A stretch of DNA of 64,000 nucleotides from Podarcis muralis (taxonomy: Eukaryota): the NCBI RefSeq assembly GCF_964188315.1, contig NC_135670.1, positions 18,042,001-18,106,000 of the forward strand, written 5' to 3'. A program made the position numbers and the translations under genes. The notes under the pieces were generated by a model, which had not been told where the DNA came from, searched no databases, and saw nothing but the letters and a program-made list of their open reading frames with translations. Positions within the stretch are counted from its first letter, which is position 1. Every line of letters starts with the position of its first letter. Positions 1 to 64,000 of the stretch are shown here, piece by piece.

Positions 1-484
1 GAAAGGAGGATCAGACAAATTCATAGGAGGCTACTGATCCACAGGTGGAGGCAGCAATGCTTCTGGATACCAGCTGCTGGAAACCGAAGGAGGGGAGAGG
101 GCTCCTGTACTCAGGTCCTGCTTGCTGCTTTCCCACAGGCATCTAGTTGGCCACTTTGAGGGCCAGGATGCAGGCCACTGGACTGATCCAGCTGCAGGGC
201 TCTTCTTCTGGTAGTTTTTAATTCCACATCTAGTAATCAATTCACATCAAGGGGCCCATTCTGCAAACAGCACACACTGCAACTTGACTTGCAAAAAGCA
301 AATGTGAGAGTGCAGGAGTCATGAGATTTTGCTGCAGCTTTGTCAGCTACAGATATGAAATCACTTTTGCTAAGGTAAGAGCGCTGCACTGCTAAACATC
401 ACACCAAAAGGAGGCTTCCTGGCTAACAGACCCCCCCCCCCTTCACGTATTGGGCCCTATGAATGCAGATTGGGCTGTACTCAC

Positions 485-624
485 TTGTGCTGCAATGTCA
501 GGGTACTGGCCTAGCGTCTGCAACATTGTACGCATGTAAGGGGCAGAGATCACGTTCTGCATGAGCTGGGGATTCTCTGAGATCTGCTGCAGAAGACCTT
601 GCATCTCAGGGCTGCTGAACATTC
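485..624 (-). CDS. UBQLN4: UBQLN4 exon 7 (140 bp)
   Basis: ttacag|(G)[46 protein letters not shown]|gtgagt; absent from the ORF track, read directly from the sequence. Confidence 0.94.
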
Positions 625-3600
625 CTGTAACAAAGGGGAGAGAGTTGAAAATTTAACAGCCGACAAACATGTAGCTCTGCCAACCTAGATGGGGCAAGAT
701 GCCTGAAGCTGCTTCCTGATCACACTCCAGCAACAAAACCAGGGATCTCAAAACAAAGTCCAAAAATTGGGTTAGGTTCATTGAATTAAAAGGTCACTGG
801 AAGCCTAGCCAACCCCCTTTCTGATTTTAACCCTTTGGCAGAATCCTGTTGGCTTTTGGTTTTTTACTGCAGTCACATGGATGTCTTTTTTAAAACTTTA
901 ATTTCAAAAAGGTATACTTTTTTTTTACTGTAGCAATGAACAATATAATGAGATCCCTGCTCTTTCCCCAACAGATACAAACCACTAAAACCCCCACAAT
1001 TCAAAAAGTGTCATGACAGAGATAAACAGTTGTTTTGTGGGAATGATGGGCCAAATCAATGTACATTTTTTCACTTAATGCACATGCATGAAATACACAG
1101 AATGTGATTAACAAAACCTGATTTCCCCCTCCCTGTTGAGCCACCTATTGGATCCTTCCAGAAAAAAGGACCACCACAAGCTCAGAATGCATCCATAACA
1201 GGTTAAGTATGTTAAAGAGTTGACTTAACCTATGTCAGTTACTTAATACCAGTATGCCATTGCATTAGCTGGTAGAAAACAGTAACGAGACTTATTTACT
1301 TACTATTTCTTTATCCCACCTTTGTCTCCAAGGCGCTCAATGTGGCATACATGGTTCTCCTCCTCATTTCATCCCCACAACAGCCTTGTGAGGTAGGTTA
1401 GGTTGAGCAGCACTGACTCCCCATAGCCAAGTGGGGATTTGAACCCTGATCTCTCAGGTCCTAATTCAACACTCCAACCACTATGCCAAACTGGCTCTCA
1501 CTGGCTCAGCAACCAGATTTTGAGGTTGGGGGTGACAATGTTTTTTCCTTGTCACCCATGAGAGCCTCACACTAAAGTAAAAGGGTTTTCCCATTCAATT
1601 GAGCAATAATCCCGGTTCTTAAACTGTCACTGTGGCAGAGTGGAAATGTCAACCAATTCTCATCTCTTCAGAACAGTCAAAAATCTTCAGGTTAAACAAC
1701 CACAGAACTACCACACTTCAAAATGAAGAGCAGTTCTGTGATCTAGAAAGGCCAGCTCTGAGTGCAAACGCGCAGCTGCCAGGACCACCTACCGCCCCAC
1801 GGACTCCACGCTAGCTATGTACGTACCAGATCCTAGGTTGGTTGCGTTGATCCCCAAAGGGTTGGAGACAGTGGGTGTGCTTTGGCTTGTCACCGAGCCG
1901 GTGCTCCCTTCGCCGCTTGGCGCCTGGCCTTGAGAGGCAGGCGTGGGGCTCCAAGGGTTGGGCAGCGGTTCTCGGTTTTCCGTCCGCAGGGGCTGCGAGT
2001 TCGAGGTGTCGGAACTCCCGGCCAAGGCAGAGAAGGGATTATTGCCAAACTAGACAGAGAAGATTTGGCTCAATGAGTGACTCTGCAAACTCTCAGATGA
2101 ATTCTGCTTCACAGGATTAGCAAGAAAATGAAATGAAGGTGTGCTGGGATTACAAAACAGAGCTTTGATTTAAACTGCAGGTTTCACCAAATACGTGTTT
2201 ACCATCTGCTACGTTATTTACTGTAAGCAGCCCTGAGTCTCTGACTCTCTTCAGACAGCACACAAACCACACTTAAGGAGCATACCTATGATTTGGTGAG
2301 ATGTCTGAACTGACAGACCATGGTTAAACCCGTCAAACAACATGGTTTAAACAAACTCTGGTTTGCAGACCAGCAACAGCTTGATGTGATCTTTGGAAGT
2401 GACAAACTATAGCTTTTGCCCTGTCACCACAGAAACAAAGAGAGAAAAGGAAAACAACCATCACTAAAACTTGGATGCTTGCACACTTGTAACCACAGGG
2501 CTGTATCTTATCCTAGTCCTACTCAAAGCGGACTCATTGAAGTTTATGGACGCGACTAACTTAATTTTGAGGACTTGATTTGCATACTAATCTTTGAAAA
2601 GTACAAACAGTTTTTGGCATTCACCTCCTACACTGATCTTTGTACAAAAATCCCAGGGTGAATTACATAATAAAACTCTTAATCAATTTGGCAGGATTCA
2701 TATCAAAACCGCAGAACATCAAAGTACTGCTCTGCTCATGAAGGCTAGGGAGGTAACCAGTCACAGACACTTATCAACTTGTCTGAGGAATTTGCAATAA
2801 ACTTGGTGAATCTTGTGAAATCTTAATTAAATGAGTGTTTTGTTCTGCTTAGAAGATACAGTCAGACCTAGCCTACCTGTTCCCTGGCAGCACTGAACAT
2901 GGGCTCCTGAATATCTGTGTACATCCGCCGCAGGGCATTGTACCCTCCAGGGATGCTCTCCAAATTGCTCAGGGCTCGGTCCTGGTTGCGCATCATCTCT
3001 TGCATCATGGCAGGGTTGCGTGCCAACTCCATGGTCTGAGAAGAGAAGGGCAAACAGAAAACCATGAGCAGAAATATGACGAAAGCAGACAATAATGGTT
3101 TGGGCTCTGAACTATGGTTAGTGCAAACCCTGGTTTGGTGTGTTGCCTAAAACAAAGTTCAAAGACTGCCTCAAGCCACAAGCAGGGAAACAACAGCCCA
3201 CCTGGCGCATAAGCTCAGGGTTGTTCAGCATGTGGCTAATCTCTGGGTTGCGCTCCATCAGCTGCTGCATCTGGGGGTTGGCCATGATCATCTGCCGCAT
3301 GAAGTCTGGGTTGGACATCATGTTCTGGACCAGGGGGTTCTCCATGATCTGGGAGAGCATCTCTGGGTTGGACATCAGCTGCCGCTGCATCTGCTGCTGA
3401 AGCTCCATGAAGTTTGCAGAGCCCATCCCCAGGTGGCCGAGCCCTGCAATGCCGCCAAAGCCAGCTGAGAGAAGACACAGAGAAAGAAACCACAAATGAG
3501 AAAGGTCTGCCTGGGGCTGAATGGCTAAAACCTAAGGCCCATCTCCCTCTTGCTCCTTCTACTATCAACACAGAGCCATCAGTGTAGCCAAGGGGGGGGG

Positions 3601-6600
3601 GCAGCTGCCCCCCCAAATCAATCAAAATCTGAGGTTCTCACTCCCCCCCAATAAAACCCAAAAAAAATCCTGGCTACGCTCATGCACAGAGCTTACTGAA
3701 AAGGCAGGATGAGATATAACAAGCCCAGCTCTTGCTCTCTGGGATCTTGCTGTGCATCAGACCCAGCAGCTCAACAACTCTTAGGGGCAGGCTCAAAAGA
3801 CCCACAAGGATAAGAGCATGGGTAGGCAAACTAAGGCCCAGGGGCCAGATGCAGCCCAATCGCCTTCGCAATCCGGCCCAAGGACGATCCGGGAATCAGC
3901 GTGTTTTTACATGAGTAGAATGTGTCCTTTTATTTAAAATGCATCTCTGGGTTATTTGTGGGGCATAGGAATTTGTTCATTTCCCCCTGGAAAATATAGT
4001 CCAGCCCCCCACAAAGACTGAGGGACAGTGGACCAGCCCCCTACTGAAAAAGTTTGCTGACCCCTGGATACAAGTGTGAATAGACAAAGCTGGGGCTCCT
4101 GCAAGTGGCCAATTTTCACATGCATCATGTGATTAAGAGGGTTTTCCCTTCAGTATTTCTCTTAAGCTATTAAAACTCAAGAATCCACTTATAAACCCAC
4201 TAATCCATCTGGAGCACACAAGCCACCCCATTTTTTTATTCTTCAGTTTTCTTTCTGACATGTTCACACTTTTGTTTGTTTTGTTAACAAATCAATAAAG
4301 CAGAACTGCCTGCCTTGAGATCCTCAGACCCTGGAACTCTGCTCTCACGCCTGCTGGAGTGGGAGCAAAGACCCAAAATGTCCCACTGGTGCCCAAGAAG
4401 ACAGGAAAGCCAAAGGCTAACCCGAGCAGAAGAAACTCAACAACGCTCACACAAGATGGAGGTGGCTCCGCCAGGGGTCCCATCTGATGCCGGGCCTGGC
4501 GTGGCTCCCAATCCGCTGCTCCTCCGGCTGCTGCTCCCTACATCAGAGAGCGTGTTGCTGGATGTTGAAGGCTGAGGTGGGGCTGCAGGGGAAGCAGGGG
4601 CTGCCGAGGGAGTAGCAGCAGCAACAGAAGTAGCAGTAGCAGCAGCAGCAGGAGGAGGGGAAGCAGCAGGCGCCACTGAAGGGTCTTGAGTCCTGCAAAT
4701 AAAGGAAAGTGACAGGTGACGACACAACTGTTATGTGAACATATAGCTCTCCTTGAATTTAAAAGGAAGCTACTATCTCCCTACAAAGTACATTAGAGTA
4801 ATTTAGTGTGTGTGCTCAGCAACTCTTAGAACCCTGAATTTTGCAATGGGGAAGCCCAAGCCACACACAGTTAGGTCTATGGCAGGTGGGGGTGGCTACT
4901 CTTCCTTCTCATCCTTAAAAAAAGCCACCAGTAAGGTAAAAACAGAAGAACCCACAGATAAAACAACAAAGGCCAATAAAAGGGCTCTTAACTACTATGA
5001 ACTACTACTACACACACACACTCCAGTAGCCACCCAGCTAACCACCAAATGCAGGGGCACCCAGAGGAATGAAGATCTTATTCAGTGGGCAGCTTCACAG
5101 GGGAGACAGCAGGATACATAGGTCCTGAAATAGGAGAACATGTAATTTACTTTTGAAAGTACTTCTGGCTGACACCACCATAGCATTCCATGTTTTCCCC
5201 TGGATATTTATGTTTGTTATTTAAATCTGCTTGTCATCTACTAAAGCCACACTACGTTGTTCTCTTTTACTATGAATTCAATATGGTGTTTTTATCTGTG
5301 TTTTGCATATTTCAGTTTGTGTATATAAACAAAGAGGAGCTATTTATTCAGAAGGATTTGAACCAGTCTTTTGAGGGGTGTGGGGAAGCTGTTACTTACT
5401 AAGTGGCATATCTGCAATATAAACTAAAGCTGACTGAATGGGCCTGCTTTTCAGAGGGAAGCTCTTACTTCTGTGGAGTTTTGATCACCAGATGCACCGT
5501 CAGTCCATCTTTGATCCCGTGCTGATTCAAGGTATCCCCGTCTTTCAGAATCTTCCCGGCAAAGATCAGAACCAGCTGATCCTGTTTGGCTTTAAACCGG
5601 CGGGAAATCTCTTCTTTAAACTGGAAAAAAGACATTTTAGAAGGTTAGGCTTTCCACAGACATTCTTGCTGTGGTCAAGAAGGCCAAGCGGCGGCAACCC
5701 TTATCCCTTGCTGGTCTATTTAGTCTTCCCGCCTCCTGGCTTCACCTTACCAAACACTGTTTCTTCATCCACACACTCTGTCTGCTTTCTCCGCCCTTTC
5801 CCTTTTCATCCTAACCTGACCTCCACCTACATCCAGGCAGATTCCTGTGATGCAGGAGCTCCACAGGTCAAGTCTCACCCCCGCTATGAACACATAAGCT
5901 CCTCTAGTTACTCGGTCTCTTAGCCCCCCTCCCACCCTGCAGTATGGGGAAACTAATACTGCCCTTCCCATCAGGATTATGTGAAGAGCTTCAAACATTC
6001 AGCGAAGTTATTACATAAATCAGCATTGTCCAACCAGGTATCCTGCAGATGTCTGCAGTACAAAACATCCCTAGGGTACCAGAATGTTTTTATTACTCTC
6101 TGCCACCGCCTCTCCAAGCCCCAGAGAAGGGAACTCATTTGAAATTTCCCCCCCCTTTCAATGCATCATACACCCCAGAGAGATCTGCAACAAACTCCTG
6201 GATCCACGCAGCTGTTGTCTATCTTCCCCACAAGGTGGCACTCTCATCTTCATTTCTTCTCTTTCTCCTCTCATTATCCCGCCTCAACCACTCCAGATTG
6301 TTCACATTCTCTTCTCCAGGCTTTACCCATTCTTCCTTTCCCCATTCTCTCCCCTCTCAGACAAATCCTCAAGCCTGATCTGCTTCATCACTATTTCTCC
6401 CTCTATGTTGCAGGAAAGAAAAGTCCGCTTGCTTCCTTGCCCAAACACTTTGCCTTGCCCAACCCACCCTCATTTCCTTTCACTCTGATCGACCCCATTC
6501 ACCACCACCCAAATCTCTGCTCCTCTTCAACCTGCTTCTCTTCAGGAACCCATTCGACCGCCTTGTCCTGAGCCCGGCATGTCTTGGCGGAGGAAGCGGG

Positions 6601-7294
6601 GAGGAAACGGGAGTCTCTGGCTTCCTTTGCCCGGCGAGGCCAGGGGGCCTCCCGAACCCACTCCTCGCGCTAAGCTTCCCTGCGACCCTCCTGCCCTGTA
6701 GATGGTGCAGCTGCGGATGCTGTTCCGCGCGCGAAGCATCCTTGTATGCAGGCAGCCCCAAGCGGCTCCTTCCCCAAATCCCACCCATCGGCGCCTTTTC
6801 TGTTGCGGGGGGCGACCGCGGACCCTCCCCCAAAACAGCCCATCCCTCACTTCAGCTCCGGGAGGGGTGGGTGGGCGCTCCACCACGTGACTCCGTGCCG
6901 CGCGGGCTGAGAGGTGGGGGGTCCCCTCCCCCCAATCCTTCCAGCGCCTCAGAGCCCGCCTCGCCCCTTTGTTCCTCGCCGCCGCCGGACAGTAACGAAA
7001 AGGGGAAGGGGGGGCAGACAACGACACTCCCCGCCGCCTCCCGCAGATCCCCTGACCTCCGCCCGCAGAGGCTGAGGGGTCCCGGCGAGAGCTTCCCCGC
7101 CCCCGGCTGACCTCCTTGACGGAGACGCGCTCGCCGGTGAGGATCTCCTCCTTGTCTTTCGGGGTCTTCACCGTCACGCGGATGAGGAGCCCCCCCGGGC
7201 CCGACTCGGGGCCGCCGCCCCCGCCTTCTCCGCTGTCGCCGCCGCCTCCGCCGCCACCGGCCGAGCCGGGCCCGCCGCCGCTCAGCTCCGCCAT
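485..7294 (-). CDS. UBQLN4: Ubiquilin-4, 5' part (gene span; exons 1-7: 7112-7294, 5469-5620, 4451-4692, 3202-3464, 2877-3035, 1827-2049, 485-624; continues past left edge)
   Basis: Spliced translation MAELSG...[14 protein letters not shown]...[27 protein letters not shown] (UBL domain)...[20 protein letters not shown]...[15 protein letters not shown] (STI1 repeats)...[22 protein letters not shown]. All introns are GT-AG and phases close. Confidence 0.97.
1827..2049 (-). CDS. UBQLN4: UBQLN4 exon 6 (223 bp)
   Basis: tctag|[11 protein letters not shown]...[15 protein letters not shown]...NLGS(G)|gtacgt. Confidence 0.95.
2877..3035 (-). CDS. UBQLN4: UBQLN4 exon 5 (159 bp)
   Basis: ctcag|TMELARNP...FSAAREQ|gtaggc. 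Confidence 0.96.
3202..3464 (-). CDS. UBQLN4: UBQLN4 exon 4 (263 bp)
   Basis: ctcag|[10 protein letters not shown]...[11 protein letters not shown]|gtgggc. Confidence 0.96.
3817..4066 (-). mobile_element. hAT MITE (same family as 63723-63978) in UBQLN4 intron 3
   Basis: Collinear reverse complement of the 63.7-kb copy. Confidence 0.85.
4451..4692 (-). CDS. UBQLN4: UBQLN4 exon 3 (242 bp)
   Basis: ttgcag|[12 protein letters not shown]...GGATSIL|gtgagc; Ala/Pro/Ser-rich linker. Confidence 0.93.
5469..5620 (-). CDS. UBQLN4: UBQLN4 exon 2 (152 bp, UBL domain)
   Basis: ccag|FKEEISRRF...VHLVIKTPQ(K)|gtaag. Confidence 0.96.
7112..7294 (-). CDS. UBQLN4: UBQLN4 exon 1 (183 bp)
   Basis: gccaagATGG start; ends VSVKE|gtcagc. 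Confidence 0.95.
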
Positions 7295-7966
7295 CTTGGC
7301 CGACCGCCCACCTGCCACCGAGGAGGTAGGGCCAGAGAGGCGCCGCTGCCTGCTGCTACCATAGAGACGCGGAAGCCATCATTTCCGGTTACTTTGAAGA
7401 GCACTTCCGGCGAAGCAATCCCCCCCCCCCAAACTCGACTCAGGATTAGGATTGAAGAGCCGTACAAAATACGGGTAGGAACTCGGCGCCTCCGTGGGAA
7501 AGGCCGCCGCCGCCATTCTGCGACTCTCTCACAGGTGTCGTGGACGATCGGACGCGGCGCCGCATTTGCCATCTTCGTGGTGGAAACGGCCCTCCCTAGT
7601 GTCACCGGAAGTGCGCGATAGGGAAACCGCTCTTCACGTTCGTGGGCTAACAGAGATAGGAAAAGTTGAGAGTCACACACAGGCGGCCACTTTTGGGTTT
7701 TTAAAGGGATCTCTGGCCTTGGCTGTTATTCTCCGAAGGGAGAATTCAGCAGGAGGAGACGAGAGAGGGCGGATAGAGCGGCCCTCCGCAACGTACCTCC
7801 TAGCGACAAGTTGGTGAGCCTCTCCACCGGGGGTGGGAACCGGAAGTGATGTTGAGATGGGGAAGACTACAATTCCCAACATGCGCCGGAGTTATTTCCT
7901 TGTTGGGTCAGCTGATGCGAGGCTTCGCCCTGCTTTGCGAGGGGAGCGTCTGGCTGGAAGGTTGTG

Positions 7967-8034
7967 ATGCTGCGCCCCAAGGCCCTCACGCAGGTGCTGA
8001 GCCAGGCGAACACGGGAGGAGTCCAGAGCACCCT
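7967..8034 (+). CDS. LAMTOR2: LAMTOR2 exon 1 coding part (68 bp)
   Basis: ATG CTG CGC CCC AAG ... ACC CT|gtgagt. Confidence 0.96.
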
Positions 8035-11000
8035 GTGAGTACTTGGGCAAGCAGAGTTGGTGGGGCTTACTCGCGAGTGGCAGTGCAGAGGGTTGCACTG
8101 CAACTTACGGAACTCACTGCCTCAAGGTGTATTTGGCTAGCTTTAATAATAATAAACACTTAGAGGGAATCTAGGAGGGGAGCTTTATATTGCTGCACAT
8201 AATGAAGCATTTGAAAAGGCTAGCAAAAGCAGAATAAAGGTAAAGGGACCCCTGACCATTAGTTCTAGTCACGAACGACTCTGGGGTTGCAGCGCTCATC
8301 TCGCTTTATTGGCCGAGGGAGCCAGCGTACAGCTTCCAGGTCATGTGGCCAGCATGACTAAGCCGCTTCTGGTGAACTAGAGCAGTGCACGGAAACGCCA
8401 TTTACCTTCCCGCCGGAGCGGTACCTATTTATCTACTTGCACTTTGACGGGCTTTCGAACTACTAGGGACCGAACAACGGAAGCTCACCCCATTGCGGGG
8501 ATTTGAACCGCCGACCTTCTGATTGGCAAGTCCTAGGCTCTGTGGTTTAACCCACAGTGCCACCCGCGTCCCTTACAAAAACAGAATACAGTACTCTAAA
8601 ACGCATGAAGCTTTTAACATGCCATTTGAGGGTATCGTTTATGCCAAACAAAGATTGAGACTGATCCATGCAAACACCAGTACAATTGCAGCTGCCGTAT
8701 TCATTTCAGCCTTGTAGTCTTTTCTTCAGTAGCATAAATGTTGTAAATCATGGTTTCACTACTCTAGAACTTCAGGCTTGAATTGGTCAAGAGAGTGTGT
8801 TTTTGGTCTCTTTCTGTGTGTGTAGCTGTGCATATATAATTTTATATAGCATTTCAGTTCCTTTTGGTAGCAAATCATACTTTCAGTGTGTTTATGTGTG
8901 TGTACTGGGCTGCTACACTTCAGGCTGCAGAGGCTGAATTAAAGCAGTACGTTACAAATAGTTAGGTGCAGGTCTGTAAACAACTGTGCAAAATGTCGAT
9001 TGCGCATGCTGTTTTAGTTTGCTGCATGGACATTACCCTCCTATGAGCACCCATCAGGCTACAAATAAAATAAAGTATCTCTTAATCTTTTTCAGAATCA
9101 CTTTTAGACATAGACACAATTCTCTAGGACTATTTAATCCTCTTTGCTGTTCCTATCTAGCCTTCTGAACAATGAGGGCTCTCTCCTTGCATATTCTGGT
9201 TATGGAGACACAGATGCCAGAGTCACAGCTGCCATCGCCAGCAATATCTGGGTGGCTTATGACAAGAATGGGCACCAAGCGTTCAACGAGGATAACTTGA
9301 AGTTCATCCTAATGGACTGTATGGTACGTATCATGAGGTGTTGCATATCCTGGCGACCTCTGCTGCTGCTGGTTCACTGGGATGCCTCAGGCACTGGGAA
9401 CATCCATTTCAGGGATAGGACGAAACCTCAAATCCCCAGGTCTGGCTGGAGGCACACCTTTGTGGCAGCACGTTTTTCCATGCACGATGAAATGGCACAT
9501 CTGGAAATCTTTGAGGAGTGATATTGGAAGGATGGAACATGGTGATTGTGGGATACCCTATATACAGCCCGACCTCTGTTAGCGTTGGGCTGGAGATCGG
9601 CAAGAGGTTAGAAGATACAGCTGGAGGCAGAACGTGGCTTCATAACCACATTTTCTGGCTTAAGAGTGGCTCCACTACAAGGGAGCACTTGCCTGGAGAG
9701 GTTTCCAGCAGCTTTTCCACCAACCTACAGAGAAAAGCTTGGAGGGTGGAGGTGGGAAAGTCGGCCCATGCTGTGCACTGAAGCCCTGGCAATCTGCTGA
9801 TTTAATGGCACATGCAAAGCCCTCTGCACAGAGTTTTGCCCAGGGATTTGCAGGTGTTGCTGATCAGCCCCTGTGGGGTTTGCCCTTCTGGATGTCATGG
9901 CAACCAGGAGGCAAACTTGCCAGCCACTGTTTTGCATGGTGACTTAATTCATAGAATTGTAGAGTTGGAAGAGACCCAATGGTCCTGGAGTCCAACCTCC
10001 TGCAATACAGGGAATTGAGTCTGCATGTCTGCTGAGGGGGCCACTTGAGGTCCTCAGCTGCCCAAATTGCTACCTGGTGAGTGCGACGTGTAGTTGGGCT
10101 GTGCATCAGCCAACAGCCACAATAGGTTGGATGTATTCATCTCGTGATGGTGAAGCAAGCCCTGTAGGCATCATGCAGCCTGGAGCTGCTCCAGCAGGCA
10201 CCAGAGGAGGCCTGTGATGGGGACACACACACTTCTGGGACGGGGCTTCTGCTTGAAGGAATTCATTTATTACACTGATATCCCAGCTTTCTTGCAAGGA
10301 GCTCAAGGCGGCATACATAATACTTCCTCTTCCCATTTTATCCTCACAACAGACCAGGGAGGTAGATTTGGCTGAGAGGCAGTGACTGGTCCAAGGTCAC
10401 CCAGGAGCTTCACGGCTGAGTGGTGACAAGAGCCCCAGTCCACTACAACCTCACTGGTAGAGGAAGGTAGGGGGTAGAGAATCTCCCTGTGTTGTGGGAC
10501 ACTTGCTTCAGAGCTCTTGTGGGGGGGGGGGCTTGCCCATAGGCTATATCTAGCACTCCCAAATGGCTTTGTGCCCCCAAGTCCGCCTTTTAAAAATTAA
10601 TTATTATTTTAGAGGATTAGCAATGAATTATTATTACTATTTCAGTAGTGTAGAAGAGCTGGTGGGCAAGCCTTCTGGAAGGCAACCTTGAGAGGAGTGG
10701 TTTTCGCCACTCCCATTTTTCTGCACATTGGCCATGACCAGTTTGCCACGCGGCCCCCAGAGGATGAACGTGGCCCTTGGCCCGGAAAAGGTGTGCTGTC
10801 CCCGTATTAAAAGTGGCAGAAAGCTTGTCTGAATTTGAATAGGGCAACACCTCTGTAGGGTGAGAAACCTGAATGCCCTGCAGTCTGTGAATATTGTGCA
10901 CTCATATTCTCTATTCTCTCTACCCTGCCCTGCACAATGCATAAAATGACCCAAGGAGGGCCGTGTTGCCATCACCCGCGTTGCCAATCTGCTCCTGTGC

Positions 11001-12442
11001 ATGTACGCAAAAGAGACGGTGGGATTTGGCATGCTGAAAGCCAAGGTAAGGGGTCAACATGTTCCTGGTTTTATTACTTTTATTCTTGTGGGGCAGCCCA
11101 TCTTGGAAGGTGACACAAGTAAAATGAGGTTGTGGGAGGTGACTCAAATAACTACTTCCAGAGTGTCTCCCTGTTAGAGGTGCAGCAACACATCCAGCCA
11201 AGAACCTTTGGTGCTTCCTCAAGGCAGCTTATTGGGGACTCTTCTCTTCCCCCATCCCACTCATAGCATTTTATTGCAGGCATTAAGGTCTCTGGGGTCT
11301 AATTCATACACATACACCATTTGACTTTTTTACATTTGATTTCTATACACTTAGGTACAGTGCACACATGTCTGTACAACATTTGGTTACTATACTGTTC
11401 GTAGAATTGTAGAGTGGGAAGGGACCACGAGAGCCATCTAGTCCAGCCCCCTGCAATGCATGAATCTTTTGCCCAACGTGGGGCTTGAACCCACAGCCCT
11501 GAGATTGAGTCTCATGCTCTACCGACTTGAGCTACGATTAGCAACTGAGTCACCTCAGCTCATCCTGTTGAAAAGCTCCGCAGCTGATGTCATGAGAGAG
11601 AACGGCCTCGTTTTTAAGTACCCCAAACCAGTGTTACGAGTATGTGAAGTGTTGAGATTTGGGCTTGTGGATCCAGTGGCGTAGCGTGGGGGGTGCAGGG
11701 GGGGCCGGCCGCACCGGGCGCAACATCTGGGGTTAGGGCAAATCCACGGGTTAGGGGGCACAAATTACTTGCCTTGCCCCGGGTGCTGAGGACCCACGCT
11801 ACGCCGCTGTGTGGATCCTTTCTGCCCCCTCCCCAGCCAGCACATGGCTACAAGGAGTTAGGAAGCTTCTGCTATTCAACAACTACAGTGGTACCTCTAG
11901 TTATGAACTTAATTCGTTCCAGATGTCCGTTCTTAACCTGAAACTGTTCTTAACTAGAGGTGTGCTATTGCTAATGGGGCCTCTTGCTGCTGCTGCACTG
12001 CTGGCACACGATTTCCGTTCTCATCCTGGGGCAAAGTTCTCAACTCGAGGTAACTCTTCCAGGTTAGCGGAGTTTGTAACCTGAGGCGTTTGTAACTCGA
12101 GGTACCACTGTACTCTTGTTGAGGGCGATGCCTGAGCCAGTGCCCAAGTCTGCTTTACCTGAATTCTGCAGAGGAGGTGGGCACACAGCCAACCAGTTCT
12201 TTCAACCCTATGGGGAGGGCTGTAGCTCAGTGATCCCCGGCATCTGCAGGTAGTGCTGGGAGAGAACCCTGCCGAGCCTCTGTCAATCAGTGTAGGTAAT
12301 ACTGAGCTCGGTGGACCATTGGGCTGACTCTGTATATAAGGCAGCCTCCCAAGTTCCTAACCCGCCTGTCCTTGTGTTTTCCCAGGCTCAAGCTCTGGTC
12401 CAGTACCTCGAAGACCCGCTCACCCAGGTGGCTGCCTCCTGA
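7967..12442 (+). CDS. LAMTOR2: Ragulator complex protein LAMTOR2, 125 aa (exons 7967-8034, 9161-9323, 10956-11045, 12386-12442)
   Basis: [23 protein letters not shown]|[30 protein letters not shown]...KFILMDCM|[30 protein letters not shown]|[18 protein letters not shown]; 378 bp in total; AATAAA at 12628. Confidence 0.98.
8237..8572 (-). mobile_element. Sauria-type SINE; partial plus-strand copies at ~49997-50157 and ~63027-63265
   Basis: The rc starts GGGACGCGGGTGGCACTGTGGGTTAAACC (tRNA-like head with B-box GGTTCAAATCC) and ends GGGGTCCCTTTACCTT. Confidence 0.85.
9161..9323 (+). CDS. LAMTOR2: LAMTOR2 exon 2 (163 bp)
   Basis: atctag|C CTT CTG AAC...TGT ATG|gtacgt. Confidence 0.96.
10956..11045 (+). 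CDS. LAMTOR2: LAMTOR2 exon 3 (90 bp)
   Basis: cccaag|EGRVAITRV...MLKAK|gtaagg. Confidence 0.96.
11674..11809. mobile_element. Young hAT MITE in LAMTOR2 intron 3
   Basis: TIR CAGTGGCGTAGCGTGG / CCACGCTACGCCGCTG; perfect TSD TGTGGATC; CpGs retained. Confidence 0.9.
11886..12110. mobile_element. Tc1/mariner-superfamily MITE
   Basis: TA-CAGTGGTACCTC...GAGGTACCACTG-TA. Confidence 0.88.
12212..12359 (+). mobile_element. tRNA-Ala-like SINE ending 26 nt upstream of LAMTOR2 exon 4; fuller copy at ~27730-27927
   Basis: GGGCTGTAGCTCAGTG head; ...CTGACTCTGTATATAAGGCAGCCTCCCAAGTTCCTA tail matches the 27.7-kb copy. Confidence 0.75.
12386..12442 (+). CDS. LAMTOR2: LAMTOR2 exon 4 coding part (57 bp)
   Basis: ttcccag|[21 protein letters not shown]. 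Confidence 0.96.
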   Translation, partial: AQALVQYLEDPLTQVAAS

Positions 12443-12627
12443 GCAGGTGATGGAGCCCAAAGGCAAGGCCGACCTGCTGCACCCATCTCCTGTCGGGAGC
12501 GAGTTTCAGAACAAGCTCTTGCACCAAGGTGACCCTGTGGACTCTTGCTTCTCTGCAGCCTTGATGTGCGCTGGGCGCGGGCACTTGAGTGTGTTTCAGG
12601 AAAAGGGAAATGGCAGTGGGAGGGGGA

Positions 12628-12633
12628 AATAAA
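12628..12633 (+). terminator. Probable LAMTOR2 polyadenylation signal
   Basis: First AATAAA, 186 nt after the stop, with GT-rich sequence downstream. Confidence 0.65.
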
Positions 12634-14569
12634 AAAGCGTGTTCTTAGCCATTTGAGTCCGGTCTCTCTTTTGAGGAAAGAGGGGGAAGTTCCTCCTCTG
12701 CATTGGCAGAAACATCCGCCTACCATCCTGAACATATTTGACCTGGAAATAAATCCCGTAGAACGCAGTGGGGCTCGCTTACAAATTAACCCACACAGCT
12801 GCTCAAGTGTTCCAGGCTCTGAACCTGAAAAGTTTGGAGAAGAACTGATCTGGACCCAGGCTTTCTGGAAGCATTTTCCTGCTGTTAAGCAAGGGGATTC
12901 AGTACTGAAGGGGAACCACCTGGTGGCAGCAGAGGAGCAAAAGACATTTCCATTCCTTTCATATTTTACTTTTAATTGGCCAATTCCAGTAATCCCTTTC
13001 CACAGCTGGTGCTGGGTTAGCTTCAAGGCCAGTGACACCTTCCTAAGCCTGCCTTTGCTGTGCTAATGCTCTTGAGAGGAGACAGGTGGTGTTGAAAGAC
13101 TTGGTAGCTGGGTGGGGTGCGTGCCTTCCTTTAACTCTTCCTAGAAGTGTTAGTTCTCTTAAAACAGAAAGGTGGACTCATTTCTTGCTTAGGGCTAAGT
13201 TGACAGATGGGGGAAATCATTCAGTAGGGGTTGTAACCAATGCAGCACTAATGACTTTGCAAAAAATAAATAAATTCCTCTCTCTTTCCATCCCACCCTG
13301 TACACCCCTAAGTCTGTCCTGGGGTTTCCCCCAACCCTCCAGAGTGGATGCAGGGGCGCACCAGGGAAGCAGGTCCATTGCACAAGCGTAAATTCTTGCA
13401 CTGATGGGACATATTAGTTGGATACAGCGCTTTGTGTGTGTGTGTGTGAGAGAGTAAAAGTAACCTCACACACACTCCCCAAAACTATATTTTCTGTCTC
13501 CTCCTGTCCACCCTTTCACATCAACATTTTGGTCATAATTGCACACTAAAGTGATACTTGTCTGTGCAGATCTCCTGGGAACATGCATCCTGCCTGCCTG
13601 TCTGGGCAGGGTCCCAAATGAGCCAGTCCTTTGTCAACTCTGTCTCTTACGTGTGCACCAGGAGAAGCCGATTTGTCTTTCGGATACTTAGTGTACCAAA
13701 GATGCTTCCAGCCTAACACAGCTGGCCAGCGTGCTTGCTTCTGCGCCCTCTTCCATTTTGTCACCTTGTACATCAGGACTGCAAAGGTGCATACTTGGTA
13801 AAGAGCCCCCTTGAACTCTGTGGGGCTGATCCTAGTGGCCAGGTTGGTGAAGACTACTTTATGGAATTCCTTTTACAGATGGAACTATCAGAGATGAACT
13901 GGTCTGGTCAGTCTTCCATCAAAAGGGGAAGAGGTGCCCTTGTTCCTGGCAGCTGTATGCTCCAAGTGTCTTGCCCCAAAGCTTAGTTAACTTTTGAACA
14001 AGAGCAATTTTCAGCCTTGCTGAGTGTTTCCCCCGCAGATTGCAGCAGCCTGCGTGTGTGGTTTTGTGCTAATCTCCTAGCTGTTTCATTTTGCATCTTC
14101 TCAACCTATCCAGAATGAATCTTTTTAACCGCGTGGAAAGAGGGATTTGGGTGACTACCTTCCCAAACGCCAGGAGAATTTCTGGAACAATTTATTCCTG
14201 AGCTGGTGTCTCCTTCCTGTCCGTGTGGTTATCAACTTAAGCTTTACGACACTGTTTCATTTCACAATGTGGAATAATCTGCTTTCCCCCCCATTCGTGC
14301 TGCTGCTTGCTGCCCGAACCTAAAACAGATCTGGAGGTGGCTATTACATGGCTAGATGAGAGTTCAGGGGCCCAGCCAAAGGGGATCTAAGCTTGATGTG
14401 ATACAAATAACCAAAGCAATGCATTTTTGATGTGCAAAGCTGGAACCTTCAGTGATTTAAAAATGTTGCTTTGTCACATTTTATTGCCTTTCTGGTAACT
14501 TGTCACTCAAAATCCTGATTCTGGACTAGGGGGTTAAAATATATATCTATTAAAACAAGAGAAACTTAT

Positions 14570-15012
14570 GGGACTCCCTTATGAGGAACGTTCACACCGG
14601 TTGGGAGTTTTTAGTTTAAATAAGAGGTGACAAAAAATAATTTTATAAAACTTTCAGGACAGAAAAAGAAGGCGGCACTTCTTCATGCAGTGCATAGTTG
14701 AACTATGGAACTCTCTGCCACAGGAGACGGTGATGGCCACCAACCTGGGTGGCTTTAAAAGAGGATTGGGCATATTCATGGAGGAGAAGGCTGTCAAAGG
14801 CTACTAGCCATGATGGCTATGCTCTGCCTCCACGGTCAGAGGCAATTAATGCTTCTGAATCCCAGTTGCTGGAAGACACAGGGAAGAAGAGTGCTCTTGT
14901 GAACAGGTCCCACATGCCAGTTTCCCACGGGCATCTGTTTGGTCCCTGTGAGAACAGGATGCTAGACTTGATGTGCCATTGGCCAGATCTAGCAGGTTCT
15001 TCTTGTGTTCTT
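14570..15012 (+). mobile_element. CR1/L3 LINE 3' fragment
   Basis: ...GGCCACCAACCTGGGTGGCTTTAAAAGAGGATTGG..ATTCATGGAGG...CTAGCAGGTTCTTCTTGTGTTCTTA tail; related pieces at 1-210 (+) and ~51545-51880 (-). Confidence 0.8.
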
Positions 15013-16004
15013 AACTTAAATGTCACTGACATCCTTAGGCTCTTGAATCCACAATTCAGAGGAGCCACATCTGAAGCATGGTTTGAACCTGCTTTCCTCA
15101 AAACTATTTGGCAAAGTGGGCTTTTGCAAAGGAGTCCCTCTGCCCCCAACCTTTTTCATGCTGCTCCAAGGGTCAGCTGAGGCTGTGAAAAAACCGGTTT
15201 TTGCAGGGGCATTAGAAAGCAGTGTGGGGTCACTCTCCAGGTAGGATGGAGAAACAGCTGCCTGGAGAGATCCTGCCCATAGCTTCACTAACTACAAACC
15301 CTGAAATTTGGGGTCTCCTCCAAACCTGTGTCAAAGTTTTGCAGTGTTCAGTGTTGTGTTTGATGTGTCAATTACTCAGATTGGGGGAGGGGAGCTGCAA
15401 AACGCAGGGTTGTCACTGCAAAATGCTGCAAGACTTTGACAAAGGTTTGGAGAGGATCCCAAACTTTGGGGTTCGGAGTTAATGAAGTTCCTGTTCATCT
15501 CTGTAGACCAGGCTTGGGCTCCATGGTCTGACTCTTGTTTGCATTTGGTTCAGTCCGGAATGGGCAACTTTCTCTGAATTCTGATTCTGGAAAAGTTACT
15601 GCCAGGACCTTTTAACATTCATCATCACCAAGAAAGCCAACTGCTCGTCCTGTGACCATTCTGTTTTTCTGGTTTGGATGTGGTTTATTTTTCAGTTGCA
15701 AATAACGTTATCTGGAAACTTTTTGAAATCGTAAATTCTCTGAGGTGGAGGCTTCTCCCCCCCCCCGCCCCACCCCACCCCAGAAGCCTGTAAACATGAA
15801 GTATTGAGCCTTCTGGACCTCAGTTTTACCACTCCTCACCTCCCCTCAGGTTATAATTCCAACTCTTTACATATCTTAGGCTTCTCCCTCTTCAACATTC
15901 CACCCTTCTGGTCTGGTCTAACAGGATTAGTTTTTCAGGTTTATGATGGGGAGGCTAGGAATGAAGCCCAACTACGGCTGCATAGCTGACAACAACAGAT
16001 ACAC

Positions 16005-16150
16005 TGGTGTATCTGAAGAAGTGTGCATGCACACAAAAGCTTATACCGGAACAAACTTAGTTGGTCTATAAGGTGCTACTGGACAATATTTTATTTATTT
16101 ATTTTTATTTCGACTGCGTCAGACCAACTCGGCTATCTACCTGAATCTGA
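16005..16150 (+). mobile_element. Penelope-like element terminal fragment
   Basis: CTGAAGAAGTGTGCATGCACACAAAAGCTTATACC...TTAGTTGGTCTATAAGGTGCTACTGG...CAGACCAACTCGGCT pattern typical of reptile PLE termini. Confidence 0.65.
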
Positions 16151-16592
16151 CAACATGCAGGCTTCTCGTCCCCAGCAGTTGCTACTTCCCTATTATTGGA
16201 ATGAGGAACCAAGTTGCTAGCTCTCAAGATTGTGAGGAAATGCCTGAGGGCACATCAGCAGTTTTTGTTAATTTTGACCCTCAATGAAACTCTTAAGTGT
16301 TAGCGTGATGTACAGTGTTAATCATACTTGAAGTAAGCCATTGAAGTCTTGCGGCAAGTCCATTAGAGTCGCAGAGTTTTTGAATACGGCGATCTGTATT
16401 AAATCACGTAGGCCAGAGACACACATACACTGTTAAGCATTATAATTCTGTGGTTTTCAAGTTGTATCAGTGTGCGTTTTTCATTAATGTTACTGTCAAT
16501 TGTTATAAAATGTTTAAATGGTCTGTTGACTGCAAATGAGAGCCCCTCCCTTTATTTGCAATATATGTCAGTCATAAACAGTGATTCATAAA

Positions 16593-17115
16593 TGCTTCTT
16601 TGAAACGTATGCTTTTACTGTGTCCCACACTCACTAAGTTTTGGGAGAAAGTGCTGGACTATATAAACAAGAAACTATGAGGAAAAAATTAAGATTTTCA
16701 GAGGTGAACCTGCTCTTGAACTATATACCCACTGTATGGAAATTGACAACAGGACAGCAAAAATGGATTCCACATGCTCTAATGGTGACCAAGAGACTGA
16801 TACTGATGAACTGGAAGAATTCCTCTTAATCAATAGCTTGACAACATTGGCAACATAAGAACAGACAGCTTACAGACACAGACTTTCTTCGGATAAATAC
16901 AACGATATTTGGAATGAGTTTACACAGACTATATTAGGTTATTGACAAGTATATGTGTATCAGGATAATAAGAATACACACACCTGAATATTAATGTACA
17001 GTATGGTAATGTAACCGTATTTTTCCTTTTTTTCATTCTCACTCACTTTTTCCCTTTTTTTCTCAGTCGTATCTTTTTACAAATGAAACTCTTCTAATAA
17101 AACATTAATAATAAA
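16593..17115 (+). mobile_element. Older L1 3' fragment with 17-bp TSD
   Basis: WKLTTGQQKWIPHALMVTKRLILMNWK (L1 ORF2 C-terminus-like); AT-rich tail; TSD AAACAGTGATTCATAAA at 16576-16592 and 17116-17132. Confidence 0.8.
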
Positions 17116-17599
17116 AAACAGTGATTCATAAACAACTACTTTTTTTACAGTCACTGCCCCCCAGCACCAAATGCCTATTTAATGAGTCATTTCATTCCAC
17201 AAGTTGCCACGTTTTCTCAGAGCCCTATAACCACATTGTGCATGTAATAAAGGCCGATAGAAAAGCAGTTAATTTCCTGGTCTGTACGACTCTCTCGGGC
17301 ATGGGTTGCCAAGTGATAGTAAGTCCCAACTGTTTGATAAACAAACATGCAAAAAACAAAACATATCTGGGTCATTTGCCTAAGCAAAGCTTTTCCCCCC
17401 CTTTTATTTGGCAGGCATCAAACACAGGTTTATCACTGCGCTTGATTTCAGAAACCAGTAAATAAGTGTCAGTTTAGAAGCTGTCTTGCCATCGCTTTCC
17501 TCAACTGGAAGAGAAAATATGGTCTATGGATGGATGCCTCGGCTAAAGGCCCAAGCGCCTGTCTGGGGAAACAGGCAGTGGCCCCTCCTAACCCCTTCC

Positions 17600-18083
17600 C
17601 TTCTCCCTCCCCCTGACCTTACCGCGAGCCCAGGTGAAGCGGGCGAGGAGTCCCTCCGCTCAGGTGACACCCGCCCAGGTGAGGTGCCGCGGAGGGGCTG
17701 GGCTCAGCCCTTACCTGTTCAACCTGCGCGGCGGCAGAGAGTCCACGCCCCACTGAGTCAGGCGAAGCTGCACCTTTAACCTGCCCTGACTGGGTGGCAC
17801 GGTTTCTCCCTCCCCCTCCCGCCTGCCACCCCCTTGTTCAAAGGGTCCCCCACCCATCCGCCCTCATTCCAAACAAGAGCCTCTCTTTGCACAGGTGGAC
17901 CTCGCTCCTTTCCGCCCCTCCCTCCCTCCTCTCCCCTACGCTCTTTCTGCTTTAAACTTGGGGTTTCTCTGCAAAAGAAAAAACCCAGCAACCTAGCCTT
18001 TCCCTCCTTCCTGGTTTGTTGGAGAAGGGCAGAGAAGGGACCCCTTTTCTCCAGCTGAAGTGGGCCCAGGAGGGCAGCAAGCC
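17600..18083 (+). promoter_or_regulatory. Putative RAB25 proximal promoter / 5' UTR
   Basis: Locally GC-rich; CAGGTG E-boxes at 17631, 17661, 17676 and 17892; KLF/SP CCACGCCC at 17743; AP-1 TGAGTCA at 17754. Confidence 0.55.
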
Positions 18084-18123
18084 ATGGGGACCTCAGAGGA
18101 AGATTATAACTTCGTCTTTAAAG
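18084..18123 (+). CDS. RAB25: RAB25 exon 1 coding part (40 bp)
   Basis: gccATGG Kozak; [14 protein letters not shown]|gtgagt. Confidence 0.93.
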
Positions 18124-21100
18124 GTGAGTGTCTTGTTTTTGCCTCTTTCTCTCTCCCCACCTCCCAATTCTTTATCTTCAAAGCTGTTGGCTGGGTTTTC
18201 AGGACTGCCCTGAAAGCTGTGTGTTGACCCAAGATGCCCCTTTTTTTTAAAGCCATGGGAGGATTTATAGAATTGTACAAGTGTAACGCTGGAAGGGACC
18301 CCAACGGTCATCTAGTCCAACCCCCTGAATTGCAGGGATCCCAGTGAAGTCCGTCCTACCGTCCAACCGCTCTCACCGTCGGAGAGTTCTTCCTGATGTT
18401 GAGTCTGAATGTGCTTTCTTTTAAATGGAATCTACCGGTTAATACACTAGGATAGCTCAGCCGGCAGAGCATGAGGCTCTTAATCTCGGGGTTGTGGGTT
18501 CGAGTCCCACACTGAGCAAAAGATTCCTCCATTGCAGGGGGGTTGGGCTAGATGACCCACGTGGTCCTTTCGAACTCTACTCTTCTATGATTCGGGTCCT
18601 ACCCTCTGGAGCAGCAGCAAAACACGCTTGCTCCATCTTCCATGTGACACCCCTTCAGGTATTTGAAGTCCACTCTAAATTCCTAAGGTGGGGCAATGAC
18701 TTGAAGGGGCTGTAGCTCTGCGGTCAAGCCCTTTCTTTGCTCTCTTCTTCCAGCCTTGCCACCTGCAGCTAGGAAAGGATCAGGGGTGATGGTGAGAAAC
18801 CACTGGTCCAGCTCAGTACTGCTGACACTGGCTGGCAGCAGCTCTCTGGGGTTTCAGACGGGATATTTTCAGTCCTACCTGGGGATCCCAGCAGGGACTG
18901 AACTTGGGACTTATTGCATGCAAACAGGTGCCTGCCTCTCCCGCTGAGCCACAGCCCCTCCCCCAGTCAGTGCAGACAATAGTGGACAAATAGGCTCACA
19001 CCTTTGGGCTGCAGCTGAGTATCCTTTGTCAAGCACCCATATGGCACTTGAAGAGTGCCTGTCTTAAAGAATCAAGGCTGATTAAGTCTGTCTGCGTTAG
19101 TTGTTTAAATTTTGCACACATTTAAAGCTTAATAAACCGAAAGACAAAATGCGCAGTTGTGTACACACACTACCTTTTTTGCTTTTTAAAATTTAAATTC
19201 AACATCTGTAAAGTGATACTCATAATGTTACAACAGGTTGAAGGCAGCGTAAAGTTGAACATTATCATTAGAGTAAATGTTCCAAAACTTTACAAAAATT
19301 ACAAATTTTTCCAGAAATCTGTTAGGCTGATTTGTATGTATTCTTTTATAAGAAGTTAACTTAATCTTCTGTTACTATGATTTTTTTCCAATATATTTGC
19401 ATGTACTCCCCCCCCCCCCCATTTTTTAGCTGTCACAATCATAGCAGCAGTTATAAGATGGAACACTATCTCTTGGTGCTTTACCAAGTAGAAATATTTT
19501 AGGTTCTAACTTCTAAGGGTATATGAGATCCTAACATATCAGACAGATTATCCTGAACAGATTTGCAAAATATTTGTGTTTGAAAGCAGTTCCGAAGGAT
19601 GGTGCACATTATATAGCTCTAAAGCACACCATACAGTGCCTCAAAGAATTCTGGACACTGTAGTTTGTTAAACATTGCTGGGAATTGTAACTCCATGAGG
19701 GATAAACTACAGTGCCCAGAATTCTTTGAGGGAAAGAATGTGCTTTGAAGGTATAGCATGTATGCAACTACCTCATTGTGTAAGAGAAGCAGGAATGCGT
19801 CTTCTAAGATGGCAGTCGCTGCACACCCTAACCCTAAATAATTTAAGCATGTAAAATTGCTAGGAGGTTGGGCCACCAGCTTGAGGTTTGTATTCATTTT
19901 AATGCAACTCATCAGCTGGCCAAACTTTGCGTTCCTAGTGACTATTGTTGGTAGTGATAGGATCAGTTTCCTCCCTGCAGCTTGATTATTTGCTTTTCTC
20001 TTTCCTTGTTTCCTGGTACTTCAAAGCATGTGACTCTTTGCTTTCCCCATCAACCACAGGAGGAGAGCTGAGTTACCTAAGTTGCAAAGCCATGCACCCC
20101 TTTCAATAGAAGCCTTGTCATAGCTCGCCTGCTCAGTGAGGCAGGAGCATCTTGCAAGAGTTCGGCCGCTTTGCAAGCTGAGCTTTGCAAGAGTTCACCT
20201 GCAGGTTGTATGCAGTGCTATTTTTCTAGAAAATTAGGTGCTGGAATTTAGCAAGAACATGCATGAATGTGCGAATGTGCTGGAACTGAGTTCCGGCTGG
20301 GAAAAGAAGCCCTGAAACTAGCCTACTTTGCAAAGGTAGAATTTGCATTTGTTGCCACACCCACTTTTGCCTCTGGCCCTGCCCACCATTGGCATGTGGT
20401 CATCATAAGGTTGACAAGAAGAGAATGTTGCCTTCAAGGCTGAAAAGTATTCCTTGTCCCTGATATAACAGTTCCCGCTAACTACCTAGCTTCCTCGTGC
20501 CAGATATTTTCCCCTAGTGCCTGGAGCGTTTTTGAGGGACAACAACACACCAATTTGGTGTTCTGGGCATCCACAAGCCAGAAACCAGCCCTGATCTGAT
20601 CACTGTTTGTGCTAATCTGGACTCTGAAGCATCAGAGCTGCATGCATTAGGAAAAGCAAGCAGAGTGAAGCCAACTGTCAAGTTTCTAGCTCTCTAACAA
20701 CTCCCATCTAGGCAGTAAAAACAAACAGACAACAGCATAAGGGATGGCGGTTTTCTCAGAAACCAAAACAAATATTTGGCCTTCATAAACCTGCACCTCT
20801 CAGTAAAGGAGCAAACATGATCCCTGAGACGGTGGCGTTCAAATTCCAGCTTGGAGGACACAGATTCAGTGGTACTTGGCAGATAAATAACTCGCCCCCT
20901 TTTCTCCAGCCTCAGACCCCATCTCTGTCTGCAGAAGGCTCAATTCACACCATGCATTTAAAGCGTTACGATACCACTTTAAATAGTCATGGCTTCCCCT
21001 CCAAAGAAGCCTGTTTAACAGACTATCCCTCTTCCCAGGAAACTCTGAGGATCCAGGGCTTTTTTTCAGCAAGAACTCGCCAGAACTCAGTTTGGGCACC

Positions 21101-24100
21101 TCTCAGGTGGGCGCCATTGCCATTATAAGAGAACAAGGGCGCCGTTCATGGTGACTTCTGTTTTTTTTTTGTTTTTTTTGAATAAATTTTTATTAGTTTT
21201 CCATAAGCAAAAAAGAAACAAAGCAAAAACATAAGCAAACACAAAATCGACTTCCCCATACCACCCCTTTTCTGCATTCTTGTTTCAAGATTTTTCAGCA
21301 ACCCTTTCATAATAAACTTATTTATATTTCATAAATTTAACTTCTATAAATTATTAATACAACTGTAGCTCTTTATCTCTTATTACCCTGAGCCCCTAAT
21401 TTTCCAAATTACAACAATTTTTAAGATAATCTTTGAATTTGTTCCAATCTTCATCCACCGCCTCTTTCCCTCGGTCTCGAATTCTGCCAGTCATCTCTGC
21501 CAGTCCCATATAATCAATCACCTTCGTCTGCCATTCTTCCAACGTGGGTAAATCTTGCGTCTTCCAATACTTTGCTAGAAGAATTCTTGCTGCTGTTGTG
21601 GCATACATAAAAAATGTCCTATCCTTCTTTGGCACCATTTGGCCCACCATACCCAAGAGAAAGGCTTCTGGTTTTTTAATAAAGGTTCTCTTCAGAACTT
21701 TTTTAATTTCATTATAGATCATTTCCCAGAAAGCCTTAATCTTCGGGCAGGTCCACCAAAGGTGGTAGAAGGTTCCCTCCGTTTCATTGCATTTCCAACA
21801 CTTATTGTTGGGCAAATGATAGATCTTTGCTAACTTCATGGTGACTTCTGGCACCTCTTTTTCTAGAAAAATAGCACTGGCAAGTTTCCTTACATTCACC
21901 CACCCTTCTCCGTCCTCCACCCAGGCAAATGAGTCATTATCACAGTTCAAGGACACATTCCAGCCAGAAGAAAACAGTCTAGGAGGGTGTGAAGCAAGAC
22001 CAGTGAGGCGTGTGGTCTGGAGGAGAGTTCAGAGGGCCAGACAGAGTTGGGGGGCCACATTCAGGCCTGAGTTCCTGTCCCCTGCCCATGATAGGCTCTG
22101 AGGTGCAGAGGAATCCATGTGAAAAACTACCGCATTTTTCCGTGTATAAGACTATATTTTTTCCTAAATTTTTGAAGTTTTAAATAAGGGGTCATCTTAT
22201 ACACGGATAGTACATAGTGCATTTTCTTAATTTTGAGCCCCCCAAAATAGGGGGCATCTTATACACGGGGGCGTCTTATAGACAGAAAAATACAGTACAT
22301 GCAAAAGTAGAAAAGGGACCTCTGTAGTATTGCCTCGGTTGGGGAGAATCATTTGGGATTCTTGCTCATAGGAGCTGTGATTTGAGGTTTCCGAAGAGCT
22401 GACACAGACAGCAAAGTGTTAAATGGGAATCATAGAACTGTAGAGTTGGAGGGACCCCAAGGGTCATCTGGTCCAACCCCCTGCAATGCAGGAATCCTGC
22501 CCACTGCTGCACCTCGGAGGGCTCAAGCCACCAACCTTCTGGTTAACAGCCAGACTCTCTGATCCATCCCATGCAACTGGCAGAAGAGTCATTCAGGCCC
22601 AGCTGTTTAGCAACACGGAAAAATAATTCCATAGTAAAGATACCTGCTGGCTTTTCTAGCACATATTATGGCTGCCACAGTACATGTTAGCCTGTCTGAT
22701 AAGCCTGATAAATTGAGAGGCAGTGTGGTGTAGCGGTTAGAGGGTTGGATTAGGACCTGGGAGACCAGGGTTCAAATCCCCATTCAGCCTTGGGTGACCT
22801 TGGGCTCTCAGCTGAGCCAACCTCATAGGGTTGTTGTAAGGATAAAATAAAATGGGAAAAAGGAGGAACTAGGTACGCCACCTTGAGCTCCTTGGAAGAA
22901 AGGCGGAATATAAATGTAATGAAGAAATAAATAAATCAGGCCCTGATCGGGAGGATCTCAAATCGCCGTCATCATCCTAACAAACAAATGAACAGCACAG
23001 GGACAAGTGCAGGTAGTCCGGCAACCTTTCCACGTCCCTCTGAATGGAGGTTTCAGGCCACCGGCAGCCCACAGATCACATTCTGAGAAGCCAAACATAG
23101 TTATTCTACACTTGTCGAAGCTAGCTTTCCCCAGCCTTCAAAGGCAGCGACACCTACCAGGTTTGGGTTTCCTGGTGGAGCTGCAGGACCCTGTACCTTG
23201 CGTGAATTATGGCCTGTTGTATTTGCCCTTCCTGTAGCGATCGGAAATGTGCCGTGTTAATTGCTGCAAAGTCTTCGGGGCATGAAATCACAGCTATAAA
23301 TAAAGGGATTCAGGAGCACTTGGCAGGGGGAGGAAGGAACAGACACACTGGTGTTCCTGGCAGCAGCCTTCAAAATAATGCAAGTGAATTGGGTGAGTGG
23401 CCAGTGGCCAGGAGAGCATCACATCACTACTGAAGGGCAAGGCATGGGACCCTCTCAGGCAAAGAAGGGCACCTTTGCAGAGCCCCAGTTCCAGAGCCAC
23501 TCCATCCCATGATGCATTGCAAAAGGCTCGGCTCTATGGTCACATTCACACCATACATCTAAACACTGTGGTACCATCTTAAACAGTCATGGCTTCCCCC
23601 AAAGAATCATGGGAGCTGTAGTTCATTTGGGTGCTGAGAGTTGTTTGAAGACCCTCCTCCATTCACCTCACAGAACTAAAATTCCCAGAGTTCCCGGTGA
23701 AGAGGCATTGTAGCTCTGTGAGGGGAACAGGGGGTCTCCAAACTACTCTCAGCACCCTTAACAAACTACAGCTCCCGGGATTCTTTGGGGGAAGAAGCTA
23801 TGGCTGTTTAAAGTGGTACAGCATAGTGCTTTGAATGTATGGTGTGGATACTGGTTGCTGGAAACCACAGGAGTGAAGAGTCCTCTTGCGATTGAATCCT
23901 GCTTGCCGTTTTCCCTCAGGCACCTGGTTAGCCACTGTGAGAATAGGATGCTGGGCTAGATCATGGACCGGCCCACACATGAGGCAAGGTGAGGTGGTCG
24001 CCTCAGACGGCAGGGGAGGCACTGTAGATCTTTACTCCCCACTTGTTTGGGATAGATCTTCACTCACTCTTTCTTCCCTAGTGGGGGGGGGGGGAGCGGT

Positions 24101-25460
24101 GTGCCATTTTGTGTTTTACCTCTGGTGCCAAACTGCCTTGGGCCAGCTGTTTACGTCAAGATTTTAATCCTGTTCTGTGTCCATACTGGCTTTGAATTTA
24201 TTATATATGAAATAGCTTTTCTTCTAGAAAAAAAGGTGCCGGTACTGCGTACTCTTGAGCACCACCAGAAGAAAAGCACTGGCTTCACAGATTTTTTTTG
24301 TTGGTGATGTTTATTGCTACATCGATTTGATCGTGTGTTGTTGTTTTTAATAGGAAGCGATTCATAAAGTAAATAAATGCATTTGCACCTAGACTTTTTA
24401 ATGCATTCACTCCTTCCTTCCATCTCTCTTAGTGGTCCTGATTGGAGAATCAGGAGTCGGGAAGACCAACCTGCTCTCCCGGTTCACCCGCAATGAGTTC
24501 AACCACGACAGCCGCACCACAATTGGGGTGGAGTTCTCCACTCGTACCATCCTGGTGGGAGATGCCTTGGTGAAAGCACAGATCTGGGACACGGCTGGCC
24601 TGGAGCGCTACCGGGCCATTACTTCGGCGTAAGTACAGGTGGGGCTGGTGGGGCAGAAGTTATTGGGAGGGATTCGGCTGCGGACCGGGAAGCACCCCCT
24701 TCTCCCTTAGCATCTCGCCACATCCACACTGACCTGATCTGCAGCCTTGAACAAGCCTCAGCTCTCCCCTCTGCAGTATTGGGATATTAACATTGGGTCA
24801 TCTTGCAGGACCGTTGTAAAGGGAAGTGCTTTGCATGCTCATTCAGCCCCTGATCCTGTGCATGTTTAAGCTAAAGCAGGGGTTGACGTTGTTAGTTGCT
24901 TTTTACACCAAAGCATCTCCAATATTTTACAGAATAAATATATAAATTAATTCTATTAATTTTATTAAGTGGATACACCGTGTAATTGTAAAATAAAAAA
25001 CAAAACTTCAAAGCAGTTTAATCAATAATATTTTCAATAAGAAAAATGAACAATACTTCAAAAAGTTAAAACGACAACAGGCTAAAAACAGGTTAAGAAA
25101 CAAGAAGCATTAAAACGGCAATGAAAGAAGACCTAGTGCTCATCTAAAAATATATAAAAGTATCCCCAAATGATGTTCCTCTTGAGATACATATAATTTG
25201 TAAAAAATACTTGTGAACATAACACAGGTACCACAGGAGCAACAGTTCCTAAACACACAAGCACAGCACCGTATTAAAACACCCAAGAGGAAACCTCTTG
25301 AGATTTGTCTGCTATAATAGCAGAGTTGAGGTCCTGGTGGATGCAAGTGATTTTATCCTCAAAATGCTTCTCAGACATTTCTCACTGGGCTATTGTAGGC
25401 CCCACCACGTCCTCTGAGCCAACCCTCCAGGGGCCACAAGGCTGTAGTGAGTTTTGCCAC

Positions 25461-25523
<63 letters not shown>

Positions 25524-28500
25524 ACACACACACACACGTAAAAAGAGGAAAAAGGACTGGGAGGGAGGAGGAAAAAGCAAGCTTAAGTTACATGTGACAT
25601 CAGTGGCATTTTCTGTGTTTTTTACTATCACTGGAAGCGCTCTTCTCTCCACCCACTCCCCAGATCGGGGCTGGTGACCATGTCCAGACCAGAAGGACAG
25701 GGCAGCTCCTGACACACCCAAAATATTATCTATATTGTTGCACCCCACCCTGCAACCTGTTTTGATGAAGGGCAAGCACAGAAGCTTTTTAAATATATGA
25801 ATATGAATGCAGTGCAACGCCGCTGTATTAAAATGCTAAAAACCACACAAAGGACTTGTGCCACCCTGAAGATAATAAGATCAATGTGAGCCAAGCGGTC
25901 ACGGACCCAGCCCTGTGTCATCAGATGCAGCTGACGAAAGTGTGCTCTGGAAGAGCAACTCTTAAAAGTGATCAGCCTCTTAAGATGCCAAGGTAATACA
26001 GGATTAGTGTGTTGAAATGAAGACAATGAACATGGCTACACCCTTGGAAGTCATAATTGCTAAGCATTATTACTTATTTGAACTCTCTGCATGTTTTCTT
26101 TTTTTCTTTTTAATTAGTAGACTGCAGAGATTCTCTAATCGGGTTAGAAAGCTAAGCTCATGACTTTGCAGCGTTGAGTGAGGCCGCTCAAGTTTCTAGA
26201 CCCTATGGCCTCCTCCTGTTCTGCTATGGATGTCCGCCTCCCTTTGTCAACAGCAATCTGTTGCTGCGGTAAACTGAGAATAATGCTTGGAGGACGTCCA
26301 AACTACTTCTAGGTAGCAAACAAAATCTGAGTGCAGCCAGCAGTGAACAGGAGCCTTCCTGCCTGCATGAGAGTCTGTTCTTACCTCTGTGGAGGAAGGG
26401 TAGGGTGTGCATGTCAATGCAGCTCTGAAGTAAAGACATTTCAATAGGACTTGTGAACAAGGCCTTTCTGATGATTCCTGCATTGCAGGGGGTTGGACTA
26501 GATGATCCTTGTAGTCCCTTTGAGCTCTGTGAGTCTATGGACCTCACGGTCCCTTCGAACTCTGTGATTTTGAGTTTCTATGTGGCCCTCCAGGCACCTC
26601 TGTTTGGCCCTTGGGACCCTCACCAGCCCGGCTCATCACCTTCCTCGTGTTCTTGCCTGGCTGTCCAGTCCAAGGCTGGCTTAAATAATAAGAGACCATA
26701 AGAAAAGGAGGCAGGAGCTTTGAATTACTTTTCAGTGGTTAGCAGACTAGGCAAACCCACCACTCACCCTCCGTCCTCCCCGCTATAGGGAGGTGTTCTG
26801 TATCTCTGTTTAAAGTATAGCAATTATTTGTAAGCTTTCATCCATAGATATAAATGCCCACATACAGTTTTTATGCAAATTGTTGACTTCTTTCATCTTA
26901 TTTCTTTTCCTTTTTTTTGGCAATGCATAACTGGTCACCTTATGTTGGGTGCAAATTAATTAATACTGTGATTTGAAAAGTGAGATCTAAGGTGGAAGAT
27001 CTGGAAGGTGGAAGATCCGCAAAGAAGAACCAACATAGGCCACCTTCACACTATTTAAAGCACTGTGATACCCCTTTAAACAGTCATGGCTTCCCCCAAA
27101 GAATTCTGGGAGCTGTAGTTTGCACAGGGCACTGTACGTTGGTAGGAGGCCCCATCCACAGACCTACAATTCTCAAAGTGGTTCAGTAGTCGATCCCTCT
27201 TCCCAGGGAACTCTGGGAGTTGTAGTCACAACACTCAGTACCCTTAGCAAACTGCAGCTCCCAGCATTCTTTGGGGCAGAAGAAGCCACGGCTGTTTAAA
27301 GTGACACTGTACCGCTTTAAATGTATGTTTTAATCAAAGGCCTCGTTTAAGAAATAATGTTGAGACTTCCAAAGAGAAGAGAAGGAATCGTGGGACACCC
27401 ATGCTTCCTTGTTGTTGTTGTTACTGCTGTTAGTTCTTCATATGCCCTTCTCTTAACCCTGTCCTGATCTCTCAGTTATTACAGAGGCGCAGTGGGAGCC
27501 CTCTTGGTTTTTGACATCACTAAGCACCAGACGTACGACGTGGTGGAGCGCTGGCTGAAGGAGCTGTATGACCATGCAGAAGCCACCATCATTGTGATGT
27601 TGGTGGGCAACAAAACAGATCTGACCCAAGCCCGGGAGGTCCCAACGGAGGAAGCCAAGATGTATGCAGGTAGGGGACAGCTCTGTGGCTTCGCGCATCG
27701 GGCTCCGAGAAGGATTTGTGCTCCACCACAGGGAAGGACTGTGGCTCAATGGTAGAGCATCTGCCTTGCATGCAGAATGTCCCAGGTTCAACCCCCCAGT
27801 GTCTCCAGCTGGGGCTGGGAGTGTCTCCTGCCTTAAACCCTGGAGAGCCTCTGCAAATCTGTGCGGACAGTAACTGAGCTAGATGGGCCAATGGTCTGAC
27901 TCAGTATATGGCAGCATCCCATGTACCTTCTCAGCACTTGTGTGAAGAGTTAGAAGCTTTAAGACGGAGTGCCTCTTTTAAAATAGTTCCTGCCATCTGT
28001 ACTGGCACACTTTTATAATGTGTTTTATTACTAAACGAGCAATGCCACTATATAAAAATGAAATCTACAGCCTGATCAATCACAGACACTTTTAACAATT
28101 GATTAATCCACTGGATTAAATCGGCTACAAACAGTGTTATTGTTTGTACAGTGGTACCTTGGTTCTCAAACTCAATCCGTTCTGGAAGTCCGTTCAGCTT
28201 CCAAAACGTTTGCAAACCAAGGTGTGGTTTCTGGTTGGCTGATTGGCCCCGGAAACAATGCCGACAGCCAAAACGGACTTTCGGCTTCCGAAAAACGTTC
28301 ACAAACTGGCACTTCCAGGTTTGAAGCATTAGGGAGCCAATTTGTTCATCAGCTAAGCCGTTCAGGAACCAAGGTACCACTGTTATATTCTCTTTCTGTC
28401 CACTGTTTCAGTATTCTCTGAATGCATTTTATAAATTATGAAATAAAAAAAGACAGAATGACTACCAATCCCAGTTTTAAATTGGGGACCTGATCCGATC

Positions 28501-29002
28501 TTATCTATTAATGGAGGTCTGATAGGGTCTCACTGCTTCTCTCTTCTTGCAGAAAACAACGGCCTGCTCTTTATGGAAACCTCTGCGCTGGACTCCACAA
28601 ATGTTGAATTGGCTTTTGAAACTATCTTGAGAGGTAAGTCATCAGTTGGTGGTACCAGTGGCGAAGCTGCATGCTCCGGGGGCATGATGCGCATCTGGGG
28701 GCATGGCACGCCACCCACAGGGGCATGGCACCCATTCCGGGGGCGTGATGCGCCGCCTGTGGAGGCGTGGCACCTGGCACGTGGCGTGTGTCCAGGGGGG
28801 CCCACCTCGATGGCACCCTACCAGAATAATGGTGCCAAGAGCAGTCCACTTCCTCCAGCAGCAGGTGGTGCCCAAACTTGCAGTGGCCTAGCCAGGGTTG
28901 AGAAGGAGGGTGATCTTCCTTGCTGTCACTTGTTCTTTACTCCAGTAAGGGGCTGCAGCCTATGGAGAAGGGTTTGTTTTAAGCCCCCACTTCCCATTCT
29001 CT

Positions 29003-29044
<42 letters not shown>

Positions 29045-29599
29045 TTTGTGTGTACCCAGAAACCTTTAGCCTTTTTACGCATGGAGATAAAAGGTAAATC
29101 ATGCAGTCTGGAAAAACATAAAATTCAGGTTTTTCCCAGATGGTAGCTTATTGGTGCTGATAATGCACACATTAGCACTATGGTGCAATGGTGGGTGGGA
29201 TCGGCAAAGGTTTTTTTCCTGGACATCCTCTCCATTTTTGCCCCCTTTTTATTTTTTTAATTTAATTGCCAAGTGTGTAAAGCTGGATTTGCACAAGCTA
29301 AATGTGTGTACATTGTGAGTTACCTGTACAAATAAAACCATCTGTCCTAAAGACACCTTCATTCCAATGAAAGTGAGCCCCTGGGGCACTCCTGGAATCT
29401 CTCGCTGCTTGGAGATTCGGGTGGTGCATAATCATCTTTATTTATTCCTTCCTGTCTCCTAGACATTTTCAACAAAGTGCAGAAACAGAAGCAGAAAAGC
29501 CCCCTGGACAACACCGTTTCGCTCTCTGCCGAACACACTGATGCAGCCTCCACCTCTCAAGCTGTGGAAGGGAAGCGAGCTTGTTGCTTGAACCTCTGA
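18084..29599 (+). CDS. RAB25: Ras-related protein Rab-25, 215 aa (exons 18084-18123, 24433-24628, 27476-27669, 28553-28633, 29463-29599)
   Basis: [13 protein letters not shown]|[38 protein letters not shown]...WDTAGLERY (Rab25-diagnostic Leu)...NKTD...ETSAL...KRACCLNL*; 648 bp; phases close. Confidence 0.97.
18449..18592 (+). mobile_element. tRNA-Lys(CTT)-derived SINE with CR1-type 3' tail; inverted copy at ~11400-11545
   Basis: TAGCTCAGCCGGCAGAGCATGAGGCTCTTAATCTCGGGGTTGTGGGTTCGAGTCCCAC, followed by ...CTAGATGACC...GGTCCTTTCGAACTCTACTCTTCTATGATTC. Confidence 0.8.
21054..21879. mobile_element. hAT-type MITE split by the L1 insertion at 21161-21834
   Basis: CAGGGCTTTTTTTTCAGC...|...TTTCTAGAAAAATAGCACTG; an uninterrupted related copy lies inverted at ~20212-20315. 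Confidence 0.7.
21161..21834 (-). mobile_element. Short 5'-truncated copy of the same L1 family, inserted in a hAT MITE within RAB25 intron 1
   Basis: 146 aa of the ORF2 C-terminus with 4 differences from the 40.6-kb copy; poly(T) on the plus strand; TSD TTCATGGTGACTTCTG at 21145-21160 and 21835-21850. Confidence 0.95.
22128..22297. mobile_element. pogo/Tc2-like MITE
   Basis: TACCGCATTTTTCCGTGTATAAGAC / GTCTTATAGACAGAAAAATACAGTA inverted ends. Confidence 0.8.
22722..22925 (+). mobile_element. CORE-type (MIR-like) SINE; further copies near 1.30-1.50, 10.33-10.45, 32.77-32.93, 39.61-39.80, 49.52-49.62, 60.64-60.83 and 62.84-63.02 kb
   Basis: GGCAGTGTGGTGTAGCGGTTAG...GGTTCAAATCCCC head; CORE-like CCTCATAGGGTTGTTGTAAGGATAAAAT. 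Confidence 0.75.
23538..23852. mobile_element. Palindromic MITE (probably PIF/Harbinger); related copies near 20.96, 27.04-27.33, 30.08-30.37, 31.9, 50.2, 52.8 and 63.3 kb
   Basis: Long inverted arms CACACCATACAT...AAACAGTCATGGCTTCCCCCAAAGAATC...TGTAG / CTACA...GATTCTTTGGGGG...TTTAAAGTGG...ATGTATGGTGTG. Confidence 0.75.
24433..24628 (+). CDS. RAB25: RAB25 exon 2 (196 bp)
   Basis: cttag|P-loop GESGVGKT ... AITS GC|gtaagt. Confidence 0.97.
25463..25536. repeat. Compound (CT)n(CA)n microsatellite in RAB25 intron 2
   Basis: Directly visible. Confidence 0.95.
27476..27669 (+). CDS. RAB25: RAB25 exon 3 (194 bp)
   Basis: ctcag|[16 protein letters not shown]...EEAKMYA G|gtaggg. Confidence 0.97.
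28149..28382. mobile_element. Tc1/mariner-superfamily MITE
   Basis: TA-CAGTGGTACCTTGG...CCAAGGTACCACTG. Confidence 0.85.
28553..28633 (+). CDS. RAB25: RAB25 exon 4 (81 bp)
   Basis: ttgcag|[28 protein letters not shown]|gtaagt. Confidence 0.97.
29006..29041. repeat. (AC)n microsatellite in RAB25 intron 4
   Basis: Directly visible. Confidence 0.9.
29463..29599 (+). CDS. RAB25: RAB25 exon 5 coding part (137 bp)
   Basis: ctcctag|DIFNKVQKQ...[11 protein letters not shown] (di-cysteine prenylation motif). Confidence 0.95.
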
Positions 29600-32500
29600 A
29601 GTGAGAGTCACACATGAGGAACATCAGCCGTGTTGAGGAAGCCAACATTTGGTGGGTGGGAGAGGATTCCACACTCTGGATGATGATTTATGGCCGAGAT
29701 GTCCGTCTCACTGTAGCCTCTGTGGTCTGGGGGGTAGTTATGGAAACTTTTTGGATCAGGCTCGCCTACCTAAATCTAGGGAGCACAATAGCGTGTTTGG
29801 GGGTGACAAAGCATCTTGAATCAAGAATTCCGTGTTTGTGGGTCAGTACTTGTACAAAAGAACCACCCGTAACCCTGCAATCTCCCTGCCTTGTCTTCCA
29901 ATACAGATACGAATCTATAGTGAATGCAACAGTAGCCACAATCCTGCCAAAGTTAATCACAACTAGCCGTCCTGTACCCTCTTAGCTGGGAGTGAAGTCC
30001 TTTGAACTCTGGTAGGGCTTCTTCATCCAAATAGGCCTAGGATCACAGTGCAAGTTCCATTGCAGGTTATTGTGACTAAGGCCACAATCGCACCATACAT
30101 TTGATAGCACTTTAAACAGTCACAGCTTCCCCAAAAGGATTCTGGAAGCTGTAGTTTATTAAGCTTGCTGACAGTTGTTAGGAGGCCCCTATTCCCCTCA
30201 CAGAGCTACAATTCCCTTCACAAGGAACTTTGGGAATTGTAGCTCTGGGGGGGAAAGAGGTGTACCCTAACAAATCTCAGCACCTTTAACAAACTACAGC
30301 TGACAGAATTCTTTGGGGAGGGAAAGTCACAACCATTTAAAGTGGTGCCATTGCACTTTAAATGTATGGTGTTAACATGTGCTAACTTAAATCCTGTTGG
30401 CTTTCTGTGAGGCTTAGCATGTGTACGCAGGAGTAATCCCTGTTGAATTCAGTGGCTTTTACTTCATGGTAACAGGGCTTCGCTGCATGTGATATCTGCT
30501 GCTTCAAACTTTAAAAAAAATTACACTTCTATCCCCACAACCTCCCTCTAAGGAGACAAGGTCAGTGCTCATTTGTGGATGAGCTTGAGTTTCCCTCATC
30601 AAACTACAACTCTCTGTCTCAGCCATTGCCAACATGGTGCCCTCCAGATGTTTTGGGCTATGGCCATAACTGGGAGTTGTAGTCTAAAACTCCCAGAGGG
30701 CGCCAGGTTGAGAGAGGCTGCTATAGAGCTCAGCCTTCCTCATATGCTGGCTGGATCTGACAGGAATTGTAGCCCAAAACAGCCAGAGGGTGCCAGATTG
30801 ACAAGGCTTGCTGCTGCTCTTGTAGGGCCAATAAATCTGTGCCAGAATTTCCACACAATGCCCTGGGCATGGTGCCAATGTGGCTGAATGACTAGGTAGG
30901 TAGGAAGAAGGGCGTTTTGCAGGGCAGGGAATTCGGTTATTATGAAGACTCCCCTGACACTTCCTAGTCTCCTAATACCAGAAATCCCCCAACAGAAGTG
31001 ATTAACTGACAGAACTGGAAGCCAAAAGGAGGAGGTGATGGGTGATGGCTTGAAGAAGGGGTTATACAACTTCATGGAGGAGAACTCCATCAGTGGCTAT
31101 TATCAGTGGCTAAATTGATCCTCCATAGGCAGAGGCAATCCACCTGTCAATACAGGTTGCTGGGGGGAAGAAGCAGGAGGAAGACCTGATTTGGGGGGTG
31201 GGGTGGCTTCTAGCTTGGCTAGCGTGTCAAGGAGGCTGCAAGGATCCCTGATGGGGGTCTTTTTAGATTCTTATGTTATATTCCAAAGTCCCTGTCAGCT
31301 CAATACCTTCATTAGACAAAGCAAAATATCATGGAATAGTATGCAAGTTTTTGAGTTCTCCTTATCTCTTCATCTGGCTCGATGAAGAGTTCTGTGAAAC
31401 TTAAAAACTTGCACATTATTTTGTGACATTTTGGTTGGCCTAATAAGGGCACTGCCCTAGTAGGGAATTTAGGTCCCCCCCCCCCACTCTTGTTATTTCT
31501 TTTGTTACACATTCACAATGCACTTGGACTCCCTGCTTAGACTTCTTTCTGTGGCTGTGACTCCTTTTGTGTTCAGCCTCCATACCGAAACTTGAATGTC
31601 TGGATCACCAAGCTGAGATCCTTCAAAATTTACCCCATCCAAAAGACACAGCCAGACCTTTGTGGAATTGGAAATTCGTCAGTATATTGTGTGTGTACAT
31701 TTATACATATATGTATTGTGTGTGTATATATAGCAAGAGACACAAAGAATATATTTTGTAAATAAATCGCTATGGACTGGGCATTTTTAAATTTATTACT
31801 GTGCTTAATGTAGCGAAACAAGTAGGGGTGTGTACATTGGGAAACATTCCATACATAAAAGAAGCAAACTGCTTATTTCAGAGACACCTAAGATTCCTGT
31901 TGTGCATCCTGAACAAACTACAGTTCCCAGAATTCTTTGGGGGAAGCCATGATGGTTTAAAGTGGTATCATAGCGGATTAATGTTGTGAATGCAGCCCTA
32001 CTTAAACTTTGGTTGCATTTGGGGATTTGACACAGAGCATAATTCTTTTTCATGGGGGGGGGGCAATGGAGGGGAGCACCACCTTTGCATTCAGAAGGTC
32101 ACAGGTTCAATCCCTGCCGGCATCTCTAGTTAGGGCTGGACTAAGACTCCATATCTCAAACCCTGGGTAGCCACTGCCAGTCACCGTCAACAGTACTGGA
32201 TTAGATGGGTCAGCAGTCTGGATTCTCAGTCAACAGGAAGCAGTTGCTCGCAACCTCAAATCTCTTAACCACAAATCTCTTCCTGTTAGAAATGTGCTCA
32301 GGGTTGGGCTTTGGTGAGTCTCCAACAGATCTCTGTGATTTGAATGGAGTACGGGAGAGGAGAGATGGTTTCTATAGTGGGTCTAAATCATTTAGAATCA
32401 GAACTGTAGAGTTGGAAGGGATCCCAAGGGCCATTAGTCTCAACCCCCTGCAATGCAGGAATCTTAACTAGAGTCACTGACTGACAGCCATCCAACCTTT

Positions 32501-32715
32501 GCTTAAAAACCTCCAAAGAGTCCACAACCTCCCGAGGAGCACCCCGTGCTAACATGCACAGCAGCATACAGCAACATATCCTATGCACACAGCAACATCT
32601 CTGCTCTACCATGATATGGCATGTTTTTTTATTTATACACCACCCAAAGCCCCTCAAAGTGTGATCCACATGAATCCATGTGAATATGAAATAAATACAC
32701 AAAGGTACGATGCAC

Positions 32716-32718
<3 letters not shown>

Positions 32719-32746
<28 letters not shown>

Positions 32747-32758
32747 GTCAGTCAGTCA
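32719..32758. repeat. (TCAA)n/(TCAG)n tetranucleotide microsatellite
   Basis: Directly visible. Confidence 0.9.
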
Positions 32759-33606
32759 TATCCAACCATGCACAGGAATTCTGCACAGGGTTGTTGTGAG
32801 GATAAAATGGGGAGGAGGAGAGCTACATATGTCACTTGAGCTCCTTGCTTCATGCAACTTGGGCTGTTCATGGTAGAGCGAGATTTGAACCACGGCTTTC
32901 CTAATTTCTCCCCCACATCTCTTAATGTTGACACACTTACTTAGTAAGAACCTTGCAGGCAGAGATCTGTTGTTTTCCGATCTGGTATAGCCAAGTGATT
33001 TAAAATAACAATATTAAGGAAGTTTCTCCTTCAAATGCAGCTTCAGCCATGACATAGGGGGCATCCTTGCCTCGTCCCCTTCTCTTTCTTACATTTTTCC
33101 TGTAATGGCATTATTCCTGTAATGGCATACAATCAGGTTTGCAGTTTGATCTGTATAAACTGCCTTAATCCCTTTTATGAATATGACTCCTAATTCCATT
33201 TTTTTCTAATAACTTAATCATAAATGACAAAAAAATAAAATAAATTCAATAGGGACTAATCTTAGGTTTTGCAGATCGGCAGAAAGAACCAGCTGCACCA
33301 ATATAACATGAGGGATACCTGGTTTGCTAGTAGTACATGGGAAAAGGATCTAGGGGTCTTAGTGGACCACAAGCTTAACATGAGTCAACCTGAGAGTGAT
33401 GCAGCAGCAAAAAATGCTAATGCTGTTTTAGGCTTCAACAACAGAAAAGTGTCCAGATCAATGGAAGACAATAACACAATGAAATTCAAAACAGTAACAA
33501 TTTATTGCATGTTTATTCAAAATCCATTAAAAACTATTTAGTTTAAGTAATGCAAGAAAATCGACCAGCTTGAGCCAGTGACACCAGAGAGAGCCATTTT
33601 CAAATA

Positions 33607-33825
33607 CAGTGGTACCTCGTGTTGCATAACCTTCAGGTTATGGAATCTTCAGGTTACGGCTGTAGCAAACCCAGAAGTTTATACTTCCAGGTTTCGCCGC
33701 ACGCATGCGCAGAAGCACTCTATCACGCTGCGCATGTGTGCAGAAGTGGCGCCTCTAGTTATGGATTTTTCAGGGTGCACACAGCACCCCGAAACAAATT
33801 AAATTCGTAACCAGAGGTACCACTG
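33607..33825. mobile_element. Tc1/mariner-superfamily MITE
   Basis: TA-CAGTGGTACCTC...GAGGTACCACTG-TA. Confidence 0.88.
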
Positions 33826-34227
33826 TAACTCAAGGGCTCTCACATGGAAGATGCAGCAAGCTTTTTTCTCCTGCTCTGGATGGTAGGACTCGAACCAATG
33901 GCTTCAGAAACAACAAAGGAGATTCCAACTAAACATTGTTCAACAGAGGAATGGACTCCCCTGGAAGGTGATGGACTCTCCTTCCTTGCATGTTTTAAAG
34001 CAGATATTAGATGACCATCTGTCATGGATCCTTCCTTCCTTCCTTCCTTGTTCTGCCCAATCTCAGTCCATATTTCATGGCTGGTTAAATCATCTACCCC
34101 CCCTCCTGATTCTCGGTGCCTCTTCTTCTGCCAATCTTTGGCCAATTGGGATGTCCAAATAGAGCCAGCAATTCCTTCAGGGAGGAAAATCATAACTCTT
34201 TGATGATGTCATCATTTGGCTGGTAGA

Positions 34228-34883
34228 TGTTATGTATTGGGTTTAACACAAGGTGCGTTCTAACCAATCATATAAGCGCTGGTAGACGAACGTTCTAATG
34301 GCAAGTAAGCGCATGGACTTTCAACTGTCAACTGTCAGTTCATGCTCGGCATTATTATTCTGTTGTCCAGTCAGTTCAGTTCTTGTTTTCCTATGAGTGA
34401 GCTGTTGTCACTGACAAATGTTGAATAAACATAGTCGAGGAACTTATACTGCCTTGGGCTTCTGACTTTTCCCGAACACTGGTGACAAGGATGGGGTTGA
34501 TGAACTCCCGCCGCCTGCTGCCTCGCAGTAAGCGCGACCTCACCGCCACGCTGGACTTAGCAAACAGTCCCAGAAACGAGACTGCGCCTGCTGCATCTTC
34601 GCAACCACCCACAATCACACAAGCAACTGCTCCAGGTCCAAGGATGGCCGCCAGTCATAGTCGGCCGCCACCGGACTTGGATATGAGCCATCCTGCAGAA
34701 TGGCCGCAGTGGCTCCGCCGAATAAGGAGCTATGTCCGACTACAAGGCTTCACTAGGGAGGCAGACAAGGTGGATGTGCTACTGACGGTGCTGGGAAGTT
34801 CTGCCATCACTCTACTGGAAGATCTGGTGGCACCCAGGGACATAGAGGCATGCACTTTCAATGAGCTGACACAGGCTATGACA
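34228..34883 (+). mobile_element. Gypsy/Ty3 LTR retrotransposon remnant: 5' LTR (34228-34478), PBS (34480-34497), truncated gag
   Basis: LTR runs TGTTATGTATT...AATAAA(34424)...GAACA. PBS TGGTGACAAGGATGGG matches the tRNA-Ser(GCT) 3' end with two CpG-type changes. gag-like MAASHSRPPPDLDMSHPAEWPQWLRRIRSY...KVDVLLTVLG...LEDLVAP...TFNEL. Flanked by AGA(T) direct repeats. Confidence 0.85.
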
Positions 34884-36330
34884 AGATAGGAAAGGCTTGC
34901 CAGGCAGGGAGCAGGTCCTGCAGGACTCCCAGCAGGAAGACCTGGGAGATGTGTCTTGGGCAAACAAGGGACAAGGGAATTTGCTGTCCCCAAGGTGTGG
35001 GGCTTATCTTCTTTCAGATTTTGCCAGAAACAAGCCAGCTCTGGGTGAATTACTATGTTTTGCAGAGAAAAGAAAAATCTGGGTCCCCACCCTGGATGGG
35101 TGCAAAAGAGCACAGAAGCAGCCCCATGCCAGGAAGGATGGGTCTCACTATGGCTTGGGCCCAATCTCTTGCCCCAGAGGACCTCCTTGGACCCCACAGC
35201 CTCCTAGGCAGAGGTGGAAGGGCAGCACCAGGAAAGGGGGCAGAAATACCCTCTGGCCTCATTCTGGCTCCCAGGGACACACACCACATCTTCTGCATTA
35301 AAAGTCGCTGGGAGATGTGCTCTTGGGGGGATGGAAGCAACCAAAGAAATGAATACAGGAAGGCAAGATACTTACTCTGAGGTGGGGGAAACAGCTAGCA
35401 GCAGAGAAATGCTGCTGGCTGCTAGTTTCCTTTCCGCCTCACTTCCCCAAAGGGCGTAAAATCGGAGGTCCTGTGGGAGGAAAGGGCGTCTCAGACTCAG
35501 GGGCCAGTCTGGGCCAAAGCGGCCCTCCGCTGCCCTCATCACAATGTCCCTGGCACTCCCGAACCATGAGGGTTGCCCCTTTTGGTCTTGGGCCAAATTG
35601 GGGGCCAAACGGGACAGGGGACTCTGTGCCCCAGAAATGAAACATTCTGTTGGGTAAGGGATGGGGGGCAACCCTAAACCCACTCCTGATGCCATCAGGA
35701 CACTTACAGTGAGCAGCTGGAGGAGGGTGCCAGCATTGGGGGCCTCCAGAAGGAGACCCCCCCCCAGTAGGTTCAGGAAGTGCCTCTTCCATTCCTGCGA
35801 GAAAAGTGAGAAGAGAGGTTGAGTGCTGGGTTAAATCTTGGAAGGGTGTGAGAAGAAGACAGAGATGTGCAAAGGGAAGTCAAAGCAGAGGACATACCTC
35901 TTTGTCCTCCTCCTTTTCTGCGCCCCCAAGAACAGCCTCCATTGTCCTATGCAGGATAGCACTGACCATATCGCAGCTGAAATGGGGTCTCATGAAGGTG
36001 GAGAAAGGAGAGGGGTTAGACGCTGCCTCCTCCCTTACCCCCTTCTGCCTGCTCTTGCCTCCCCAAAGCCCCTCTCTGCCCCTCCCTCCCCATGGGGGTC
36101 CCTCACGCCACCCCTCACTCACCATAATGGCTTTGGCCGTCTCCTGCTTGGAGCACTTCAGGGTTCGGAGCCCCCTGAGCCAAGCTGCCTGGCAGTTCTG
36201 GATGACCTCCAGGAGGTATAGCTGATCCTCCTCCAGCAGCTGAAATGCAAAAGTCAGGCTGTCACTTCCTTGAGGGCTCCTCTGCATCCGAGAATGCAGA
36301 GTGGGGGGCAAAGAGCCCAGGCAGCGTGGG

Positions 36331-38579
36331 CAGGGCCACATTTAGATGAAGAGAGGCCCTAGGCTACTCCACTTGTGAGGCCCCAGCCAACCCCCCACCC
36401 TCACAACTAAAAGAAAAAATTCAGAGTGAACTGTACCAACTTGCACAAGAACTCAATAAAGTTCTGATTTCTGAAGGGTTTTGCTGACCTTGTGAAAATG
36501 ACCTAGAGGATGGGTCAAAAAATGCAGCATAAACACAAATTCCAGTTCTTCCATTTTCTGCAAAAGATTGTTAGCTTGGAGCCTGGTTCCCCCTTCCCAT
36601 TAACATCAGAGTACAAATGACTGAGGGTATCAGTGATAGCACTATAACTTTTCAAAACAGCTTTCGTGGCTTTTGAATGTGCTGTGTGTCCCACAAATAT
36701 CTGTCTGACAAATATTTAGGCACATTAGACTGTGGTGGCAAAAATGATTTTAAGAACTGCCCATCTCTTTGTGGAGGATGAAAAGAAGGAATAAATTTCG
36801 TTGATAGTGCCAAAACAGTTCACTGCATCAAGGCAGCAATCCACAGCTGAACGACCCACCAGATTTATAGTGACCTGCCGGCTGGTTGATGCATGAAAGC
36901 AGTGACTGGTCTTAACTTCATTATCATAGCATTTTTGAGACTCTGTCTCTTGTGCTTGCTAGCACCACTTTCAAATCTCTTACTCATGCTTAGATTAGAA
37001 TCTAAAAAACAAAAATAAAAATTACTCTTCAACTGGATAAACTTGGGCTTCTGTCACTCTTCAGTAGCTGCCACCACTTGCTGACTTCCCTATGTCTTTC
37101 TTGAGGGGCAGAGAGACCCCTCTGGCTGACTCCTGGGGTTTGGAGATGAAAACCCCTAACTTTGGGTTTCTCCTGGAGGGTTGGCACCTGCACATTTTGG
37201 GGCTTTTTCCCTCCCAGGACCCTTCTTAAGGCACTGGTAGCGGGCAGAGCGGGGGAGACTCTGTGGTCACAGCACCAGACTGGGCTTTTAAACAAAGAAC
37301 AAATATTTTCTTGACTATCTGCAAGTAGCAGGATTTTAAACACAAAAGGCCCTTTAAATTAACCATAGAAAAGGAAAACACCACCGGGCACAAATAAAAT
37401 AGGACAAAACGCAGTTCCTCCAACCCTATACTTATTTTCCCTCTGGATGAGGTCCAGTTACCAACCTGCAGCCTAGCCTCCTGCCTTCTACAGGTAGTTC
37501 TGGATCCCTCTGAGGATCCCTTCCCACTGCTGGCTTCCCTGATCCCCAAGGCCTCTCTCTGCCTGTGGGCAACCTGCAGTGCATGTTGCAGGTACCAACA
37601 GGGCTCTGTGAAGTGTGAAAGATAGAGCTTGCTTGCCTGGTCTATCTGCCTCAGCTGGCCCCCCACTCGTACTCTCCCACTGATTAAAGTGCAGCACGTA
37701 CCACTACTGACCTGACCCTTGAGCTGGGGAAGGTTGCTGACTCTGGGCCTACGGGCTCTGGATTCTGAGATGGAAAATTCTGGGGGGCGAGGACACTCAA
37801 CAGCCCAGCTCGTCGGGGTGCAAGTCCCTGCGGGTCTCTGCGGTTAGCAGAAGAAGGAAGTTCCAGCCAAATACAGGAGCAAAACAGGGGTCAATAGACC
37901 ACAATCTTTATTGTTGTGCAACAGGTCCCCACACAGAGTAAGAACCCCAAACATGGGTTACAAGCTCTTTGAAAACCTTCCCTCCCTACCAGAATACATG
38001 TCCAGAACCATCATTGAGACATCACTGATACATCATGTCACCAGGAAGGAGGGGAGTCGTGAGGTTACCCAAGTTCATCAACTTGCCCCGTGTCATGAAT
38101 GAGCCAGCCGCCAGGGAAGGTTTGCAGGCAGCTCCCAGTGAAGGAAGTAGCCAGGAAGAAAGAGAGTTAACTGCCAGACAAGATGAGCATAGCCCAGTGC
38201 CAACTCCCCCACCCTTAGGACTGGCAGTTGATAAGAGAAGGACGCAGGCCTGGCCAGGACGCCGATGGTCCGGCCAAGACAAAGAAGGCCTGGTCTGGAC
38301 ACCGAAAGCCTGGTCAGGACAAAGAAGGCCTGGCCAGGATGTAGAAGGCCTGGTCTGGATGCTGAAGGCCTGGTCAGGACGAAGAAGGCCAGGCCAGGAC
38401 GTAGAAGGCCTGGTCAGGACGAAGAAGGCCTGGTCAGGACGAAGAAGGCCAGGCCAGGACGTAGAAGGCCTGGTCAGGATGAAGAAGGCCTGGCCAGGAC
38501 AAAGAAGGCCTGGTGAGGCCCCCTAGATTTAGAGGCCCTAGGCTTCAGACTACTTAGCCTATACATAAATCCAGCACTG
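36331..38579 (-). mobile_element. Internally deleted hAT DNA transposon with transposase remnants
   Basis: Ends CAGGGCCACATTTA / TAAATCCAGCACTG; 8-bp TSD AGCGTGGG / AGCGGGGG. Minus-strand remnants MSKRFESGASKHKRQ (ATG at 36987) and EIYSFFSSSTKRWAVLK...QANNLLQKMEELEFVFMLHF...KVSKTLQ (36430-36800). Confidence 0.8.
38241..38514 (+). repeat. 20-bp minisatellite (consensus GAAGAAGGCCTGGTCAGGAC), ~13.7 units
   Basis: Three units per 60-bp line are directly visible; variants alternate with a ~60-bp higher-order period. Confidence 0.93.
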
Positions 38580-39849
38580 AGCGGGGGGGGGGGGGGGAAG
38601 TCTGAGGGATCCACTCCCTGCTCTTGTTTTATCCAATACTCACCGCTACAGAAGGGATGTGGAACCCCAGCACACCTGCAAAGAGAAGGACATGGGGACA
38701 GGTGAGTTCGTCCCTGAGCCCCTGGCAAGGCTATTCCAAGAGTTTTCTCCTGGATTCCAAGTCCTACTACAGGGGAGGGACACCCCAGGCCTTGGGGGCC
38801 AATCCTGGCCTCCTGCCCCCAGAACATGGCTCCCCAGGGAAGGTGCCCCTCCCGCTGACAACTGCCCCCCCCGCCTTGCCCCGCAGCCCCCCCTGCTTCC
38901 TCCATTGGACCCCACAAAACGGGTGGTCGCTGGCAGAGTTGGGTTTCCAGACACTGGCTCAGATGGACCTTGGGTTGGATCCAGCCGTCTGGCTCTGTGC
39001 ATCTTTTGACTAGCTGCCCCCCTAGCCCATTCCTGCCCTCCTCTGTCCCAAAAAGGAGGACCACTTGCTCACCTGACACCATGGGCTGCTCTGGACCTTG
39101 CAGGGCTGTTGCTGCGGCTGATCAGGCATCTTGAACACCTTAACTTAGAAGAGAGGAGCAGAGAGAGCAACTCAGAAGGTGGCAGCCCCAATTCTTGGGG
39201 GGCGTTTGTGTGTGAGGAGGGGCGTCTGGCCCAATTCTTTCCATCTCTCTGCAGTTTAGTGACCTGAAAGGGCATCGCCAGAGCGGGAAAGAGGCAGCCC
39301 AGAGCATGAAGGGCTGGCAGAGAGACAAAGGAGGCCCCAAGTGCTATGGGTTCAAGAGCTCCAGCCCAATGGAAAGACAAGCATTGCCAACTGTTAAAAG
39401 GGCTGCTCTGCCTCGTCTTAGGACAGCCCTGCCCTTCCTGGAGAGGGAGGAGACCCATAGGAGGGTCCTCCAAGCATCAAGGTGTCCCAGAAGAGGAGCA
39501 GGACATGAGGAAGGTGTTGGAATCTTCCATGGAGCCAGAGAGACCCCCAGGAAGGGGGAGAAGTCCGATGTCGTAGGGCCGTTGGAGAGAGGCAAAATGG
39601 AGCCAGGCAGAGGTGTAGCAGTTGGAGGGCTGGACTAGGAGGACCTGGGAGAGCAGGGTTCGAATCCCCACTCAGCCATGAAGCTCCCTGGTGGACCTTG
39701 GGCCAGCCTAGCCTACTTTGCAGGGCTGCTGTGAAGATAACAATTGGTGGCAGGGAGAACCATGAAGGCCACCTTGAGCTCCTGGGAGGAAAGTGGTCTA
39801 TGAATGTCCCAGTAAATGTAAATGATGAGAGGGGAGAGAAAAGGGGAAG

Positions 39850-40170
39850 GCAGGGAAAGAGTGTGGAGGAGCTGAAAACCAAGCCTGATGAGGAACAGTT
39901 GAGGCAGCTGGGTATGTTTAGCCTGGAGAAGAGGAGACTGAGAGGAGAGAGGAGAGCCATCTTTCAATATCTGTGGGCTGCAAGAGGGAGCAAGCTTGTT
40001 TTCTGCTGCTCCAGAGAGGAGGGCAGGAGAGGAGATTCGGACTAAACGTTAGGAAGAACTTTCTGATGGTAAGACTCTCTGGGCGGTGGTGGACTCTCTT
40101 TCCTTGGAGGCTTTGAAGCAGAGGTTGGATGCCAATCTGCGAGGGATTCAGCTGCAATTTGGGGAGTGCA
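39850..40170 (+). mobile_element. CR1 LINE ORF2 3' fragment (second lineage)
   Basis: LKTKPDEEQLRQLGMFSLEKRRLRGERRAIFQYL; related pieces at ~33265-33460 and ~33840-34030. Confidence 0.78.
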
Positions 40171-40612
40171 TAGCACTGGCCTACTTTACAGGGTTGTTGT
40201 AACCACACAGGGCTGCTGAGCATCCAAAAGTTCCTGACAAATGTTGAGCCTTCCATTTCATTGTGGGGAACAGATGCAGCGCATCAGGAGGCGTCCCTCA
40301 GCTTCTGTTTCTTCTCTCTCTTGCAGCCAAAGGGACCGGGCTGGATTACCAAATAGGCAGAGTAGGCACTGGCCTATAGGCCCCACACTTTTTAGGGGTC
40401 CCACAACAATGGATCAAAATAATATTGATCTGATCTTGAAAGAAAACAACAATCAAGCTTCCTTAGTTCAATATTATTCCAGTGTGTGCACAAAGCCTGC
40501 CACCGCCCAGATTTTGACTGCCAAGGGGCCTCCACAGGGTTTAATCCATCACCCCCCCCCCCAAGATGTTGCTGGACTCTCAAGTCCCACCAGCTGAAAA
40601 CAGCAAGGTTGG

Positions 40613-43403
40613 TAGGGAAAGAATGTTCATAAGCCAAATGAGATAAGTAACTGTTTTCAAAGTTTTTTCAGGAAATTATACACACAAGGGCCAGTAAACG
40701 AACAAGAAATAGAAGAATTTCTTAAAAATTATGGACTACCGAAAATTCCAGAACAGGGCAAGTTGATTTTGAATGAGAAAATAACAGAACAGGAAATAGA
40801 GGAGGCCATTCAAAAGGCACAACTGGGAAAGTCTCCAGGACCAGATGGACTGACGGCTAGATATTATAAAGCTTTGAAAGAAGGTTTAGCGCAACCACTG
40901 AAAGAAGTTTGCAATGAAATATTGGAGGGGAAAAAGGCACCTGAAACGTGGAAAGAGGCCTTTATCTCACTTATACCAAAGACTGAGACTGAAAAGAACC
41001 AGGTTAAGAACTACCGCCCGATATCATTATTAAATGTGGATTACAAAATTTTTGCAGACATTTTAGCAAAAAGACTGAAGAAAGTATTGACAGGCGAGAT
41101 TCATAAAGATCAATCTGGCTTTCTCCCGGGAAGACACATGTCTGACAATGTGAGGAACATAATAGACATTGTGGAACTGTTGGAGATGAACATTAACAGA
41201 AAAGCGGTTTTGATTTTTGTGGACGCGGAGAAAGCCTTTGACAATATTAGTTGGAGTTTTATGAAAAAGAATGTCCAAGGGATGGGGGTAGGCCAAGGTT
41301 TTGAAAATGGTATAGGTGCAATTTATTCTGAGCAGAAGGCAAAGCTAATTGTGAATAATGTGGTAACGGAAGAGATAGCTATAGAGAAAGGAACACGACA
41401 GGGATGCCCTATTTCTCCCCTGCTTTTTATACTGGTTCTGGAGGTTTTGCTAAACATGATCAGAAAGGACCAGTTGGTTAAAGGAATTCAGGTCGGAGTG
41501 AGAGAGTATAAATTAAGGGCATTTGCAGATGACCTAGTTTTGACTTTGCAACAGCCAATCACTAGTACAAAAAGAGTTTTAGAACTGATCGAGATATTTG
41601 GTCAAGTTGCAGGATTTAAGTTGAACAAACAAAAAACTAAAGTCTTGGAAAAAAACTTAACAAATGAAGAAAAAGAGACATTCCAGAATGAAACAGGTTT
41701 GGAGATAGCAAAAAAAGTGAAGTACCTGGGGGTAAATTTGACATCGAAAAATGTGAATCTTTTTAAAGACAATTATGATAAATGTTGGACAGAAGTTAAG
41801 AAAGATTTAGACATATGGTCAAGGCTGAAACTTTCCTTGTTAGGCAGAATTGCTGTTATCAAAATGAATGTATTGCCTAGAATGTTATTTCTGTTTCAGA
41901 CATTACAAATATTAGACAAGATGGACTGTTTCAAGAGGTGGCAGAAAGACATATCGAAATTTGTTTGGCAGGGCAAAAAGCCAAGAATAAAATTTAAGAC
42001 ATTAACAGATGCGAAAGATAGAGGGGGTTTTGCCCTGCCGGACTTAAGACTCTACTACGAATCAGCAGCGTTTTGCTGGTTGAAAGATTGGCTGCTCCTC
42101 GAGAATACAGACATTTTGGATCTGGAAGGATTTGATAACAGATTTGGTTGGCATGCATATATATGGTATGACAAGGTAAAATTGCACAAAGGTTTTAAGA
42201 ACCATATCGTGAGGAAAGCTCTGTATAATGTTTGGATTAAGTATAAAGACTTGTTTGAAAGTAGAACCCCCAGGTGGTTGTCACCAATGGAAGCAAAAGA
42301 GGTGAAAAAATTGAATATGGGTTCTAATTGGCCTAAATATTGTGAAATTATAGAACAAGATGGCGAAAATGTAAAATTGCAGAGTTTTGAGAAACTGAAG
42401 TTTAAGGTGAGAGATTGGTTGCATTATCGACAGATAAATGAAGTATTCAAGCAGGACAGAAAGAAAGGCTTCCAAGTGGAAAAGTCAAAATTAGAAATAG
42501 AACTGTTAGAACCCAATACGAAAAATTTGTCAAGAATGTACAACTTGCTGTTGAAATGGAATACTCAAGATGAAATGGTGAAATCTAATATGATTAAATG
42601 GGCACAGGATATTGGGCATGACATTGAACTTGCTGACTGGGAGCAGTTATGGACCACTGGTGTTAAATTTACGGCATGCAATGCCTTAAAAGAAAACATT
42701 ATGAAAATGATCTACAGGTGGTACATGACTCCTGCTAAGTTAGCAAAGATCTATCACTTGCCCAACAACAAGTGTTGGAAGTGCAGTGAAACGGAGGGAA
42801 CCTTCTATCACCTTTGGTGGACCTGCCCGAAGATTAAGGCTTTCTGGGAAATGATCTACAATGAAATAAAAAAAGTTCTGAAGAGAACGTTTGTTAAAAA
42901 ACCAGAGGCCTTTCTCTTGGGTATGGTGGGCCAAATGGTGCCAAAGAAGGATAGGACATTTTTTATGTATGCCACTACAGCAGCAAGAATTCTTCTAGCA
43001 AAGTATTGGAAGACGCAAGATTTACCCACGTTGGAAGAATGGCAGACGAAGGTGATCGACTATATGGGACTGGCAGAGATGACTGGCAGAGTTCGAGACC
43101 GGGGGAAAGAGGCGGTGGATGAAGATTGGAATAAATTTAAAGTTTATCTTAAAAACTGCTGTAATTTGGAAAATTAGGGGCTCAGAGTTATAAGAGATAA
43201 AGAACTACAGTTGTATTAATAACTAACTGAAGTTAAATACATGAAATATATTTAAGTTATGATCAGAGGGTTGCTGAAAAATCTTGAAACAAGAATGCAG
43301 AAAAGGGGTGGTATGGGGAAGTCGTGTTTTTGTTTGTTTATGCTTATGTTTTTGTTTTGTCTTATGGAAAACTAATAAAAATTTATTTAAAAAAAAAAAA
43401 AAA
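40613..43403 (+). mobile_element. Young 5'-truncated L1-clade LINE (RT + C-terminal CCHC), poly(A) tail, 17-bp TSD
   Basis: Uninterrupted frame 40616-43177 with VDAEKAFD, GTRQGCPISP, FADD, YLGVNL and [24 protein letters not shown] at 43374; A-tail 43389-43403; TSD GAAAACAGCAAGGTTGG at 40596-40612 and 43404-43420. Confidence 0.96.
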
Positions 43404-43906
43404 GAAAACAGCAAGGTTGGGGATAATGGGAGATGTGGATCAATAACATAGAGGGCTGTAGATATAGAGTGCAGGTTTCTCAAGCTCCCTCAGTGGAATC
43501 TAGAGACTACCTGGAATCCAGGGCAAGAGGAATGTTTGGCTGATCATGGAGCAAACAGGTCCAGCTAGTCCTGGACATCTTAAATTAGTGGACAGAAGAT
43601 ATATGCTAGGTCAGGGTGTTGTTACATTGATCCCACCTGATAAGAGGCTTGGGACAGGCCAGAGAGATCTTGAAAGCAGATCTTCTCTGCAAGAGCTTCC
43701 AAAAGCGTATATGTTAAACTTTATTTAAAAGATGTATTCTCCCTTTCCCTGCAAGTGTTCTTATAAACAAGAACTGTGAAATACAATACAATCAACTCCC
43801 CTCCCACAACAAAATTAGCAAACCATACAAGTAGCCCTCCCCAACCTGGTGCCCTTCAGATGTGTTGGGATTACAACTCCCACCAGCCACGGCCAGCAAG
43901 ACTGTA

Positions 43907-44136
43907 CAGTGGTCCCTTGGTTTAAGAACAAAACAACTTGGATTAAGAACGCTGCAAACCCGGAAGTAGGTGTTTTGGTTTGTGAACTTTGCCTTGGAAG
44001 CATAACATGTTCTACTTCCTGTTGAGTGTAAATTGAGTCCCTTGCTGCTATGGGAAAGCACACCTTGGTTTAAGAACGCTTTGGTTTAAGAATGGACTTC
44101 CAGAACGGATTAAGTTCGTAAGCCAAGGTACCACTG
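43907..44136. mobile_element. Tc1/mariner-superfamily MITE nested in a hairpin MITE
   Basis: TA-CAGTGGTCCCTTGG...CCAAGGTACCACTG-TA; flanks at ~43840-43905 and ~44190-44280 are the two arms of another MITE. Confidence 0.82.
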
Positions 44137-44858
44137 TATTATTAAAGTGACTGATACATATCCCACATGTATGATGCCTGCGCTGACGGAACCTGCAGTC
44201 TCAAATGGCCGTGCTGGCTGGAGATGATGCCAGTTACAGTCCAAAACATCCGGAGGGCACCAGGTTGGAAAAGACTGCATACAAAGTTCTTCCCAAGACA
44301 GGCATTCTCCAGTCCCCTTTCCCCACTCTGCAAATAAATAGGTTGTGTGTGTGCATTTTTGTGCATCACAGATTGCAATGCACAAGTGTGGAGTTTGCCT
44401 TGGGGAAGGAATCCAGCATGTTGGCCTGCCTTTGATAAAAACAAGAGAGGAGATAATAGGGTCACTAAACTGTATGTCTTTGGTGGGGAATAGGCAAATC
44501 TTGTGAGGACTGGTCTCCCAATTGTGATGAGCCATGAGAGCTGCGTGTAGAACCTAACTGTTCAGGAGCAGTCTACCCCTGGTTAGCAGATGCTGGAGAC
44601 AAACAACAAAGAATGGCTACTGCCTCCAAGCCTTGTCAAGTGGGCTTCCCAAAAACATCTGGCTGGTTGGGGAGAGAGTGCAAGGTTAGCAGGATCTTTG
44701 GTCCAATCCAGCAATACCAATTTTAAAGTTTCTATGGCTGCAGAGATAAGGCTACCAATGGCTGCTGACCTACAGCTGTAGGCAGTAATGCTTCTGAATA
44801 TCACCTGCTGGGATGTGCAGGTAGTGAGAGCACTGTCACACTCAGGTTCTGTTTTAGG

Positions 44859-44981
44859 TAAAGTTACCAGATTTTTTTCAATGAATCCGGGGACACTTTT
44901 CAACTTCAATGGATTTTGTATGGGGACTGATCTGTAAATCCAGGGATTGTCCCTGGGAAACGGGGACATCAGGTAACCTTA
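44859..44981. mobile_element. hAT MITE
   Basis: TIR TAAAGTTACC / GGTAACCTTA; perfect TSD GTTTTAGG. Confidence 0.8.
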
Positions 44982-45029
44982 GTTTTAGGGCTTCCCAAAG
45001 GCATTTGGTTGGCCTCTGTAATAAATGGG

Positions 45030-45560
45030 TAAGAAAGGATGTTTAGAATAGTCTTCTCCCAAAAGCCTGAAGCATTTGTTTTGGAAATAAAAGGGACAGG
45101 TGTCCCCCCAAATAGTTGGTTAAAACTGTTTATGTTTGCTACTACTGCAGACAGAATTATGTATGCACAGAAATGGAAGGAAAAAGAAGTTCCAACAAAA
45201 GAGGAGTGGACTTTGAAATTACTGGACTATGGCAAAGAGTCCAAAACTATTGGACTACGGAAAAATAACAGCAAAATAAGAGACCAAAATGAAGAAATGC
45301 TTGTAGAAGAATGGAGATCCTTTTCGGATTATCTGAGAAAATATTATAGTCAAATGAAATAGCAGGCAGGACTTGAAAGGAATGAGATTGATAAAGCAAT
45401 GTGTGTTTTAATGAAATATTACATTAATGGCAGTAGATGAAGGATTTGAATAGAAGCATCATGGAAGGAAGGATGGAAAGTCAAAATATTAAGGGAACAT
45501 TGTATTAAAATTGAGTTGAATTGGTTAAATGGCTTGAAAACTAATAAAAATGTATGGGGG
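45030..45560 (+). mobile_element. Degenerate L1 3' fragment
   Basis: KPEAFVL...LFMFATTADRIMYAQKWK...EEW is homologous to the C-terminus of the 40.6-kb L1; ends GAAAACTAATAAAAAT like that element; boundaries approximate. Confidence 0.8.
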
Positions 45561-46599
45561 GGGGGAGAATGTAAGAAAAGCCCTACAGGATCAAACAAAT
45601 AATGTATCTCAGAGGTTTTTGACCTCAGCCGCCTCCCCTCTCCTTGCAAATCCTCGGGCAGCCGCAGCCCCTGGTCTCTGAACTGCCCCATCCACCCCAT
45701 AGAGAGGTGCCTCCTTACACTGCCCCACAGGGGCCTGGGAAGCACCCCCTGGCCAGCCCCAAAGGCACCATTCGCCTGCGGAGCTTGTAGCCAGTCCTGC
45801 TGCAACAAACAGCTGTGCAAGCTTTTGGGAGGCAGAGACCCAAGAGGGGATCAGAGGAGGGAGGGGAGGAAAGAGGGACAGAGGCCAGTGTTGCCCGCAG
45901 CACCCCTATCATTCAAGGCACCCGAGGGTGCCACAGCACACTAGTTGAAAACCACTGGCCTATCTAGTTCAGCACTCTGTCTTCAAAGTGGCCAACCCAA
46001 TGCCTTTACTGGGAAGCCCATAAGCAGAACCTGAACACAACTCTCCCTGCTTGCAAATTTCAGCACATGCAGGGAGAACATGGTGGCCAATGGTGTGATC
46101 CAGCCAGCTCTTTTTGCTCTTATGGCAGGGTGTGGAGGGGAAAGCAGGGAGAGAAGCTGATTTATGGCTTTAGCCTTTCAAATAAGTCCTTCCCTTCACC
46201 TTTCACAACTCCCATTTAACAGAAGTAGGTTTGCAAATAAGTGCTTTTCATTTGCATGATTCAGCCAGTTGATAGAATCTGGGTTTTGAGGCAGCATAGT
46301 TGGGGTTAAAACAAAAAAACTTTTCCCCCTGATGCCTGTGCAATATATTCAAATTAAGATGAATCATCCTGTTTGTTGAAAACCACCAACACACACTCGC
46401 TTGCTCACCTTGCCTGGGTGGGGTCAGCCAGGAAGCAGAGCATTCAGGTTACAAATTGGCAGAAATTAACGTTTTAAGCTCCACCCGTGGTTTTTGGCTT
46501 TTCTAAATTGGAAATGTGTTCTAGCCCTTTAAATTTTTTTTCTGGTTAAAGATCTATGCCCCACCCACCTACCTGGGCCAGGTGAACTCCTTGACAGCC

Positions 46600-46860
46600 A
46601 GTCCATAGTGAGTACATATCCAAACCCCAAACTGGGCCAATCAGAACGAAGGGAGAGAGCAGCAGAGCAACCAATGGCAGAGTGGGAATGGCTTCCTAAG
46701 GCTGTGCTACCTGACTGCTGTACCTGAAGCTGGTTAAACCCAGGAAATCGCAGAGTAGTGAGATCACCTGCTTCTTTTGGACCCAGAGGAAAGAGGCACA
46801 GGTGTGTCCTCACCTGCTTTCTTGTGGGGTACCTGAACTCCTGAGGAGCTTGAAGTCACT
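46600..46860 (+). promoter_or_regulatory. Putative non-CpG-island promoter of the RAB11-like gene
   Basis: CCAAT at 46637 and 46671; CACCTG/CAGGTG at 46765, 46799 and 46811, just upstream of the ATG at 46861. Confidence 0.5.
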
Positions 46861-59074
<12,214 letters not shown>

Positions 59075-59613
59075 CCTGCAAAGACTGCAACGAGGAAGTG
59101 AAAGGGAAACAAGGAAGGCCAAATAGTCTCCGGTACCTCCAAGGGGGAAAGTGATGCTCCAGGCAAACTCCTCTTTTTCTTCTTCTGGTACCCAACATCC
59201 ACCGTGCTACTCTGCTTCATGTAGGTCAGAAACACATAACGGATCGTGTTCGTCTTTAGATGTGGGGAAACCTTGGTGTCAATGGGTGCTTTTCGGACCA
59301 CCTGAGAGACACCCCATCCCAATTCCACAGCCTTCTTCGCTGAGAGGTGGCTGCTGGCATGAGGAGATTGGTGGGTCACAGGGATGGCGCTTCCCACACC
59401 CCTTTGAATTTCTTGCCGAAACTATTTTCCTGACTAGCATGGTTTAAGTAGAGCCCTTTGCTAACATAGGGGGTCATGGCATTCAACACTGTCTGGAATG
59501 AAAAGGGGTTAAGCTGGTTGGGCAGCCCACTTCTAAACCAAAGGTAGAGTGGACTCACTATCATGGCTTCATGGACTGTGGTTTTCGGGGGGTTTTTAAG
59601 TTGCTGAATGTTA

Positions 59614-59619
59614 AATAAA
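59614..59619 (+). terminator. Proximal polyadenylation signal of the RAB11-like gene (distal AATAAA at 60594-60599)
   Basis: AATAAA 540 nt after the stop; a second one ~1520 nt after the stop is followed by T/GT-rich sequence. Confidence 0.55.
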
Positions 59620-61182
59620 AACAACAACTCCTTTGCTCCCTCCTAATTACAACTCCTCTTTGAGGGAAGCCATGGTGAATTAAGCCTGGTCCCCCCCCCC
59701 AAGTTGGTTCTGTCATACAGACATGCCCTCCCCACCCAAAAAAATTGGGGGGGCTCCGCTGAGGTACAAAAGCCAGGCTGTTGAGTAAGCCTCAGCCTGT
59801 GTAAAGAAGCCCAGAAATTGAGGCAAGGCCCGAGGCCTGCCTCGCTTAGAAGTGAACTTTAGCCGTCCTGTGGCTTGGCAGCAAAATGGCTTTGTATCAA
59901 CAAGCAAATAGGAGTTGCTTCTGAGTGGTGACTGTTCTGGGCATGCCAGATGGCTGTAAAGCACAACTTGCCAGTCAGGTTGCATTTGTGAGGGCGTCTG
60001 TCACCTCCACCTTCACCATAGCAGCAGAAAAGCCTCCCGGCCTGGTTTGATCACACCCTATGTTGGCTCATCGCATTGGGTGACAGCTTCCTGCAGATTC
60101 TAATCCAGCAAATTGGTATATTTCCCTGCTGCCCCTTGTGCTGTTTTAAAGACCCAGGTTCCCATCAGCTTCATGTCTCACGAGGCCTCACAAAGCAAGT
60201 TTGGGAAATGGGAAGCCCAAAGCAGCAATAAGTAGCCTTTTGGGGACCACGAGTGGAGCTGGAGTTTGCATCCTTTCTCAGGCTTGGAGAAAATGGCTGA
60301 CCCTCAGGATGGGGAAGGAAGAAGAAGTTGGTCGGAGTTGTTTTCCCCCTCCCCTCCCTGCTTTGACTTTGCTACCTTTTCTGGAGTGATCAACCTGTAA
60401 AGATGAGAGTATGCTGATGGTTAGATTCTCGTGGCTTTCTCTTGGTTTTGCTCCCAACTGCAACTTTTGTGTAAATAGTAGGCTATTGGGAGGGGGGGTA
60501 TTTTAATGTGTGAAATTGCCTTCCTTTCATTTGCTTTGGAACTTGTGTTTTGTTTTTTGTGGGGTCTTGACTTCTGTGTGTGCTACGTGTTTAAATAAAA
60601 GCTATTTGTTTTATTGTATTGTGCTTATTTACTACACTTTTATCCTACCCTTTTCTCTCCTAGGAGATTGAGGTTCTCTCTCTCTCTCTCCACCCATCCA
60701 TTTTACCCTCACAACAACCCTGTGAGGTGGGCTAGGCTCAGATATGCTGAGATTCATGGCCGATTTGGGTATTGAACTCTGGTCTCCCAGGTCCTAGTCC
60801 TGCACTCTGAAGTGTGACATCATACTGGCTCTAATAATGACATTTTTGCAGTATGAGTGGTATTTGAACCTGCAGCACTTGCGCTCAAAACAGTTTCCTG
60901 GCGTTACTATAGCACACACAGAGTGAGGCATGGAAAACTGGATGGACCTAAAGCACTTCTAAACCAGGGTGGTGTGCAATAGGCATAAGCATCATTTAAA
61001 CAAATGACACTTTTGAAAAATTGGGGCTGCACCCCTGCTCACATTGCTTGCCAACCTTGCTTATCACTACATCCCTTAGACCTCGCCAAACATCCTACCC
61101 TGCCTCCCCAGGTTACATCTTCTCAACCAACCACCCCTTCTCAGTAAGCAACAGCGAGAGACCAATGGAGATCCACCCCTGC

Positions 61183-61835
61183 TATAGCTGTCAACCGTCC
61201 CTTATTTGGCGGGAAACTCCCTTATCCCAACGCCGTGTCCCGCTGCTGTCCCTTATTGATGATGTCCCTTAAATTTCCCAGGTTTCATACTCGCCCGGCT
61301 CGTGAGGGAAGCAGCGGCTCGGGGTCCTCCACCGCGCGCGAGAGAGAAAGAGAGAGGGAGAGTGCACAAGCTGCGCATCTCCGTCTCTGCCTTTTCCCCC
61401 TCGGGGGTGCGTCATGAGGAGACAGGTGGCGGCGGGCGGGCAGGCAGCCCCTCTCTTGCCAGACTTCTGCCGTGCTACCAGGGGAAGCCAGAGGCAGCAG
61501 TGGCGGTGGTGGCTGAGGAGGCAGCCTGGGGGAGGAGGAAGAGGAGGGGATGGGGAGAGATGCAAAAGGGCGGCGCTTCCGCGGCGCCACAACCGCCTCA
61601 TGCCGGGCTCGTGGGCGAGAGTCTCTCTCCCTCCCCCCCCCTCTCTCTCGGGTGAGGAAGGGCCGATGGAACTCCTTGCGCCAGGACGATGGCAGCCCCG
61701 ACATGCTGCTTAGCATACCCTCCAACCAGTGCAGCTTCTGTATAAGCTAAGCCAAAATCCCTTATTTTGGCTGCTGATTCCTTATTTTCGAGGCTGCTGG
61801 TCCCTTATTTTCAAATCTGTAAGTTAACAGCTATG
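61183..61835. mobile_element. Non-autonomous hAT element with a GC/CpG-rich interior
   Basis: TIR TATAGCTGTCAAC / GTTAACAGCTATG; perfect 8-bp TSD ACCCCTGC at 61175-61182 and 61836-61843; subterminal CCCTTATT repeats at both ends. Confidence 0.88.
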
Positions 61836-63722
61836 ACCCCTGCTATCTCATTGGCTGCTACTGTACAACTTGCTCCACAGTGCACAGCAGCTGAGAGTGG
61901 TAGCAAAGCAAGAATGGAGAGCAGTTGCTGAGAAGCTGCTGTCCCGAGTGTTCCTCCATAGCTCATCTGGAATGATGCTTCCTCACGCTTTGCCATTGCG
62001 GGTCCTTTTCTTGGTGAGGAGAGCTATTTGCCATGCTGTAGTTCACAGCGCCACCTGTCTGTGCCCAAGCAAACTGCAGTGTGATGGCACCCTTAAGACA
62101 ATATATAACAGGAGAAAACATTTGATTTGCACTTCACCTTACCCTGGAAAATCAGATAACTCAAAACAGCCTGTTACACACCTGCATTCACTGTTGGTAT
62201 AGAAGCTCATTAGTGTAGATCCTTTTTGGTGGGTGTTTTGTTACATGTGTGGTGGTGTTTCGGTGGCTGTTCTCTAGTGCCACATCCGCTGCTTCTGTCT
62301 GCTCCTTACCTGGGCATAGCTTAGCCATTTTGTTCCCGGTTGTCCAGATGATACAAGTGTGCCTTTTCCCAGTAATTGTCACACACTGGAGGTGCATTTG
62401 GATTTCAGAAACATGATTTGGAGGAGCTGTTCTCTCAATATCGCCACATAGCATAGACCTGAATTGCAGGACATACTTTTGGCTTGTCTATTTTAAACAC
62501 AGAGAACTTGCACAAAATAAATAAATAAAATAAAATAAAATAAAGTCAAATTGAAGGATACTCCCCAGCCCCCAAGCACAAGCAATGATTTTGTCTATTG
62601 TGAAACATGATAACTGGCTAGAAAACACTGGTTGTGTTCGCTATTGTGCACTTCCTGGGATCATTTACTTATTTACTTTAAAAGGTGTGTGCACCCAGGT
62701 GCAGAAAAAGTTGTGCACATGCTGGGAATGGGAAAAGGGGTGGGGAAGGTGGAGAAGGAGTGACTAAGGCAGCAGCGCAAAAAAACCCAACCAACCACCA
62801 GGCTAGATGAAGGATGTTTGCACACCATACCCTTAAAGCGCATTCAAACATAATAGCATAATGTATTGGTTGGAATGTCAGACCAGGATCTGGGAGACCA
62901 GGGTTCAAATCCCCCCATTACCATTAAGCTCAATGGGTGACTTTGGACCACTCATTGGCTCTCAGCCTAATCTACCACCTAGGGTTGTTTGGGGGATTAA
63001 ATGAACACTACCTTGAGAAATCCTGCCAACCTAGCAGTTCGAAAGCACGTCAAAGTGCAAGTAGATAGGTACCGCTCCGGCGGGAAGGTAAACGGCGTTT
63101 CTGTGTGCTGCTCTGGTTCACCAGAAGCGGCTTCGTCATGCTGGCCACATGACCCAGAAGCTGTCTGCAGACAAACGCCGGCTCCCTCGGCCAATAAAGC
63201 GAGATGAGCGTGCAACCCCAGAGTCGGTCGCAACTGGACCTAATGGTCAGGGGTCCCTTTACCTTGAGGGGGGGGGAAGTTGAGATATAAATGCAATAAG
63301 TAAAGCAGATTCCCCCCTCCACAAAGAATCCTGGGAACTGTAGTTTAATCCGCACTCCGCTAAAACTCCCAGCACCCTAAACGGGCTACAGTTCCCAGGA
63401 TTCTTTGAGGGATGGGGTGTGCTTTAAAGGAATTGTGTTTGTACGCAGCCTGACATTCTCTCTCTGTGCACTGCTGCAAGCAGCAAGTGGACGAATAGCA
63501 ACAAATATCCGTGGAAAGCTAGTATGTCAGAGATGCACATACAGGGGTGGGGGGAACTAGATCATTTGTGGTCTGGTCTGAACAGGTCTAGCCTGGTTGT
63601 GATATAATGCTGTGTCCATTAGGTGGAGCCATTTTGCAGCTTTTTAAAAAGAGACAAAGGGAAAGAGACCTTGGGGCACCAGCGGCTAATGTCACCTTCT
63701 ATATGTTACTGAACTACTAACC

Positions 63723-63978
63723 CAGGGGTCAGAAAACTTTTTCAGCAGGAGGCCGGTCCACTGTCCCTCAGACCTTGTGGAGGGCTGGACTATATTTTTT
63801 CGGGGGGGGGGGGAATGAATGAATTTCTATGCCCCACAAATAACCCAGAGATGCATTTTAAATAAAAGCACACATTCTACTCATGTAAAAACACGCTGAT
63901 TCCCGGACCGTCCGCGGGCTGGATTTAGAAGGCGATTGGGCCGAATCCGGCCCCCGGGCCTCAGTTTGCCTACCCATG
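63723..63978 (+). mobile_element. hAT MITE
   Basis: CAGGGGTCAG...GCCTACCCATG; perfect 8-bp TSD TACTAACC; a related copy lies inverted at 3817-4066. Confidence 0.9.
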
Positions 63979-64000
63979 TACTAACCCTTGTCTGGGACAA

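What the first reader, a model, noticed from the sequence alone, without database searches (positions are those of the whole stretch)
31312..39143. Hidden, unidentified ~13-exon gene, now pseudogenised, between RAB25 and the RAB11-like gene
Seen: minus-strand exons with strong splice sites and mostly short introns (67-237 bp in the core). Spliced reading: MVSG|VLGFHIPSVA|LLEEDQLYLLEVIQNCQAAWLRGLRTLKCSKQETAKAIM|(fs)DMVSAILHRTMEAVLGGAEKEEDKE|EWKRHFLNLLGGGLLLEAPNAGTLLQLLT|DLRFYALWGSEAERKLAASSISLLLAVSPTSE|RLWGPRRSSGARDWAQAI|NIVIHPELACFWQNLKE|VFLLGVLQDLLPAWQAFPI^YQPNDDIIKEL*FSSLKELLALFGHPNWPKIGRRRGTENQEG|GKNVRKRRGRGKDAPYVMAEAAFEGETSLILLF*ITWLYQIGKQQISACKVLT|KDLLETHQSPTLSTFLTGRDLWLRDL|RSGCVFWM|GFTELFIEPDEEIRRTQKLAYYSMIFCFV*, about 350 aa. 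Removing the Gypsy (^) rejoins the exon exactly in frame; removing the hAT restores a 147-bp intron. Lesions: 1-nt phase mismatch at 36123/35976; acceptor AG>AA at 35060; donor GATAAGC at 35008; TGA at 34190 (a plausible CGA>TGA change); TAA at 33000. I recognise no family, and human has no protein-coding gene here that I know of. Inference: a Leu/Trp-rich, probably helical protein lost in this lineage and possibly intact in relatives. The last three exons and the start codon are tentative; the true 5' end may lie further right.
Basis: partly seen in the sequence, partly recalled or inferred. Interest (0 to 1): 0.85.

Follow-up and report, generated by a model that had tools for sequence, protein, structure and literature searches.

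The report
Decaying copy of lacertid HEAT-repeat gene
The exon chain between RAB25 and the RAB11-like gene is a real gene, already listed in RefSeq as uncharacterised LOC114586420 of the wall lizard, and it is a broken copy of a small helical-repeat protein family so far seen only in lacertid lizards.

Summary
They match about 35 "uncharacterised" proteins, all from Podarcis, Lacerta and Zootoca. Their junctions appear as spliced GT..AG joints in contigs of two related species. The RefSeq product of Podarcis muralis LOC114586420 isoform X2 is letter-for-letter the window's exons 1-6 with intron 3 retained, so the gene is not hidden.

The canonical family protein has about 215-230 residues and ends ...EEL followed by a stop. 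The TGA at 34190 is therefore the natural stop.

Compared with the syntenic orthologues in L. agilis and P. lilfordi, this copy is a pseudogene:
- The next acceptor is lost.
- Exon 6 has a 10-nt deletion.
- Both splice sites of exon 8 and the last acceptor are mutated.
- The N-terminal exon has an 8-nt deletion.
- An LTR-like insertion lies in the last intron.

The family folds as HEAT-like repeats. Its nearest relatives are the central repeats of MROH (maestro heat-like repeat) proteins, so an MROH origin is probable but not proven. Interest is modest.

The parts
39072..39144 (-). N-terminal coding exon of the family (the ...RCLRRL...EQP... exon). It carries an 8-nt deletion near 39106/39105 that shifts the frame. 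The acceptor is AG>AA at 39146-39145, with an AG available 1 nt downstream. RefSeq starts its model at the internal ATG at 39082.
   Evidence: DNA alignment with the P. lilfordi and L. agilis orthologues and two paralogues. P0028 N-terminus tblastn hit at 39275-39099.
38644..38674 (-). Short exon 2 (VLGFHIPSVA).
   Evidence: Identical in P0001. Spliced joint 36239>38644 with GT..AG ends in contigs of organisms B and C.
37716..37836 (-). Alternative exon inside the enlarged intron 2. The L. agilis model uses it (EFSISESK...).
   Evidence: tblastn of P0003 at 37792-37709. Joint 37837>38644 in X6.
36123..36239 (-). Exon 3, 39 codons, intact.
   Evidence: A 111-nt contig with no mismatches in X1, and joints on both sides in X6 and X14.
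36040..36077 (-). Scar of a ~284-bp deletion that removed family exon 4a (68 nt) and its flanks. The junction is at about 36058/36057.
   Evidence: Pairwise and three-way alignments with L001 and L002. Exon 4a is present in L. agilis (L001 15612-15679) and, 21 nt shorter, in P. lilfordi.
35898..35997 (-). Exon 4b. Its true acceptor is lost (AC instead of AG at 35999-35998, shared with P. lilfordi).
   Evidence: Joint 35974>36122 in X14.
35708..35794 (-). Exon 5, intact, with one extra GGG codon in a G-run.
   Evidence: Joint 35469>35707 in X6 and X14.
35376..35470 (-). Exon 6 with a 10-nt deletion at about 35391/35390. The ancestral exon is 105 nt and reads ...AVSRRFPHLR. The frameshift leads to TAA at 35374-35372 if the intron is retained.
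   Evidence: X6 carries the 10 nt behind 35387, and the X14 transcript contains them.
35008..35059 (-). Family exon 8 (17 codons + 1 nt). Both splice sites are mutated: the acceptor is AA at 35061-35060 and the donor is AT at 35007-35006.
   Evidence: 35007 is G in X6, and the X14 transcript joins exon 6 directly to this exon.
34226..34884 (-). 659-bp LTR-like insertion in the last intron, with loss of about 85 bp of intron including the pyrimidine tract. It is shared with P. lilfordi and absent in L. agilis. Its class was not verified.
34190..34215 (-). Last coding exon (DDDIIKEL then stop). The acceptor is AG>AA at 34217-34216. TGA at 34192-34190 is the natural stop.
   Evidence: Family C-termini end ...EEL, EDL or EDI. 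The X14 transcript ends the ORF at the same TGA.

Best explanation
The stretch is the Podarcis muralis locus LOC114586420. It is an unprocessed, decaying copy of a small multi-exon gene that belongs to a multi-copy family found so far only in Lacertidae.

Shown: intact family members encode proteins of about 215-230 residues. These have a basic Cys/Arg-rich N-terminus, a core of about nine helices, and an acidic C-terminus ending ...EEL.

Inferred: the core is a HEAT-like alpha-solenoid, most probably descended from the central repeats of an MROH (maestro heat-like repeat) gene. Such proteins act as protein-binding scaffolds. No partner or tissue of expression is known.

Shown: the copy next to RAB25 has disabling changes, acquired stepwise.
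- Shared with P. lilfordi: the 8-nt deletion in the N-terminal exon, loss of the exon-4b acceptor, and the LTR-like insertion in the last intron.
- Found only in this genome: deletion of exon 4a, the 10-nt deletion in exon 6, AG>AA and GT>AT at exon 8, and AG>AA at the last exon.

It can no longer make the family protein. It is still transcribed at a low level. Inferred: the RefSeq 189-aa product, which retains intron 3 and stops in the exon-6 donor, is best read as an annotation of a transcribed pseudogene.
For: Identity and family:
- P0001 is identical to the window's spliced exons.
- about 35 homologues, all lacertid, with E-values down to 1e-121 for the profile.
- the orthologous loci in L. 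agilis and P. lilfordi are flanked by the same two Rab genes.

Lesions:
- each lesion is seen in base-level alignments.

Transcripts:
- spliced GT..AG joints at exon pairs 2/3, 3/4, 4/5, 5/6, 6/8 and 8/last in contigs of two related species. The 10 nt and the GT donor are present in organism B. There are almost no RNA reads in this species' raw run X22.

Rate of change:
- exon divergence (3.6-7.5%) is barely below intron divergence (4.8-9.7%) at this locus.
- dN/dS is 0.25-0.47 between paralogues, which suggests the family itself is constrained.

Fold:
- all-helical models, pLDDT 66-71.
- the top Foldseek hits are MROH2B, MROH2A, MROH7 and MROH2B-like or Maestro-like entries (probability 0.99-1.0, TM 0.44-0.56).
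- Pfam HEAT_Maestro_2, E = 3.7e-4, hit by 4 of 36 members.
Against: - RefSeq calls the locus protein-coding.
- Two 152-153-codon stretches stay open across introns 3 and 5.
- dN/dS among the three orthologues is 0.36-0.65 rather than 1, but it rests on only 6-17 substitutions per class.
- The MROH link is below Pfam's gathering score. The Foldseek E-values are weak (0.04-0.16). PDB and ESM Atlas searches return only generic helical repeats.
- Some contigs laid at 85% likeness may come from paralogues rather than orthologues.
- Restriction to Lacertidae rests on annotated proteins. Unannotated copies in other squamates could not be searched.
Confidence: 0.85

Rival explanations
1. The copy is still a working gene. 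It would make a shortened or remodelled protein, for example the RefSeq 189-aa isoform with intron 3 retained, or a ~125-aa ORF starting at the ATG at 35969.
For: - Open reading persists across exon 3, intron 3 and exon 4, and across exon 5, intron 5 and exon 6.
- There are low-level reads on the strand expected for a minus-strand RNA, and an exon-3 contig in this species.
- Orthologue dN/dS is below 1.
- The RefSeq model exists.
Against: - Any such product lacks exon 4a, part of 4b and the whole conserved C-terminus, or replaces them with intron-encoded residues.
- Five splice sites or exons are damaged.
- Exons diverge almost as fast as introns.
- Expression in the raw RNA run is near zero.
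Confidence: 0.1
2. It is a unitary gene of about 13 exons and 350 residues. It would extend past 34190 to 31315 and include exons 7 and 9a. It would be broken by two stops, one frameshift and a Gypsy insertion inside an exon.
For: - The segments have splice-like borders and open frames.
- The 9a sequence is conserved and appears in one paralogue model, P0029.
Against: - All intact family proteins end at the homologue of the 34190 stop.
- No family protein matches exon 7 or any post-stop segment.
- The exon-7 donor is absent in L. agilis.
- The X14 transcript joins exon 6 to exon 8 and exon 8 to the last exon directly.
- In P0029, 9a is plain read-through of the intron.
Confidence: 0.03
3. The chain is chance ORFs or a non-coding RNA with no protein-coding ancestry.
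For: - The individual exons have no Pfam hit.
- The segments are short and lie in a GC-rich region.
Against: There is highly significant protein-level similarity to dozens of paralogues at other loci, with conserved exon borders and dN/dS well below 1.
Confidence: 0.02

Closest known systems
RefSeq LOC114586420 (Podarcis muralis, 'uncharacterized protein', isoform X2, 189 aa) and its orthologues, L. agilis LOC117039112 and P. lilfordi P0039
   Same: It is the same locus. The RefSeq protein is identical to the window translation. The orthologues lie between the same two Rab genes.
   Different: RefSeq treats it as coding. Comparison shows that this product retains an intron and stops inside a splice donor after a 10-nt deletion. 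The L. agilis copy keeps exons 3-9 and all their splice sites.
Lacertid paralogues such as LOC114587072 (P0031), LOC128412407 (P0026) and LOC132591967 (P0028)
   Same: Same exon order and borders. Protein identity is 45-65% over the exons that BLAST aligns in both, exons 3-6 and, for three paralogues, exon 8. Same C-terminal ...EEL stop.
   Different: The paralogues are compact (introns 1-2 about 100-150 bp) and intact. Some sit in tandem arrays, with a period of about 11.3 kb in Zootoca. The window copy has enlarged introns and many lesions.
MROH family (maestro heat-like repeat proteins MROH2A, 2B and 7; Pfam PF23210 HEAT_Maestro_2)
   Same: Helical-repeat fold. The best structural matches are to MROH central repeats (MROH2A 819-984, MROH2B 734-916, MROH7 398-593). 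There is a weak HMM match to positions 557-637 of PF23210.
   Different: MROH proteins have 1100-1700 residues. This family has about 220 residues, with its own N- and C-terminal tails. The Pfam score is below the family threshold. Sequence identity in structural alignments is 15-22%.

Membership tests
Lacertid LOC114586420 / LOC114587072-type uncharacterised protein family | Significant protein similarity across the core exons | tested here: met
   Single-sequence E-values down to 3e-71. Profile E-values down to 1e-121, with P0001 at 9e-67. tblastn hits of paralogues on the window.
Lacertid LOC114586420 / LOC114587072-type uncharacterised protein family | Shared exon-intron structure (exon order, phases, borders) | tested here: met
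   Exon borders coincide in L001, L002, L003, L004 and L005. Spliced joints fall at the same positions.
Lacertid LOC114586420 / LOC114587072-type uncharacterised protein family | Uninterrupted ORF from the ...RCLRRL... exon to ...EEL and the stop (a functional member) | tested here: not met
   8-nt and 10-nt deletions, exon 4a deleted, and the exon-4b acceptor, both exon-8 splice sites and the last acceptor mutated.
MROH (maestro heat-like repeat) family | Pfam HEAT_Maestro-type domain above the gathering score | tested here: not met
   Best score is 19.3 bits against a cut-off of 27 (P0008). 4 of 36 members match at E <= 1. The window's own product has no hit.
MROH (maestro heat-like repeat) family | HEAT-like alpha-solenoid fold closest to MROH repeats | tested here: inconclusive
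   MROH entries top both AlphaFold DB searches (probability 0.99-1.0, TM 0.44-0.56), but E-values are 0.04-0.16. PDB and Atlas give only generic helical repeats. Model pLDDT is 66-71.
MROH (maestro heat-like repeat) family | Large multi-domain architecture (more than 1000 residues) | tested here: not met
   Family members have 165-356 residues.
Unprocessed pseudogene | Introns retained, plus disabling lesions relative to orthologues and paralogues | tested here: met
Unprocessed pseudogene | Neutral rate of change in the former coding sequence | tested here: inconclusive
   Exon versus intron divergence is 3.6 vs 4.8%, 7.5 vs 9.7% and 6.8 vs 8.0%. dN/dS is 0.36-0.65 on very few substitutions.

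The most novel reading that the evidence does not exclude
The family itself may be the interesting object. It would be a young gene family, restricted to Lacertidae, of ~220-residue HEAT-repeat proteins born from an internal fragment of an MROH gene. It has spread to at least five or six chromosomes, with tandem arrays. It is held under purifying selection (dN/dS 0.25-0.47) while individual copies, like this one, are being lost. No paper was found that names any member.
Probability: 0.5. Interest if true: 0.45.

Novelty: new member of a known kind. Interest (0 to 1): 0.3.

Why it matters
For annotation, a RefSeq "protein-coding" locus of the wall lizard is better labelled a transcribed pseudogene. 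The true exon structure of its family is now defined, including an exon that is missing here.

For biology, the finding points to an unstudied, lineage-restricted family of small HEAT-repeat proteins with birth-and-death dynamics in lacertids. It is a usable case for studying how fragments of large repeat proteins become independent genes. It does not open a long-standing question, and the window copy itself is ordinary gene decay.

Tried and rejected
- Pfam on single exons found nothing. Pfam on ORFs in the presumed hAT region found nothing, so the hAT label is unverified.
- Self-BLAST of the LTR-like insert and of intron 2 found no other copy in the window. The Gypsy label is unverified.
- The repeat finder reported only a 20-nt tandem array.
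- A phmmer search of 1.84 billion representatives with the exon5-intron5-exon6 stretch found only lacertid family members and no MROH.
- ESM Atlas features gave only generic HEAT/ARM clusters.
- PDB Foldseek gave only designed helical repeats.
- Literature searches for the LOC identifiers and for MROH in lizards or squamates found nothing relevant.
- A first codon map was contaminated by intron read-through. It was redone on clean blocks.
- The spliced ~130-220-aa reconstruction was not submitted to external searches because it has no reference. The two long stop-free stretches, window:35883-36341:- and window:35375-35830:-, were used instead.
- The idea that the ORF simply starts at the ATG at 35969 with no lesion was rejected once the paralogues showed that upstream exons are coding.
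Full report
**Context.** The window is lizard DNA. RAB25 exons lie on the plus strand at about 24.4-28.6 kb. A RAB11-type gene lies on the plus strand at 54.1-58.6 kb. The finding lies between them on the minus strand.

**Observation.** Most have AG/GT borders. Single exons have no Pfam match. Two long stop-free stretches exist. One runs across exon 3, intron 3 and exon 4 (36341-35883, 153 codons). The other runs across exon 5, intron 5 and exon 6 (35830-35375, 152 codons). They gave referenced queries for the database searches.

**Identity.**
- The first stretch hit 16 proteins and the family profile hit 35. All come from Podarcis muralis, P. raffonei, P. lilfordi, Lacerta agilis or Zootoca vivipara. 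All are named uncharacterised or hypothetical, and none has a precomputed Pfam domain.
- An exhaustive phmmer run with the second stretch against 1.84 billion representatives found only the same family.
- P0001 is RefSeq LOC114586420 isoform X2 of P. muralis. It equals, letter for letter, the translation of 39082-39072 + 38674-38644 + 36239-35898 (intron 3 retained) + 35794-35708 + 35470-35372.
- The window is therefore P. muralis or an identical sequence, and the gene is already modelled.

**Canonical structure.** Intact paralogues (for example P0031, P0026, P0028, P0009) have about 215-230 residues. Their exons, in order:
- an exon with a basic ...RCLRRL...VAP..EQP... motif
- a 10-codon exon
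- exon 3 (39 codons)
- exon 4a (DILGPLEHFRDRPL...LQL)
- exon 4b (.MRP.FS.DM.SAILHRT...)
- exon 5
- exon 6 (35 codons, ending ...R.FP.LR)
- exon 8 (17 codons)
- a last exon, DDIIIE.L, followed by the stop

In the paralogues, introns 1-2 are only about 100-150 bp. Zootoca carries a tandem array with a period of about 11.3 kb.

**Orthologues.** L. agilis LOC117039112 (locus L001) and P. lilfordi P0039 (locus L002) are each flanked by the same two Rab genes. They are collinear with the window. Base-level comparison gives these lesions:

| Lesion | Window position | Seen in |
|---|---|---|
| 8-nt deletion in the N-terminal exon | near 39106 | window and P. lilfordi; L. agilis has an independent 10-nt deletion in the same exon |
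| ~284-bp deletion removing exon 4a (68 nt) | about 36058 | window only; P. lilfordi keeps a version 21 nt shorter |
| Exon 4b acceptor AG>AC | 35999-35998 | window and P. lilfordi |
| 10-nt deletion in exon 6 | about 35391 | window only |
| Exon 8 acceptor AG>AA and donor GT>AT | 35060 and 35007 | window only |
| Last-exon acceptor AG>AA | 34216 | window only |
| 659-bp LTR-like insertion with ~85 bp of the last intron lost | 34884-34226 | window and P. lilfordi; absent in L. agilis |

- TGA at 34192-34190 is the conserved stop.

**What is not real.**
- No family protein matches exon 7 or any segment after the stop.
- The exon-7 donor is absent in L. agilis. Exon 7 (55 nt) merely restores the frame broken by the 10-nt deletion.
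- 9a appears only as intron read-through in one paralogue model.

**RNA.**
- Contigs of two related organisms (X6, X14) show GT..AG joints at exons 2/3, 3/4 (cryptic site), 4/5, 5/6, 6/8 and 8/last. The 6/8 joint skips exon 7 and the 8/last joint skips 9a.
- Organism B has the 10 nt and the G at 35007.
- In the window's own species, the raw RNA run X22 has a mean depth of 0-2.3 over the gene. The X1 contigs are mostly unspliced at a depth of about 10, apart from an exact exon-3 contig.
- Some laid contigs probably come from paralogues. Two versions of the exon-5 start occur in X14. An X1 contig joins a paralogue-type exon-3 end to exon 6.

**Constraint.**
- Paralogue pairs give dN/dS of 0.25-0.47 over exons 3-6.
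- At this locus, exons are barely more conserved than introns.
- dN/dS among the three orthologues is 0.36-0.65 on 6-17 substitutions per class. This is compatible with relaxation but not decisive.

**Fold and origin.**
- AlphaFold2 models of P0009 and P0031 are all-helical, with about nine or ten helices (pLDDT 66 and 71).
- Foldseek against Swiss-Prot models ranks MROH2B, MROH2A and MROH7 as its top five hits, followed by plant SGR6. The cluster library returns several MROH2B-like or Maestro-like HEAT entries.
- Pfam HEAT_Maestro_2 is hit weakly by 4 of 36 members, best E = 3.7e-4 and below the threshold.
- PDB and Atlas give generic helical repeats.
- I read this as probable (about 0.65-0.75) descent from an MROH fragment.

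**Verdict.** This is a real, already annotated, lineage-restricted gene copy that is decaying. The extended 13-exon model does not.

Noticed in passing
window 38216-38555: A 20-nt tandem repeat array (about 17 units) lies inside the enlarged intron 2. The homologous arrays in L. agilis and P. lilfordi differ in length.
   Followed up: partly
window 33300-34100: A highly abundant repeat just 3' of the gene. Depth is in the hundreds to thousands in all four runs, with many loose ends at 33604-33640 and 33789-33827. It looks like an expressed interspersed element.
   Followed up: no
It is conserved in L. agilis and in paralogue introns. It may be a relic of a duplicated exon.
   Followed up: partly
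L003 2025-3720, 13361-15050, 24210-24330: Zootoca vivipara carries a tandem array of family copies with a period of about 11.3 kb. Each has an upstream coding exon about 3.3 kb away.
   Followed up: partly
window 39106; L001 about 10890: Independent frameshifting deletions hit the same N-terminal exon in Podarcis (8 nt) and L. agilis (10 nt). The RAB25-adjacent copy may therefore be impaired in both lineages.
   Followed up: partly
window 35768-35760: A G-run in exon 5 encodes GGG here and in P0001. It encodes GG in the older P. muralis model P0015 and in both orthologues. This is either a length polymorphism or an assembly difference.
   Followed up: no
window 24.4-28.6 kb and 54.1-58.6 kb: RAB25 and a RAB11-type gene flank the locus on the plus strand. 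Two Rab genes of 215 and 217 residues flank the orthologues in L. agilis and P. lilfordi in the same way.
   Followed up: partly
window 36127 / 35471 (X1 contig): A contig from this species joins a paralogue-type exon-3 end (...AIL) directly to exon 6, in frame, skipping exons 4a-5. It is probably an isoform of a paralogue.
   Followed up: no
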